Below are positions 1 through 64,000 of a stretch of 64,000 nucleotides of DNA, one piece after another (the first letter of the stretch is position 1; each line of letters opens with the position of its first letter). The DNA comes from Candidatus Eiseniibacteriota bacterium (GTDB lineage: Bacteria; Eisenbacteria; RBG-16-71-46): positions 3,712,001 through 3,776,000 of the forward strand of contig OY970342.1 in NCBI GenBank assembly GCA_963717505.1. Reading direction: 5' to 3'. Made by a program: the position numbers and the translations under genes. The notes beneath the pieces are model-generated. The model made no database searches and was not told the origin of the DNA. It worked only from the letters and a program-made list of their open reading frames with translations.

Positions 1-398
1 GTGAGGTTGAATCCGGTGAAGGCGATCGCGCCGCCGGAAGCCTGGGTCGAGTCGAGCATCGGGTCGCCGCGGTCGAAGCCCGCGTTGCCGGCGTCGCGAA
101 CCAGCCGCGCCATACCCAGCTCGGCATCCTTCTGAGCAATGGTGCCGGGTCCCTGCGTGGTGTTGGTCAGTCGGACGCCGGTGAACCGGACGTTTCCGAG
201 CAGGAGGTTGTTGTTGGTGATCGTGAACTCGTAGAGGCCGACCTCGGCGGTCCCCGGGTTGACGACTCTGGGCGCCTGGCTGGCGGCCACCGACACGACC
301 GCCCACGCCGGATCGGCCGGCATCGCCAGAACGGCAAGTGCCACCGGAACGGCGATGCCGAAGAGCCTCGCCGACGGGCATGGAACGGCGAAACGCAT
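1..398 (-). CDS. Secreted repeat-domain surface protein, N-terminal part (gene runs off the left edge; absent from ORF track)
   Basis: Hand translation from ATG at 398 is open to base 1: MRFAVPCPSARLFGIAVPVALAVLAMPADPAWA-VVSVAASQAPRVVNPGTAEVGLYEFTITNNNLLLGNVRFTGVRLTNTTQGPGTIAQKDAELGMARLVRDAGNAGFDRGDPMLDSTQASGGAIAFTGFNL. Signal-peptide-like start; mature part resembles the repeat unit of the 2067-aa protein at 25020-31223. Confidence 0.8.
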   Translation of the reverse strand, partial: MRFAVPCPSARLFGIAVPVALAVLAMPADPAWAVVSVAASQAPRVVNPGTAEVGLYEFTITNNNLLLGNVRFTGVRLTNTTQGPGTIAQKDAELGMARLVRDAGNAGFDRGDPMLDSTQASGGAIAFTGFNL

Positions 399-530
399 AG
401 TGCAACTGGCGTTATCGGCCGCGATGACAAGCGGCTGGAGCGTTCTGCTGTTGAAGGGCCGGCCCGCCTCTCGTTAGACTTCTTGGTGGCGGCCGCGCAT
501 TTCGCCCGTTTATCCCACCCGGAGACCCTC

Positions 531-1076
531 ATGAGAGCGCTCGCCGCTGGTATTGCCGTTCTGGTCCTGTGGTCCACCCCCGCCCTGCCCGGCGAAACGT
601 CCACGACCGCCTGGTCCACGTATGGCGCGCCGATCACGCTCAAGAAGACGACGAAACTCGACCAGGCGGTGGCCAAGCAGGTGGGCAAGGAAGTCCTGGT
701 CCAGGGCACCATCGCCGACGTCTGCCAGAACAAGGGCTGCTGGATGACGGTCCGCGACCGCAATCAGGAGGTCCGGGTCGAGTTCAAGGACTATGGGTTC
801 TTCGTCCCCTGGGGCACCGGCGGCAAGCCGGTGCGCATGCAGGGAGTCATGACCGAACGGGTCATGAGCCCCGAGGATCAGAAACACATCGCATCGGAGT
901 CCAAGCAGGGTGGCGGTGTGGGCACGCCTGCCGAAGAACCGAAGAAGCTGCTCGTGTTCGTGGCGAGCGGCGTGTCGATCCAGGGGGGCGGCGACCTCAG
1001 TGCCGAGCAGCGACGCAAGGTCGGGGGCGCGGCGGAGGAGACCCACGACCATAGCGCCCCGGGACACAAGCACTAG
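531..1076 (+). CDS. DUF4920-like exported OB-fold protein
   Basis: GGAG RBS before ATG 531; signal peptide; motif DVCQNKGCWM...VRVEFKDYGFFVP typical of DUF4920; His-rich tail. Confidence 0.8.
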   Translation: MRALAAGIAVLVLWSTPALPGETSTTAWSTYGAPITLKKTTKLDQAVAKQVGKEVLVQGTIADVCQNKGCWMTVRDRNQEVRVEFKDYGFFVPWGTGGKPVRMQGVMTERVMSPEDQKHIASESKQGGGVGTPAEEPKKLLVFVASGVSIQGGGDLSAEQRRKVGGAAEETHDHSAPGHKH

Positions 1077-1171
1077 CCGTTGGATGAACGCCGTTGGTTG
1101 AGCCGTTCGGTTCTTCGACCCGAGTTGGCCAAGCGGGGCAAGCGCCCCCGACCCCCAGGAGGTAGCCTCCA

Positions 1172-1744
1172 ATGAACCGCCCCCGTTGGTTGCTGGTGAC
1201 CTTGTTCCTGATCGTGGCGTGTGGTTCCGCCGCAGCTTGGCGCAACAACGGCCTAGTCGACGCGCGGGATCACTCCCCGACCGGCGAACCGCGGTCGAAG
1301 GCGTCGCGAACCACCCTGAACGCGACAGTGCCCGCCATCGAGTCCGCGGCGGCGACTCCGACCGCAGTCGCGACCCCGGCCGCAGGATCCACGGCCCCGT
1401 CGCCTCCAGAAGCTGCTCGTGAGACCCACGCGGAACCCGACGTGTCGCCGGGCATGATCGTGGCGATCGATCCCGAAACCGGTGCGCTCGGCCCGCCGAG
1501 CGTCGAACAGCTGCGCGAGCTGTTCCCGCCGGGCACCAGCGTCGCGCAGACCCCGGACGGCTTCGTCGTCACCCACCGGCCGGACGGCTCGGTGAGCATC
1601 GACGTGGGATGGCAACTTCACGAGTACGCGTTCGTGCGCATCGGGCCCGATGGCAAGCGCGTTCAAGGCTGCGCTCCCGCGCCGCTGGATGCGCGCACGA
1701 TCGAGTCGCTGCCCGCCCCCAGCCCGCAGTACGAGGAGCGATAG
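1172..1744 (+). CDS. Exported hypothetical protein, possible accessory/pro-domain partner of the downstream protease
   Basis: AGGAGG RBS; signal peptide; Ala/Pro/Thr linker; C-terminal domain GMIVAIDPETG...PDGSVSIDV...VRIGPDGKRVQGC; 3 nt before the next ATG. Confidence 0.75.
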   Translation: MNRPRWLLVTLFLIVACGSAAAWRNNGLVDARDHSPTGEPRSKASRTTLNATVPAIESAAATPTAVATPAAGSTAPSPPEAARETHAEPDVSPGMIVAIDPETGALGPPSVEQLRELFPPGTSVAQTPDGFVVTHRPDGSVSIDVGWQLHEYAFVRIGPDGKRVQGCAPAPLDARTIESLPAPSPQYEER

Positions 1745-1747
1745 GCC

Positions 1748-3430
1748 ATGAACGACCTACGCAAAGCCTGCCTGCTGCTGGTTGCGGCTCTCTTGGTATC
1801 GGCGGTGACGGTGCTGCCTGCGACCTCAGCTACCATCGTCGTGATCAACGCCGACGGCGCCGGAGAAGGGTTCAGCGATCCGACGCCGGCGACGCCGATC
1901 GGCGGCAATCCCGGCGTCACCATCGGCGCCCAGCGGTTCTACGTGTTCCAGTACGCGGCCGACCTCTGGGCCGCCATTCTGCCGAGTGCCGTCACCATCC
2001 GCATCACCGCGCAGTTCAACCCGCTGACCTGCACGGCCACCGGCGGCGTGCTCGGCAGCGCTGGGCCCACCGGGTATCAGCGCGACTTCCCTGGAGCTCC
2101 GCTCGCCGGCCACTGGTATCCCTACGCTCTGGCGAGCAAGCTCCAGGGCATCGACACCTCTCCCGGCGACGACATCTCGATCCAGTTCAACTCGAGCGTC
2201 GGTCAGCCGACTTGCATCACGTCCGGCTGGTACTACGGCGTGGATGGCGCCGAGGGCACGCAGATCGAACTGCTCCCGGTGGTCCTCCACGAGATGGGGC
2301 ACGGACTCGGATTCCTGACGCCGACCAGTAAGACCAGCGGCGCCTACCTGAACACCTTCCCGTCGGTGTACGACCACTTTCTCTACGACAACACCTCGGG
2401 CCTCCATTGGGACGAGATGACCTCGGGGCAGCGCCTGGCCTCGGTCAACACCTGCACCCATCTGGCCTGGGACGGCTCGGCGGTCATGAACTACGCGCCC
2501 TCGTTCCTCGGCGACAAGCCGCTCTTGCGCGTGAATTCGCCGGCCTCGATCGATGGCGACTACGCGGTCGGACTCGCGACCTTCGGCGCGCCGCTCGGCG
2601 CACCGCTCTCGGGCGACGTCGTGCTCGCCACCGACGGCGACGCCTACCCGACCAACGGCTGCGAGCCCCTGGTCAACGACGTCAATGGCAAGATCGCGTT
2701 GATCGATCGCGGCACGTGCGCTTTCGTGGTCAAGGTCAAGTACGCCCAGGAAGCCGGGGCGATCGCCGTGGTGGTCGCCGACTCCGTGGCCGGTTGCCCG
2801 CCAGCGGGCATGGGCGGCGCCGATCCCACGATCACCATCCCCTCGGTGCGCGTGACGCAGGCGGACGGCGCGTTGATCCGGGCCAACCTGCTGGCGGGGG
2901 TCAACGTGACCATGACCCTCGATCCCAATCTGCTCGCGGGCGCCGACGCGGCCGGTCGCGTCCTGGTCTACACCCCTTCGGTGATCGCCTCCGGTTCCAG
3001 CGTCTCCCACTGGGACGTGAGCGCCGAGCCCAACCTTCTGATGGAGCCGGCGACCACCAGCTCGCTTTCGTCCGACGTCGACCTCGCCAAGTGGTTGTTC
3101 TGGGACATCGGTTGGTTCGAGGAGCTGGTCGCGGTGGATCCCGCGCGCCAGGAGATCTACCGGCTCGGGACCAACAGTCCGAATCCGTTCGGCGGTCGGA
3201 CTACCATCCACTTCGCGCTCGAGCGCGAGGACGACGTGATGCTCGGCGTCTACGACCTCTCGGGTCGTCTGGTCAGCCGGCTCCATCAAGGGCGGCTCGC
3301 CGCCGGCGCCCATACCATTCCTTGGAATGGTCAGGACCTGAGCGGACGGCGGATGCCGCCCGGCGTTTACCTTTATACCCTCGAGACGCGTGCCGGGCGC
3401 GAGAGCCGACACATGGTGCTGATGCGCTGA
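1748..3430 (+). CDS. Secreted zinc metallopeptidase with PA domain and C-terminal FlgD-Ig/T9SS-like tail
   Basis: Signal peptide; HEMGHGLG zincin motif; PA domain (GKIALIDRGTCAFVVKV...AGAIAVVV); tail PNPF...VYDLSGRLV...WNGQD...GVYLY. Confidence 0.9.
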   Translation: MNDLRKACLLLVAALLVSAVTVLPATSATIVVINADGAGEGFSDPTPATPIGGNPGVTIGAQRFYVFQYAADLWAAILPSAVTIRITAQFNPLTCTATGGVLGSAGPTGYQRDFPGAPLAGHWYPYALASKLQGIDTSPGDDISIQFNSSVGQPTCITSGWYYGVDGAEGTQIELLPVVLHEMGHGLGFLTPTSKTSGAYLNTFPSVYDHFLYDNTSGLHWDEMTSGQRLASVNTCTHLAWDGSAVMNYAPSFLGDKPLLRVNSPASIDGDYAVGLATFGAPLGAPLSGDVVLATDGDAYPTNGCEPLVNDVNGKIALIDRGTCAFVVKVKYAQEAGAIAVVVADSVAGCPPAGMGGADPTITIPSVRVTQADGALIRANLLAGVNVTMTLDPNLLAGADAAGRVLVYTPSVIASGSSVSHWDVSAEPNLLMEPATTSSLSSDVDLAKWLFWDIGWFEELVAVDPARQEIYRLGTNSPNPFGGRTTIHFALEREDDVMLGVYDLSGRLVSRLHQGRLAAGAHTIPWNGQDLSGRRMPPGVYLYTLETRAGRESRHMVLMR

Positions 3431-3433
3431 CCG

Positions 3434-5431
3434 CTACTCGGCGGCCATTGGCGGCGTCTTTCGGGCGCCGCCGATGGTCTCGTCGAGGAACGCCGCCACC
3501 CGCTCGCCGAAGTAGATCCGATTGTCGAGCTTGGCGAACCCGTGGCCTTCGTCGGGCGCCACGAACATGCGCGGATTCTGCCCGCGCTCGCGCAGTGCCG
3601 CGGCCAGCTGCATCGCCTCCTCCACCGGTACGCGCGGGTCGTTGAATCCGTGCGCGATGAACACCGGCACCTGGATCTTGTCCACGCGGTGGATGCTCGA
3701 GACGCTGGCCAGGAACTCCGGGTCGGTGAGCGGGCCGTACTCGACCTCGCGCAGCTCACGCCGGTAGCCGCTGGTCTTCTCGAGGAACGTCTTCAAGTTC
3801 ACGATGCCGACCGTGTTCACGCAGGCGCCGAACAGCCGTTGCTTGCGCTCGCCGCGATCCGCGCGTTCCTGGTCCTCGACCAGACAGGCGACCGCCATGA
3901 ACCCACCGTACGAGCCGCCATAGGTGGCGATGCGCCCGGGCTCCGAATAGCCGTTCTTCACCAGCCATTCGGCGGCGTCGACTCCGTCGCGCACGCTGTC
4001 CCACCGCTTCTTGTAGTTGTCCATCTCGTGAAACGCCCGGCCGTAGCCGGTGCTGCCGCGAACGTTGGGCAGGATCACTCCGTAGCCGCGACTGATGTAG
4101 TACTGGAGCGTCGCGTTGAAGCTCGGCCGGGACTGGCCCTCGGGTCCGCCGTGGTAGTAGGCGATGAACGGGATCGAGGTCCCGCGCGTGTAACCCTCGG
4201 GCACGTAGAGCAAGGCGTGGATCTCGACGCCGTCGAACGCCTGGTAGGTCACGACCTCGGGCAGTGGGAACCGCGACAGCTCGAGTCCCTGATCCTCGGC
4301 CCAGGTGAGCTGCCGGGTCACCGGCTGGGCGCCGCGCGCGTAGGTGGTCGCGTAGGCGAGTCCGGGCGTGCGCGCGTTGCTGAGAGACCAGACCAGCGTG
4401 CGATCGCGGAACGTGACCAGGTCGAGCACCCCGCGCTCGATCGTCGGCGGCGGCAGCGGCTTGAAGTCGGGTAGCGAGAACAGGTGCGGCACCGCATAGC
4501 CGTCCTGGTTCGCGGCCACCGCGAGCAACTCTCGGTTCATGTCGAGCTCGGCGCCGTCCAGCTCGAAGGGCGACAACGCGGGGATCGGCTCCGTGACCTT
4601 GCCGCGCTTGAGGTCGCGCAGGTACAGCCGCTGCTGGCCGTCCTTGAGATCCGACAAGATGAGGACGCGGCGCTCGTCGGGCATGTAGCCGACCAGCCTG
4701 CAGGCCGCGGTCCCGCCCTCGGGGCGGATCGTCAGGTCCGAGAGCCTGCCGGTCGCGACGTCCAGCTCGAAGACCTGTCGATCGGACGCGGAGACCACGT
4801 GAGTCACCAACATGCGCTTGCCGTCCTGAGTGATGCCGTTGGCGTTCCAGGTGCCTTCCTTGGCCAGCACGCGCGTGGTCGCGCCGGTCGCGATGACGTA
4901 CCGATAGAGATGGAAATCGGTCGGGCTGTCGGCGTTCGCCGAGTAGACGAAACTCGAGCCGTCCCGCGACCAGGCGTTGACCGTGGCGCGCACCCGTGGG
5001 TTGGCGAGCACCGCGGTCGTCGGGGCCTCCGGCCCGGCAGTCGCGCTGATCAGCGTCAGCTGCCAGTTCTCGTTGCCGCCGGGCGCGTGCATCAGCACCG
5101 CCCATTTCCCGTCGGGCGAGACCGAATAGCTGCTCAAGCCGTCTCGGAACGACGTGAGTCGGGTTTCCGGGGCGCGACTCGGGCTGGACGCGGTGGCACC
5201 CCCCGGCGCCTCGGGCGCCCGTCGGTAGAGCTGGGTGACGCCATCCGGGTTGTTCATCATCAGCAGCGAACCATCGGGCAGCGGCACCGGCGTGCGTGGC
5301 GCCCGGATCTTGAGGAACTGGGAGATCGTGGGTGCGGCGTCGTCCGCGGCCGGCAGGGCCGGAGGCGCGACGACCAGCGCAATCAGAGTCAGCACTATCG
5401 CGGTCGAGGATCGTGCGAGAGATGAGGGCAT
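3434..5431 (-). CDS. S9 family (prolyl oligopeptidase/acylaminoacyl peptidase) serine peptidase
   Basis: Signal peptide; beta-propeller region; HGGP, NVRGSTGYG, nucleophile GGSYGG, NDPRVP and DEGHGF motifs. Confidence 0.92.
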   Translation of the reverse strand: MPSSLARSSTAIVLTLIALVVAPPALPAADDAAPTISQFLKIRAPRTPVPLPDGSLLMMNNPDGVTQLYRRAPEAPGGATASSPSRAPETRLTSFRDGLSSYSVSPDGKWAVLMHAPGGNENWQLTLISATAGPEAPTTAVLANPRVRATVNAWSRDGSSFVYSANADSPTDFHLYRYVIATGATTRVLAKEGTWNANGITQDGKRMLVTHVVSASDRQVFELDVATGRLSDLTIRPEGGTAACRLVGYMPDERRVLILSDLKDGQQRLYLRDLKRGKVTEPIPALSPFELDGAELDMNRELLAVAANQDGYAVPHLFSLPDFKPLPPPTIERGVLDLVTFRDRTLVWSLSNARTPGLAYATTYARGAQPVTRQLTWAEDQGLELSRFPLPEVVTYQAFDGVEIHALLYVPEGYTRGTSIPFIAYYHGGPEGQSRPSFNATLQYYISRGYGVILPNVRGSTGYGRAFHEMDNYKKRWDSVRDGVDAAEWLVKNGYSEPGRIATYGGSYGGFMAVACLVEDQERADRGERKQRLFGACVNTVGIVNLKTFLEKTSGYRRELREVEYGPLTDPEFLASVSSIHRVDKIQVPVFIAHGFNDPRVPVEEAMQLAAALRERGQNPRMFVAPDEGHGFAKLDNRIYFGERVAAFLDETIGGARKTPPMAAE

Positions 5432-5564
5432 GGGGGGCTCCTAGGGGGGGCTCCAGGTGCGCGACGAAGGCCACGCCACGACCGGGACGTCGTGGCTCGC
5501 AAGCGCGGTCAGCGTAACACCGGGGAACCACGGGCGACGAGGGTTTCGTCGCCGGGGCCGCGCG

Positions 5565-7388
5565 TCAGGCGGCGAGGGACTCCACCATTGCGGCCATCGG
5601 GATCTCGACGATGAACCGGCTGCCGCGGCCGACCTCGCTCTCGACCCGGATCGTGCCGCCGTGGGCTTCGATGATCCCGCGCGCAATTCGCAGTCCGAGC
5701 CCGAGGCCGGCGGAGTTGAATTCGAGGGTGCGGGAGGAGTGGTGATGCAGGACGTCTCCAGTCAGGATCGCCTTGTCGAAGATCGTACGCACCCGGTCCG
5801 CGGGGATCCCCAGACCGGTGTCCTGGACTTCGATGAACAACCCATCGTTGCGCCGTGCGGCGACGACCCGCACGCTGCCACCGTCGGGAGTGAATCGGAT
5901 GCCGTTGCGCACCAGGTTGCCGATCGCTTCGGCGAGTCGCGGACCATCCGCGAACAGTCGCGGCGCTCCGCCGTCGATCTCGCGGCAGACCGTCACGTTT
6001 CGACCCCGGGCGTCGGCCTTCGCGCCCTCGATCGCCTGACTGACCACGGTGCCGAGATCGGTCGCGCCGCGGTTGAGCACCAGGCGCTCACTCTCGATCT
6101 GGGCAATGCGCGTGGCGTCGTCCGCGATCCGGTGCAGGGTCGAGAGCCCTTGACCGATCGCCGTCAGCGCGCGCTTCTGGTGGTCGTTGAGCGGCCCCAT
6201 CGACTCCTCGGACATCAGTTCGTGAAACCCGCGGATGATGCTGATCGGCGTGCGCAGTTCGTGCGAGGTGACGCTGATGAAGTCGCTCTTCATCTGGGCC
6301 ACCTCCTCGAGGCTGCGAACGTAGGCGCGCTCACGTAGCCGCATCTCCTGGAAACGCGTGGCCAGGACCCCGATTTCGTCGTTGCTCTGAACGAACAGCG
6401 GGTACTCGTAGTTGCCACGGCCGATCTCTTCCGCGGCGCGGACCAGGCCCTCGATCGGTCCGGTGATCCGCATCGAGACGAAGATCCCGGCGAGCAAGGT
6501 GAAGGCGACCGCCGCCGTGCCCAGTTGGATCAGTCCCGTCGTCAGGCTGCGCAGGTGACGGGTTTCGGCGTCCAGCGAACGCTGCAGGGTGTAGGTCCGG
6601 CGGCTCTCGCTCGGCGCGTTCGGCAATGGGCGGGCCAGCACCTGATAGGTTTCGCGCGGGCCTTTCGCTGCGAACAACAGGCTGCCGCCCCCCGCGCCAC
6701 TCAGATCGCCGGAAATGCGGCTCAGCCCCGCGAGCAATGCCGAGCGATCCTCACCCCCCACCAACGTGCTGCCGGTGATCGCCTGATCGGCGACGAACGA
6801 GACCTCGCTGCGCGTCCGCGACCGCAGCCGGTCGGCCAGCTCCTGGCCGATGTCGAGCGCGAGCAGCAGCACCCCGACGACCCGGCCCCCGACGACGACC
6901 GGGGTCGCCACCGCCTGGAGCTGGCGACTGGGCGAGACCAAGAGCCCGGTCATCAGGCGACCCGAGAGCGCGGATTGAACCATCTGCAATTGTCCAACAT
7001 CGACCGAAGACTCGGGGCCCACCGACGCCAGCGCCAGCGCCTCGGCGTCCCAGATCTCGAGCAGGTCGGCCTCGGTGATCGCGTTGAAATCGAGCGCCAG
7101 CCTCGCGATCGTGTTGCGGTACTCGGGATCGCGGTGCGACTCCTCGAGCAACAGCATCGAGAAGAACTTCGGGTCCTGGACGATGACCTGGCTCTCCTTG
7201 GCCAATTGGTCGGTGCGCGCGGCCAGCATGTCCTCGAACACCCCGCTGGCGCGCAACAGGTCCTGTTCGATGCTGTCGTGGACGTGATCGGACACGGTGC
7301 GCTGCACGAGCCACAGCGCGGTCACCACCAGGACGATCAGCGGCAGCGTGGTGGTCGCCAGGATCCGCCAGCGCAAGCGGCCGTGCAT
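5565..7388 (-). CDS. Membrane sensor histidine kinase (periplasmic sensor-HAMP-HisKA-HATPase)
   Basis: Start re-assigned to MHGRLRW (7388); two TM segments, HAMP (ITGPIEGL...DEIGVLA), SHELRTP H-box, NLVRNGIRF N-box, DTGLG and GLGLGL G-boxes. Confidence 0.9.
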   Translation of the reverse strand: MHGRLRWRILATTTLPLIVLVVTALWLVQRTVSDHVHDSIEQDLLRASGVFEDMLAARTDQLAKESQVIVQDPKFFSMLLLEESHRDPEYRNTIARLALDFNAITEADLLEIWDAEALALASVGPESSVDVGQLQMVQSALSGRLMTGLLVSPSRQLQAVATPVVVGGRVVGVLLLALDIGQELADRLRSRTRSEVSFVADQAITGSTLVGGEDRSALLAGLSRISGDLSGAGGGSLLFAAKGPRETYQVLARPLPNAPSESRRTYTLQRSLDAETRHLRSLTTGLIQLGTAAVAFTLLAGIFVSMRITGPIEGLVRAAEEIGRGNYEYPLFVQSNDEIGVLATRFQEMRLRERAYVRSLEEVAQMKSDFISVTSHELRTPISIIRGFHELMSEESMGPLNDHQKRALTAIGQGLSTLHRIADDATRIAQIESERLVLNRGATDLGTVVSQAIEGAKADARGRNVTVCREIDGGAPRLFADGPRLAEAIGNLVRNGIRFTPDGGSVRVVAARRNDGLFIEVQDTGLGIPADRVRTIFDKAILTGDVLHHHSSRTLEFNSAGLGLGLRIARGIIEAHGGTIRVESEVGRGSRFIVEIPMAAMVESLAA

Positions 7389-7392
7389 CAGG

Positions 7393-8076
7393 TCAGTACT
7401 CGATCTCGACGGCGAGGTCGCGACCCTCGGGGACTTTGATCTCCCGCGTCCGCTCACCGAGGTCCGGGTGCCAGACCTTGAGCGTGTAGGTCCCGGCAGG
7501 CAGGTTCGGCAGAGAGAACTCGCCGTCGGCCGAAGGCTGGGCGAACACGTGATGCGGCAGCACGTAGACAAAGGCCGCCATGTCGGAGTGGATGTCGCAG
7601 AACACGTTCACGATGCCCGGGCGGTCGAACGTGACCGCCTTGGAGTGCCCGCGCGAGTACTTGCCGAGGTCGAAGCGTTTGACCGGCGAGACGCTGAACA
7701 CGTTGTGATACATGCGGTCCTGGTTGGGAAAGTCGACGCGGGTTCCGACGCGCACGGCGAGCACGCGCGGGGTGAACGCCTGGTCCTTCTGCTCGAGCGT
7801 CGGCTTCGGGGCCGGCAGGGTCGGGGTCGCGAGGTCCGCCGGAACCTTCTCGACGAAAACCACGGCGTCCTGCACAGCGCCGAGTCGTGGGGCGATCGCA
7901 CCCGCTGGCAGCGTTCCCGCGCGTCCCGGGTAGGGATTGAGCTTCGGCAGCGCCTGGCCGACCGACGGCGGCACGTTCACGCGTCCGCGAACGACTCCCC
8001 CGTTCGCCGGCAGGGCGCTGGTGGCGGCAATCATGCTCCAGGCGAGCCCAAATCCGAGCCACTTCCGAATGGTCAT
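7393..8076 (-). CDS. Exported cupredoxin-like protein with carboxypeptidase-regulatory-like beta-sandwich
   Basis: Signal peptide; FPNQD..YHNVFS and VFCDIHSDM (His/Cys/His/Met copper-type ligand set); C-terminal GEFSLPNLPAGTYTLKVWH. Confidence 0.85.
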   Translation of the reverse strand: MTIRKWLGFGLAWSMIAATSALPANGGVVRGRVNVPPSVGQALPKLNPYPGRAGTLPAGAIAPRLGAVQDAVVFVEKVPADLATPTLPAPKPTLEQKDQAFTPRVLAVRVGTRVDFPNQDRMYHNVFSVSPVKRFDLGKYSRGHSKAVTFDRPGIVNVFCDIHSDMAAFVYVLPHHVFAQPSADGEFSLPNLPAGTYTLKVWHPDLGERTREIKVPEGRDLAVEIEY

Positions 8077-8264
8077 TCCCCACCTCGGGCGCGGGCCCGG
8101 TTCGAAGACGACGCACGATTGTCGCCCGCGGGGGGCGCTCCCCGGAGTTTTCGGCCGGCCGAGCCCCCGGTTTCAGGGGGCATATTCCCGGGCCTCGGAC
8201 CCTGCGGATCTGCTTGCGGGGTCGCGGACTGGCGGCGGCGGGGGCAGCCGGATATTTTCCCCTC

Positions 8265-9198
8265 ATGAACCTGGTCCGTGACGCGCTGCTCGCCAGCTCC
8301 GAAAACGCGTGGCTGCGCCGCCAAGCCACCCAGTCGCGCATCGTCCGGCGCGCGGTCTCGCGCTTCATGCCGGGCGAGACCCTGGACGACGCGCTCGCTG
8401 CGGCAACGGCGCTCAAGGAACGCCGCATGGGAACGATCCTCACCCACCTCGGCGAAAACGTCGGCGACCGCGACGAAGCGGCCGCGGTCACCCGCCACTA
8501 CCTGGACGTCCTCGAACGGATTCCCCAGTCGGCGATCGACGCCGAGGTATCGGTCAAGCTCACCCAGCTCGGCCTGGATCTCGACGAGTCGTTCGCCCTC
8601 GCGAACCTCGTAAAGATCGCCGAGCGCGCCCGTCAGCTCGGCAACACGATCTCGGTCGACATGGAATCCAGCGCCTACACGCAGCGCACGCTGAATGTCT
8701 ACCAGCGACTGCGCGCGAGCCATCGAAACGTCGGACTCTGCCTGCAGGCCTATCTGTTCCGCACCCCGGGCGATCTCGAGGCCCTGATTCCCGGCGGCGG
8801 CGGCATCCGGATGGTCAAGGGAGCCTACAAGGAACCGCCCGACCTCGCGCATCCCGCCAAGCACGACGTCGACGAGAGTTTCTTCACGCTGACCACCCGC
8901 CTGCTTCACACCCGAGGCGCGCCAGGCGGGAATCCGCCCGACGATCGCCACCCACGATCCGGTCCTGATCGAGCGCATTCAGGCGTTCGCCGCCCAGCAC
9001 CGGATCTCCTCCGATGCCTACGAGTTCGCAATGCTGTACGGGATCCAGCGGCCATTGCAGTCGCGTCTGGTGGCCGAGGGCCACCGGCTGCGAGTGCTGA
9101 TCAGCTACGGCTCGTACTGGTTCCCGTGGTACATGCGCCGCCTGGCCGAACGACCGGCCAACGTCCTGTTCGTGTTGCGCGGCGTGTTCGGGGGCTGA
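8265..9198 (+). CDS. Monofunctional proline dehydrogenase (PutB-like); one +1 frameshift near 8907, probably a sequence error
   Basis: SRFMPGE, VSVKLTQLG, VDMES, LQAYL, RMVKGAY in frame 1; continues in the next frame as IATHD...YEFAMLYGI...YGSYWFPWYMRRLAERPAN to TGA at 9196-9198. Confidence 0.88.
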
Positions 9199-9202
9199 GC
9201 CC

Positions 9203-9673
9203 GTGCTCGAGAGCATTCGATCGTTCTTCCGGCGCGCCGCCGATCCCGTTCCGCCCAAGCCCAGCACGACTTCCGAACCGGATCCGGCCACCCAGCGGCT
9301 GCGGATCGCCGCATGCGCCTTGTTGCTCGAGATGGCGCACGCCGATGAAGAGTTCTCGGACGAGGAGCGGCTGCACGTGGAAGAGTCGATCGGCCGGCAC
9401 TTCGACCTGCCGCCGGAGACCGCGCGCGAGCTGATCGCTCTCGCCGACGCGGAGCGCCGCGAAGCCACCGACCTCTACCAGTTCACCTCGCTGATCAACG
9501 CGCACTACGACGAGGGCCAGCGCATGGTTCTGGCGGAGGTGCTGTGGCGGGTGGTGCTCGCCGACGGCGAGCTGACCCGCCACGAGGATTACCTGATGCG
9601 CAAGCTGGCGTCGTTGCTCGAGCTCAAGCCGGGTTACCTGGGCGAGGCGCGCCGGCGGGCGTCGGGACCCTAG
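9203..9673 (+). CDS. TerB family (tellurite-resistance-like) protein
   Basis: ALLLEMAHADEEFSDEE...DLYQFTSLIN...LWRVVLADGELTRHEDYLMRKLASLL pattern of TerB-like proteins. Confidence 0.88.
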   Translation: MLESIRSFFRRAADPVPPKPSTTSEPDPATQRLRIAACALLLEMAHADEEFSDEERLHVEESIGRHFDLPPETARELIALADAERREATDLYQFTSLINAHYDEGQRMVLAEVLWRVVLADGELTRHEDYLMRKLASLLELKPGYLGEARRRASGP

Positions 9674-9682
9674 CCCGGCTCG

Positions 9683-10222
9683 CTACATCCGCCGGATCAC
9701 CTGGTAGCGATGCGGGTCGTCGATGAACTGCGCCCGGGTCGAGTCGTTCTCGAAGAAGTAGGGACCGCCGACCCAGTAGACTTCGGGCGAGCGTGTCGAC
9801 GGGCGAAAGCGATTGCCGGTCACCGGATCCCGGACGATGCCGGTCCACAACGCCGGCGACTTGATGAACCGGTTCAGCGTGCGCAGGCTCGAGAAGCGAT
9901 ACACCTCGCCGTTGACGCGGAACTGGAGCTCGGGTTTGAGCGAGCCCAAATGACGTGGATCGACCGGGTCCCACAGCGCGCGCTGCAGGTGAAACAACGC
10001 CCAATCGGCGTCGACCACCGGCCCCAACGGGGCCGCGATCGGCACTCAGGTGAACTGGGACGAAGGCGGTCCGGCCAGGGCGTCGAGCGGATCGGCGCGC
10101 GGAATCGCCGGTGACGGAACGCCGGCGCCGGGACTGGATTCCGGGATCGCGGCTGCGTGCGCGACAGCGAGCGACCCGAGCGGGAACACGCACAACATCA
10201 AGATCGACGCGAACCAGCGCAT
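9683..10222 (-). CDS. Exported tandem YHS/TRASH-like domain protein with in-frame UGA at codon 59 (candidate selenoprotein)
   Basis: ATG 10222 lies 1 nt after the HTTM stop; signal peptide MRWFASILMLCVFPLGSLAVAHA; TGA at 10048-10046 is followed in frame by VPIAAP... and two DPV...Y-x-F...F...P units; hairpin follows the UGA. Confidence 0.7.
10012..10041 (-). promoter_or_regulatory. Candidate bacterial SECIS hairpin
   Basis: mRNA after UGA reads GUGC-CGAUCG-CGGCCCC-GUU-GGGGCCG-G-UGGUCG: 7-bp perfect upper stem, GUU loop starting 18 nt after UGA, one bulged G, 6-bp lower stem with two G-U pairs. Confidence 0.5.
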
Positions 10223-10223
10223 G

Positions 10224-11651
10224 TCAGTCGTCCATGATCGTGCCGCCCCGCGAATTCTCGGCACGATCCTGCAGAGAAACCGAGAGCGGAACGATCCACG
10301 TGTTGCCGCCTTCGGTCATGCGTGCAGCAGCGAGGTCGGCGCTCGAGTCGATCAGCGGCTGGAACCGCCGGCCGTTGAGCGAGGCCCACAGGTCGACGTA
10401 GATGCGGGGCCTCACGCCCCACTGCTTCTCGTATCGATCCGCCAGCCATTGGGCGTAGCGATGGACCAGGCGCGGGCGCGTGGTCATCTTGCGGAACTGG
10501 CGCCGGGTCAGGATCTCGCTGGGATCGTGCTCGATCCGCTGGCCGGTCTTGGGATTCTCGATGATGACGGAGCGCAGTTCGCCGTCCTTTTCGCGAAGCT
10601 TCATGTGCCAGCTCAGGATGTGGCCCTCTTCGGTCCAGCTGACGTTGCCGCCGTAGAGGAAGTGGCGCACCGGCATCAGGACCTGGATCACGAGCCAAAG
10701 GGTCATGCCGATCATCACGCCGGCGCCGAGTGGCGCGGTGGCCCGGGCGGGCGCTGGCACCGGCTTGGGTTTCGCATCGCGGGGCGTGGCGACGAACAAG
10801 CCGCGCAGGAACGCGAGCGCCCGGCGCGGCCAGTCGGGCGTCAGGAAGATGAAGGTCGAGCCCATCGCCAACCACGGGAAGATCCCGATCTCGAACAGAT
10901 TCAAGTTCATGAAGTGGAACATGAACGACCACAGGATCCCGAACAGCCGGGTCTTGCGGAACAATAGCAGGAAGCCGATCGACAGGTCGTAGAACAATCC
11001 GCCGTAGGACATGAGCATCGCGAACCAGGACTCGAGCATGAACGGGCCGATCAGCGGCATGGTCTCGGCTTCGGCCAGCCAGATCGCCAACGGCTGACCT
11101 TGCAGCCAGTCGGCATTGACCTTCGCGATACCGGCGTAGAAGTAGACGATGAACAGCTGGGCCCGCAGCACCAGGATCGTCCAGTAGGGAACGGTCGCGA
11201 CTTCCCCGGGCTTGAGGCGCCGCCGGCGCGGGCCGAGCGCCCACACCCGGTCGGCCGGCATCCAGATGAGGAGGAACGCGATCAGCGCGACCAGGTAGAA
11301 GTGATTGAGGTAATTCGATTCATCGATGGTGAAGATGTACAGGTGGGTCAGGAACAAAGTGACGATCGCGGCGCGATAGAACAGACCGAGGCACACGCAG
11401 ACCGCGGCAACCCCCATAACCGTGTAGAGGACGTACATGCCGGGCGGCGGGATCAGGCGGAGGAACTCGAATCCCGGGAGCGTGAACGTCATGATCGGGT
11501 CTTCGAAGTAGCGCTTGATCCAGCCGTGGTTGAAGTAGCGATAGACTTCGACCGCCATGCAGCCGCCGAACCACATGCGGAAGAACGCCAGCGAGGCGCC
11601 GTCCACCGGGGAGGCGATCTTTTCGCGGAAGCGGCGGAGCCAGTCGCTCAC
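10224..11651 (-). CDS. HTTM domain / vitamin K-dependent gamma-carboxylase-like membrane protein
   Basis: GTG 11651 overlaps the DCC1 stop (GTGA); DGASLAFFRMWFG, YLNHFYL, VYFYAGIAKVNADW, FHFMN..LFEIGIFPW and WTEEGH..SWHMKL motifs; multiple TM segments. Confidence 0.9.
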   Translation of the reverse strand: MSDWLRRFREKIASPVDGASLAFFRMWFGGCMAVEVYRYFNHGWIKRYFEDPIMTFTLPGFEFLRLIPPPGMYVLYTVMGVAAVCVCLGLFYRAAIVTLFLTHLYIFTIDESNYLNHFYLVALIAFLLIWMPADRVWALGPRRRRLKPGEVATVPYWTILVLRAQLFIVYFYAGIAKVNADWLQGQPLAIWLAEAETMPLIGPFMLESWFAMLMSYGGLFYDLSIGFLLLFRKTRLFGILWSFMFHFMNLNLFEIGIFPWLAMGSTFIFLTPDWPRRALAFLRGLFVATPRDAKPKPVPAPARATAPLGAGVMIGMTLWLVIQVLMPVRHFLYGGNVSWTEEGHILSWHMKLREKDGELRSVIIENPKTGQRIEHDPSEILTRRQFRKMTTRPRLVHRYAQWLADRYEKQWGVRPRIYVDLWASLNGRRFQPLIDSSADLAAARMTEGGNTWIVPLSVSLQDRAENSRGGTIMDD

Positions 11652-12094
11652 GTCAGGAAACGCTCGCGGTCGGCGGGAGTCGGCATGCGGCAGGACTTGC
11701 GCGTGCCGAACCACCGGTAGCGGTTGCGCGCGACGAAGGCATACACCGGATCGCGCACGAATCGTGGAATCGCCAGCAGCCACGAGGCCAGCCGCCAGGG
11801 TCCGCGCACGTGCCGCAGGGCGCGCAACACCGCGGTCGACCTCAGGTAGGCCCGACCACCCTCGACCAGGATCAATGACTCGAGCGGATCGCCGGCAATC
11901 GCGAACTGCCGGATCAGTCGGCCGCCGGCGTCCGATTGGAGTGCCGCGAACCGGAGCCGCCGCCCCGGATCACGGTCCATGAGGAAGTTCACCGTGCCGT
12001 CGCAGAAGTTGCAGACGCCGTCGAACAGGACGACCGGCGCGTCCACGGCAGCCGCCTGCGAATCCGGGGTCATGGAGGGGGAAAACGCGCTCAT
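11648..12094 (-). CDS. DCC1-like (DUF393/YuxK) thiol-disulfide oxidoreductase
   Basis: VVLFDGVCNFC (DxxCxxC), LRFAALQS, RDPVYAFVARNRYRWFG; true start 12094 (or 12073), not the 798-aa extension in the track. Confidence 0.92.
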   Translation of the reverse strand: MSAFSPSMTPDSQAAAVDAPVVLFDGVCNFCDGTVNFLMDRDPGRRLRFAALQSDAGGRLIRQFAIAGDPLESLILVEGGRAYLRSTAVLRALRHVRGPWRLASWLLAIPRFVRDPVYAFVARNRYRWFGTRKSCRMPTPADRERFLT

Positions 12095-12154
12095 GGCGGG
12101 CGCAATGATACCACGGCTTGTCCGGCGGCTGGTCCGGTGGTAGACAGCCCCACC

Positions 12155-13087
12155 ATGTTGCTCCGCGCCTTCTGCCTGACTGCCGGGCTCCTGATTGCGT
12201 GTCTTGACCCGGCCTTGTCCGCCGACCCGCCGTCGGGGACGCGGCCTGATAGCGCCGGTACGCGCGTGGTCCTGCTCGGGACCGGCACGCCCAATGCCGA
12301 CCCGGAGCGCTCGGGCCCCGCGGTCGCGGTAGTGGTCGGCGGCCGGGCCTACCTGGTCGATTCGGGTCCGGGCGTCGTCCGCCGGGCAGCCGCGGCGGCG
12401 AGTCGAGGCATCGCGGCACTCGATCCGGCGAAGCTCGACATCGTGTTCCTCACCCATCTGCACAGCGATCACACCGTCGGACTCCCCGATCTCGTGTTCA
12501 CGCCCTGGGTGCTCGAGCGCCGCGGGCCATTGCGTGTTTTCGGTCCGCCGGGGACACGCGCGATGACCGACCATGTGCTCGCCGCCTGGCGCGAGGACAT
12601 CCACATGCGCAACCAAGGGCTCGAGCCCGACAAGACCGAGGGCTGGCGGGTGGTGGCCCGCGAGGTTCGATCCGGAGTCGTCTACCGGGATTCGAACGTG
12701 GTCGTGCGCGCGATCGCGGTTCCCCACGCCAACTGGCGCCACGCGTTTGCCTATCGCTTCGACACTGCCGACCGCTCGATCGTCATCTCGGGCGATACGC
12801 GACCCAGCGACAGCCTGGTGGTCGCGTGCGACGGCTGCGACGTCCTGGTCCACGAGGTCTATTCCGCCGAGCGCTTCAAGACGCGCTCGCCCGAGTGGCA
12901 GCGCTACCACTCCGACGCTCACACCTCGACCACCGAGCTGGCCGAGGTCGCGCGCCGGGCGCGGCCGGGCTTGCTGGTGCTCTACCACCAGCTGATGTGG
13001 GGCGCGACCGACGAGGACCTGGTGCGCGAGGTCCGGGCGGGCTGGGATGGGCGCGTCGTTTCGGGCCGCGACCTCGACGTGCACTGA
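12155..13087 (+). CDS. Exported MBL-fold metallo-hydrolase (RNase Z/arylsulfatase-like)
   Basis: Signal peptide; LLGTGTP, THLHSDH metal-binding motif, ISGDT, DVLVHE, HT, LYH. Confidence 0.9.
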   Translation: MLLRAFCLTAGLLIACLDPALSADPPSGTRPDSAGTRVVLLGTGTPNADPERSGPAVAVVVGGRAYLVDSGPGVVRRAAAAASRGIAALDPAKLDIVFLTHLHSDHTVGLPDLVFTPWVLERRGPLRVFGPPGTRAMTDHVLAAWREDIHMRNQGLEPDKTEGWRVVAREVRSGVVYRDSNVVVRAIAVPHANWRHAFAYRFDTADRSIVISGDTRPSDSLVVACDGCDVLVHEVYSAERFKTRSPEWQRYHSDAHTSTTELAEVARRARPGLLVLYHQLMWGATDEDLVREVRAGWDGRVVSGRDLDVH

Positions 13088-13167
13088 CGTTCGCGTGCTC
13101 ATTTTGCTTGTCGTCCGCGTCCGGGGACGGCTACGCTGAATGCCCGGTTCACGGATTCGGAGACCCC

Positions 13168-15747
13168 TTGAACACACCACTCGCTCCCGCTCGAGTCCTG
13201 CTCGCCGTCGCCACCTTGAGCCTCGCCGTCGGACTCGCGAGCCAGAGCCGCCGCGACCGGTTGCCTGCACCACCCGTGCCTGACACCAAGGGCGAGATCG
13301 GCATGCGCGCGCCCGATCTTCATTTCTTCGCCCAGCGCGCATGGCCGCTCGGCCGTATTCCCCTCGATCAGTGGCGGCGGGCGCGGATCGATGCCGCCGA
13401 GCAACGCGCCGAGAACACGTTGGCGTCGGGATGGGATTTTCGCGGGCCGACCAACATCGGCGGGCGCATCGCCGACCTCGCGGTCGACCCGCTCGACCCG
13501 AATCGCGTCTTCGCCGCCTGCGCCGAAGGCGGCGTGCTGCGGACCACCGACGGCGGCGACACCTGGACGCCGGTGTTCGACGCGCAGTCGACGCTCGCGG
13601 TCGGCGCGGTGGCCATCGATCCGAGCCAGTCGAACGTGATCTATGCCGGCACCGGTGAGCCGAACCCGGGTGGCGGCAGCGTCGCGTACGGCGGTGACGG
13701 GATCTATCGCTCGATGGACGGCGGCGACACCTGGACGCACCTCGGGCTCGACGGCACCGGCGCCATCGGACGGATCCTGGTCGATACCTCGAATCCGCAG
13801 CGGATCTTCGTGGCTGCGGTCGGCGCACTGTGGGAGACCGGACCCGATCGCGGCGTCTATCGCTCGACCGACGGCGGCGCGTCGTGGACGCGCGTGCTGC
13901 ACACCGGCGTCGACGCCGGGGCCGTCGACTTGGTGCAACGTCCCGACCAGCCGAATGTGCTGTTCGCCGCGATCTGGCAGCGCCTGCGCCAACCCGAGGC
14001 CTTCGACTACGGCGGGCCGCAGTGCGCGGTGTACCGGAGCACAAACAGCGGCGACAGCTGGTCGATCGTCGGCGGCGGGTTGCCGGCGCCGCACGACACT
14101 CTGGGACGGATCGGAATCACGCTGTGCGCGAGCCAGCCCAACACGATGTATGCGGTGTACGCGCACCGCACCGGCCGGTTCGCCGGCGTCTTCCGCTCGA
14201 CCAACGGCGGCGCCAACTGGACGCGTCTCCCCGATCCCGGCTCGACGTCGACGTTCGGCTGGTGGTTCGGCAACATCCGCGTCGACCCCAACGATCCCAA
14301 CCGGGTCTTCATCCTCGAGCTGCCGCTGTTCCGCAGCACCAATGCCGGCGCGAGCTGGGCGCGGGTCGATGCCGGCGTCCACGTCGACCATCACGCGATG
14401 GCGTTCGTTCCCGGTCCGAATCCGACGGTGTACGAGGGCAACGACGGCGGCATCTATCGGTCCGACAACGACGGCGCGACCTGGCAGTTCGCCGGCGGCC
14501 AGCCGATCACCCAGTTCTACCGGCTCGCGCTCGACGCATCGAATCCGAGCGCGCTCTACGGCGGTGCCCAGGACAACAGCACGATGCGCACCCTGACCGG
14601 CGGGCTCGACGACTATGACGTGATCTTCGGCGGCGACGGCTTTCAGCCGCTGATCCACCCGCTGACTCCGAGTCGGATCTGGGCGCAGTTCCAGTACGGC
14701 TCGCTGTCGTATTCATCCGACGGCGGCGCCAGCTGGGTCACGGCGCTCACCGGGATTCCGGGCACCGATCGCAAGAACTGGAACTCGCCGATCGCGCAGG
14801 ATCCGGGGAACTCGGAAGTCCGCTACTTCGGTACGCAACGGCTGTGGCGGTCGACCTCGAACACCACGTGGGTCGCGGTGAGCGGCGATCTCACAGGCGG
14901 CGTTCACCTCGGCAACCAGGGTCAGGTCAATGGAACCCTGACGTCGATCGGCGTCTCCCCGATCGACGGCAATGTGTTGTGGACCGGCAGTGACGACGGG
15001 CTGGTTCAGGTGTCCACCAACGGCGGCGCCATCTGGACCAACGTCAGCGCCGGACTGCCCGGTCGATGGGTGACCTCGGTGGAACCCTCGCCGTTCTCCC
15101 CCGGTTGGGCGTACGTCACAGTCTCGGGCTTCCGCTGGGCCGAGACCCTGCCCCGCGTCTATCGCACTCGGGACTACGGCGTGACCTGGACCCCGATCGC
15201 CTCCAACTTGCCCGATGCCCCAGCCAACGATGTCGTCGCCGATCCCGAGACCGCCGGCCGGCTGTTCGTCGCCACCGACCTCGGCGTCCATCAGTCGTTC
15301 GACGACGGCGACTCGTGGACGCTGCCCGGCACCGGCATGCCGAGCGTGGTGGTCACCGACATGGTGCTGCAGACATCGACCCGGACGTTGGTCGCGGGCA
15401 CCTACGGGCGCTCGATCTACTCGATCTCGGTGCCGGTCACGGCGGCGGTCCCCGGCCCGACGCCCGCAATCGCCGGCCGGTTGCTGCCGCCGGCGCCCAA
15501 TCCCACGCGCGGCGGCGCGTGGCTCTCATGGGAGCTGGCTGCCCCTGCTCCGGTGTCGCTCGACATCGTCTCGGTCAACGGCCGTCGCGTGCGCTCGCTG
15601 ACCGCCGCGAGCGCGAGCGCTGCCGGGCGCACATGGTGGGATGCGCGTGACCAACACGGGCAGCGCGTTCCGGCTGGCGTCTACTACATACGAGCGCACG
15701 CGGGCGAGCGGCCGCTCGCAAGTGGCCGCGTGGTGGTCGCCCCGTAG
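13168..15747 (+). CDS. Secreted BNR/Asp-box (VPS10/sortilin-like) beta-propeller protein with FlgD-Ig/T9SS-like tail
   Basis: GGAG RBS and TTG at 13168; GPTNIGGRI; many RS.DGG.TW Asp-box repeats; HVDHHA, GAQDN, GGDGF; tail PNPT...WDARD..G.RVPAGVYY. Confidence 0.88.
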   Translation: MNTPLAPARVLLAVATLSLAVGLASQSRRDRLPAPPVPDTKGEIGMRAPDLHFFAQRAWPLGRIPLDQWRRARIDAAEQRAENTLASGWDFRGPTNIGGRIADLAVDPLDPNRVFAACAEGGVLRTTDGGDTWTPVFDAQSTLAVGAVAIDPSQSNVIYAGTGEPNPGGGSVAYGGDGIYRSMDGGDTWTHLGLDGTGAIGRILVDTSNPQRIFVAAVGALWETGPDRGVYRSTDGGASWTRVLHTGVDAGAVDLVQRPDQPNVLFAAIWQRLRQPEAFDYGGPQCAVYRSTNSGDSWSIVGGGLPAPHDTLGRIGITLCASQPNTMYAVYAHRTGRFAGVFRSTNGGANWTRLPDPGSTSTFGWWFGNIRVDPNDPNRVFILELPLFRSTNAGASWARVDAGVHVDHHAMAFVPGPNPTVYEGNDGGIYRSDNDGATWQFAGGQPITQFYRLALDASNPSALYGGAQDNSTMRTLTGGLDDYDVIFGGDGFQPLIHPLTPSRIWAQFQYGSLSYSSDGGASWVTALTGIPGTDRKNWNSPIAQDPGNSEVRYFGTQRLWRSTSNTTWVAVSGDLTGGVHLGNQGQVNGTLTSIGVSPIDGNVLWTGSDDGLVQVSTNGGAIWTNVSAGLPGRWVTSVEPSPFSPGWAYVTVSGFRWAETLPRVYRTRDYGVTWTPIASNLPDAPANDVVADPETAGRLFVATDLGVHQSFDDGDSWTLPGTGMPSVVVTDMVLQTSTRTLVAGTYGRSIYSISVPVTAAVPGPTPAIAGRLLPPAPNPTRGGAWLSWELAAPAPVSLDIVSVNGRRVRSLTAASASAAGRTWWDARDQHGQRVPAGVYYIRAHAGERPLASGRVVVAP

Positions 15748-15974
15748 CGCGACGTCCTCAGTAACCCGGCCCGGGATCTGGAATACGACGGACAGGATCG
15801 ACGATGCCCGGCGCGTCGAGCACGCCCGAGAAGCGATAGCGGACTCCGAGGCTCACGGCGGGCGGCGATCGAGTTCCGTCCATGGAGGAGAGCGAGGCCA
15901 ATCTAGCGCGCTCGACCGGTGCGACAAGGACGAGCCACTCGTCCGGGACCCCGGCGTCCGTTAGAGTCCTACCC

Positions 15975-17750
15975 ATGAAGAGTCGAGATCCGGGGCAGTC
16001 TCGAGTGCTTCTCGGGTCCGTCGTGGTCGTGATTGCGTGGGCCGTGGCGTCGGCCGTGGCGGCCGACCTTCCCGCCGATCTGGTTCTGATTCGCGGCAAC
16101 GTGGTGACCATGGATCCCGCGCGCCCGCACGCCGAAGCGATCGCGATCCGCGGCGATCGGATCGTGGCGGTCGGCGCGCGACACGAAATCGGCCAGTACA
16201 TCGGCCCGAAGACCCAGGTCGTGGATCTGGCCGGACAGCTCGCGATTCCGGGATTCATCGAGAGCCACGGCCATTTCATCAGTCTCGGGCGTCGCGTGCG
16301 CCAGGTGCGCGCCGAGCAGGCACGCACTTGGGACGATTTGGTCACCACAGTCGCCGAAGCCGCGCGGCAACGTCCCAAGGGTGAATGGATCCTCGGGCGC
16401 GGCTGGCACCAGGAAAAGTGGAGCCGTCCGCCCGACGTCACGGTCGAGGGCTTCCCGGTGCACGACGCGCTGAGCCGCGTGTCGCCGGATCATCCGGTGC
16501 TGCTGACCCACGCCAGCGGTCACGCGTCGATCGCGAACGCCAAGGCGCTCGAGCTGGCCGGCATCGACGACCAGACGCCGAACCCGACCGGCGGCGAGAT
16601 CCTGCGAGACTCCACCGGCCGCGCGACCGGCGTGCTGCGCGAGACCGCGAGCGGCCTGGTGCAGGAGGCTTACGCGACGTCGCAGGCGAAGCGCACCGAC
16701 GCCGAGCGAGTCGCGGACCTGCGTTTGGATATCGCGACCGCGGGCGCCGAGTGCCTGTCCAAAGGCATCACCAGCTTCCACGACGCCGGCTCGAATTTCG
16801 CGACGCTCGATGTTTTCCGCGCGATGGCCGACGAAGGCGCGCTGCCGGTTCGGCTGTGGGTCATGGCCCGCGACCGGAACGCGGCGCTGGCGCGGCACCT
16901 TTCGGAGTATCGCGAGATCGGCCGCGGCAAGGGCTTCCTCACGGTGCGGGCGATCAAGGTGGCGATGGACGGAGCGCTCGGCTCGCGCGGCGCCTGGCTG
17001 CTCGAACCCTATTCGGACTTGCCCGGACACACCGGCCTCAACACCACGCCGGTCGACTCGATTCGCGTCACCGCGCGGCTGGCGATCGAACACGACATGC
17101 AACTGTGTGTGCACGCGATCGGGGATCGCGCCAACCGCGTCACGCTCGATGTGTTCGAGGAAGCGTTCCGCCTGAAGGCGCCGGCGTTGGCCACGGCTTC
17201 GGCCGGCGGCGGGAGCAACGGTCGCCCGCTGCGCTGGCGTATCGAGCATGCCCAGCACCTGAACCCCGACGACGTTCCGCGTTTCGCGAAGAATGGCATC
17301 ATCGCCGCGATGCAAGGCATTCACTGCACGTCCGATGCGCCGTGGGTGCCGCCGCGGCTCGGCGAGCAGCGGGCGGCTTCGGGCGCCTACCTGTGGCGGA
17401 CCTTGATCGATGCCGGCGTGCTGATCGTCAACGGCACCGACGCGCCGGTGGAAGACGTGGATCCCCTGGCATCCTTCCATGCCTCGGTGACGCGCCTCAC
17501 GCCGACCGGGGACGTGTTCTACGGCGCGCAGCGCATGACCCGCGAGGAAGCACTCGCCTCCTACACGCGCAACGCCGCTTACGCCGCCTTCGAGGAGGAC
17601 GTGAAGGGCACATTGGCGCCGGGACGCCTGGCCGATGTCACCGTGCTCACTCGGGACATCCTCACCTGCCCCGACGAAGAGATCCTTTCCGCCCGGGTGG
17701 CGATGACCATCCTCGGGGGACGCATCGTCTTCACCGCCGCGGAGCCTTGA
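15975..17750 (+). CDS. Amidohydrolase family 3 (YtcJ-like), exported
   Basis: PGFIESHGH, MDGALGSRGA, HAIGDRAN, RIEHAQ, GTDAPVE, KGTLAPGRLAD motifs. Confidence 0.92.
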   Translation: MKSRDPGQSRVLLGSVVVVIAWAVASAVAADLPADLVLIRGNVVTMDPARPHAEAIAIRGDRIVAVGARHEIGQYIGPKTQVVDLAGQLAIPGFIESHGHFISLGRRVRQVRAEQARTWDDLVTTVAEAARQRPKGEWILGRGWHQEKWSRPPDVTVEGFPVHDALSRVSPDHPVLLTHASGHASIANAKALELAGIDDQTPNPTGGEILRDSTGRATGVLRETASGLVQEAYATSQAKRTDAERVADLRLDIATAGAECLSKGITSFHDAGSNFATLDVFRAMADEGALPVRLWVMARDRNAALARHLSEYREIGRGKGFLTVRAIKVAMDGALGSRGAWLLEPYSDLPGHTGLNTTPVDSIRVTARLAIEHDMQLCVHAIGDRANRVTLDVFEEAFRLKAPALATASAGGGSNGRPLRWRIEHAQHLNPDDVPRFAKNGIIAAMQGIHCTSDAPWVPPRLGEQRAASGAYLWRTLIDAGVLIVNGTDAPVEDVDPLASFHASVTRLTPTGDVFYGAQRMTREEALASYTRNAAYAAFEEDVKGTLAPGRLADVTVLTRDILTCPDEEILSARVAMTILGGRIVFTAAEP

Positions 17751-19059
17751 GGCGCGACAACATCACGGCGATTCGCTTCGCGTTCATCGGCAGCGTTCGC
17801 AGATCCGCGACTTCACGCACGGTGTGGCCGCCGTCGCCCATGAGTCCGATGCCGTCGATCGCGCCCTCCACCCGCCCGGCAGTGAACGAGACGTCGGCGG
17901 CCCCGGCGCGCGACGGATCGACCGCGGCCACCGGGCCGAATCCGAGGTCGCGGCTGGCGCGATCGAACTCGTCCAAGAGTCGCTGATTGCCGGGAATCGG
18001 CGCCAGCGGCGGATAGCCGTCGTCGAACTCGAGCTCGGCGCCGGTGCCCGGAAGGTGGCGCGCGACGATCCTGCGCATGGCGGCCTTCGCCTGTTCGCGC
18101 TGCTCCAGCGACAACGCGCGCAGATCGCCAGCGACCACGGTGCTCTCGGCGACCACGTTGGTCTTGCCAAATGCGGTGCCGCGCCCCTCTTCCGCGCTGT
18201 AGCCGATCGTCGTTCCGCCGACGACCACGCCGGGATTGAAGGTCAGGTAGCGCTCGACCGAGAGCGAGTCGTGAATCGCGGCAAGGAATCGAGCGGCTTC
18301 GAACACGCTGCCGCTGCCGACGCCCTCGCGGAAGATCTGCGACGAGTGGGCGGCCCGGCCGCCCGTGCGCAGCGTCCAGCTCGAGGAGCCACGGCGAGCG
18401 ATGACCGCGGTCTTGGGATCGCCGGCCCCGTCCTCGAAACCAATGGCCAGGTCGGCGTGATCGGCGGCGGCGATCAGGTCGCGTCGCGCCAGATCGAGCG
18501 GACGGCCGGATTTCTCCTCGTCGCCGGTCAGAACCGCGGTGACGTCGAGGCGATCGAGCCGGCCCGCCTCGGCCAGCGCGCGGAGCGCCAGCAGCATGAC
18601 GACGTTGCCGCCCTTCATGTCGATGACGCCGGGCCCGGCGGCGGTCGAGTCGTCGAGTCGCTGGAAACGCTGGAACGGGCTGTCGGCCTCGAACACGGTG
18701 TCGAGGTGCCCGATCAACAGCACCCGGAGATCCGCCGAGCGCCCGCGACGCTCGGCGACCAGATGCCCGGCGCGCTCGAACGGCGCGCCGTCGACCCAAC
18801 GCGTCGTGAAACCGAGGCGTTCGAATTCCGCTCGGAACATGCGGCCGACCTCGGCGACGCCGGCGAAGTTCATGGTGCCGCTGTTGACGTCGACCACCCG
18901 TTCGAGAAAGACCAGCGACTCGGGCACGCCGCGATCCACCGCGGCCGAGATCTTCCGCTCGGTGGCGGTCAACGGCTCGGCCCGGGCCCGGGAAGAAGTG
19001 AAGCCTGTCATCAGGGTGATCGCAGCGAGCGCGAGCGAAACCCCATCGTGGCGTGGCAT
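17731..19059 (-). CDS. M20/M25/M40 metallopeptidase (glutamate carboxypeptidase-like), exported
   Basis: Signal peptide; IGHLDTVF, GPGVIDMKGG, GDEE, GRAAHSS, GGHT motifs. Confidence 0.92.
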   Translation of the reverse strand: MPRHDGVSLALAAITLMTGFTSSRARAEPLTATERKISAAVDRGVPESLVFLERVVDVNSGTMNFAGVAEVGRMFRAEFERLGFTTRWVDGAPFERAGHLVAERRGRSADLRVLLIGHLDTVFEADSPFQRFQRLDDSTAAGPGVIDMKGGNVVMLLALRALAEAGRLDRLDVTAVLTGDEEKSGRPLDLARRDLIAAADHADLAIGFEDGAGDPKTAVIARRGSSSWTLRTGGRAAHSSQIFREGVGSGSVFEAARFLAAIHDSLSVERYLTFNPGVVVGGTTIGYSAEEGRGTAFGKTNVVAESTVVAGDLRALSLEQREQAKAAMRRIVARHLPGTGAELEFDDGYPPLAPIPGNQRLLDEFDRASRDLGFGPVAAVDPSRAGAADVSFTAGRVEGAIDGIGLMGDGGHTVREVADLRTLPMNAKRIAVMLSRLKAPRR

Positions 19060-19133
19060 GCGGCGATCCTAGCGCACGTGCCACGCGTTCGCCCGACCAT
19101 CCGGCCGCCGGCGGGTTCGGGCGACGCTTCGCG

Positions 19134-20519
19134 TCAGGCGACGGGCAGGATCAGCGAGAAGCTGCTGCCGCGACCGGGCGCCGAGTCGACCAGCAGCTGG
19201 CCGTCGAGTCGTTCGGCCAGCCGGCGGGCGGTGGCCAGCCCCATGCCCAGACCCCCGACCTTGCGGGTCGCCGAGTTGTCGGCCTGGCGGAACGGCTTGA
19301 ACAATTCGGAGAGGTGGGACGCCGCGATTCCCGGTCCGTTGTCGACCACCCGCCACGCGACCACCCGGCGTCCGTCCCGCTCGGCCTCGGTCACCCGCAG
19401 CTCGATCCGGGTTTCCGGAGGCGTGAACTTGATGGCGTTGTCGAGCAGCGCATCGAGCACCTGGAAGATGCGCAGGCGATCCGAGTGGACCAATGCGCGA
19501 CCGGTGTCGACCGACAGGTGGAAGTTCGGGTGCGACTCGACGACGTGCGGATGCCGGCTCTCGTAGTACTCGGTCGCCAGGCTCCGCGGATCGAGTTCCA
19601 TGACGTCCAGATCCATGGAGCCGTCGAGCGTCGAAGCGAAGTCGAGCAACGTCTGCACCATGTCGCGCAGCTTGGTCGCCTGTTCCATCACGCCGGTCAC
19701 GAAGCGCTGGCGCGAGGGGTCCGGGTCGGGCTCCTGCAACAGACAGTCGACGCACCCGATGATGATCGCGAGCGGTGTCCGCAGCTCGTGATTCACGGTC
19801 TGGAGGAACTCGGACTTGACCCGGTCCATCTCGCGCAGTTCGGTGTTGGCGCGTTCGAGGTCCTGATTGTGCTGCTCGAGGCTGGCGTACAGCCGGCGGT
19901 TTTCGATCGCGACCGCGACCATGCCCAGCGATGCGTTGAGCACATCGAGATCGAAGTCGGTGAAGTCGGCGCCGGCGGCGCGGCGGCCGAGCCCGACGAA
20001 GCCGCGGATGCGGGTGCCGGCCATCAGCGGGGCGAGCAAGGCGACGCCGCTGTGGTGCGCGAGATCGACCGCGGCCGGCTCGATCAGGGAACGGGCTTCG
20101 CCGATCCGCATGGGCGCTCGCAGGCGCGGCCGGTCGCCATGGAGCAGCGGCGAGAGCGCAGTGCCGAGGACGGTGGCGATTTCGGGTCGCACCCCGTGGC
20201 AGCGCACGACGTCGAGCCCGCTGGGCGGACCGCCGGCCTCGAGCCACATCACGGCTTGGGCGGTACCCAGGTGCCCCATGAGGTTGAACAGGACCAGGTC
20301 GGCGATGCCGCGGGCATCGAGCACGACCGACAACTCGCGGCTCAGCTCGAACAACGAGAGCAGGCTGTGCTCGCGCATCGCGACCAGCCGCAATTCCGGC
20401 GTGGATTCGCGCGATCGAAGCAGCGGCACCGGGCCCGTGAGCGAACCGCGTTCGGAACTACCCGCGGGCCCCTCGGGATCGGGCGGAATCGCCCCGGCAG
20501 GTCGCGCGGCTTCGGACAC
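19134..20519 (-). CDS. Soluble GAF-domain histidine kinase
   Basis: GAF-like region (LLAPL...GFVGLG...FTDFDLDVL...VAIENRRLY), coiled coil, NHELRTP H-box, LLDNAIKF, DNGPG, GLGMGL; no TM segment; starts 1 nt after the STAS stop. Confidence 0.9.
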   Translation of the reverse strand: MSEAARPAGAIPPDPEGPAGSSERGSLTGPVPLLRSRESTPELRLVAMREHSLLSLFELSRELSVVLDARGIADLVLFNLMGHLGTAQAVMWLEAGGPPSGLDVVRCHGVRPEIATVLGTALSPLLHGDRPRLRAPMRIGEARSLIEPAAVDLAHHSGVALLAPLMAGTRIRGFVGLGRRAAGADFTDFDLDVLNASLGMVAVAIENRRLYASLEQHNQDLERANTELREMDRVKSEFLQTVNHELRTPLAIIIGCVDCLLQEPDPDPSRQRFVTGVMEQATKLRDMVQTLLDFASTLDGSMDLDVMELDPRSLATEYYESRHPHVVESHPNFHLSVDTGRALVHSDRLRIFQVLDALLDNAIKFTPPETRIELRVTEAERDGRRVVAWRVVDNGPGIAASHLSELFKPFRQADNSATRKVGGLGMGLATARRLAERLDGQLLVDSAPGRGSSFSLILPVA

Positions 20520-20520
20520 C

Positions 20521-20871
20521 CTAGGCGGCGTGCTCCCGCGCCGCGTCGGCCTCGGAATCGTAGAGGGCGAGGAATTCCTGCAGGTTCAACAGTTCGACTG
20601 CCTCGCGCACCGTCTGTGACGGCGCCGCCAGGCGCAGACTCGCGCCCCGCTCGCGGAACTCCTCGGTGAGCGCGAGCAGCGATCCGATGCCCGAGGAGGA
20701 GAGAAACGTCACGCCCTCGAGATTGAGGATCAGGGGACGGCCGCGCTCGCGAACCGGCACACATTGCTCGATGAGCAACGGGGAAGTGCGCGCGTCCAGT
20801 CGTCCAATGACGCGGAGAACGTCCATGCCCCCGGGCTCCTGGGCAACCTCGAACGATACGTGTTCACTCAT
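20521..20871 (-). CDS. STAS-domain anti-sigma factor antagonist (RsbV/SpoIIAA-like)
   Basis: 116 aa; GRLDA...LILNLEGVTFLSSSGIGSLL with phospho-acceptor Ser motif. Confidence 0.92.
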   Translation of the reverse strand: MSEHVSFEVAQEPGGMDVLRVIGRLDARTSPLLIEQCVPVRERGRPLILNLEGVTFLSSSGIGSLLALTEEFRERGASLRLAAPSQTVREAVELLNLQEFLALYDSEADAAREHAA

Positions 20872-23047
20872 GGCGTTCCTCCGGGACGTCGCCCATCCGC
20901 GTCGGGTCGAATACGAGTCGGGTCAGGTTCCCTTCGGACGTGCCCGGGTGATAGGAGATCTCGCTCAGGATCCTGCGGATCAGGTCGAGGCCGATGCCGC
21001 GCCCCTTGCGGCGCACCCGCGGATCGTTGAAGTCGAGCAGCGGCCGGTGCGGCGGCTTGAAAACCTTGCCGCGGTCGTGGATCAGCAGGTAGCCGTTGCG
21101 CACCCGATCGGCGAGTTTGGGTCCGGCGTCACCCGGAGCGGCGACCCACCACAGATCGAAGGAGCGTCCCGGCGCGAGGCCGTAGCCGTGCTCCACGATG
21201 TTGGCCGACAGTTCGTAGAGCGCGCTTTCGAGCAATCGCAGCGCCCGCGGGTTGAGCTGGCCGAGGTCGGTGCAGTTCTCGAGCCAGCCGCGAATCATCA
21301 CCAGATCCTCGAGTCGCGCCGTCAGGGTCAGCGACTGTCCGGTGCTCCGCGCTTCGGCCAGCCACGCGAGCGGCTCGGTCGCGACGGTCTCGGGCGGACT
21401 TGCCTGGGGCTCGCGCACCGGATCGGCCGAGGCGGTCAGCTCGCGGGCGATCACCAGAACGGTTTCGTCGTCCTGCGGCGTCTCGGTTCCCGTCCACTCC
21501 GAGACCGCGACCGCCAGCGCATCGATGACCGCCTTGGGTCCCCGGGAAGAACTGCGTTGGACGACCGCGGCGATTCGATCGAAGCCAAACTGCTCTCCCG
21601 TCTCACGATGCGCCGCTTCGCTGAAGCCATCCGTGAAGTGGACCGCGACGTCACCCGGCGCCAGGTCCACGGTCTCGTCGCTGAGCATGCGCTTGAGCGC
21701 GCCGGTCCGGACCGCTCCGATCGGAACCGCGCGAGCCCGATGCCACTCGGGGACCCGCTGCGCCGCGCGATAGATCAGCATGGGCGTGTGTCCCGCCGAG
21801 GCGAAGACCAGCCGGCCGGTCGCCGGATCGAGCACGCCGTAGAACATGGTGACGAACCCACCGCGCGACAGAGACTGGACCAGCGTTTCCTCCAGGGCGA
21901 TCAGGAGCTGGGCGGGCGACACATAAGCGTGCCGCAGCGCGCGCAGCAGCGCCGACAACATCGACATCACCAGACAGCCCGCGAGACCCTTGCCGGAAAC
22001 ATCCGCGATCGTGATTCCGATCCTGCCCTTAGACAGGGTCAGCAGGTCGAAGTAGTCGCCGCCGACTTCGGTCGCTGCGCGCTGAGCGCCTTCGAGCTCG
22101 AACCCGCCGGCGACCATGCGGCCCTGAGGCAGCAGCGAGCGCTGGATGCTCCGCGCCAGCTCGACCTCGCGCGCGAGACGTTCCTTTTCCACGGTCTCCT
22201 GCTGCGCCACTTTGAGCCGGGCGGCCATGCGGTTCACGGTATCGGCGAGCATCCCGAGCTCGGTGGGGTCGCGCGCGTCGATCGGGGTTTCGAGGTCGCC
22301 GCGCCCTATGCGTTCCAGGCCCTGACGCAGCACCGCGATCGGTCGCAACAGGAGCGACATGAGACCAAAGGTGAGCACGATGCCGAAGACCAGCACCGCG
22401 AGCAGCAGCAGAGACTGTTCCCGACGCGAGTCCGCGAGCGCCGAATCGAGATAGCTGCGCTGGATGCCGACCAACGTCGTGCCGATGCGGCCGCCCGAAG
22501 GCGGCTCGACCGGGGCCTGCGCCAGGAGCAGCGTGCGATTCTCGAGCAGCTCCTCCCCTTGGCGCAGCGTCACCTCGGAGCTGGCCGGTCGCAGATCGAG
22601 CGGCCAGACATATTCCACGCCGAGCTGGCGCGCGTCGGGGTGCCCCTGCACGACGCCCTTGTGGTCGAGCACGACCACGATCGGCAGCTCCTTGCGGGTG
22701 GCGGCGATCTCGCGGGCCATCGGATGGAGCGTGAGTTCGGGGAACTCGCCGAGCAGTGCTCCAGCGCTGGCCGTGGCCAGCGTGCGCGCCTCGAGCAGGA
22801 GCCGTGCGTGGAGCTCGCGTACCAGGGTGGTGCGTGCGTTTCGTTCCGAGATCACCGCCGCGCCGGTGACCGCGACCGTGAGCAGTGCTGCGGCGAGCAG
22901 CGGAGCCACGAGTCGCAGGCTGACCACCGGCCGGCGCGGGGCCGGCGGCTCGACCACGCGTGCGGACCGCGCCGGCGGCCGGTTGCCGGGGCGAACCGGT
23001 GTCGGCTCTTCGCGAAGCGCGGGCGCTGATCCGGGACGAGGCGTCAT
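20864..23047 (-). CDS. Membrane HAMP + SpoIIE/PP2C phosphatase + RsbW-like HATPase kinase fusion
   Basis: Two TMs, HAMP, ARSIQRSLLP, EVGGDYFD, IADVSGKG, SAGH, FTDGFSEA, DDET; then ELSANIVEHGY...DRG...GRGIGLDLIRRI anti-sigma kinase boxes. Confidence 0.92.
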   Translation of the reverse strand: MTPRPGSAPALREEPTPVRPGNRPPARSARVVEPPAPRRPVVSLRLVAPLLAAALLTVAVTGAAVISERNARTTLVRELHARLLLEARTLATASAGALLGEFPELTLHPMAREIAATRKELPIVVVLDHKGVVQGHPDARQLGVEYVWPLDLRPASSEVTLRQGEELLENRTLLLAQAPVEPPSGGRIGTTLVGIQRSYLDSALADSRREQSLLLLAVLVFGIVLTFGLMSLLLRPIAVLRQGLERIGRGDLETPIDARDPTELGMLADTVNRMAARLKVAQQETVEKERLAREVELARSIQRSLLPQGRMVAGGFELEGAQRAATEVGGDYFDLLTLSKGRIGITIADVSGKGLAGCLVMSMLSALLRALRHAYVSPAQLLIALEETLVQSLSRGGFVTMFYGVLDPATGRLVFASAGHTPMLIYRAAQRVPEWHRARAVPIGAVRTGALKRMLSDETVDLAPGDVAVHFTDGFSEAAHRETGEQFGFDRIAAVVQRSSSRGPKAVIDALAVAVSEWTGTETPQDDETVLVIARELTASADPVREPQASPPETVATEPLAWLAEARSTGQSLTLTARLEDLVMIRGWLENCTDLGQLNPRALRLLESALYELSANIVEHGYGLAPGRSFDLWWVAAPGDAGPKLADRVRNGYLLIHDRGKVFKPPHRPLLDFNDPRVRRKGRGIGLDLIRRILSEISYHPGTSEGNLTRLVFDPTRMGDVPEERHE

Positions 23048-25023
23048 CGCGACCCGATCTCCCGGCTCCGGGCCAGATGCTCCTGCGCGCGCGACAGGTA
23101 GGCGCGCGCGCGTTCGTCACGCGGATCCATGCGCAAGGCGTTCTCCCACTGCCGTACTGCTTCCGTGAGATTCCCGGCCGCGAACGATTCCATGCCGCGA
23201 GCCAGGTACTCCTGTTTGAGACTCTGGCGCACGTTCTGGTAGTCGGGCGCCTTCTCCCACACCAGCTCCCAATAGCGAATCGCGACGTCCGTGTTGCCGG
23301 CCTGCATCGCCGTCAGACCCCGCTGGTAGAGCTCAGCCACTTCGCGTCGCTCGGCGCCGGTCAGCGCTCGGGCGGGCGCCGGCGGCGGAACCGAGGGCTC
23401 AGAGCCGGTTCCTGCGGCCGCGCGTTTGAGCGCAGCCTCGGCGGCGACCAGGCCGGCCGCGCGTGGGTCCAGCGCTCGCGCCCGCTCGAGATCCCGCCGC
23501 GCCTCGTCCAGCGCACCGGCAGCCAGGTCGCGGCGCGCATCGCCGATCAACGCCTCGGCGCGACGAGTGATGGCATCCTGGGTGCGCACGAGCATGGCAC
23601 GGGCTTCCTCGTCCTGCGGATGGACCGCGAGCAGCGCTTCGAAGCTGGAGCGCGCTTCCTCGAGTCGGCCGGCGGTGAATGCGTTCAGGCCCGCCTCGAA
23701 GCGCGACCTCAGCTCCGCGGATCGCGCCGCGCGACGATTGCTCTCGGTCCGGCAGCGCTCGAGCCCAGCGACCGAGATCGAATCGCCTGGAGCCACCTGC
23801 AGCGCGCGCGAATAGGTCACCGCGGCTTCGGAGAACTCTCCGGCGCTTTGCTGCGCCTGCGCCATCGCGCGCAGACTGCGGGCCTCGAGGTTCATGCCTT
23901 GGGGATGCCCCGGATCGAGTGCGCGCAGCAGGGTTGCGCGCTCGACCGCCAGCACCGGATCGCCGGCGCCGAGTGCGGCCTCGACCTCCGCGGCCAGCGC
24001 CCGGGTTCGTTCGCGCTGCCTCGCCTCGAAGGTCTCGGTCAGCCGCGTCTGCATCTCGGCTTCGCGCTCCGCCAGATAGTTGTCTCGTGCCTGTTCGACG
24101 GAGGGACCGAACTGAAACGTCAGGCCGAAACGATGGACCGGAGCCAGCGCCTGATTCTCGAACGCGTACTCGAACTCGGTCGGCCCGACCTGGATCCCGG
24201 AGCCGGCGGTGAGCGTCGATCCGGAGACTCCGATGCGCAGGTCGAACACCGGGTGCGGGCTCAACTCGAGCCCGGCGTGGACCCGCGACGAGCGACCTTC
24301 GACGCTCTCGACGTCGAATGCGATCAGGGCGGCGCCGGTGGCCCGGAACCCGTGACGCAGCGCGAGCCCCAGGCGCGCGATACGCGGATCGGCGACTTCC
24401 TCGCGATCGAGCACCATCGCGGGCGGCAGCAGGTTGGCGAGCGCGAAGCCGAAGGTCAGGTCGCGCATCCAGGCCGGGCTGGTGCTCGCCAGGGCCGCCG
24501 GCCGAATCATCATCCCGAGATCGGCGCCGACGCCGTTGGCGGCCCGGCCACCCAGCTCCTGGCGACGGATCTTCGCGACCGCGCCGAGGCTGATCGCGTC
24601 GCCGACCATGCGCCCGTAGCCGAGTGCCACTTCCGATTCGAGGCTCTCGAGATCTCCGGTCGGCAGGTTGCGCTCGTCGCGACCTTCGATCCCGCCGATT
24701 CCGAACTGCCGATAGGTCGCGGCCAGGCCACCCCACCGCCAGCTCGGCAGTACGACGCCCGCATACGATTCGCGGAAGTCGAGCTCGTCGGGCGACGACT
24801 GCGTCAGCTGGAACTGGGCGCGCGACGCGATCCCGAGCCCACCGGGGTTCCACATCCAGCCCCCCGCGTCGTTCGCGACCGCGGTGTAGGCGCTGCCGAG
24901 CGCCAATGCGCGATTGCCGGCGCCGACTGAGAACACCGAGGTGGTGCCGGCATCGTCGGCGGCATGGGCGACTCCGGCGAGCGCGACCCACAACATCAGG
25001 ACCCCGACCAGGCGGCGGCTCAT
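23044..25023 (-). CDS. PorV/PorQ-like outer-membrane barrel fused to C-terminal TPR repeats
   Basis: ATG 25023 overlaps the upstream stop (ATGA); signal peptide; GAGNRALALGSAYTAVANDAGGWMWNPGGL FadL/PorV-type N-terminal motif; amphipathic strands ending HRFGLTFQFG; helical TPR-like C-terminus. Confidence 0.85.
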   Translation of the reverse strand: MSRRLVGVLMLWVALAGVAHAADDAGTTSVFSVGAGNRALALGSAYTAVANDAGGWMWNPGGLGIASRAQFQLTQSSPDELDFRESYAGVVLPSWRWGGLAATYRQFGIGGIEGRDERNLPTGDLESLESEVALGYGRMVGDAISLGAVAKIRRQELGGRAANGVGADLGMMIRPAALASTSPAWMRDLTFGFALANLLPPAMVLDREEVADPRIARLGLALRHGFRATGAALIAFDVESVEGRSSRVHAGLELSPHPVFDLRIGVSGSTLTAGSGIQVGPTEFEYAFENQALAPVHRFGLTFQFGPSVEQARDNYLAEREAEMQTRLTETFEARQRERTRALAAEVEAALGAGDPVLAVERATLLRALDPGHPQGMNLEARSLRAMAQAQQSAGEFSEAAVTYSRALQVAPGDSISVAGLERCRTESNRRAARSAELRSRFEAGLNAFTAGRLEEARSSFEALLAVHPQDEEARAMLVRTQDAITRRAEALIGDARRDLAAGALDEARRDLERARALDPRAAGLVAAEAALKRAAAGTGSEPSVPPPAPARALTGAERREVAELYQRGLTAMQAGNTDVAIRYWELVWEKAPDYQNVRQSLKQEYLARGMESFAAGNLTEAVRQWENALRMDPRDERARAYLSRAQEHLARSREIGSR

Positions 25024-28000
25024 CGCACCACCATCACTTTCCGCAGCAGGCGTTCGCTGGTGCCGTCGTCGAGCCGCGCGACCAGTTCGGCCACATAGAC
25101 GCCGTTGGTGACCACGGCGCCCCGCCCGTTGCGACCGTCCCATGCCAGGTCCTGGTGGAGTCCCGAGGACAACGAGGCGTTTTCGAGCAGGCGCGCGACC
25201 CGTTCGCCGCGCGGAGTCCAGATTGTCAGGTCCACATGCCCCGAGGCCGGCAGGTAGAACACGAACGACGTGGCCGATCGACCGGCCGCGAACGGGTTGG
25301 GGAAGTTGCCGTAGCTCGCGGCCAGCGTGCCGCCGGAATAGCTGGCGAGATCGGTCCACTCGGGGAACGCTCGACCGCTCACCGGCACGACCGCGACCGT
25401 GAGCAATGCGCTCGATGGCTGCACCACTCCGACCCCCGCGGCGTCGAGCGACAGTCGGAAGCTTCCGGGCGCACCCGCGGCCCGGGTCGTCATCCGGATC
25501 TCGAGCGTCACGGGAACGCCGGGATCGAGATCCAATGGAGTAGCCGCGACCAGCGACACTCCCGCCGAGTCCGCAGTCAGCGGCGCGCTCGATGCCCACA
25601 ACACTCCCCCGTTGTAGGCCTCGATCGCCGAAGCGAAGGCACCCACCGCCTGCGGCGCGAAGTCGCCGTCGCCGCCACCGAAGCGCAGAGATTGGACGGC
25701 GATGGTTCCGGAGCCGGGCACTGCGGCATTGGTCAGCGCCACTCGCGCGAGCACGACCGTGCTGCCGTCCGCGGGCAGCACCGCCGGAACCAGACTCTGC
25801 AGATCCGCCACCAAGGTCCGCGCCGGCGGCTCGAGTCGGGCGAGCCCCGAGCTGAGCGGGAGACTGGCTCCGTTCTCCGCGGTCGGGATCAGCGGCTGGC
25901 CGGAGTTGTCATCGACCGCCACGATCCCGCTGGCGGGCAGCATCAGCTCGAGGAAACCAAGGGGCGCGGTCGGCTCGAGGTCCAGCTCGACCGCCATCGA
26001 GTCGAGGGCGCCGGCGAGAAGGATCCACCCGCCGAGATCGACCGGGATGCCGCCGGTCGCCGGCGGATCGCTGACGCTCGCGATCACGCTCCCGTTCCAG
26101 CGGATGCGCAGCACGTCGATGTAGGTCGACGGCGGCAGGGGGGCGCGCGCGGCGTCCTGAACCTCGAACACCAGCCGGTCGAAGCGCACCGGCGCGGTGC
26201 CCGCGCTCCCGGGATGGCGCCAGCGCGCGGTGAACGCCATGAGCCCGGGCCGGCCGACCGAGACCACCGGCGGGAAGGCCGGCGATCCCGCCACGCGCAG
26301 GCCGCTCGCCGGCTGCTGGATCGTGACGGTCGGGCCGACGAGCGGATCGACCGCGAGTCGGACCGTGACGCGCTCGCCGGTGTTGGCGTCGCGCGCATCG
26401 ACCGCGGCGGTGTCGCGGATCACGAGTCGGAACGAACCGGGAACCGCCGCAGGGGCGATCTCGGCGAGGAAGTTCAGGTCGAGCGGCGCGTTCAACGGCA
26501 CCGTGACCATGGGCGAGAAAACGAGCGTGACAACGCTGTCTTCGGCCGAGGTCACCGACCGGTCGGCCACAGCCCCAAAGGGTCCTTCGACGCGCAGGCG
26601 CGAGAGCCAGGCGTCGGGTGCTGCGACGGTTTGTCCGGCGTCGTCGACCAGGACCACGTCGAGGCCGCCGAGCCGCACGTCCGATGTCAGGCCCACGATT
26701 CCGGGATTCTCGAGGCGCAGGCGCAGGACAGGCGCTCGCGTCAGGCCCGGGCTCGAGCGCACCGAGGCGGTGTCCGCCGAGGCCAGGCGCAGTTCACTGG
26801 CGGCCGAGACGATGCGCGCAAGACCGGTGCGGATGGGATAACTCTGGTCGCGCAGCTGGACGTCGACCGGCGCTCCGCTGGTCGCGTCCTCGGCGCTGAA
26901 ATTCGTACTGTCGTCGACGATCATGCGGAAGCTGGGCACGATCGCCCCCGGCGCGACATCGAACCGCAACCCGAGGGTGACGGGCTGGTCCTGGAGCACC
27001 GTGACCGGATTCGCGAACGTCAGGTCCATGACGCTGCCCGTGGTCTCGAGATTGGTGCGCGACAGGTAGACGTCGGAACCTTCCTGAACCACCACGCGGG
27101 CGATCACGTCTGCCGGAACAACGCCGCCGCCGGCGCCCGACTCCAACCGCACCCGCAGCCCCCTGAACCGCACAGCTGAGGAAGCTAGATCGCTCTCGTT
27201 GCTCAAGGTCAGCGTCAGCGGCACGACGTCGGACTGACCCTGATTGACCGTGAACGGCATCGACTGAATCGCGAAGCAGGCGAGGCTCTCGGCCTGAACG
27301 TAGACGTGGTGCAGACCCGATTGCACGTTGAGCGCGCGTCGCAAGAGGCCGCTGGTCGCGCCGGTGCCCGCGGCGTTGCCGCTCCAACGTACGTTGCCCG
27401 GGATCGCGGACTGATAGCTCCAGCTGAAGGTCGTGGTCTGCCCTGGGTCGAGGTCGGCGGCGGCCGGCACCGGACCGGTGAGGTAGGTGGAGGCCCCATC
27501 GCCGGCCATGGCCAGAACCGACGGCGACAGTCCGTTGATCCGCTCGGAGCCGATGTTGCGCACTTGCATCTGCACGGTGACCAGCGCGCCGACCGTGGTG
27601 GCATCGCGGTCGAGCATCAGCGTCGCGAGCAGCGGCGCGCTGCTGAGCAACAACGGCTCGGGATTCGACACCGAGCCATCGAGCGGACCTTGGTTCCCCG
27701 ATTCGGTGACGATGCCGTTCACCGGAATCTCGAGTTTCAGGGTGGCCGAGTCCGCGGGCGATCCCGACACCGTTACGCCGACGAACAGGCGCGCCCCGAC
27801 CCCGTTCATCGGTTCTGCGAGCAGCGGGCTCTGCCAGACGCCGGCGAGCGGCGTCAGCGGCCCCAGATCGAGATCCCCAACCGGCTCGAACAGGCCGTCG
27901 CCGTCATCGCGCCACAGTCGCAGCTCGGCGACGTCGGACGGCGTCGCGGTCCCGGAGTTCACGAAGCGCACCCCGCGCAGGACGTCGTTGGCGTAGCCGT

Positions 28001-31000
28001 TGCGCGGGATCACGATGTCGAGCGCGCGCACCGGCCCGTCCCCCGGACCCAGGGTGACGCCGGGCGCACCGAGGTTGGTCACCTGCTCGGCGATCATGCC
28101 GTCCACCGCCCAGCGCGAGCGGGAGGTCACCGGGAAGGTCGCGGCCACCGAACTCAACGAGTCGAAGCTGATGTCGGCGGCGTTCGCGAGGTATGCCGAC
28201 AAGCTGTCTCCGTCGGCCGCGCCGGTCGGTGAGGCGTCGCCGGTGACGAACAGGACGCGGGCATTCCCGGCGGGAAGGTTCCAGGCGACGCCAGTGAACA
28301 CCGCCCGGCCACCGCTGAACGACGAGGTGGCGAGCAATGGATCGGTCGCCAGGTCGCCCAGCACGCCGTCGCCGTTGCCATCGGCGCGCAGCTCGACGCG
28401 GCGGAACTCGCCGTCGCGCTCGGCGACCGAGCCGGGACCCACCGTGCGGTTGGTCACGGTCAATCCGGTGAGGGCTCGATCGAACAGGTAGGTGTTGCCG
28501 ACCACCAACTCGAGCAACCGAACGTCGAGTGCGTTCGGCCACACTGCGCTGGGCGCCAGGGGCCGCCCCGACAAGGTGATCCGATCCTGAGCGCTGGTCA
28601 TCTGGTCGAACGGGTTCTCGACCTGAGCGTCGACCGGCCCGCTGTTGCCACTGGACATGCCCACGCCGAGATCGGTGGCACTCGGCAAAGCGAGGCGGAT
28701 GGTTCGTCCCTCGGCCGCGGTGGCGGCGACATCGACGGTGACGAACATCACGGCTCCGCCGGCGCCGACCGGGTGCGCGAGCCCGGTGATCTCCCAGCGG
28801 TTGCCGGTGAAGTACAGCGTTCCGAGACGGGTGTCGTTCGCTGCAGCGAACGTGCCGTCGCCGTCGTCCGACCAAAGCTCGACCGCGTCGAGATCATCGA
28901 CGGGCGTGGCGGTTCCGAGGTTGACGACGTTGAGCCGGACCAGCACGTCGGCCGCATAGCCGTTCTGCGGAAGGCGGAACGCAAGAGCGAGTCGGCGGCG
29001 AGCGCCGATCGGCAGGTTCGCGGCCGCGACCGGCATCAGGCCGATCTGGGCCGCGGACATGCCGTCGACCGCGAAGGTTCCCGGCGGGTCAATCGGCCAG
29101 TTCGCGTCGATCGGGGCGGTCCCGACCACCGCCGCCAGGTCGGCGATGCGCAGGTCGAGCAGGTCGCCATCGCGGGCCGCGAGCGAGGCCCCCGCGTGAA
29201 CGCCGAACGCGATCGTCTCTCCGGCGTCGAGCACGACCTCCAGTCCGGTGAACGCCGCGGTGCCCGAGGTGAAGCTGCCACTGGCCACCTGTTGCGCGGG
29301 AACTCCCCCACCCCGCTGGACGATCAATGCGAGCGGGGTCCAGTCCTGGTCCAGCTCGGCCGGACTGCCGGGCCCAGCCGCTCGATTCTCGAGTTGCAGC
29401 GCGGTCAGCGTTTCCGGCTCGGCCGACGGATTGCGAATCTGGAGGTTCAGGACCTCCTGGCTGCCGGCTCCTGGAATCAATGACTGCGGAAGCTGGCTCG
29501 CCGACGTGATGACGATGGCGTCGGGGGGCGGAATGACGGTGATGCGCGCCGTGTCGCTGAATGCGCCGAGCTGGGCGATCACGAAGCCGAAGCCGACTCC
29601 GGTCGCGGTGAATCGACCGGCGCCGTCGACCGTTCCAATGCCGCCTTCGACCCGCCAGCCCGGAGCGACGTTCAGCGGATTGCCGAAGTCGTCGCGGCCA
29701 CTGGCGCTCAGTTGCACCGTGTCTCCGAGCGCGACCGTCGCGTTGGCGGGCGACACGGTCAGGTCGGCGAGCGGTCCGGGAACCACGCGCACCCGCCACG
29801 AGTCACCGTCGGCGGCGCCATTGGCATCGCCTTCGGTCGCGACCTGTTCCGGCGTGCCCGGGGTCGAGGAGTCGTCGAAGAACACCGTCAGCTCGGACCC
29901 CGCCGTGTCCGCGACGGTCGGCACCGAGACCCCGAACACGACCATGATGCGCTCGGGGACGGCCACCGGGTCGAAGTTGATCATCATGCTGTTTGGGCCG
30001 CTGTTGTCCACGAACGGCGGCTCGACGGTGCCGACCCGGAATTGAAGGATCGCCGGTGTGCCGTAGCCGGCCGGCAGCGGAATCCGGATTCGGTTGATGC
30101 CGGTGTTGCCCAGGGCGAACACCGGTTCCAGGTAGACGACGAAGGGCTGGGCGCTGGTCCCCGCGCTGACCGTGGGTGGCAGGATTTCGGCGGTCGCCGA
30201 TTGCGCGGCGACCGTGGACACCACGGTCGCGGTCATCGGCAGGATCACGTCGACCGGCGGTCCGCTCCCCGGATCGTGCAGTCGCACGTCCAATGCTCCG
30301 CGGTACTGCTGCGGGGGAAGCCCGGTGGGAATCCGCGTCCACAGGGTGAGGCCGTACGACTGGGGCGTTTCCGCGAGGTTCGGCGGAACCGAATCGACCA
30401 CGGTGGTGAACGCCGTTCGGAGCAGGCCCGAGTCGCCGGTCGAGGCCCGCCAGGTGACGAGATCCTGAGGTGCGCCGACCGGAAACACGTCCGGCGTTTG
30501 CACGCCGATCATGTCCTGGCCCTGGAGGCGCAACCGGCTCCACTCGTTGCTCTGGACCCCCACGACGATCGTGCCCGAGGCGGGGTCCGCGAGCGGCAGC
30601 GGCATCGGTCCCGGCTCGCCCGGCGCGAAGTGTGCGGCGGTGTCGGCGACGACCAGCACGAACGACGGTTCCATGTCCTGGTTGGCAACCACGGCGTCGA
30701 TCGGAAGCGATTCGAGGGCGGTATTAACGCGTACGCGCAGGTTCCACTCGCCACTCGACGAGGCGCGCGCGATCTGTCCGGGGGCGATCGCGAACGTCAG
30801 GCCGTGCACCGAGGTGTCGTTGGGGATCGTGTCGGGCGAGCAGAGCGCCGGGTCGATCCGCCATGACGATCCCGCCGGCTCCTCGAGCGCCCATGCGTGC
30901 TGCGGAGCGCGAGTGAAGCGGTACACGCCACGGAATGCGGGGCCCGACGGTCCCGAGGCCAGGTCTCCGTACTGCAGCCTCACCTCGACGTCGGTGATGT

Positions 31001-31223
31001 CGTGAAACCCGTCGTCGTCGTGGAGCGCGACCCGAACCAGGAAGGTGTCGCTCGGCGCGAGCTGAATCGCCGTCGTTCCGGAGCGGGTGAAGACCCGGAC
31101 CGAATCGATGACGGCGTTCGCGGCCGAGGCCGGTCGAACGGCAAGCACGCACAGGACCGCGGCCCCCAAAGAGACCACGGTCCAGCAACGGAGCGCCTGC
31201 AGGCGCCCCGGTGGGAGCAGCAC
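25020..31223 (-). CDS. Giant (2067 aa) secreted surface protein: Ig-like (Big_2) domain, tandem beta-sandwich repeats, C-terminal FlgD-Ig/T9SS-like tail
   Basis: Signal peptide; LTVSPANATVALGDTVQLSASGRD (Big_2); internal repeats with NGYA.DVL and LW.DDGDG; tail NFPNPF...WDGRNGRG..VTNGVY. Confidence 0.88.
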   Translation of the reverse strand: MLLPPGRLQALRCWTVVSLGAAVLCVLAVRPASAANAVIDSVRVFTRSGTTAIQLAPSDTFLVRVALHDDDGFHDITDVEVRLQYGDLASGPSGPAFRGVYRFTRAPQHAWALEEPAGSSWRIDPALCSPDTIPNDTSVHGLTFAIAPGQIARASSSGEWNLRVRVNTALESLPIDAVVANQDMEPSFVLVVADTAAHFAPGEPGPMPLPLADPASGTIVVGVQSNEWSRLRLQGQDMIGVQTPDVFPVGAPQDLVTWRASTGDSGLLRTAFTTVVDSVPPNLAETPQSYGLTLWTRIPTGLPPQQYRGALDVRLHDPGSGPPVDVILPMTATVVSTVAAQSATAEILPPTVSAGTSAQPFVVYLEPVFALGNTGINRIRIPLPAGYGTPAILQFRVGTVEPPFVDNSGPNSMMINFDPVAVPERIMVVFGVSVPTVADTAGSELTVFFDDSSTPGTPEQVATEGDANGAADGDSWRVRVVPGPLADLTVSPANATVALGDTVQLSASGRDDFGNPLNVAPGWRVEGGIGTVDGAGRFTATGVGFGFVIAQLGAFSDTARITVIPPPDAIVITSASQLPQSLIPGAGSQEVLNLQIRNPSAEPETLTALQLENRAAGPGSPAELDQDWTPLALIVQRGGGVPAQQVASGSFTSGTAAFTGLEVVLDAGETIAFGVHAGASLAARDGDLLDLRIADLAAVVGTAPIDANWPIDPPGTFAVDGMSAAQIGLMPVAAANLPIGARRRLALAFRLPQNGYAADVLVRLNVVNLGTATPVDDLDAVELWSDDGDGTFAAANDTRLGTLYFTGNRWEITGLAHPVGAGGAVMFVTVDVAATAAEGRTIRLALPSATDLGVGMSSGNSGPVDAQVENPFDQMTSAQDRITLSGRPLAPSAVWPNALDVRLLELVVGNTYLFDRALTGLTVTNRTVGPGSVAERDGEFRRVELRADGNGDGVLGDLATDPLLATSSFSGGRAVFTGVAWNLPAGNARVLFVTGDASPTGAADGDSLSAYLANAADISFDSLSSVAATFPVTSRSRWAVDGMIAEQVTNLGAPGVTLGPGDGPVRALDIVIPRNGYANDVLRGVRFVNSGTATPSDVAELRLWRDDGDGLFEPVGDLDLGPLTPLAGVWQSPLLAEPMNGVGARLFVGVTVSGSPADSATLKLEIPVNGIVTESGNQGPLDGSVSNPEPLLLSSAPLLATLMLDRDATTVGALVTVQMQVRNIGSERINGLSPSVLAMAGDGASTYLTGPVPAAADLDPGQTTTFSWSYQSAIPGNVRWSGNAAGTGATSGLLRRALNVQSGLHHVYVQAESLACFAIQSMPFTVNQGQSDVVPLTLTLSNESDLASSAVRFRGLRVRLESGAGGGVVPADVIARVVVQEGSDVYLSRTNLETTGSVMDLTFANPVTVLQDQPVTLGLRFDVAPGAIVPSFRMIVDDSTNFSAEDATSGAPVDVQLRDQSYPIRTGLARIVSAASELRLASADTASVRSSPGLTRAPVLRLRLENPGIVGLTSDVRLGGLDVVLVDDAGQTVAAPDAWLSRLRVEGPFGAVADRSVTSAEDSVVTLVFSPMVTVPLNAPLDLNFLAEIAPAAVPGSFRLVIRDTAAVDARDANTGERVTVRLAVDPLVGPTVTIQQPASGLRVAGSPAFPPVVSVGRPGLMAFTARWRHPGSAGTAPVRFDRLVFEVQDAARAPLPPSTYIDVLRIRWNGSVIASVSDPPATGGIPVDLGGWILLAGALDSMAVELDLEPTAPLGFLELMLPASGIVAVDDNSGQPLIPTAENGASLPLSSGLARLEPPARTLVADLQSLVPAVLPADGSTVVLARVALTNAAVPGSGTIAVQSLRFGGGDGDFAPQAVGAFASAIEAYNGGVLWASSAPLTADSAGVSLVAATPLDLDPGVPVTLEIRMTTRAAGAPGSFRLSLDAAGVGVVQPSSALLTVAVVPVSGRAFPEWTDLASYSGGTLAASYGNFPNPFAAGRSATSFVFYLPASGHVDLTIWTPRGERVARLLENASLSSGLHQDLAWDGRNGRGAVVTNGVYVAELVARLDDGTSERLLRKVMVVR

Positions 31224-31388
31224 GCGAAACCCCCTTCCCTGGGGTCTGGGTGGACGCAGGATGTAATGGACTTCTGGGGGGTTTTCGGCTGGACGCCCGG
31301 AGGACTTGATGGGCTGGGGCTGCGGGATCCGGCCCGGGAACCGGACTTGGGGCGGATTGCCCTATGCTGCCCCCGAGAGGAGATCGAG

Positions 31389-32705
31389 ATGACCCACCCC
31401 AAACGTCTTGCCATCCTGGTCGGCGGCGGCCCGGCCCCCGGCATCAACAGCGTGATCGGGGCCGCGACCATCCGCGCCGTGCTCGACGGTGTCGAGGTTC
31501 TCGGCATCGACGACGGCTTCGAGTGGATCATGCACGGCAACGTGGATCACGTGCGGCCCCTGACTATTCCGCTCGTTTCGCGGATCCACTTCCGTGGCGG
31601 CTCGCACATCGGGATCTCGCGCGCGAATCCGACCACCGACCCCGAGTTCCTGGAGAACACGATCATCTCCCTGCTCCGGCTCAACGTCGAGCACCTGATC
31701 ACGATCGGCGGCGACGACACGCTCTATTCGGCGCGTCGGCTCGAGGAACAGGCGAGCGGACGCATCCGCGTGGTTCACGTGCCCAAGTCGATCGACAATG
31801 ACCTCGATCTGCCGCCGTTCGTGGACACGTTCGGGTTCCAGACCGCGCGCCACGAGGGCGTGGAGATCCTCAAGAATCTCATGGTGGATGCGCGGACCAC
31901 GTCGCGCTGGTACTTCGTGATTGCCATGGGCCGCAAGGCCGGGCACCTGGCACTCGGGATCGGCAAGGCCGGCGGCACGACCGTCACCCTGATTCCCGAG
32001 GAGTTCTCCCAGCGTCCGATCCGCCTGCACACGCTGGTCGACACGCTGGTCGGCTCGATCATCAAGCGCCTGAACGACGATCGGCGCGACGGTGTCGCAG
32101 TCATCGCCGAGGGCGTCGTCCTCGAACTCGACCCTGGAGATCTGGCGCGCGTCGAGGAGGCCGAGCACGATGCGCACGGCAACCTGCGCATCGCGGAGGT
32201 CAACATCGGGGAGATCCTCAAGCACGCCGTGCAGGAGCGCCTGCGCGAATTCGGCATCGACGCGACCATCGTCGCCAAGAACATCGGCTACGAGCTGCGC
32301 TGCGCCGATCCGATTCCCTACGACATGGAGTACACGCGTGACCTCGGCTATTGCGCCGCCAAGGCTCTGCTCTCCGGCATCCATGGCGTCACCATCACCA
32401 TGCAGGCCGGGCGCTTCGTCCCGATTCCGTTCTCCACGATGATGAGCCCCGGCGGGCGGCCGCGAATCCGGATGGTGGACATCCATTCGACCCGCTATGC
32501 CATCGCGCGCCGTTACATGATCCGACTGCGCCGGGACGATTTCGACGACCCACACGAGCTGGCCAAGTTCGCGGCCACGGTGCGGATGTCACTCGAGGAG
32601 TTCCGGGAGCGCTTCGCCTACCTGATCGAGGACGAGCCACCCGGGCTCGTGCTCGACGAAGCGGCGGCGGCCGGATCGGCCGCCGCCCAAAACGCCGGCT
32701 CGTAG
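31389..32705 (+). CDS. pfp: Pyrophosphate-dependent phosphofructokinase
   Basis: GGGPAPGINSVI, TIGGDDT (Asp typical of PPi-dependent enzymes), PKSIDNDL, MGRKAG, GYELRC; start re-assigned to ATG 31389 after GAGGAG. Confidence 0.92.
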   Translation: MTHPKRLAILVGGGPAPGINSVIGAATIRAVLDGVEVLGIDDGFEWIMHGNVDHVRPLTIPLVSRIHFRGGSHIGISRANPTTDPEFLENTIISLLRLNVEHLITIGGDDTLYSARRLEEQASGRIRVVHVPKSIDNDLDLPPFVDTFGFQTARHEGVEILKNLMVDARTTSRWYFVIAMGRKAGHLALGIGKAGGTTVTLIPEEFSQRPIRLHTLVDTLVGSIIKRLNDDRRDGVAVIAEGVVLELDPGDLARVEEAEHDAHGNLRIAEVNIGEILKHAVQERLREFGIDATIVAKNIGYELRCADPIPYDMEYTRDLGYCAAKALLSGIHGVTITMQAGRFVPIPFSTMMSPGGRPRIRMVDIHSTRYAIARRYMIRLRRDDFDDPHELAKFAATVRMSLEEFRERFAYLIEDEPPGLVLDEAAAAGSAAAQNAGS

Positions 32706-32715
32706 CGCGTGACCG

Positions 32716-34539
32716 CTACTTGCCCGCTGACTTGAGTTCGCCGGGAACGAACTGCTCACGCACCGCCTGCCGGAGCAGATTCGGCGGCAGCATGCCTTGG
32801 GCCAGGATGAAGTCGTGGTAGCGCTGGCGATCGAAGCGCCCATGAAGCGCCCGTTCGGTCTCGGCGCGCAGCTCCATCAGCCGCTGGTAGCCGCAGAAGT
32901 ACGAGGTCGCCTGACCGGGAGAGCGGAACGTGTAGCGCTCGACTTCCTGGGTCGCCATCGCCGTCGACAGCACCACGTCCTCCTGGAGCACCGCCATCGC
33001 CTGTTCCTTGGTGATGGTTCCGGCCTGGAGTCCGGGATCCAGGTAGGCGCGCGCCGCGCGCAGCAACCGGTGCTGGAGCGCGATCAACTGGCCGTCCAAC
33101 GGCTCGAACGGCTTGGCCTCGGCTTCGGCGTACAGTGCCCAGCCTTCGACATTGACGCTGTTCATGGCGAACAACGCACGGGCGATCGAGACGCCGCCTT
33201 CGACCACGGCGGCGAACTGCAGTTCGTGGCCGGGACGGCCTTCATGCGCGGTCAGCGTCCAGGATGCAGCCTCGAACGTGAAGTCGTCGAACGCGAGTTG
33301 CCCCTGGGCGCTCGGCATCTTGAGCGGCAGGACGAACGTCCCTTTCTCGCCGGTGTTGCCGATCATCCGCGGGGGACGCATGTTGGGCGCCGGAATCTGC
33401 GCGCTCTCGGCTTCGCTCGCCAGGCGGATCTGCATCGGCCGCTCGGGCAGGGTGACGATGCCCTGCTCGCGAATGATCTTCTCCAGGTCCTTGATCCGTG
33501 ATTCGTAGTGCGGAAGGATCGCCTCGCCGACGATCTGCTTCTTCTTGAGCTCGCGGATCACGCTGCGATAGTCGGTCTGCGACAGGCCGTACTGCTTCGC
33601 GACCATCGGCGCCAGGGCCTGCATCTCGTTCTGGATCTCGCGGAACGCGACCTGCGCCCGACCCACCAGCTCGTCCACCGGCATGTCGACGCCGTAACCG
33701 CGCAGTCCGTACGCGTAGAGCGCGGGTGGCTGGCGGAAGTCGTCGCGCGCCCGCGGCAGAATCTCGGCCCGCACGAACTTCTCGTACTCGTCGAGCTGCT
33801 TCTTGAGCTCGGCGTAGGGCTTCTCCCAGCCCTTGATCTTGTACTGGGTGAACAGGTCGGCGATGCCCTTGGTCATGGTCGCGGCGTTGCCGAGATCACG
33901 CTCGACCTCGGCGCGCACCGGCCCGAGTAGTTTGGCGTCGTTTAGCTTCTCGCGGGTGCGGTCCTGGGCGAGCTTGGCGATCGGCTCGTAGCCCTTCTCG
34001 AGCCCGGCGTAACGCTGGAGCCGCTTGAGGGCCGCCGGACGGCGCGCCTCGGCCACTTGCTCGTCGAGCAAGGCGCGGATGCCCTGAAATACCGTGCCGT
34101 GGACGTCGAAGTACGGGAGCATCAGCTTCTCCGAAAGCTCCTGACCTTCGAGGTGCTGCCGCGACTGCTCGATCATGATGTCGAGATCCTGCTTGACCGC
34201 CGCGTTCGACTCGGCCGCTCGCGCCACCTCGAGTTTGGTGGCGGCCTCGGTGACCGCGGCCCGGGCGCGATCGAGCACGCCGGGCTTCAAGTCCATGATC
34301 TGCTCGTCGAGTCCGGGCACCCCCATGCGTCCCGCGCCCTCGGGCGCGAACTTGGCGAACAGCTCGAGCAGGACCTGAGCGTTCTGATTGCTCTTCGCGA
34401 CCCACTCGGCCGGCGCTTGCGCCGGCGTGGCAGGCTTCGCGGGCTGGCCGAGTGCGGAGGTCGCGATCACGAGCACTCCCCACACGCTGGCGATCGCGGC
34501 GAACCGGGCAAATGGGAATCGGGGTCGACGGCGTGGCAT
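32716..34539 (-). CDS. DUF885 family exported metallopeptidase-like protein
   Basis: Signal peptide; HEGRPGHELQ, EGWALYAE, EVERY..PGQATSY..G motifs; AGGAGG RBS before ATG 34539. Confidence 0.9.
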   Translation of the reverse strand: MPRRRPRFPFARFAAIASVWGVLVIATSALGQPAKPATPAQAPAEWVAKSNQNAQVLLELFAKFAPEGAGRMGVPGLDEQIMDLKPGVLDRARAAVTEAATKLEVARAAESNAAVKQDLDIMIEQSRQHLEGQELSEKLMLPYFDVHGTVFQGIRALLDEQVAEARRPAALKRLQRYAGLEKGYEPIAKLAQDRTREKLNDAKLLGPVRAEVERDLGNAATMTKGIADLFTQYKIKGWEKPYAELKKQLDEYEKFVRAEILPRARDDFRQPPALYAYGLRGYGVDMPVDELVGRAQVAFREIQNEMQALAPMVAKQYGLSQTDYRSVIRELKKKQIVGEAILPHYESRIKDLEKIIREQGIVTLPERPMQIRLASEAESAQIPAPNMRPPRMIGNTGEKGTFVLPLKMPSAQGQLAFDDFTFEAASWTLTAHEGRPGHELQFAAVVEGGVSIARALFAMNSVNVEGWALYAEAEAKPFEPLDGQLIALQHRLLRAARAYLDPGLQAGTITKEQAMAVLQEDVVLSTAMATQEVERYTFRSPGQATSYFCGYQRLMELRAETERALHGRFDRQRYHDFILAQGMLPPNLLRQAVREQFVPGELKSAGK

Positions 34540-34730
34540 GGCGCCTCCTGGAAAGGGTTCTCTCTTCTCTAAATGAGTAACGGTGAGCGGCCAGCGTGCC
34601 CGCAAGATACGCGGTCGGCGCTCGACGGTTTCAGGACAATCCGCCCGGCGCGGCCAGAATCGTCGACCAACGCACCTCGGGGCCGCGGGCCTAACTCATG
34701 GCACAAAGCGACTTGGGGTCGCAGCCTCGC

Positions 34731-37700
34731 CTAGGGGATGAATACGACCCGCGCGTTGCGCGAATCACTGCCACGGCTCAGTCGCACCAAGTAGAGCCCG
34801 GCCTCGAGTCTCCGATCACCCTCGAGTTGGACGACATGTTCACCCGGCGCCATTCCCTCGAGCGCACGCGACAGGATCCGACGACCGGCGAGATCGAACA
34901 GCTCGAGAAGCGCGGGATCACGACGGTCGAGACCGAATGCAATCTGTACGCTGCCGCGCGCAGGATGAGGCCGAGCTCCGGCCAGGTGGAAGCGGAACGT
35001 CGTCGGCACCTGCACCGACGTCTCCCCCCAGTGCGTGACACCCGACGATGTGCTCACGGCCAACCGATACGTGTAGCGGGCACCCGGCTCGACCTGGACG
35101 TCCTGATACCGCAGATGGCCGGTGCCGTCGGGAACCAGCGTCGCCAGCTCGCGCCAGGACTCGGAATCGCTTCGTCGCTCGAGGATCGCTCGAAGGTCAG
35201 TCGTCTGCGCCGCGAACCAATCGAGCGACACTCGACCCGGCTCGGCGCTCGCGCTGACCAGTGCCAGCAGCGCGGCGGTGGGCCGATCGATTCCCGGCGA
35301 ATACAGGCGGCTCCCGGTGCGCGCGAAATTGGCCCGAGGCGTCGGCCAGTGCGCCCCCTTGCCCCATGATCCCGGCGCCTCCTGGTACACGAAGACGCCC
35401 GGCAGATCGGGCGGGGTCCCGAGGATCTCGGTGCGACCGTCACCGTCGAAGTCCCACAGCGTCGCGTGCATGCCGGCGGCACCGGGCTTGGGGAACCCGC
35501 CGATGATCGTCGCACTCGAATCCACCGCCACGAAACCCGGGCCCTGCATCTGCCACAGGATCTCGGGAGCCGGATTGCCCCCGAGCGGACCGATGATCGG
35601 TGTCGAGTAGGGAACTCCGGAGTAGAGCTTGGGCCACGTGCCGAAGTCCGCGTGGACCAATCGGTCGTCGTAAACGCTGAGCTGCGGCGGACCCCAGCGG
35701 GGAACGACGATCTCGTCGTGACCATCGCCATTCAGATCTCCGGCGACCACTTCACCGAATGTCTGCGGCAGGTCGAAGCGCGCATGGCGGATGGTGCCGT
35801 CGACGTTGAGGATCTGAGTCTGGGTGCCACCGGCCACGATGATCGCCGGCCCGGGTTGCTCGGCCAGCTCCGTGATCGCGGCCCCGTAAGCCACGGCGCC
35901 GATGAACACCGGCCATCCGGCCATGGTGATCCCGTTTCCGTGAATCGCGTGGACGATGCCTGTGCCCTGGACGGCGACGATCTCGACCCCCTCAATGCCA
36001 TCGAGATCCGAGAGCGACAGCACCAGGTTGTCTCCCGGCGACGAGACTGCGACCGGGAACCCGGGAAACGGTTTGCCGGCGGCGCTCCAGGCATGCACGT
36101 AACCGTCGTCTCCTCCCCAAAGCACTTCCAGCACGCCGTCCCCATCGAGATCACCGAGGCACGGCGTGGATCCGGGAACGCCGGGCGTGGCATCGACCGG
36201 CCAGCCGCTGACGATCTGCCCGAACTCGTCCAGAGCCCAGATCTGCCCTTGCTGCGTTGCGCAGAACATCACGAAGCCGATGTTCTCGCTCATGTACGCG
36301 GCGGCGATGCCGCCGATGATCGAGGACGGGAGCGCATAGGTGGTGACCAGGCGCCCCTGGCCGACGTCGACCACGGCGATCCGGCCGATCTCCAGCGGCA
36401 CCGCAGCGCAGCAGGGAGCGCCGTCGCCCGGCAGCGGCACCGCCGGCCCGCTGACCAGGTACTCACGGAGCGTGACGAACGATCCAACCGGATCGGTGAG
36501 CGCCCGGAACGCATTCAGTCGGCCGCCGCCATAGCCGGTGATTCCCGGATTGAGCGCCGAAATGTCGTCGGCGGTGTCGTGCAACCGCAGCACGGTTTCG
36601 ACCGGGTGGGGGCGCGGCTCACCGGCGGCCAGGCGCTGGGCATGCAGCAGTCCCGCGACCCCGGTCGCGAGTGCTGCCGAGAACGAGCTGCCGCTGGCGC
36701 CGGTCGTGTACGACGGCTGCCGCATTCCCAGACTGTCGACGCCGGGGCGCGTGACGGTTGCCGTGGGCAGGCTGGTGCCGGGTGCTGCGACGTCCACGAA
36801 CGTCTGCCGATTGGTGAAGCTCGGGATGCGATCTCGCGAGTCGGATGAAGTCGCGCACAAGACCTCGCTGCGAGCGGCGAGGTAGGTGAACGTGCTCGAG
36901 GCACTCCCCGCCGAGGAGACCACGGAAACGCTGGCAAAGTAGGCGGCGTCCAGGGCGGCGGCGAGATCCGGTTGATAGATGCTGGCAAACGAACAGTTGA
37001 TGATCGAGGCTCCCATTTGGACCGCGTAGTGGATCGCCTGGGCCACGAAGGTCATGTCGACCTGGCCGAGCGGCGCCGCGTTCGTGGACCAGCCGATGCG
37101 CAAGGGCATGATCGACGCCTGCCACACGGTGCCGGTGACGCCGATCGTATTGTCGGAGTGCGCGCCGATCACGCCGGCCACCGCGCTGCCGTGCCCGGCG
37201 AAGTCGTTGGGATCGGGATCGGCGTCGACCCAATCCTCACCCACGGTCACGCCGCCGTTGTTGGGGAGCGCCACGAAGTCCCAGCCGCGAACATCGTCGA
37301 TGTACCCGTTGCCATCGTCGTCGACCCCGCTCACCCCGGTCACTTCGACCGAGTTCGTCCAGAACTGACCCGGATCTCCCGGGCCCGGACCGAGGTCGGG
37401 GTGGTCGAGGAGAACGCCGGTGTCGATCAGGGCGATGATCACCGATCGATCGCCCGTAGTGACGTCCCATGCCTCGGGCGCGTGAATGTCGCGGCGATTG
37501 GATTGATAGAAGTGGAGCGAGAGCGACCACAGCGAGTCGTTCGGCACGGCCTCGACCGGCAGGATCGACGAGGCGCTGGCACTCCGGATCTCTGCGAGCG
37601 CCGCGAACGCGGCGCGCGATGGTTCGACGTCGACACCGTCGGGCAGGTGCGCGAGCCAGAACGCGGTCAGGTCGGGCTCGCGCGATCCCGGTGTCGGTGG

Positions 37701-38003
37701 TTGGGATCCCGGGAACTCGGGAACGAATCGCTCGACGCCCAGCGCTCGTGCCAGTCGGTCGATCGACGGAATTCCGAGGGCGACCGTCGATTGATCGGCG
37801 CTCCGCGACTCGGGGGCGATGGAAACGCGGACCTGGGTCGAGGCTTCGGGAGTCAGTTGGAGGACGACCACACCCGGCCGCGTCTCGGGCGGAAGGGTTC
37901 CGAGCCCCCCCGGCGAAGACGCCGCGTCGATCCCCGTGTCGGCCGCGACTGCGGCGTGGGCACCCAGCAGGAACAGGGCTGCGATCGTGGGCAGCAGGCG
38001 CAC
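34731..38003 (-). CDS. S8 subtilase with FG-GAP repeats, FN3-like domain and T9SS-like tail
   Basis: IALIDTGV, DDDGNGYIDDVRGWDF, GHGSAVAG, SGSSFSAALATG; GDLDGDG repeats; tail PHP...LFDLAGRR...GLYLVRL. Confidence 0.88.
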   Translation of the reverse strand: MRLLPTIAALFLLGAHAAVAADTGIDAASSPGGLGTLPPETRPGVVVLQLTPEASTQVRVSIAPESRSADQSTVALGIPSIDRLARALGVERFVPEFPGSQPPTPGSREPDLTAFWLAHLPDGVDVEPSRAAFAALAEIRSASASSILPVEAVPNDSLWSLSLHFYQSNRRDIHAPEAWDVTTGDRSVIIALIDTGVLLDHPDLGPGPGDPGQFWTNSVEVTGVSGVDDDGNGYIDDVRGWDFVALPNNGGVTVGEDWVDADPDPNDFAGHGSAVAGVIGAHSDNTIGVTGTVWQASIMPLRIGWSTNAAPLGQVDMTFVAQAIHYAVQMGASIINCSFASIYQPDLAAALDAAYFASVSVVSSAGSASSTFTYLAARSEVLCATSSDSRDRIPSFTNRQTFVDVAAPGTSLPTATVTRPGVDSLGMRQPSYTTGASGSSFSAALATGVAGLLHAQRLAAGEPRPHPVETVLRLHDTADDISALNPGITGYGGGRLNAFRALTDPVGSFVTLREYLVSGPAVPLPGDGAPCCAAVPLEIGRIAVVDVGQGRLVTTYALPSSIIGGIAAAYMSENIGFVMFCATQQGQIWALDEFGQIVSGWPVDATPGVPGSTPCLGDLDGDGVLEVLWGGDDGYVHAWSAAGKPFPGFPVAVSSPGDNLVLSLSDLDGIEGVEIVAVQGTGIVHAIHGNGITMAGWPVFIGAVAYGAAITELAEQPGPAIIVAGGTQTQILNVDGTIRHARFDLPQTFGEVVAGDLNGDGHDEIVVPRWGPPQLSVYDDRLVHADFGTWPKLYSGVPYSTPIIGPLGGNPAPEILWQMQGPGFVAVDSSATIIGGFPKPGAAGMHATLWDFDGDGRTEILGTPPDLPGVFVYQEAPGSWGKGAHWPTPRANFARTGSRLYSPGIDRPTAALLALVSASAEPGRVSLDWFAAQTTDLRAILERRSDSESWRELATLVPDGTGHLRYQDVQVEPGARYTYRLAVSTSSGVTHWGETSVQVPTTFRFHLAGARPHPARGSVQIAFGLDRRDPALLELFDLAGRRILSRALEGMAPGEHVVQLEGDRRLEAGLYLVRLSRGSDSRNARVVFIP

Positions 38004-38157
38004 ATGACCCTCGAAACGTTCGCGGGCACGACGCCTGCGCTGGTTTTTTCTGGTCGCGCCGGTCGTGCCCGCTCGATTGACGCTAGGCGCTCTTCACCCC
38101 ACGGTCAATCGAAAACTCGGGGTTGGGGGCCGGACTTGTGTCCCCCGGAACCGGGCA

Positions 38158-38628
38158 TCAGCCCGACGCGGCCGCCATCTTCTTCAGGATCGCGATCTGT
38201 CCCGCATGATAGAGGTCGTGCTGAACGACACCGTGCAGCAGCTGCGCTCGGGTGAACGATCCGGCGGGTGGAGTCTTTTCGATCTCGTGCGCGTCGATGC
38301 GGCCGGCCGCCGCCTCGAGCTCGCGATGCGCCTCGCGCAACCCCTGCTCTGCGGCGCGCCAGCGCGTCGCCGTCGCCTGACCGGCGTCGGGCCAGTCCTG
38401 CTCGTCGGTCGGAACGTTCTTTCGACCCTCGATCCGATCGGCGACCACGCGCTTCCAGGTCGCCATGTGCAGCACCAGCTCCCAGATCGTGTGCACCTCG
38501 GGCGACGGGCGGAACGAGGCGATCTTGGAATCGACCGACTCGAGCAGTTCGAGCACGGCTGAGCCGTGCCACGAATCTTTCACGAACGATCGCTGGAGCT
38601 GGTCGCGGATCAACTCGATCGTGGTCAC
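38158..38628 (-). CDS. DinB family protein
   Basis: GTG 38628; SWHG...HTIWELVLHM...HGVVQHDLYHAGQI DinB His triad. Confidence 0.88.
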   Translation of the reverse strand: MTTIELIRDQLQRSFVKDSWHGSAVLELLESVDSKIASFRPSPEVHTIWELVLHMATWKRVVADRIEGRKNVPTDEQDWPDAGQATATRWRAAEQGLREAHRELEAAAGRIDAHEIEKTPPAGSFTRAQLLHGVVQHDLYHAGQIAILKKMAAASG

Positions 38629-39124
38629 GGAATCCCCCGCGGAGTTGGAGCGGTGCACCGCGACGGAGAGTAGCCGAGTCCGAGGTCGCACCGTAACGGG
38701 GCGAGCGAGATCCCGGTACGGATCGAGAGGTGGGAGAAGTGCGGGCCACTTCCGGGTCTCGAGTGGCGTGAGCGCCTGAAGAGGGGCATGAGATCGCCAC
38801 CGTAATGGCCAGCAGTCGCAGCCCGCACGGCTCTTCATCGGCAAGCCGTGGGCCACGATCGAATGCACGAGGCCGCAACCGGTGCTCGTGAACCCTGCGG
38901 TTCGCTCCCGAAGCCGGAACTCGCGGTCAGGGCTTGCGTTCCGACCGCAGGGCTTGGTGCCGACGTTGCCGGCAGCGGCCGGCAGCCTCCATCCCGCGAT
39001 CGCCGAACCGGCTCGATTCCGAGACGATCTCCGCCATCTTCCCCAGCGGTCGGGCCAAAACGCGAGGCCGAGCGCGCACATGGCGCCGCCCCGTCTCCGA
39101 TGTCATTGTGCCCGTGTGTTGCGA

Positions 39125-41428
39125 ATGCTCGGGCGCTACGCGAACTGGCTCCACACTCGTTGGCCGGCGGGCACGGTCGAACGCTTCCCGGAAGTGCGCG
39201 AGGACGGCTCGACCAATGTGCCGGGCCTGTTCGTTTCCGGCGACCTGACCGGCGTTCCGCTACTCAAGTTCGCGCTCGACACCGGCGCACGCACCGTTCG
39301 CCGAATCGCCGCCGATCTCGGAGCACGCGCCGGCCGCGGCGAATCGGATCTGCTCGATCTGGCGATCGTCGGCGCCGGGGTCTCGGGGCTGGCGGCAGCG
39401 ATCGAAGCCCAGTCGGCGGGCTTGCGCTTCGCGGTGTACGAGTCGGTCGAGCCCTTGTTCACGTTGCAGAACTTCCCGCGCCGGAAACCGATCTACACCT
39501 ACCCGACCGAGATGAAACCGGCGGGCTCCCTCCAGGTCGGAGCCGGCGTCAAGGAAGCGCTGATCGAGGAGCTGCGCGAGCAGATTACGGCGGCCGGCAT
39601 CGCGCCGCGCCTCGAACGCGTCGAGCGGGTCGTGCGCGATGGCGACGGGTTCCGGCTATGCATGGCCGGTGGCCACGAGGCTCGGGCCCGCCGCGTGCTG
39701 GTGGCGATCGGGCGCAGCGGCCACTTTCGCCGACTCGCGGTTCCCGGCGAGGACCTGCCCAAGGTCTACCACCGGCTCCATGACCCGGCGGACTGGAGCG
39801 GCCAGCGCGCGCTGGTCGTGGGCGGCGGCGACTCCGCACTCGAGACCGCGATCGCGCTCGCGCAGTCCGGCGGCCACGTGACCGTGTGCCACCGGCGCTC
39901 GACGTTTTCCCGAGCCAAGTCCGAGAACCGGGAGATGCTCGAGGCCCTACGACGCGATCCTCGGGCCGAAGTCGCGATCGTGCATCCGGTTTCGGAGCAG
40001 ATCACCGCGGCGACCGCCGGGCTCGCGCGCAAACCGGGATCCCTCGCGCTGCGCATGGAGACCACCGTCCTCGAGATCCGCGAGCGCGAGGTCGCCGTCC
40101 GCGGCCCGGAGGGCGACGAGACCCTGGCCAACGACGTCGTGTTCGCGATGGTCGGCCGCGAGCCGCCACTGGATTTCTTCCGGCGTTCGGGCGTGCGTAT
40201 CGCAGGCGAGATGACGCCCGGCCGGTGGGCAGCGCTCGGGCTGTTCCTGCTGTTCTGCGTCTGGCTCTACGACTGGAAGTCGGGCGGTTTCTTCTCCGCA
40301 CTCTGGTACCGGAATCATTGGTTCCCGACCAACCTCGGCGATCTCCTGGCAGCCGCCGGCCGCGGGGTCGCGGCCGCCGCCGCCGACCGCCGAACCTTGC
40401 TGGGAACACTGGCGATCAGCGCGTCGAGTCCAGCCTTCTACTACACGCTGGCCTACTCGATCGTGGTCGCGGTGTTCGGGCTCAAGCGCATCCGACGCCG
40501 GCGGACACCTTACGTCGCAGCCCAGACCACGACCCTGATCGCGATTCAGGTGGTCCCTCTGTTCCTGCTGCCCGAAATCATCCTTCCGTGGCTCGATGCC
40601 CACGGGGCCCTGCCGCGCGCCCTCGCCGATGCGCTGTTCCCGGCCGTCGACTACGGGCATGGTCGCGAGTTCTGGCGCGCATACGGCCTGATCCTCGCGT
40701 GGCCGCTCAACGTCTACAACGTGTTCACCCCCGAGCCGTTGCCGGCCTGGCTCGCGATCTCGTTCGTGCAGACGCTGGTCCTGATTCCGCTCGGCATCTG
40801 GTTCTTCGGCAAGGGTGTGTACTGCGGGTGGATCTGCTCGTGCGGCGGCCTGGCCGAGACGCTGGGCGACGAGCACCGGCACAAGATGCCGCACGGTCCG
40901 GGGTGGAATCGCGCCAACCTCGCAGGACAAGGAGTGCTGGCGATCACGGTCGTCCTGCTCGGCGTGCGCATCGCCGGATGGCTGCTCCCCGAGGGCAACG
41001 CCGCCGCCCGCTTCTTCCCCACGCTCCAGGAGTCCTACAAGTGGACGGTCGACGTCTTCCTCGCCGGAGTGCTCGGCTACGGCGTCTACTTCTGGTTCTC
41101 GGGGCGATTCTGGTGCCGGTTCCTGTGCCCGCTCGCCGCGCTGATGCACGTCTTCGCGCGTTTCTCGAGCTTTCGCATCCTCGCCGACAAGAAGAAGTGC
41201 ATCTCGTGCGGGCAGTGCACCCGCGTGTGCCATCAGGGAATCGACGTCATGAGCTTCGCCAACAAGGGGACGCCGATGGCCGATCCGGAGTGCGTGCGCT
41301 GTTCGGCCTGCGTCGGCGTGTGTCCAACCGGCGTGCTCGAGTTCGGGCGGGTGGACGGCTCGGGCCGCGTGATCGGCCGAGATCGACTGCCGGCGTCTCT
41401 GGTCCAGATCGCCGAGCGGAACCCCTGA
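39125..41428 (+). CDS. FAD/NAD(P)-dependent oxidoreductase (TrxB-like) fused to NapH/MauN-like membrane ferredoxin domain
   Basis: IVGAGVSG and VVGGGDSA Rossmann motifs; TM helices; CGWICSC, CRFLCP; two 4Fe-4S motifs CISCGQCTRVC and CVRCSACVGVCP. Confidence 0.88.
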   Translation: MLGRYANWLHTRWPAGTVERFPEVREDGSTNVPGLFVSGDLTGVPLLKFALDTGARTVRRIAADLGARAGRGESDLLDLAIVGAGVSGLAAAIEAQSAGLRFAVYESVEPLFTLQNFPRRKPIYTYPTEMKPAGSLQVGAGVKEALIEELREQITAAGIAPRLERVERVVRDGDGFRLCMAGGHEARARRVLVAIGRSGHFRRLAVPGEDLPKVYHRLHDPADWSGQRALVVGGGDSALETAIALAQSGGHVTVCHRRSTFSRAKSENREMLEALRRDPRAEVAIVHPVSEQITAATAGLARKPGSLALRMETTVLEIREREVAVRGPEGDETLANDVVFAMVGREPPLDFFRRSGVRIAGEMTPGRWAALGLFLLFCVWLYDWKSGGFFSALWYRNHWFPTNLGDLLAAAGRGVAAAAADRRTLLGTLAISASSPAFYYTLAYSIVVAVFGLKRIRRRRTPYVAAQTTTLIAIQVVPLFLLPEIILPWLDAHGALPRALADALFPAVDYGHGREFWRAYGLILAWPLNVYNVFTPEPLPAWLAISFVQTLVLIPLGIWFFGKGVYCGWICSCGGLAETLGDEHRHKMPHGPGWNRANLAGQGVLAITVVLLGVRIAGWLLPEGNAAARFFPTLQESYKWTVDVFLAGVLGYGVYFWFSGRFWCRFLCPLAALMHVFARFSSFRILADKKKCISCGQCTRVCHQGIDVMSFANKGTPMADPECVRCSACVGVCPTGVLEFGRVDGSGRVIGRDRLPASLVQIAERNP

Positions 41429-41440
41429 CCCGCCTCGACC

Positions 41441-41478
41441 GAACGAAACAGGGGTGGCATGGAGTCATGCCACCCCTG
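41441..41478 (-). terminator. Intrinsic terminator after the cold-shock gene (between convergent genes)
   Basis: Perfect 13-bp inverted repeat CAGGGGTGGCATG (41449-41461) / CATGCCACCCCTG (41466-41478), 4-nt loop; followed by TTTCGTTC on the minus strand. Confidence 0.75.
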
Positions 41479-41496
41479 CGATCCGATCTGTTGGGT

Positions 41497-41709
41497 TCAG
41501 GTCGCGACGGCGATCCGGCGCACGTTCGACGCCTGGAGTCCCTTCGGTCCCCGGGTAATCTCGAACTCGACGCGTTCCCCCTCCGCGAGGGTCTTGAATC
41601 CATCGCCCTGAATGGCCGAGAAGTGAACGAAAACATCCTCGCCGCCGTCCTGAGAAATGAAACCGAAACCCTTGGCGTCGTTGAACCACTTGACGGTGCC
41701 GTTAGCCAC
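41497..41709 (-). CDS. Cold-shock protein (CspA family), 70 aa
   Basis: GTG 41709 with AAGGAG RBS; [15 protein letters not shown] and DVFVHFSAI (RNP1/RNP2). Confidence 0.96.
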
Positions 41710-41877
41710 TGCGAACTCCTTGTTCTCCGGGGATCCGATCCCCAAGCATCGCGATTTCCGGCGCAAATTCGTGCCGGAACGACCACACGGGTGCCGCCGA
41801 CCAGACAGACAGCCGCGGAATCGCGTTCCGCGGCTGTACGGATGTGCGCGCAGGCGAGGCTCGGCGACAACGCGGGA

Positions 41878-41906
41878 AGTCTGCCTGTCGCAGAATGCCA
41901 CGTCAA
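41878..41906 (-). promoter_or_regulatory. Putative sigma70 promoter of the csp gene, giving a ~160-nt 5' UTR
   Basis: TTGACG-17 bp-CAGACT on the minus strand; long 5' UTRs are typical of cspA-family mRNAs. Confidence 0.55.
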
Positions 41907-41937
41907 GCACTTGTTCATTGCGGCAACCGCCGCCGTT

Positions 41938-42399
41938 TCAGTCGATTCCGACGAGTTCGATCTCGAAGATCAAGGTTGCGTTCGGCGGAATGCCGCCGCT
42001 GGGAGCACCCGGTTCTCCGTAGGCCAGGTTCGGCGGAACCGTCAACTTCCGGCGCCCGCCGATGCGCATTCCCTCGATGCCCTCGTCCCATCCTCGGATG
42101 ACCTGGCCTTCACCGACGACGAAGTTCATCGTCCGTCCGGTATCGAGTGAACTCTCGAACTTGGTGCCGTCGGTCAGCCAGCCGGTGTAGTGGACCCGGA
42201 CCCGCATGCCGAGCTCGGCCATGGGACCTTCTCCGACCTTGAGGTCCTCGTAGCGCAACCCGCTCGGGCGCGTGATCACGCCTGCCTCGACCTCGGCCAC
42301 CGGAGTGCCCGTTTCCGCGACTGCCTGCTCCTCGCTCCCCTTGCAGCCGGCCAGTGACGAAATCGCGGTCAGTGCGAGAAGCGGAATCCAGGCACGCAT
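41938..42399 (-). CDS. FKBP-type peptidyl-prolyl cis-trans isomerase, lipoprotein
   Basis: Lipobox LAGC; VHYTGWLTDGTKFESS, QVIRGWDEG, PPNLAYG, IPPNATLIFEIEL. Confidence 0.95.
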   Translation of the reverse strand: MRAWIPLLALTAISSLAGCKGSEEQAVAETGTPVAEVEAGVITRPSGLRYEDLKVGEGPMAELGMRVRVHYTGWLTDGTKFESSLDTGRTMNFVVGEGQVIRGWDEGIEGMRIGGRRKLTVPPNLAYGEPGAPSGGIPPNATLIFEIELVGID

Positions 42400-42440
42400 G
42401 GACGGCTCCTTTCCTCGTTGAGCACGCCGGGGTCCGATCG

Positions 42441-42456
42441 TGCAATTCGCTCGCCG
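42441..42456 (-). promoter_or_regulatory. Possible sigma54 (-24/-12) promoter upstream of the FKBP gene
   Basis: Minus strand CGGCGAG-CGAA-TTGCA keeps the GG-N10-GC spacing; the -24 element is imperfect. Confidence 0.25.
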
Positions 42457-42570
42457 GGCACGCTGTCACAAGTCGATCGTAGGCATCAAGCCCGGTCTCG
42501 CAGACCGGGCGCGGAGCGCCCGCGGGACCCGGCATCCGGCGGTCCGCCGCTGTGCTAGACTCGCGGCCCC

Positions 42571-44535
42571 TTGCGGAAGCTCACTCGAGCGTCTCCAAAC
42601 GTGCTCTGCCTCCCCCGGCGTCTCGCGGCCCCCATCTCGATTCTTCTGATCGCGTCGTGTCCGTTCGACGCGCCGGCGGATCCTTCCTTCGGCGCCATGG
42701 ACCTGGACTCGACGTTCGCGTTTGGGGCCGCGCCCCGGCCCTTGAGTCCCATCGCGGCGCGCTCGGAGGACCTCGAGTTCGAGAACATCCGAAGTGACTC
42801 GGGGACCATCAGCCGCATCGCCTACGAGAACCGGCGGTTCCGCCACAGCATGGACGCGTTTGGTCACGTGGCCCGCGGCCGCTACAACGTCGTGGCCTAC
42901 GAACAGCGGCTGGGAATGACCGCCGCCCGGATCCAGCGAACCGCCGGACCCGAGGGGCCGCGGTTCCGCGTGAACTATCCGAGCGACCGCGGGTTCGAGG
43001 GTCCTCCCGGAGGCTGGAAGCGGAGACCGACCTATCGACGCGCCGATCTGGTCGTGGGTCCGCTGCTCGCCTACGACCTCGGCCGCATCGATCGTCCGGT
43101 TCAGGTCCAGTTCGAGACCCAGGTGGCGCTGCGCTACAACCCGTGGCCCGGTGGACTCGCGGTCGGCTCGATTCTGTTCCCGATGTACAGCGACTTCGAG
43201 CCCGACATTCTCCACCCGGATGTCGAGAACATCCGTCCGGGCCAGCTCAAGTTCGACCAGTACCTGTGGATCCCCGGGCTGGCTCTGGCGTCCGGCAGCG
43301 CCGGCGTCTATCCCGACAACCGCTACGGCACCTCGTTCGGCGTGGCGCGTCCGCTGTTCGAGGGTTCGGTGCTGCTCGACGCTCAGATCGACGTGACCGG
43401 CTTCGTCGCGTTCAACGACGTGGGCATCGAGTATTCGCCGGCCGAGCAGGTGAGCGCCTACGGCGCCGCGAGCTGGCTGCCGCCGTGGCGTGACATCACG
43501 CTGCGCGCGCGCTATGCGCGCTTTCTCTATGGGGACGAGGGCGCCGAGCTGTCGTTCCTGCGCGACTTCGGTGACTTCAGCGTGCAGTTCCTGCTCACCA
43601 AGTCGAACGATCTGACCGTCGAGACGGTACGTCTGGTGTTCCCGATTCCACCGATGACTCGAACTCCGATCGCGCCCCTGAACCCGATGCTCGTCGAGCG
43701 ATTCCCCATCTCGTTCCGCACCGACGCCACCCCGGTCGGAAAGTCCCTGGTCGGAGCGGCCTCACGCGAGGAGTACCTCCGGCAGCTGGGGCGACCGAGT
43801 CTGGTCAACAACGAGTACCGTTACCGCCGCGCCCAGGGGCCAAAACCCCCCGAGCCCGAGCCGGAACCCATCAACTGGGCCAACCACTCGGGGATGACCG
43901 GGTTCATCATCACCCCCTGGGCCGGGGTCCAGCCTGAGTCCCATATCGAGGCGGGCTATACCTATATGCCGAAGAAGTGGGCCTACAACCAGGAGGGCAC
44001 CGAGCGGGGCGTTTACCACAACGAAATCTATTACGCTTCTCTGGGACTCTTGCCGCGTTTGGAGATCGGACTCCGGATCACCCGGACCCCTGGGTACAAT
44101 CCGTTTGGCGACATCGATCTGAGTTCGCAACTGACAACCGACACGGACCATATGGCGAGCTTCAAGGTCGGGCTGCTCGAGCCCAAACCGGGGCGTCCCG
44201 GACTGGCGGTTGGGGTCGAGGACATCCAGGGGACCCGCCGGTACCACTCGGCTTATCTCGTGGCAGGCCTCCCCCACGAAATCTTTCGCGTGCAAAGTAG
44301 GTTCAGCTTAGGTTATGCTTCTCGCGTCTTCACGGCATCTCGCTATGTTCTCGATGGCGTCTTTGGCGCAATCGAAGTTTCCCCATGGCGGGCCGTGGCG
44401 GCTCGATTCGAGTACGACACCGAGAAAATCAACGTGGGGCTCGGCTTCGATCTCGGATTTGGGTTGCGCATCCGTGCGGCAGCACTCAATATGGAGTCCT
44501 TGAGTGCCGGCGTGGGATGGCACCACAAGCTGTGA
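42571..44535 (+). CDS. YjbH/GfcD-like outer-membrane beta-barrel protein
   Basis: Amphipathic beta-strands; GQLKFDQY and RFLYGDEG segments; SGMTGFIITPWA segment resembling the YjbH N-terminal motif; exact start uncertain (TTG 42571). Confidence 0.7.
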   Translation: MRKLTRASPNVLCLPRRLAAPISILLIASCPFDAPADPSFGAMDLDSTFAFGAAPRPLSPIAARSEDLEFENIRSDSGTISRIAYENRRFRHSMDAFGHVARGRYNVVAYEQRLGMTAARIQRTAGPEGPRFRVNYPSDRGFEGPPGGWKRRPTYRRADLVVGPLLAYDLGRIDRPVQVQFETQVALRYNPWPGGLAVGSILFPMYSDFEPDILHPDVENIRPGQLKFDQYLWIPGLALASGSAGVYPDNRYGTSFGVARPLFEGSVLLDAQIDVTGFVAFNDVGIEYSPAEQVSAYGAASWLPPWRDITLRARYARFLYGDEGAELSFLRDFGDFSVQFLLTKSNDLTVETVRLVFPIPPMTRTPIAPLNPMLVERFPISFRTDATPVGKSLVGAASREEYLRQLGRPSLVNNEYRYRRAQGPKPPEPEPEPINWANHSGMTGFIITPWAGVQPESHIEAGYTYMPKKWAYNQEGTERGVYHNEIYYASLGLLPRLEIGLRITRTPGYNPFGDIDLSSQLTTDTDHMASFKVGLLEPKPGRPGLAVGVEDIQGTRRYHSAYLVAGLPHEIFRVQSRFSLGYASRVFTASRYVLDGVFGAIEVSPWRAVAARFEYDTEKINVGLGFDLGFGLRIRAAALNMESLSAGVGWHHKL

Positions 44536-44654
44536 AGGTTTCAATTCACGGGGCATCCAGGGACGGGTGTTCAAAGAAAGCGCCAGGGAACTGGCAACAA
44601 TGCTCAGCGCCACAGGCCCTCCCTTGGCCGTGCGCGAGGAGATGGAGGACCGCG

Positions 44655-45083
44655 ATGAACTTCGATCACCGCAACCCGCGCCTTCGCCGGGGCTTCGCCT
44701 TCGTTGCGCTTGCGGCACTGCTGGGCCTTGCTGTCGTCGGGCTCTCGCAGTGTCGTCTGGTGGACGATTCGGTCACCGGAGTCGACCTGCAGGCCGAGTC
44801 CAGCGTGCACGGGCGCAACAGCTGCGTCCACGAGTGCATCAAGGACTACAAGGCTTGTCTGCGCGCTGAGAAGGCCCGTCACAAGGCGGCCCTCAAAGCG
44901 TGCGGCGGCGACGATGACGACGACGATGACGATGATGGCGGCGGACACCACAACAGCGGTAGCGACCTCTGCCGGAAGCAAGAGAACCTGCTCCACAAGG
45001 TCAAGCTGCTCGAGTGCTTCAACGCCTTCAAGGATTGCAAGAAGAACTGCTACAACGAGGGTGCCGGTTCCGGCGGACAGTAA
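44655..45083 (+). CDS. Small Cys-rich, poly-Asp putative lipoprotein (142 aa)
   Basis: GGAGG RBS; basic N-terminus, hydrophobic core, LSQC possible lipobox; eight further Cys; D9 tract; followed by a terminator. Confidence 0.85.
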   Translation: MNFDHRNPRLRRGFAFVALAALLGLAVVGLSQCRLVDDSVTGVDLQAESSVHGRNSCVHECIKDYKACLRAEKARHKAALKACGGDDDDDDDDDGGGHHNSGSDLCRKQENLLHKVKLLECFNAFKDCKKNCYNEGAGSGGQ

Positions 45084-45129
45084 ACCCTCACCCGACCAGG
45101 CTCCTTCGGAGCTTGACGGGATACGAATC

Positions 45130-45163
45130 GCGGGACGCTCTCACGAGCGTCCCGCTTCGTTTT
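45130..45163 (+). terminator. Intrinsic terminator
   Basis: Perfect 11-bp stem GCGGGACGCTC / GAGCGTCCCGC, TCAC loop, then TTCGTTTT. Confidence 0.8.
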
Positions 45164-45236
45164 ACCCCGGAACGCGCATCGCCTATGCTCCGGGGCCGCG
45201 ATTCACACGACCATCCCTCATTCCCATGGAGCGACG

Positions 45237-45335
45237 ATGACTTCGTTCAAGCACCGCCTGCGCCGGCAACGCGCGAAGCGTGCCCAGCGCAAGAAGAAGG
45301 AACGCGCGGTCGCGCGCAAGAAGACGCGGCGCTAG
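45237..45335 (+). CDS. 32-aa Lys/Arg-rich small protein (below the ORF-track cutoff)
   Basis: MTSFKHRLRRQRAKRAQRKKKERAVARKKTRR*; GGAG 5 nt before ATG; TATGCT at 45184-45189; host-like codons (AAG, CGC). Confidence 0.7.
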   Translation: MTSFKHRLRRQRAKRAQRKKKERAVARKKTRR

Positions 45336-45360
45336 TCGCGCCGGAGGGTTCGGTGGGGAA

Positions 45361-46089
45361 CTACGTGAGCTCGAGGTGCTTGAGGTCGATCGGCACGAAC
45401 AGCCCGCCCCCCTGGCCCCCGAACAAGTCCTGTCCCCGGCGCAGCGCGTCCGAGGGGACGTCCATGACCGGCAGCTCGAGCCGGTCGACCGCCGCCACCC
45501 GCGGGGTGGTCGGCAGGGAGTAGCGCTCGCTCGCGAGATAGTCCTCGAACTCGTCGAGCGTCCAGGAATAGAGCACGTCGACTTCCCAGATCAGGCTGAC
45601 TTCCTTGCCCCGGATCAGGTCCGGCGGGTCGTCCGGGGGCGCCGGCTTGAGCGATCCGACCGCGCAACAGTCGCAGCCGAACCAGAAGTCGAGCGGACCG
45701 TCGAGCACCAGGTTGCGGGCGACTCGGGCTTCGGTTGGCGCGTCCTTCCAGATGTGGCCCGAAAGCTCGGCGATCGAGAACAGGTAGCGCAGGAGCGCGC
45801 GCGGGTCGTCGGAAGCCGCCCCCCGCAGTCCGGTCGACAGCACCCTCAGGTTCCGGGCGGCCTCGAGCCGCACCCAGGGCGACCGGCGAGTGCACAGCGA
45901 GGTCAGCCCCTGGAGGGTACCGTCGAGCCGCTCGCGGACCACGCTGAGCACGTCCGCAAACGAGCCCTCTCCCTTCTCGAGGAACTCGACCGTGCGCCGC
46001 ATCGCCTGGTTGAGCGGCATGTAGGCGCCGCGCAGGGTGGACCAATCCTCGGTCAGGCGCTGCTTCGCAATGACATCCCAATCCGCCAC
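45361..46089 (-). CDS. Hypothetical protein (242 aa)
   Basis: AAGGAG RBS; TATACT -10 box at 46140-46145; host-like codon usage; CDCC motif; family not recognised. Confidence 0.75.
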   Translation of the reverse strand: MADWDVIAKQRLTEDWSTLRGAYMPLNQAMRRTVEFLEKGEGSFADVLSVVRERLDGTLQGLTSLCTRRSPWVRLEAARNLRVLSTGLRGAASDDPRALLRYLFSIAELSGHIWKDAPTEARVARNLVLDGPLDFWFGCDCCAVGSLKPAPPDDPPDLIRGKEVSLIWEVDVLYSWTLDEFEDYLASERYSLPTTPRVAAVDRLELPVMDVPSDALRRGQDLFGGQGGGLFVPIDLKHLELT

Positions 46090-46183
46090 GATGGCTCCTT
46101 CCGGCCGGGGACGACCCTGCGGCCCAATGTGGAGGAGCGAGTATAGCGACGGCCTGTGGATGGCACCAGCCGCCGGCGGAACT

Positions 46184-47267
46184 TCAGCCCTCGGGGAGCG
46201 GGGCCATCGCCGGCCGCTCGACGTCGACGCTTGCCCGAGCCTCGCTCGCGGCGCGCGCGGCGTCGAGCGCGCTCTGGACGGCGACCGCGTCCGTGAAGTC
46301 GGGCGACATCGGCTGGCGATCGCGAATCGCGCGTCGCAGTTGCTCGATCAAGGCCCCGAAGGGTGCGACCAGCGCCGGGTCCCCCTCCTGTCGATCGAGC
46401 GCCAGAGCCGCGGGAATCTCCAGCTCTTCGGGTTCGCGGCCGGCCGCGATCCGCCACAGGCGGTAGCCGGTCTCGTCCCAGCGCAACGTGGCTTCGGCGC
46501 CGTGGATCTCGAAACGCTCCCAGCGGTAGGGCGCGGTCGCGTTCAGGTCGATGAGCCCGGTCGCACCCGAGTCGAACTCGTAGAGCACCGTGCACGCATC
46601 GTCGGCGGTGGCCCGGTGCCGCGCCGTCACCGGTTCCGCGCCACGGTTGATCGACGCGCACCGAGGCCTGGACGCGACGCGGCTCGCCGAAGAACAGCCG
46701 CAGGCAATCGGTGTGGTGGGAACCCAGGGCGCCGAGGATGCCGCCGCCCCGCCGTCGCTCGGAGAGCCAGGTGAGCCCGCGCGACTCCGGCCGCGGCCAG
46801 AGGGCATAGCGTCCAAGAATCTCACCGCGCCGCGGCGCGCCGATCCCGCCCTGTCGCACCAGATCGAGCGCATGCTGCCGCGCGGGAAAGAAGCGGAACT
46901 CGTGATTGATCGCCGCCACCCGACCGGCGGCCGCCGCGCGCTCGCGCATCTCGGCCGCCTGGAATCGATGGAGCGCCGTGGGTTTCTCGCACAGGACGTG
47001 CGCGCCGCGTTCGAGGGCCGCCAGCATCATCGGGTGGTGGAGATCGACCGGCGTCACGATGCTGACCAGCTCGGGCCGGAGCTGGTCGAGCATGCGCGTC
47101 CAGTCGGTGAAGCCGGCGACCGCGAGGGCGCCGGCCGCGGCGAACGTCCGCTCTGGGTCGGAGCCGGCGATGCCCACCAATTCGAATCCCGGATGGCGCC
47201 GGAAGCCCATGCCCTGGACGGTGCGCCCGAACCCGGTGCCGATGATCGCGACTCGAATCCGCTCCAC
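46184..47267 (-). CDS. Gfo/Idh/MocA family oxidoreductase; one +1 frameshift near 46620
   Basis: IIGTGFG, HVLCEKP, NHEFRF, GGGILGALGSHHTD in one frame; continues as ATADDAC...EIHGAEATL...PDFTDA in the next frame. Confidence 0.88.
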
Positions 47268-47353
47268 GAAACCTCCCCGCGCGCGGTCTGATATCTTGTC
47301 CGGCCGCGTCCCGGCAGCGGCCGGCCGCGCCACCCTCGCACAAGGAGACCCTG

Positions 47354-48475
47354 ATGCGCGACCCGCGCAACGCGCGCCTGGCGGACATCATCGTGAAGCA
47401 CTCGACCCAGCTCCGGCGCGGCGAGGCGATCCTGATCGAGTCCTTCGACCTGGCGGACGGACTGGTGCTCGACCTGATCGACGCGGTGCACGGCGTCGGC
47501 GGCGATTCCGCTGGTCGCCCTGCGCAGCAATGCCGTACACCGCGCCCTGCTGCGCGGCGGGAACGAGGCGTTCTATCGGCTCCTCGCCGACATCGAGCTG
47601 CACCAGATGCAGAAGGTCCAGGCCTACGTCGGGCTGCGCGCCGCGAGCAACAGCTCCGAGCTGGCCGACGTGCCGTCCGAACAGCTGGCGCTGCACTCGC
47701 GGCTGGTCGCGCATCCGGTCCATCTCGACTACCGCGTCAACCACACGCGCTGGGTCGTGCTTCGCTACCCGAACGCGGCCATGGCGCAGATGGCCGGGAT
47801 GAGCACCGACCAGTTCGAGGACTTCTACTACCGCGCGTGCACCATGGACTACGCGCGCATGGCGGCCGCCATGGTCCCGCTGCGTGAGCGCATGGAGCGC
47901 ACCGACCGGGTGCGCATCACCGGACCCGGGCACCGACCTGCAGCTTCAGCATCAAGGGGATCGGCGTGGTCCCGTGCGAGGGACGGCGCAACCTGCCCGA
48001 CGGCGAGTGCTTCACCGCGCCGGTGCGCGATTCGGTGCACGGCACGATCACCTACAACACGCCGTCGCTCTACCTGGGAACCACGTTCGAGCGACTGTCG
48101 TTCACGTTCGAGGGCGGCCGCATCGTGCGCGCCGAGGGCGATCCCCAGGACCGGCTGGAAGCCGTGCTCGACACCGACGAGGGCGCCCGCTATGTCGGCG
48201 AGTTCTCGCTCGGATTCCATCCGTTCATCCTGAAACCGATGAAGGACACCTTGTTCGACGAGAAGATCTCGGGCTCGCTCCACTTCACCCCGGGCCAGGC
48301 CTACGGCACCGCGGACAATGGCAATCGGTCCAACATCCACTGGGACCTGGTGCTGATCCAGCGACCGGAGTACGGCGGCGGCGAGATCTGGTTCGACGGC
48401 GAGCGCATCCGCAAGGAAGGCCGGTTCGTGGTTCCGGAGCTCGAAGGCCTGAACCCCGAGCGGCTCGGCGCATGA
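47354..48475 (+). CDS. M29 (AmpS/aminopeptidase T-like) aminopeptidase; three +1 frameshifts (~47504, ~47928, ~47941)
   Basis: AAGGAG RBS; [10 protein letters not shown] start, [46 protein letters not shown] distributed across frames. Confidence 0.88.
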
Positions 48476-48512
48476 TCGGCGGCCGGCGGCGGCCGGCGCC
48501 GACGCCCAAACC

Positions 48513-50488
48513 ATGATTCAGCTCCACCAGGTTCGCTACTCGATCGGCCCGCGCGTCCTGTTCGATCAGGTCGATTGGGTGATCGCGCCCGGCGACCGGC
48601 ATGCGCTGGTCGGGCCGAACGGCGCCGGCAAGACCACCCTGCTCAAAATCCTGATCGGGGCGCTGCAGCCCGACGACGGCCGCCAGGTGATGACCCGCGG
48701 CACGCGCATCGGCTACCTGCCGCAGGAGGCCGCCGAGCGCTTCGACGGTACGGTGCTCGACCGCGCCATGGAAGCGTTCCGCAACCAGCTCGATCTGCGC
48801 GAGGAACTGGATGCGCTGCACAACGAGCTGGGCGGCATCACCCCCGACGATCCGCGCCTCGACGCCCTGCTCGCCCGCACCGGGCGATCTGCAGCACCAG
48901 CTCGATCTGGCGGCCGAGCATGCGCTCGAGCCCGAGGCGCGCAGCGTGCTCTCCGGACTCGGGTTCTCACGCGAGGACCAGGACCGGCCGCTCGCCGAGT
49001 TCTCGGGCGGGTGGCGCATGCGCGCCGCCCTGGCCGCACTGCTGCTCACCCACCCGACGCGTGCTGTTGCTCGACGAGCCGACCAACCATCTCGACCTGC
49101 CGGCCATGGAGTGGCTCGAGGACTACCTCGAATCGTTCGCCGGCGCACTGGTCGTGGTCTCCCACGACCGCGTGTTCCTCGATCGGGTCGCGACCCGCAT
49201 CCAGGAGCTGGACCACGAGCGCCTGACGCCCTACGCCACCTCGTTCACCGGCTACCTCGAGGAGCGCGAGCGGCGCCGCGAGCAGATCGAGGCCAAGAAC
49301 GAACAGGTCGAGCAGCGGATCGCGCAGCTCAAGCGGTTCGTCGATCGTTTCGGCGCCAAGAACACCAAGGCGGCGCAAGCTCAGAGCAAGCGCAAGATGA
49401 TCGAGCGGCTGAAGGAAGAGCATGTCGTGCTGCCGCGCTCGCCGCGCGCCATCCGGTTCTCGTTCCCCGCCCCGCCCCATGCCGGACGCCTGCTGATTCG
49501 CCTGGACGAGGCGTCGTTCGGCTACGACGCGCGCACGGTGTTCGCCGGCGCGCGCGCCGAGATCGCTCCGGGCGACAAGGTAGCAATCGTCGGCGCCAAC
49601 GGCGCCGGCAAGACCACGCTGCTCCGCGTCCTCGCCGGCCAGTTGGTCCAACGCCAGGGCGTGCGCGAGACCTGGCCGCACACCCGTCTCTCCTACTTCG
49701 CGCAGCACGCCGCCGAATCGCTCGACGGCGACGCCACCGCACTCGGCGCGCTCGAGAGCGTGGCGCCTCCGGCCTGGCGCCCACGCCTGCGCTCGCTGCT
49801 CGGCAACTTCCTGATCAGCGGCGACGACGTGTTCAAGTTCTGCCGGGTGCTATCGGGCGGCGAGCGCCAGCGGGTGGCACTGGCCAGGATCCTGCTCGAG
49901 CCTGCGAACCTGATCCTGCTCGACGAACCGACCCATCACCTGGATCTCGCGGGCAAGGAAGTGCTCGAGGAGGCGCTGGCCCAATACCCGGGGGCGGTGG
50001 TGGTGGTCACCCACGATCGATCCCTCATGTCCCGGCTCGCGACCCGGATCCTCGAGGTCCGCAACGGCCGGGTCACCCCCTACCCGGGCGGCTACGACGA
50101 CTACGAGTCGGCGCGCCTCGAGCGCGAGGTGAGAGAGCCCGACCCGGCTCCGGTGCGCGAGGAGCGTCGCAGCCCGGCGCCACCGGCGAAGGGACGGCCG
50201 GCGAAAAACGTCGGGATCGCGCGGGCGCCCGCCGGGACCTCCGTGCGCGGGAAGGCCGGTGCACGCGACTCGACCGCCGAACGCAAGCGTGATCGCGGCC
50301 GTGACCGCGAGGTGGCGCGCATCGAGAAGGAACTGGCGGAGCGCGAGACCGAAATGCGCAGCATGGAAGCCCAGCTCGCCGACCCCGAGGTCTACGCCGA
50401 CGGAACGCGGGCGCGCGACTTGGTCGGCCGCTACGAACGACTGCGCGCCGAAGTCGAGTCGCTGTGGCAGCGGCTCGGGGAGCTGTGA
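48513..50488 (+). CDS. ABC-F family ribosome-associated ATPase; two +1 frameshifts (~48883, ~49060)
   Basis: Two Walker A motifs (GPNGAGKT, GANGAGKT), FSGGW/LSGGE signatures, LLDEPT.HLD, V.HDR, C-terminal coiled coil. Confidence 0.9.
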
Positions 50489-50495
50489 GCTTCGA

Positions 50496-51799
<1,304 letters not shown>

Positions 51800-52005
51800 G
51801 CGGGCGACTCCCAGGTGCGTGCGCGCGGGCGAGCCCGCGGAACATGGCTTCAGGCGGCCCCGAAGGGCGAATCCGCTCGTCGGGAACCGCGAGAGCGGCC
51901 ACGGAGCGCGCGGAAAACCCCTGATGGATACTCCGGAACCCGCCGGTTCGCAAGTGCGCGACCGGGCGTGGGATCCCGGGCGCCGCGGGTCGCCCCGGCC
52001 AATCG

Positions 52006-52034
52006 TTGACGCCGGCACATTGCGGCCCTAACGT
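52006..52034 (+). promoter_or_regulatory. Sigma70-type promoter of the BMC-T gene (apparently leaderless)
   Basis: TTGACG-17 bp-TAACGT, ending 8 nt before ATG 52043; no Shine-Dalgarno. Confidence 0.6.
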
Positions 52035-52042
52035 GCCGCGCC

Positions 52043-52684
52043 ATGGCCGACGTCACGCTCCGCACCTACGTGTTCCTCGACAGCCTCCAGCCGCAGCTGG
52101 CGGCGTTCATCGGCACCACCGCGCGCGGCTTCCTGCCGGTCGCGGGCGACGCCTCGATGTTCATCGAGACCGCCCCCGGCCTGATCATCAATCGCATCAC
52201 GGACGTGGCGCTCAAGGCCACCCAGTGCACGCCGGCGATCATGGTGGTCGAGCGCGCCTTCGGCTTGCTCGAGATCCACCATCGCGACAAGGGCCAGGTC
52301 CAGCTCGGCGGCCAGGCGGTGCTCGGACATCTCGGCATCGCCGAGACCGACCGCGTCCAGCCGCGCGTCGTCTCGGACCAGGTCATCCGCGCGGTCGAGC
52401 CCTACCACGCCCAGGTCATCAACAAGAGCCGCTACGGCGACATGCTGATCGCCGGCGAGTCGCTGCTGATCCTCGAGACCGAGCCGGCCGGCTACATCGC
52501 ATTCGCCGCCAACGAGGCGCTCAAGGCGGCGCGGGTCAAGCTGATCGACGCCTCGCTGTTCGGCGCCTACGGGCGTCTCTACCTCTCGGGCCCGGAAGCG
52601 CAGATCGATGCGGCGCGTGACGCGGCGCTCAGCGGGCTGAGAACCGTGCGCGGCCGCGAAGCGTCACGGTCTTCCTCGGCCTAG
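52043..52684 (+). CDS. Bacterial microcompartment shell protein, tandem-domain BMC-T (CcmP/CsoS1D-type)
   Basis: TLRTYVFLDSLQPQLAAFIG, ITDVALKA, VERAFGLLEIH, ILETEPAGY..FAANEA.KAA, GAYGRLYLSG closely match CcmP and Haliangium BMC-T2-like proteins as I recall them. Confidence 0.93.
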   Translation: MADVTLRTYVFLDSLQPQLAAFIGTTARGFLPVAGDASMFIETAPGLIINRITDVALKATQCTPAIMVVERAFGLLEIHHRDKGQVQLGGQAVLGHLGIAETDRVQPRVVSDQVIRAVEPYHAQVINKSRYGDMLIAGESLLILETEPAGYIAFAANEALKAARVKLIDASLFGAYGRLYLSGPEAQIDAARDAALSGLRTVRGREASRSSSA

Positions 52685-52849
52685 CCCTACTGGTTGAGGG
52701 TGGCACGCGGGATCGATCGCGACTCCGGCTCCCGTGCAGGCAATCTCGCCCGGGCGCGCGAGGCCGAAGCGGTGCACCTTCGGATACCTGTCTCAACCGG
52801 AGAAGCATTCCCCCGCAAGGGCCACTCACCAGAGTCTCGTTCGCATCCG

Positions 52850-55540
52850 TTACTTGATGAGCACGATGCGGCGCACGACATCTTGAGCTTCAAGCCGAGC
52901 GTGCACGAGATACACACCAGAGGGAACGATTCGGCCACGACTGTCGTGGCCGTCCCAGCGGACCACGACGAAATTGCCCTGTGGCTCCGAATTCAAGTCT
53001 GCCACCCTGTGCCCGGTCACGTCGCACACTGACACTACGGTGGCGCGCCGCTCCGGGGTTTCCAGCTCAAGCACCACTGCATCGTTGAACGGGTTCGGCA
53101 CTGCCCGACGCCACGCCAGACGCACCCCGGGCAGGGGAACCACGAACACCACCGGACCCTCCCACAGCGACGCGCCGTCTCGTCGCACCACCTCTAGCCG
53201 GTAGCGGTAGCGGATTCCCGGCGTTACTCCGAAATCCTGCCAGTGGTACTCGCCGTCGCTCAGTGTCGGAACCGAACCCACGACCTCGAATGCACCAGTG
53301 TCTAGGCTTCGGTGCACCCTGAACTCCCTCACTTCTGCGACATCGCCAGCCCACCAACGCAGCCGTAGCTCCCCGTCATGGCCCTCCACAGCCAAGCCTG
53401 ACACGAGCACGGGCGTCGGCTTGTCGCCACGATTCTGAAGCACTGTTATCCGGCCAGAACCAGGGTTTGTCACCGCACAGTCGATCCAACCATCTCCGTC
53501 CACATCCTCGGCGACAATCCCCGTAGGCGCATCCCCCGCGGGGAATAGCTCCATGTCCAACGCGAAACCGCTTTGGCCAGCTTCCACCGCAACGCCGTAG
53601 TTCACAGCCATGCCGATTTCGTCTTCGGTCGCAACGAGAATGTCCTGAGCCCCATCCCCATCCACATCCCCAATGTCCATCGCCACACCCCCGCGGAACA
53701 CCCCCCTGCTTTCAAAACCACCGCCGCCGAGACCCACAAAAAGCTCGCCGCTCCCATTCTTGAGTACGGCGAGATCCGCGACCCCGTCCCCGGTGACATC
53801 CGCCACCCTTACCTCACGGGGTGCTCCCGGTCGCATCACGTAGCTCGGGCCCATCGTGAATGATCCGTCGCCAGCCCCGATGTGGATGGTCAGGTCTATC
53901 CCGGCGATCACGAGGTCAAGCGCCGAATCGCCGACTATGTCCACAACAGCCAATGCCCCGCCGAGTATGCCGAGTGGTGGGGAGTCAATGAAGCCACCAT
54001 CGCAGGTCCCATGAAAGACCATAACCTTCGAGCTCCCAGCAACAACAACGTCAGAACACCCGTCCCCGTTGATATCGCCTGAAGCAAAGTCGTTCGCGTA
54101 TTCCTCATAAGATATAGGCGTAGCAACTTCCGACAGTGATCCACCCCCATTAAGGAGCACGTGTAGCCGTCGGAGCGTATTGTCCATCACAACTGCATCC
54201 TCAAGACCGTCGTTGTTCAGGTCAACAGCCAGACCATCGTCTTGTCGTTCAGCCACCGCGTACGTGATAGGGGCCGCTAGTTCGCCAGCACCTTCGTTCG
54301 CCATAGCGGCCAACCCTCCAATGACCAGATACATGAAATCTGGCGTCGCGCCGAAGTCGAATCGGGCGCTCATTAGCGTTGTTGGCCCCTGACCCGCGAA
54401 GTGCTGTCGAGCGCCGTCGAAGTCCCCATTCCCGGATCCTCGTACTACGGCGATGCCTCGTTCGGCTCGAACGGCAACATCAGCCCTACCGTCTCCCGTG
54501 TAATCACCTACCAATGGATCTCCGACACCAGCGCCGTACGCACCGGTTTCGGTCGCATTGAGGAGTGGTGTTCCGGTGCCAGTATTGAGAAATGTCCGTA
54601 CTGGGTCCGTTCGATTCGGGCCACCGAGAACAACATCGAGAAGTCCATCTCCGTTTAGGTCGCCGAGCCCGACTCCTCCACCTTCTCCGGGAATCATCTG
54701 ATCCTCGCGCACACCAGGGAACGGCCCTTCGTTCTTGAATGCTGTGAGTTGTCCAGCGTCGCTCACGATCACCAGATCGGGATCACCGTCGAGGTCGATG
54801 TCATCGACAGCACCCGAAACGGTCGCGCCAACTGTGTTACCGACGTAACGCTCCTCTGTCGCAAACTGTCCCATCCCGAGATTGCGGATCAAGCCAAGGC
54901 CGAGGCCGTCCAATGTGACGATGTCAAGGAGGCCATCGTTATCGACATCCTCCACAAACACGCGATGGGCAAGGCCGCCGATCGGCAGACTGGCCGCAAC
55001 GCTCAGGGTCCCGTCGCCCGGCCCGCTCAGGATCAGCACCTCGTTGGGGCTGGCGGCTGTCACCACAACGTCCGGTAGTGTGCCTCCTGTAAGTAGAGCG
55101 ACAACCGGCGAGGCCGTGGGGCGGAAGAGAGTCGTCGAAACAGCAGGTTGGAGAGTTCCGGTCCCATTCCCCAAATAGACCAGAATCTCCCTTGCAGTCG
55201 TGGTGATCACGTCAAGGTGTGCGTCTTGATCAAGATCTCCAAGTGAAAGGGACCACTGGTCCTCTCCTTGGAACGAGTACGTATCAACGATGGAAAAGAG
55301 GCTGTCCTGGCCCAGGTGAACGGTGATGGCCGAAACCGTGGTTCCGTGCAAGCTGAGGAACACGACATCCTGCCGGCCGTCGGCATTTAGGTCTCCAGAG
55401 GCCATGGTCACCGAGGAAGCGCCCAACGCCGACGGGACCGCCAGCCACGGCGTATCGAATCGACCGCTCGATTGAACTGTGCCGGGGACCAAGCAGAGGC
55501 CGCAGGAAAGGTGCAGGAGCACGAGCAGGATCGATCTCAC
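52850..55540 (-). CDS. Secreted FG-GAP/VCBS repeat protein with FN3-like domain and FlgD-Ig/T9SS-like tail
   Basis: Many GDLNADGRQD-type repeats; tail PNPFND...WDGHDSRG..VPSGVY; start GTG 55540 after GGAG (alternative ATG 55582); lower GC than the flanks. Confidence 0.85.
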   Translation of the reverse strand: MRSILLVLLHLSCGLCLVPGTVQSSGRFDTPWLAVPSALGASSVTMASGDLNADGRQDVVFLSLHGTTVSAITVHLGQDSLFSIVDTYSFQGEDQWSLSLGDLDQDAHLDVITTTAREILVYLGNGTGTLQPAVSTTLFRPTASPVVALLTGGTLPDVVVTAASPNEVLILSGPGDGTLSVAASLPIGGLAHRVFVEDVDNDGLLDIVTLDGLGLGLIRNLGMGQFATEERYVGNTVGATVSGAVDDIDLDGDPDLVIVSDAGQLTAFKNEGPFPGVREDQMIPGEGGGVGLGDLNGDGLLDVVLGGPNRTDPVRTFLNTGTGTPLLNATETGAYGAGVGDPLVGDYTGDGRADVAVRAERGIAVVRGSGNGDFDGARQHFAGQGPTTLMSARFDFGATPDFMYLVIGGLAAMANEGAGELAAPITYAVAERQDDGLAVDLNNDGLEDAVVMDNTLRRLHVLLNGGGSLSEVATPISYEEYANDFASGDINGDGCSDVVVAGSSKVMVFHGTCDGGFIDSPPLGILGGALAVVDIVGDSALDLVIAGIDLTIHIGAGDGSFTMGPSYVMRPGAPREVRVADVTGDGVADLAVLKNGSGELFVGLGGGGFESRGVFRGGVAMDIGDVDGDGAQDILVATEDEIGMAVNYGVAVEAGQSGFALDMELFPAGDAPTGIVAEDVDGDGWIDCAVTNPGSGRITVLQNRGDKPTPVLVSGLAVEGHDGELRLRWWAGDVAEVREFRVHRSLDTGAFEVVGSVPTLSDGEYHWQDFGVTPGIRYRYRLEVVRRDGASLWEGPVVFVVPLPGVRLAWRRAVPNPFNDAVVLELETPERRATVVSVCDVTGHRVADLNSEPQGNFVVVRWDGHDSRGRIVPSGVYLVHARLEAQDVVRRIVLIK

Positions 55541-55859
55541 AGAAGGCTCCGCAGGCGATCGTGCTAGGAACTGACTGATCATTTGGTGGAAGATGTTACA
55601 AGGCTCAGCGCACACTGTCGATTCGCGACTTGGACGTGTTTCTGAGTTGAGTGCCGCTGCGGACCGGGGATTGTTGGCCGCACCCGGTCCGGGGTCGAAC
55701 GATTCGTTGCCAGCCACCTAGCCGCGGCGGCGCTACCACGGCACGACCGCCAGGAACACTCCGAGTCTCACGGCGCAGGACCAGGTTCGGCGCCTCGAGT
55801 CGCAGCGCGTAGGTGCCGACGACGCCGAGAAGGACCGGCGAGATCATGGCCCGGTGGCC

Positions 55860-56654
55860 TCACCAAAGCTCGCCCTGCGGCCACAGCCGGCGCGGCTCCT
55901 CGGCGACCAGCCCGAGCCGGCGCATCAGCTCGAGCGCACTGGCCGGCGAGTGGCCGGCCCAGTGGTTGTTGAAGTAGCCGAAGACCTCGCGAACCTGGGG
56001 CAGCGCGCGCGTCAGCTCCGCCTGCCAGTCGTCGAAGTCTGCCGTGCGTTCCACCTGCACGCGATCGAACGACTGGACCTGTTCGCGGTTGCCCATCCAG
56101 CGCAGGTAGAGGAAATCGGCGGTGATCTCGGACCAGCGCGGCAGATCGCGCCAGGCGGTCCACGCCAGCGCGGCGCCCCGGGCGCGCAACAGGTCGGCGG
56201 TCGCCGCCTGGTGCCACGAGCGGTCACGAAACTCGACCGCGATCCTCACGCCGTCCGGGCACGCGGCCAGGAAACGATCGAGCAGGCCGACGTTGCCGGG
56301 ATCGTGAACGAAGTCGGCCGGCATCTGGACCAGCAGCGGGCCGAGACGCGGACCCAGCGGTTCGAGCGCGCGCACGAATCCTTCGATCTGCTCCTCCATG
56401 CGCACCAGGCGCGCGGCATGGGTGATCGCCTGCGGGACCTTGGCGGCGAAGCGGAAGTCCTCGGGTGTGTGCCGGGCCCAGGACCGCACGATCGACGGCT
56501 TCGGAGCGTGGTAGAAGGTGGTGTCCAGCTCGACCGTGCGAAACACGCGCGCGTAGAACGGCAGGTAGTCTTCCTGCTTGCTGTGCGGCGGATAGAAAGA
56601 CCCGATCCATTCGGCGTAGGACCAACCCTGAGTTCCGAGATAGAGGTCGGCCAT
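55860..56654 (-). CDS. DUF72 (YecE/YunF-like) protein
   Basis: LGTQGWSY..W...FYP, VELDTTFY, FAAKVPQAITH, VEFRDRSW, YLRW.G, YFNNH. Confidence 0.92.
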   Translation of the reverse strand: MADLYLGTQGWSYAEWIGSFYPPHSKQEDYLPFYARVFRTVELDTTFYHAPKPSIVRSWARHTPEDFRFAAKVPQAITHAARLVRMEEQIEGFVRALEPLGPRLGPLLVQMPADFVHDPGNVGLLDRFLAACPDGVRIAVEFRDRSWHQAATADLLRARGAALAWTAWRDLPRWSEITADFLYLRWMGNREQVQSFDRVQVERTADFDDWQAELTRALPQVREVFGYFNNHWAGHSPASALELMRRLGLVAEEPRRLWPQGELW

Positions 56655-56658
56655 GGGT

Positions 56659-57558
56659 TCAGGGCGTGGTGGCCGCGGCCGGTTCGCCGCCGAGGTGCTG
56701 GTCGAAGAACGCGAGCACGCGCCGCTCGTATTCCTCACGATGGTCGCGCCACGCTTCGTTGTGGCCCGATCCGGGCAGGATCCACTGCTCATCCTTGGCG
56801 CCGGCCGCCTCCCATAGTTGCTCGACGTGACTAGGGGTTAGCCGGTCGTCCTTCAAGCCATGGATGAAGAATATCGGCCGCTCGCGCAGGAGCCGCGCCG
56901 CCGCGGCCGCATCGGTCGCCCCAGGGTCCAGGCCGGTGGCCACGCGTCCCAAAACTCGCGCCATCGAAGCCGCCGGCTCGCGCGGCAAGCGCGCCCAGCG
57001 CACGGTCGAATCCTCGATCGCCGCCTTGGAATGCGCGAACGCGCCATCGATTACCAACGCGCGCACGAAGTCGTGTCGCGAGGCGGAGATCAAGGCCACG
57101 CTGCCGCCGAGGGACTCACCCAGAACACCGATCGAGCCGCGATCGAGGCCAGCCTGTTGGCGAAGCCAGAGCAGGGCCGCTTCACCATCGGGCAGTTCGT
57201 GATGGCCGAGCGTGGTCGGCACCCGGCGGCCGCTGCCGAACGCTCGTGACGAGCGAAAGTCGATGGCCAGCACGCCGTAGCCGGCGTTCTCGAGGAACGC
57301 GCCATAGCGCCACGCGCGATGATGGTCGCGTCCGAAGCCGTGCAGAATCAGGACCGCCGCCGGCTTGCGACCCGGCAGGTACCAGCCGTCGAGCTGATCG
57401 TCGCCGACCGGGATGCGCACGTGTTGGGCGCGCGCATCGAGATTGGGCGCACCGCCCAGGTCGCGCGGCAGCCAGGGAAACAACATGAAGCGCAGCGTGC
57501 CCGCCACCGCCGCAGCCAAGAGCACGACCGCGGCTAGCGCGATCAGGATGCCGACCAC
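56659..57558 (-). CDS. Membrane-anchored alpha/beta hydrolase
   Basis: N-terminal TM; LHGFG, GESLGG nucleophile, IHGLKDD, GSGHN. Confidence 0.88.
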   Translation of the reverse strand: MVGILIALAAVVLLAAAVAGTLRFMLFPWLPRDLGGAPNLDARAQHVRIPVGDDQLDGWYLPGRKPAAVLILHGFGRDHHRAWRYGAFLENAGYGVLAIDFRSSRAFGSGRRVPTTLGHHELPDGEAALLWLRQQAGLDRGSIGVLGESLGGSVALISASRHDFVRALVIDGAFAHSKAAIEDSTVRWARLPREPAASMARVLGRVATGLDPGATDAAAAARLLRERPIFFIHGLKDDRLTPSHVEQLWEAAGAKDEQWILPGSGHNEAWRDHREEYERRVLAFFDQHLGGEPAAATTP

Positions 57559-57568
57559 CAGGGGACTC

Positions 57569-58708
57569 CTAGCCGGCGACCTCGAGCCCGCGCGGGCCGA
57601 CGTACTCCGACATCGGCCGGATCAGATGATCCTCCGCGTGCTGCTCGAGAACGTGAGCGCACCAGCCGGCCACACGACCACAAGCGAACATCGCAACGAA
57701 GCTGCGTGGCTCGAGGCCGAGCGATTGCAGCACCAGCGCGGTGTAGAACTCGACGTTGGTCTTGAGATTGCGCCCCGGCTTGTGCTCGTCGAGTACGCGC
57801 ACCGCGGTCGCCTCGACGTGACGCGCCAGCTCGAACAGCTGGCGGTTCTCGAGCCGTGCACCGCCCAGCCGGTCGGCGACCCGCGACAGCACCTCGGCGC
57901 GTGGATCGCGCACCTTGTAGACGCGATGGCCGAATCCCATGATCCGGCGACCGGCGGCCAGCTCGCGCTCGAGCCAGGGCTCGGCGTTGGCGGCCGAGCC
58001 GATGTCCTTGAGCATGTCGAGCACCGGCCCCGGAGCGCCACCGTGCAACGGCCCCTTGAGCGCGCCGACGGCACCGGTCACCGCGCTCACCAGGTCCGAT
58101 CGCGTGCTGGCGATCACCCGCGCGGTGAAGGTCGACGCGTTCATGCCGTGATCGGCGACCGTGACCCAATAGGTGTCGAGTGCGCGCGCGGCTTCGGCGT
58201 CGGGCTCGCGCCCGTGCACCATGTAGAGAAAGTTCGCCGCGTGCGCCAGATCCGCCCGGGGCGCGATCGGCTCTTGTCCGGCGGCGATCCGCAGGTGCGT
58301 CGCCACCGCGGTCGGGAAGCGCGCGGTCAGCATGCCCGCCGCGTCCAGGTCGGCGGCGGGCGTGATGTCGTCCGGACGCTCGCGATCGAGCGACATCGTC
58401 GCACACGCCATACGCAGGGCGTCGATCGGAGCGACCCGCGCGGCGGCGCGCAGGACGTGCAGCGTCTCGGCCGGCAGCGTGCGGCGGGATGCGAGTGATC
58501 GTCTGGAATTCGCGTCGCGCTCGCCGGCCGACGGTAGCGATCCGCGCCACAGCAGATGAGCCACGTCTTCGAATCCGACGTGGTTCGCGAGCCGATCGAG
58601 CAGGTAGCCGGCAATCACCAGCTCGCCCTTGGCCCCGTCGACGTGGCTCAGGCGGGTCTGCGCCGCGACCACTCCGTCGAGGCCGCGCGCGGCGGCGGGT
58701 TGGGTCAT
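57569..58708 (-). CDS. Second citrate synthase / methylcitrate synthase family protein (type I-like)
   Basis: [51 protein letters not shown]. Confidence 0.9.
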   Translation of the reverse strand: MTQPAAARGLDGVVAAQTRLSHVDGAKGELVIAGYLLDRLANHVGFEDVAHLLWRGSLPSAGERDANSRRSLASRRTLPAETLHVLRAAARVAPIDALRMACATMSLDRERPDDITPAADLDAAGMLTARFPTAVATHLRIAAGQEPIAPRADLAHAANFLYMVHGREPDAEAARALDTYWVTVADHGMNASTFTARVIASTRSDLVSAVTGAVGALKGPLHGGAPGPVLDMLKDIGSAANAEPWLERELAAGRRIMGFGHRVYKVRDPRAEVLSRVADRLGGARLENRQLFELARHVEATAVRVLDEHKPGRNLKTNVEFYTALVLQSLGLEPRSFVAMFACGRVAGWCAHVLEQHAEDHLIRPMSEYVGPRGLEVAG

Positions 58709-58754
58709 GGTGTCCTTCTCCTCGAAGCTCGCGCCATCGGCGCGCGCGAACCGA

Positions 58755-60404
58755 TCACGCGCCGGCGAGGCCGGCGACGAACGCCGCCGGGTTCAGCGGC
58801 TGGTTCGTCGTCTGCTGGATCGCCTGCCGCCAGTCCACCGACTTGCCGGGGCGATAGAGATGCTCGATCAGGTATTTGCCGACCGCCGGGCTCGAAATGT
58901 AGCGATCCCAGGTCGCATGGTCGCCGCGATCGGGATCGCCGCCCACGTGCGCCTGGAGCCGGCGCTCGACCTGCGAGGCCATCATCTCCCCGAGCATGTA
59001 GTTGTGGTAGTAGACGGGCGCCACGCTGAAATGGATCTTGCTCGCCCAGTCCGGCGCCGAGCGGCCGTCCGGCCGCCGGACCAACTGCAGCCGCTCGACC
59101 AGATCCCACCACAGACCATCCAGATCCTGTTCGGGATCTCGGTAGAGTGCCCGCTCCATGTTCGCCATCACCAGACACCAGCGGGTCATGACCAGGAGCT
59201 GGCTGCGCGTGGCGCGCGAGGTCGCGGCCGCCGCCGGTCGCGCCTCGGCCGCCGGCACGCCGGCGTAGCGTTCCAGCCACGCAGCGTTTCGCGACAGCCG
59301 GCCGAACAGCATCGCGCTGGCTTCGGTGGTCAGCGTGTGCGCCGGTTGGCGCAGGAGCCACGGCAGGTTCGGGTCCAGGTATCGGTCGTACACCGCATGA
59401 CCGAACTCGTGCAGCATGGTGCCCATCCACTGCTCGTTGGACTTGATGTTGCACAACACGCGAATGTCGGCGCCCCGGTCCACGGCCATGCAGAACGCGT
59501 GCTGGCACTTGCCCGGCTTCTCGTAGAGATCGGCGCGCTCGAGCAGATCGCCGAGTTCGAGCCCGATCGCCGTGAAGAACTTGCGCGTCAGGTCCTCGAG
59601 CGAGGCGCGCTCGAACCAACGGTCGAGATCGACGCCCTTGGCCTGCGTCTCCTGGAAGAACGGATCCGAGTAGTGCCACGGCTGCAGCGCGTCGGGACGC
59701 GTTGCGAATCGGCCGGCCAGCTCGACGTCGAGCTCGCTCTTCCACGCCGCGAACTGGTCGCGGGTATCGCGCTCCAGCGCGTCGAGGATCCCGAACAGCT
59801 CGCCTTCGTCCAGCTCGTCGAGCTCGAGCATCATCGAGTAGTAGTTCGAGAAACCGAGCTGGGTGGCCGCCTGATTTCGCAGGCGAACCAGCCGTTTGAG
59901 CTCGCCGACCACCTGGGCACCGACCTGCTTCGAGGCCTCCCACGCCGCACGCCGGCGCGCGGCGTCGTCCGACGTCTTGAGCACGTCGCGCAGCGCGTTC
60001 TCGGTCACCGTCTCGCCGTCGAACTCGGCGCGGAACGCGTTGAACCGGTGCTCGAGGTCCTTCTCGATCCGGACCATGGTCGCGATGTGCTCGGGATCGA
60101 TCTGATGGGCGCGGTAGGTGTTGAACAGCAGGCGGACCTGGCGCTGGAGCAGCTGATCGAGCCCGTCACCTTCGCGCACTCCGGCCTCGAGCACGCGAAA
60201 CGACTCTCGGTTCGAGTAGATCGTGCGGATGCGAGCGTCGAGGTCGGCGCTCTCCTGCACGAACGCCGCCTCGCCGGTCACGTTCGACTGCCAGCTCGCC
60301 TCCTGGTAACGCAGGAACAGCGGCTCGACTTCGCGGACGCGATCTTCGACGAACGCGGTCAGCCGCGCCGGGGCGCCGGCGGCCGCGGAAGGGGAATGGT
60401 GCAC
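58755..60404 (-). CDS. M2/M3 family zinc metallopeptidase
   Basis: RLRNQAATQLGF.NYY, GKCQHAFC, TMLHEFGH, TTEASAM, YYHNYMLG. Confidence 0.88.
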   Translation of the reverse strand: MHHSPSAAAGAPARLTAFVEDRVREVEPLFLRYQEASWQSNVTGEAAFVQESADLDARIRTIYSNRESFRVLEAGVREGDGLDQLLQRQVRLLFNTYRAHQIDPEHIATMVRIEKDLEHRFNAFRAEFDGETVTENALRDVLKTSDDAARRRAAWEASKQVGAQVVGELKRLVRLRNQAATQLGFSNYYSMMLELDELDEGELFGILDALERDTRDQFAAWKSELDVELAGRFATRPDALQPWHYSDPFFQETQAKGVDLDRWFERASLEDLTRKFFTAIGLELGDLLERADLYEKPGKCQHAFCMAVDRGADIRVLCNIKSNEQWMGTMLHEFGHAVYDRYLDPNLPWLLRQPAHTLTTEASAMLFGRLSRNAAWLERYAGVPAAEARPAAAATSRATRSQLLVMTRWCLVMANMERALYRDPEQDLDGLWWDLVERLQLVRRPDGRSAPDWASKIHFSVAPVYYHNYMLGEMMASQVERRLQAHVGGDPDRGDHATWDRYISSPAVGKYLIEHLYRPGKSVDWRQAIQQTTNQPLNPAAFVAGLAGA

Positions 60405-60561
60405 GAGATCTCCGTGGGGTCCTGGGGGGCTCGACGAGACCGCGATGAGGATGCTTCGTCGCGCAGTCTAGGCGATCGAACGGCTCGGGGGGAAACGACA
60501 TGGGCACGCCCACCCGCCGGCGTGGTGCGATTCGGGGGTGTGACGGGGGACGTGCCCGAAT

Positions 60562-61077
60562 TCAGTTCGTCGCGGGGGTTTCGGTCGCGAGCGGGGCGCC
60601 CGCGCTTTCGGCCAGCTCGACCCCCGCCAGCGATGCGGCGTTGATCAGGTGGATCCCGGTGGTGGTGGTCAGGACGAAGAAGCCCGAGTCCAGACGATTG
60701 AGGAAGTCGGACAGGCGTTGGGTATCCCGCTCGAGCGGCATCCAGACGCGCCCCGACAGTCGCGTACCGTCGCAGAGAATCACGTCGGCGCGCTCCTCGC
60801 GCCAGGGTTGGAAGCCCCGCGCGTAGATGTCGCTCTGCAGGACGTGGCGCTGCGGCGTGACGCGGATCAGGTGGCGCCGGTGCACCAGATGCACGCGACC
60901 GTCCTCGCCGATCGCAACCGGGATGAACGGCGGCGACTCGTTGAGCTTCTCGAGGATCGTCTGGTGCTGCGATCCGGAGGCATCCAGGTCCAGGAACACC
61001 AGTCCGGCGACACCCTGCAGGTGGTCGGACCACAGGGTGACGGGGATCCTGCGCTTGGGGATGTAGTGGTCCATCAC
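60562..61077 (-). CDS. Hypothetical protein with two internal repeats (DUF6812-like)
   Basis: Halves share a pattern: G-x-V-[FW]...ILEKLN/LSDFLN...F[IF]...HL[VI]. Confidence 0.7.
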   Translation of the reverse strand: MMDHYIPKRRIPVTLWSDHLQGVAGLVFLDLDASGSQHQTILEKLNESPPFIPVAIGEDGRVHLVHRRHLIRVTPQRHVLQSDIYARGFQPWREERADVILCDGTRLSGRVWMPLERDTQRLSDFLNRLDSGFFVLTTTTGIHLINAASLAGVELAESAGAPLATETPATN

Positions 61078-61522
61078 TTCATCCTCGGGAAGGACGGGAA
61101 CGACCGAGAGGCGCCGGCCTGGGGCCGGCCGCCGCGAGGGCGCCGCGTTCCGGGCGCCCTGGCGGCGCTCGCGGTGGCCGATGGTTTCCCGTCACCGGGA
61201 CCGCGATGCCGTGGAGGTGCGTGGCACGATCGGTCGCTTCGCCTTCGACCGGACCGCACCTGCCCAGGATCAAGCAACCCCCTTGCCGCTCCACCGCCGC
61301 GAGGCCGCTCCTCGCCGAACTTGGCGCGCACCACGGGGAAACGCGTGCATGCCCCGGCTCGGAGGATTCGGGAGCGCGGCGTCGCTCATGCAGGATGCAC
61401 TCGGTTCACGTTCACGGGGCGGAATCTGCACGCGACCACAATCCGTTGCCGTCGCCCGGCGGGTCGGACGGCTCACGGCGAGGTGGGCGAGAGCGGAGCG
61501 GGCGAACACCAACGTCAGCGAA

Positions 61523-62230
61523 TCAGCGCTGCAGGACGCTCACGATCTTGAAGCGGAACGGGTAGGTGACGTTCCGGTCCCCGACGCGAAACACGAGGTC
61601 GACGCCCAGCACGCGATCCGTGTTCTGGATCGCGGTCTCGTCCTCGGTCAGCATCTGGCGGCGGAGCTGGCGCGGGTCCCCGGCCGGGTCCACCAGCTGG
61701 TCGATCGGGAAGACGTAGTCGCTGTAGCGCTGGAGCCCCGCGATCTGGGTCGGGGGTTGGCTGCCGTAGCGGTCGCTCCACCGCGTGGGGGCGTGCGCGA
61801 GCTTGCCCTTGCGGCCACGCCCGTCGTCGTACGTCGAGCGATCCCAGTCGATCCAGACCGGCGAGTTCTGCCGATTCTCGACCTGGAAGTAGAGCGCATC
61901 GGGCGCCGGCCGAAACGCGAACGACAGATCGCGGTCCTGGAAGTAGAAGCGATCGCTGGGCGGGTCGACCTGGCGGAATCGATAGGCGTAGAGCGCCGTC
62001 ACCGACCCGGGAATCGGGCCGACCGAGTCCCCGGCCCCGGCGACGATGCGCGTGAAACCGGTCTCGGGGTTGGGCTGCTGGATCTGCACGCCCTGGGGCT
62101 GCACGGCACCCCCCTCTTCGGTGGTGGCGCAGCCGAGCATGATTCCCACGGCCAGCAGGGCGACGGCCGCCAGAACGACGCGCAGGGGGCGCCACGACCG
62201 AATTCGTGTCAGGGAATGGAAACCCGTCAT
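61523..62230 (-). CDS. Hypothetical lipoprotein
   Basis: Lipobox MLGC; beta-rich domain (FQVENRQNSPVWIDWD); host-like codon usage. Confidence 0.8.
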   Translation of the reverse strand: MTGFHSLTRIRSWRPLRVVLAAVALLAVGIMLGCATTEEGGAVQPQGVQIQQPNPETGFTRIVAGAGDSVGPIPGSVTALYAYRFRQVDPPSDRFYFQDRDLSFAFRPAPDALYFQVENRQNSPVWIDWDRSTYDDGRGRKGKLAHAPTRWSDRYGSQPPTQIAGLQRYSDYVFPIDQLVDPAGDPRQLRRQMLTEDETAIQNTDRVLGVDLVFRVGDRNVTYPFRFKIVSVLQR

Positions 62231-62396
62231 GGCGCGAGACTAAGCGAACCGGACCCTGACACTCAACACGCCTAGCCCCCGTGGACATCCAGCTCAAGTC
62301 CGGCCGCCGCGCCGCCGAAGACACTCCATGAAGATCGTGCGCAAGGATGCGCCGCCGGCCATGACGGCCCGATCTCCATATTGTGGAGATTTCACG

Positions 62397-63005
62397 ATGC
62401 GGCTGGGCATCGAACACCGTCGCCGGCTCGCGGTCTTGACGACCGCAACCCTGGCGCTGACCGCGATTCCGCTTGCGGCTCGCGGCGCCGACCCCGAACT
62501 ACGGCCGGCCCACTTCGAGCCGCGCTGGAATCAGCCCGCCCCCGCCGCGCGCCTGGCGGCCATCAGCGAACGCGCCCATGAGGTGACGGCGGCGGTCGAA
62601 ATGGCGTTCGAGCCGCGCATCGTGGTCTACGCGCAACAGGTGGACTTCGAGGCGTCCGCTCATGCGACGGCGGTGACCCACCGGCTGGCGCGCGAGTTCG
62701 CGATGAGTTCCGCGGACGTCGGCGCGGCCCGAGCCTCGTGCGCCTCGTGGGGCGAACTGACCCTGGCGCTCACGCTCCGGGCGGGAGTCCGCTTCGCGAT
62801 CACGCCGGGACAGATCGCAGCACTCCACCGGGCCGGCACCGGTTGGACGCGAATCGCGCACGGTCTCGGACTCGACATCGACGACTTCGTGTTCGCGGCC
62901 CAGTCCGGGACCGACGTTGCCGCCGGCTGGAACGAGGCCGACGGCCTGGTGCCGGACATCGGTCCGGCCGACGAGGGCAATACCGCGATGAGCTTCGAAG
63001 ACTGA
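62397..63005 (+). CDS. Exported hypothetical protein
   Basis: GGAG RBS before ATG 62397; signal peptide; SWGEL...GTGWTRIAHGLGL helical motif; terminator downstream. Confidence 0.65.
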   Translation: MRLGIEHRRRLAVLTTATLALTAIPLAARGADPELRPAHFEPRWNQPAPAARLAAISERAHEVTAAVEMAFEPRIVVYAQQVDFEASAHATAVTHRLAREFAMSSADVGAARASCASWGELTLALTLRAGVRFAITPGQIAALHRAGTGWTRIAHGLGLDIDDFVFAAQSGTDVAAGWNEADGLVPDIGPADEGNTAMSFED

Positions 63006-63076
63006 TTCGACGTGGCCCAGGTACGGGCCATGGCAGCACCGCCCACGATGGGCGGGTTCACTCCAAGGATGGAATT

Positions 63077-63114
63077 CCGCGGGCGCTTCGCTGGAAGCGC
63101 CCGCGGTCTTTTTT
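63077..63114 (+). terminator. Intrinsic terminator between convergent genes
   Basis: Perfect 13-bp stem CCGCGGGCGCTTC / GAAGCGCCCGCGG, GCTG loop, then TCTTTTTT. Confidence 0.85.
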
Positions 63115-63136
63115 GGCGAGCAGCCCCGGGTCGGCC

Positions 63137-64000
63137 TCAGGCCGCCGCGCGGGCCGGACGGCCGAACGCATCGCGCAGCGCATCTTCGATCTCGGGAAAG
63201 CGGTGCCGGAACCCGGCGTCGAGCAGTCGGCGCGGGACGGCGCGCGTGCTGGCGAGCAGTGCTTCGTCCGCCATTTCTCCGAGCAGGGCACGCAAGGCGA
63301 ACGCGGGGGCCGGAACCACGGCGGGCCGGCGCAGGACGCGCCCCAGCGCTCGAACGAAGTCGCCATTTCGCACCGGCTCGGGCGCCACCAGGTTGTACGG
63401 TCCCGTGAGCCCGTGATTCTCGAGCGCCATGAGCGTCGCCGACAGAACGTCTTCGAGCGCGATCCAGGTCCACCAGGCGCGGCCGTTGCCGAACGGCCCG
63501 CCGGCGCCGTAGCGAAACGGCTTCAGCATTTTGGCGAGCGCGCCGCCGTGAGCCGCGAGCACGATGCCCAGCCGGAACGCCACGACCCGCGTCCCGGTAG
63601 CGCGCGCCGGCTCGGCGGCGGCTTCCCACGCCTCCGCGAGCCGCGGCATGAATCCGGTTCCAGGTTGGCTGTCCTCGGTGAGCAGTTCTTCGCCACGATC
63701 GCCGTAGTACCCGATCCCCGAGGCGGTGATCATCACCTGGGGCCTCGGCGATGCGAGCGCGATGCCCGAGGCCAACAAAGTCGTGCTCTGAACTCGGCTG
63801 TCCCAGATGCTGCGCTTGCGCGCCGCGTTCCAGCGGCCGGCGGAGACGTCCTCGCCCGCCAGGTTGATGACCGCGTCTGCGGCCTCGACCACCGCCGAGT
63901 CGAGCACGCCCGCCACCGGATCCCAAGGACGCTCGCGCGGGCCCCGCGGCGGCCGGCGCACCAGCCGCGTGAGGGTGTGTCCTGCACCCTCGAGGTACGG
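63137..64000 (-). CDS. TIGR01777/YfcH-like NAD-dependent epimerase family protein (5' end beyond the window)
   Basis: Frame is open to the right edge; AVINLAGE, SRVQST, ASGIGYYG, RLGIVL...GGAL, GPYNLVAP. Confidence 0.92.
   Translation of the reverse strand, partial: PYLEGAGHTLTRLVRRPPRGPRERPWDPVAGVLDSAVVEAADAVINLAGEDVSAGRWNAARKRSIWDSRVQSTTLLASGIALASPRPQVMITASGIGYYGDRGEELLTEDSQPGTGFMPRLAEAWEAAAEPARATGTRVVAFRLGIVLAAHGGALAKMLKPFRYGAGGPFGNGRAWWTWIALEDVLSATLMALENHGLTGPYNLVAPEPVRNGDFVRALGRVLRRPAVVPAPAFALRALLGEMADEALLASTRAVPRRLLDAGFRHRFPEIEDALRDAFGRPARAAA

What the first reader, a model, noticed from the sequence alone, without database searches (positions are those of the whole stretch)
9683..12094. 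Three-gene redox/modification operon: DCC1 CxxC oxidoreductase - vitamin K carboxylase-like HTTM protein - putative Sec-YHS protein
Seen: the genes are translationally coupled (GTGA overlap at 11648-11651; TGA-C-ATG at 10220-10226) behind a TATCAT -10 box at 12105-12110. The HTTM protein keeps NHxYL and YFxAGxxK motifs and a C-terminal lumenal-type domain. Established: the corresponding His/Lys motifs are implicated in catalysis by eukaryotic gamma-glutamyl carboxylase, which needs a reduced naphthoquinone; DCC1/DUF393 proteins are thioredoxin-fold and known to associate with HTTM genes; the bacterial substrates are largely unknown. Inference: a membrane quinone-linked modification or redox relay in which a cytoplasmic thiol reductase and an exported selenol protein flank the HTTM enzyme. 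I do not know of a description of this trio.
Basis: partly seen in the sequence, partly recalled or inferred. Interest (0 to 1): 0.7.

Follow-up and report, generated by a model that had tools for sequence, protein, structure and literature searches.

The report
Overlooked selenoprotein beside unrelated carboxylase pair
The three genes are real and tightly packed, but relatives almost never keep them together, so they are probably not one machine; the valuable part is the third gene, whose internal stop codon likely encodes selenocysteine in a predicted exported protein of a widespread family absent from the catalogues checked.

Summary
All three genes, both junctions, the TATCAT box and the motifs are as described. 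The trio is not a conserved system. The third gene's family is in 131 of 206 genomes of the class, an HTTM gene in 7. Outside this genome HTTM never shares its neighbourhood, and DCC1 comes no closer than 7.3 kb. Of 70 other HTTM loci, one (a close relative with the same flanking genes) has it downstream.

The third gene is very likely a selenoprotein. TGA holds at the aligned position in 46 of 47 loci read. Cys homologues exist, a covarying 7-bp hairpin follows the codon, a signal-like stretch precedes it in frame, and the genome has selA, selB, selD and tRNA-Sec. It fails the cut-off of the one curated YHS selenoprotein model and fits no row of a 2026 list of 119 families. It appears to be a cut-down form of a three-repeat YHS/TRASH protein that lost its metal-binding cysteines but kept the selenocysteine.

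The HTTM protein keeps most GGCX catalytic residues; its substrate is unknown. The scan found this selenoprotein family before on other DNA (e1-1417607).

The parts
12105..12113 (-). Extended -10 promoter-like box (TG-G-TATCAT), 10 nt before the DCC1 ATG; likely near-leaderless transcript
   Evidence: sequence; 53 TGnTAnnAT sites genome-wide; function inferred
11648..12094 (-). DCC1-like (DUF393) thiol-disulfide oxidoreductase, 148 aa, C28-x-x-C31, no hydrophobic segment, so likely cytoplasmic
10224..11651 (-). GGCX-like membrane protein, HTTM plus lumenal domain, 475 aa; N116/H117/K177/W182/D222/F258/M350 match human N159/H160/K218/W223/D263/F299/M401; ends where human residue about 510 lies
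   Evidence: residue roles from PMC12647623 passages
9683..10222 (-). Predicted exported selenoprotein, 179 aa: signal-like N-terminus, low-confidence arm carrying F-T-U59, helix with H78, two cysteine-less YHS/TRASH-type repeats
10151..10222 (-). Predicted signal peptide (hydrophobic residues 3-21, AHA-AA site by eye; no signal-peptide predictor run)
   Evidence: in-frame hydrophobic stretch in 32 of 35 loci, 0 of 35 in either other frame
10046..10048 (-). In-frame TGA, likely selenocysteine 59
   Evidence: TGA at this column in 46 of 47 form B/C loci read; Cys in P0005
10019..10035 (-). SECIS-like hairpin, 7-bp stem, GUY loop, starting 10 nt after the TGA; the window copy carries a compensatory U-A to C-G change

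Best explanation
The locus is likely a lineage-specific joining of two independent units: a rarely held DCC1 plus GGCX-like carboxylase pair, and a common stand-alone gene that likely encodes an exported selenoprotein. How it would work: (1) SelB with tRNA-Sec binds the hairpin after the UGA and inserts selenocysteine 59 (inferred; about 95%). (2) The protein is exported and processed near residue 24 (inferred). (3) Selenocysteine 59 sits on a flexible arm ahead of two YHS/TRASH repeats. The longer relatives carry N-x2-C-x23-C-U-x2-C, a YHS/TRASH metal site with the selenocysteine next to a ligand. The window's form has lost those three cysteines and kept the selenocysteine. I commit to capture and hand-over of a soft metal ion (Cu(I) or Hg(II) type) by the selenolate, helped by H78 and, in most relatives, C127 (inferred; about 45%, against about 35% for selenol redox catalysis). 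(4) The HTTM protein is likely a menaquinol- and O2-dependent carboxylase or epoxidase acting on an unknown outer-side substrate, with DCC1 as a loose accessory (inferred). The three genes probably share one transcript here without sharing a task.
For: Against linkage: P0001 family in 131 of 206 class genomes, 69 of 88 in the family; PF05090 in 7 of 206, 2 of 88. Of 130 other genomes with a listed YHS-type place, 4 have an HTTM match: three on other contigs, one 1.78 Mb away; nearest DCC1 is 7.3 kb away for form A and 767 kb for forms B/C. G099 has DCC1-HTTM (52% and 54% identity) with no YHS gene in 13 kb. YHS found in 1 of 70 other HTTM loci. Its neighbours elsewhere are mixed housekeeping genes. 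For selenocysteine: TGA at the aligned column in 46 of 47 B/C loci; 56 of 82 full-length form A matches have one TGA and 26 have none; Cys at that column in the 6 TGA-free form A genes read and in P0005. Hairpin 99.1% paired, 13 cells changed on both sides, 0 of 500 shuffles as high; third positions of codons +5 and +6 invariant. No shared start codon after the TGA. tRNA-Sec, selB, selA, selD in the genome. Form A folds as three repeats, pLDDT 95; B and C form one branch, SH-aLRT 99.
Against: One metagenome contig, L110 (HTTM 75% identical, DNA 78% identical), keeps HTTM directly followed by the TGA gene, so the junction is older than one strain. Both junctions look translationally coupled. 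Most comparison genomes are fragmented assemblies, and only 44 of 59 metagenome loci had 700 bp or more downstream. selA is in 182 of 206 genomes, including those with Cys forms, so it does not separate the two forms. The metal role has no direct support: no metal transport or resistance genes among 70 neighbours scanned, the model is uncertain around U59 (pLDDT 60-68), and the window copy has Thr at position 127. The shuffle test ignores kinship.
Confidence: 0.75

Rival explanations
1. One reading: DCC1, the HTTM enzyme and the selenoprotein form one membrane redox relay or modification system.
For: Tight coupling of the three genes; same HTTM-to-YHS junction in L110; DCC1 near GGCX-like genes in 8 of 70 loci, L105 and L109 being near-copies; HTTM and DCC1 in one 487-aa frame in G039; menaquinone genes present.
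Against: Selenoprotein family in 131 of 206 genomes versus HTTM in 7; no adjacency in 130 other genomes; G099 has the pair without it; L110 also keeps TerB and proline dehydrogenase, so this is ordinary local synteny.
Confidence: 0.1
2. The selenoprotein is an independent envelope redox enzyme: U59 attacks a peroxide or disulfide and is resolved by C127, by the U-x4-C cysteine of form B, or by an outside thiol.
For: Most characterised selenoproteins are redox enzymes (PMC13188914, section 7); C127 kept in 31 of 34 form C and 9 of 9 form B rows; the canonical metal ligands were lost while U was kept.
Against: No thioredoxin-type fold; the window copy and two others lack C127; no distance between U59 and C127 could be measured.
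Confidence: 0.35
3. The TGA is a true stop: a short upstream peptide and a separate 110-120 aa YHS protein, as gene callers record it (P0004, P0125).
For: In the window a GTG follows the TGA directly; databases hold the two halves separately.
Against: The stop is always TGA, never TAA or TAG, at that column; first start codon after it is at +1 in 6 of 35 loci and absent within 15 codons in 9; Cys homologues are unbroken; the hairpin covaries.
Confidence: 0.03

Closest known systems
YHS domain-containing (seleno)protein, NCBIfam NF041384 (first reported in Olavius symbionts, PMC1976440; motif GxU in PMC13188914 Table 1)
   Same: YHS-type module, in-frame UGA with downstream hairpin, Cys homologues.
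   Different: Scores 14.7 bits for the window protein and at most 30.8 for 10 relatives, cut-off 70; the weak match lies in the Cys-less repeats, not at the selenocysteine; motif is F-T-U or F-C-U-x-x-C, not GxU.
YHS/TRASH treble-clef modules (PF04945; M. phlei adenylyl cyclase copper sensor, PMC4626032; L24e; C-terminal module of methane monooxygenase hydroxylase; NosL)
   Same: Fold of each repeat (1fyz_A Z 5.4, rmsd 3.2, 51 aligned; L24e chains Z about 3.5; NosL 7og7 Z 3.4, all weak). Form A keeps the ligand spacing D/N-x2-C-x22/23-C-x3-C.
   Different: Exported tandem repeats; repeats 2 and 3 lack ligands; the window form lacks all canonical cysteines and keeps only the neighbouring selenocysteine.
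Human gamma-glutamyl carboxylase GGCX (PDB 9wfn, 9l20, 9bvk) and bacterial relatives such as MloH
   Same: E 1.2e-62 over residues 3-461; N159, H160, K218, W223, D263, F299, M401 equivalents kept.
   Different: Y395 is His, K217 is Ala, L394 is Gly, and human residues beyond about 510 have no counterpart; no substrate known.
HTTM-DCC1 fusion with DUF5819 (bioRxiv 10.64898/2026.08.19.745780, passages read)
   Same: HTTM and DCC1 together in a GGCX-like setting.
   Different: Here HTTM carries its own lumenal domain and DCC1 is a separate upstream gene.

Membership tests
Conserved three-gene DCC1-HTTM-YHS system | The three genes are adjacent in relatives | tested here: not met
   0 of 130 other genomes with a YHS-type place have HTTM beside it or DCC1 within 7 kb; 1 of 70 other HTTM loci has the YHS gene, a close relative
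Conserved three-gene DCC1-HTTM-YHS system | One transcript | not testable with these tools
   no RNA holder listed; coupling suggests it
Bacterial selenoprotein | Conserved in-frame TGA aligned with Cys in homologues | tested here: met
   46 of 47 B/C loci; Cys in P0005 and 6 form A genes
Bacterial selenoprotein | SECIS-type hairpin just 3' of UGA with G first in the loop | tested here: met
   7-bp stem, GUY loop, compensatory changes at 2 of 7 pairs; the loop-G rule is from PMC1976440 figure legend and recall
Bacterial selenoprotein | selA, selB, selC, selD in the genome | tested here: met
Bacterial selenoprotein | Selenium shown in the protein | not testable with these tools
   needs labelling or mass spectrometry
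NF041384 YHS (seleno)protein | Score above curated cut-off 70 | tested here: not met
   14.7; at most 30.8 in 10 relatives
NF041384 YHS (seleno)protein | GxU motif | tested here: not met
   F-T-U, or F-C-U-x-x-C in form A
YHS/TRASH domain | PF04945 above cut-off 30.3 | tested here: inconclusive
   window protein 19.5; 7 of 10 relatives 30.6-52.2
YHS/TRASH domain | Metal ligand set D/C-x2-C-x22-C-x3-C | tested here: not met
   absent in the window protein; present in repeat 1 of form A (spacing from PMC4626032)
GGCX-like carboxylase | HTTM plus lumenal domain | tested here: met
GGCX-like carboxylase | Catalytic Lys218, Asn159, His160, Trp223, Phe299 | tested here: met
   K177, N116, H117, W182, F258
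GGCX-like carboxylase | Tyr395 and the C-terminal propeptide-clamping region of the animal enzyme | tested here: not met
   H344; alignment ends at human 510
GGCX-like carboxylase | Quinol-dependent carboxylase or epoxidase activity | not testable with these tools
   bench assay needed
DCC1-like (PF04134) | Score above cut-off and N-terminal D-x-x-C-x-x-C | tested here: met
   109.3 bits; D25-G-V-C28-N-F-C31

The most novel reading that the evidence does not exclude
A phylum-wide, uncatalogued family of exported selenoproteins has stripped a YHS/TRASH metal site down to a lone selenocysteine, and in this one lineage that selenol has been recruited as the outer-side partner of a bacterial vitamin K carboxylase, as its quinone-recycling reductant or its substrate: a selenium-driven vitamin K cycle. 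The family half alone is about 75% likely and would merit about 0.5; the figures below are for the full claim.
Probability: 0.08. Interest if true: 0.8.

Novelty: new variant of a known kind. Interest (0 to 1): 0.45.

Why it matters
It adds a widespread, mis-annotated selenoprotein family: databases hold it as two fragments. The family shows three forms (C-U-x-x-C, T-U-x4-C, lone T-U) with natural Cys versions, a ready test set for what selenium does on a metal-binding fold. It also warns against reading this operon as a system. The carboxylase-like gene is one more member of a large bacterial family (1397 hits) whose substrates remain an open question that this locus does not settle.

Tried and rejected
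Complex prediction of the HTTM protein with the 120 residues after the TGA: no answer, score 0.00, no evidence either way, and it left out U59. Sequencing runs: no RNA holder listed; DNA contigs only, and the best holder may be the source sample. Foldseek on the form C model: no match at E 0.001 or better. Fold search with the form A model: best Z 2.5, uninformative. Rfam: 4 matches, all under their gathering scores. Terminator-like sites: 3 found against 1.4 +/- 1.1 in shuffles, all inside genes. selA as a discriminator of Sec versus Cys forms: fails, nearly universal. Imelysin as HTTM substrate (lead from earlier notes): PF09375 not found in this genome, 86.7% complete. Protein atlas: no answer in four calls. 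Haft and Tolstoy 2025 could not be read. TGA as an assembly error: rejected by conservation, although the assembly does show a frameshift nearby. Dropped rows: L027 was left out of the protein alignments (TAG inside its repeats), as were L040, L044, L066, L071, L093 and L100; L044 was left out of the 35-locus hairpin set (contig edge); L073 was counted twice; L101 is form C but was grouped with form A (corrected).

Full report
Observation. On the minus strand lie a DCC1-like gene (12094-11648), an HTTM gene (11651-10224) and an ORF (10222-9683) with one in-frame TGA at codon 59. Pfam gives PF04134 for the first, PF05090 plus PF22777 for the second, and a sub-threshold YHS match for the third. 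The GTGA overlap, the TGA-C-ATG junction and the TATCAT box are at the stated places. The box is an extended -10; TGnTAnnAT occurs 53 times in the genome. The organism is probably a Candidatus Eisenbacteria member; this rests on the name of one 66% homologue, P0108, and on earlier scan notes.

Is the trio a system? No. The third protein has matches in 131 of 206 genomes of the class, 69 of 88 in the family. PF05090 rings in 7 of 206, 2 of 88. DCC1 rings in 124 of 206. I compared 147 listed YHS-type places in 130 other genomes (taken) with the HTTM and DCC1 places. Four of these genomes have an HTTM match: three on another contig and one 1.78 Mb away. The nearest DCC1 is 7.3 kb from a form A gene and 767 kb from a form B/C gene. 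Many of these assemblies are fragmented, but none of the 29 best relative loci has either gene within 1.5 kb. The closest HTTM relative in the class, G099, has DCC1 directly upstream and no YHS gene in 13 kb. From the other side, I searched 70 HTTM loci (59 metagenome, 8 genome-collection, 3 class) with YHS profiles. One, L110, has the TGA gene right after HTTM; 44 of the 59 had 700 bp or more downstream. L110 is 78% identical in DNA and also keeps TerB and proline dehydrogenase, so it shows local synteny in a close relative. This is the main result against my reading: the junction is older than one strain. DCC1 lies near HTTM in 8 of the 70 loci, and G039 has both in one frame, so that pair is a real but loose association. 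It is in print (bioRxiv 10.64898/2026.08.19.745780, passages). The 70 neighbour frames of the YHS gene that I scanned, of 107 listed, are mixed housekeeping genes. About 9 of 35 relatives show a -10-like hexamer just before an ATG, which suggests a promoter of their own (by pattern only).

The third gene is very likely a selenoprotein. I read 70 loci: the 30 best (window included) and 40 picked from the weaker matches. Of 47 short-form loci, 46 have TGA at the aligned column; L100 is broken upstream. No TAA or TAG stands there. P0005 has Cys at that column in an unbroken protein. An in-frame hydrophobic stretch precedes the TGA in 32 of 35 loci and in 0 of 35 in either other frame; no start codon after the TGA is shared. 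A 7-bp hairpin with a GUY loop begins 10 nt downstream: 99.1% of 231 cells pair, 13 cells change on both sides, and 0 of 500 shuffles reach these values. The shuffles ignore kinship, and 5 of 7 pairs never vary. The window copy itself carries a U-A to C-G swap. Third positions of codons +5 and +6 are invariant, while 19 other four-fold sites vary. The motif occurs once in the genome. The genome has tRNA-Sec, selB, selA and a selD with its own TGA. selA is in 182 of 206 genomes, so it does not separate Sec from Cys forms.

Anatomy and origin. Three forms emerged. Form A: signal, N-x2-C-x23-C-U/C-x2-C, then two ligand-less repeats; of 82 full-length matches 56 have one TGA and 26 none (counted by hand). 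It folds as three repeats, pLDDT 95, pTM 0.89. Form B: [FY]-T-U-x4-C as the common pattern. Form C, the window's: F-T-U with no nearby Cys. U59 aligns with the U/C of form A. By the ligand spacing of the M. phlei YHS sensor (D178, C181, C204, C208; PMC4626032, passages), C21, C45 and C49 of form A are the canonical ligands and the selenocysteine is the residue after C45. Form C has lost all three. A quick tree on residues 72 onward puts B and C on one branch (SH-aLRT 99) with C nested (96); all genome-derived rows there are from the window's family. The careful search did not finish and the root is a midpoint, so the order A to B to C is likely, not shown. H78 is kept in 42 of 43 B/C rows and C127 in 40 of 43; the window copy has Thr127. 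In the window model residues 81-170 exceed pLDDT 90 while 1-80 score 54-69. Fold matches are weak and of the treble-clef kind: 1fyz_A Z 5.4, L24e chains about 3.5, NosL 3.4.

Mechanism. Shown: conservation, hairpin, machinery, loss of ligands, lack of synteny. Inferred: recoding (about 95%), export, and function. I commit to soft-metal capture and hand-over by the selenolate (about 45%), because the scaffold is a metal-binding fold and His and Cys are kept beside it. Selenol redox catalysis is close behind (about 35%). No neighbour supports either.

The HTTM protein. It matches human GGCX at E 1.2e-62 over residues 3-461. N116, H117, K177, W182, D222, F258 and M350 align with N159, H160, K218, W223, D263, F299 and M401, whose roles are given in PMC12647623 (passages). 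Y395 is His, K217 is Ala (K217A keeps catalysis: bioRxiv 10.1101/2025.02.09.637231, passages), and nothing corresponds to human residues past about 510. The genome has two PF02621 menaquinone genes and a VKOR homologue, so a quinol cycle is possible without the selenoprotein. PMC12647623 states that such enzymes are broadly conserved in bacteria and that MloH carboxylates aspartate; one search found 1397 relatives among 7997 candidates scored. That a Leptospira homologue has epoxidase activity only is recalled; one search did not retrieve it. The substrate here is unknown.

Comparison with what is known. The only curated YHS selenoprotein model, NF041384 (motif GxU), is missed by a wide margin. 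Table 1 of PMC13188914 (119 families; section 7 parts 1-2 of 3 read) has no row that fits. Full-text searches: YHS + selenoprotein gave 6 papers; three of the four selenium papers I opened at their YHS passages, which name only that other family, and PMC2398784 I saw as a listing only. Selenoprotein + Eisenbacteria and TRASH domain + selenocysteine gave 0. The deep-Sep main text has no YHS or TRASH (supplements not read). Haft and Tolstoy 2025 was not held, and Deng et al. 2026, which the review says lists further candidates from 44,000 genomes, was not seen; either could hold this family. PMC8457098 (one passage) and its listing were used only for NosL as a copper chaperone. The scan noted the same family before on other DNA (e1-1417607; form A in e1-2194421) and this stretch twice; these notes are not counted as support.

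Verdict. Observation confirmed; interpretation partly supported. The operon is probably a local arrangement, not a new system. The selenoprotein family is real, widespread and apparently uncatalogued: a new variant of a known kind. Interest 0.45.

Noticed in passing
window 8268-9198 (+), near 8945: The proline dehydrogenase gene has a one-base frameshift relative to the intact copy in L110; likely an assembly error.
   Followed up: partly
G000:C1:1414996-1415391: VKOR homologue; its downstream part looks out of frame, possibly a VKOR-thioredoxin fusion with an assembly indel.
   Followed up: partly
G000:C1:636162-636749 (L108:5443-6963): Second, distant HTTM gene without a lumenal-domain match, next to a sodium:solute symporter and a PIG-L protein.
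   Followed up: no
G000:C1:3020964-3022153: selD with its own in-frame TGA lies next to tRNA-Sec.
   Followed up: no
L070, L071: Tandem pairs of Cys-form (form A) genes in genomes that have selA.
   Followed up: no
G158:C286:1184-1708 (L027) and G081:C21 (L100): Two damaged-looking copies: an in-frame TAG inside the repeats, and a frame break before the expected TGA.
   Followed up: no
G048:C3:811055, G049:C7:1380388, G050:C1:205041: DCC1-like matches with one in-frame TGA in three genomes of one genus: candidate selenocysteine DCC1 proteins.
   Followed up: no
P0171, P0193, P0195, P0230: Related three-repeat YHS proteins whose cysteine site sits in the middle repeat, or in the first two, instead of the first only.
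   Followed up: no
window 12158-13087 (+) and 9203-9673 (+): Divergent metallo-beta-lactamase-fold gene upstream and convergent TerB gene downstream; the TerB frame ends 10 nt from the selenoprotein stop.
   Followed up: no
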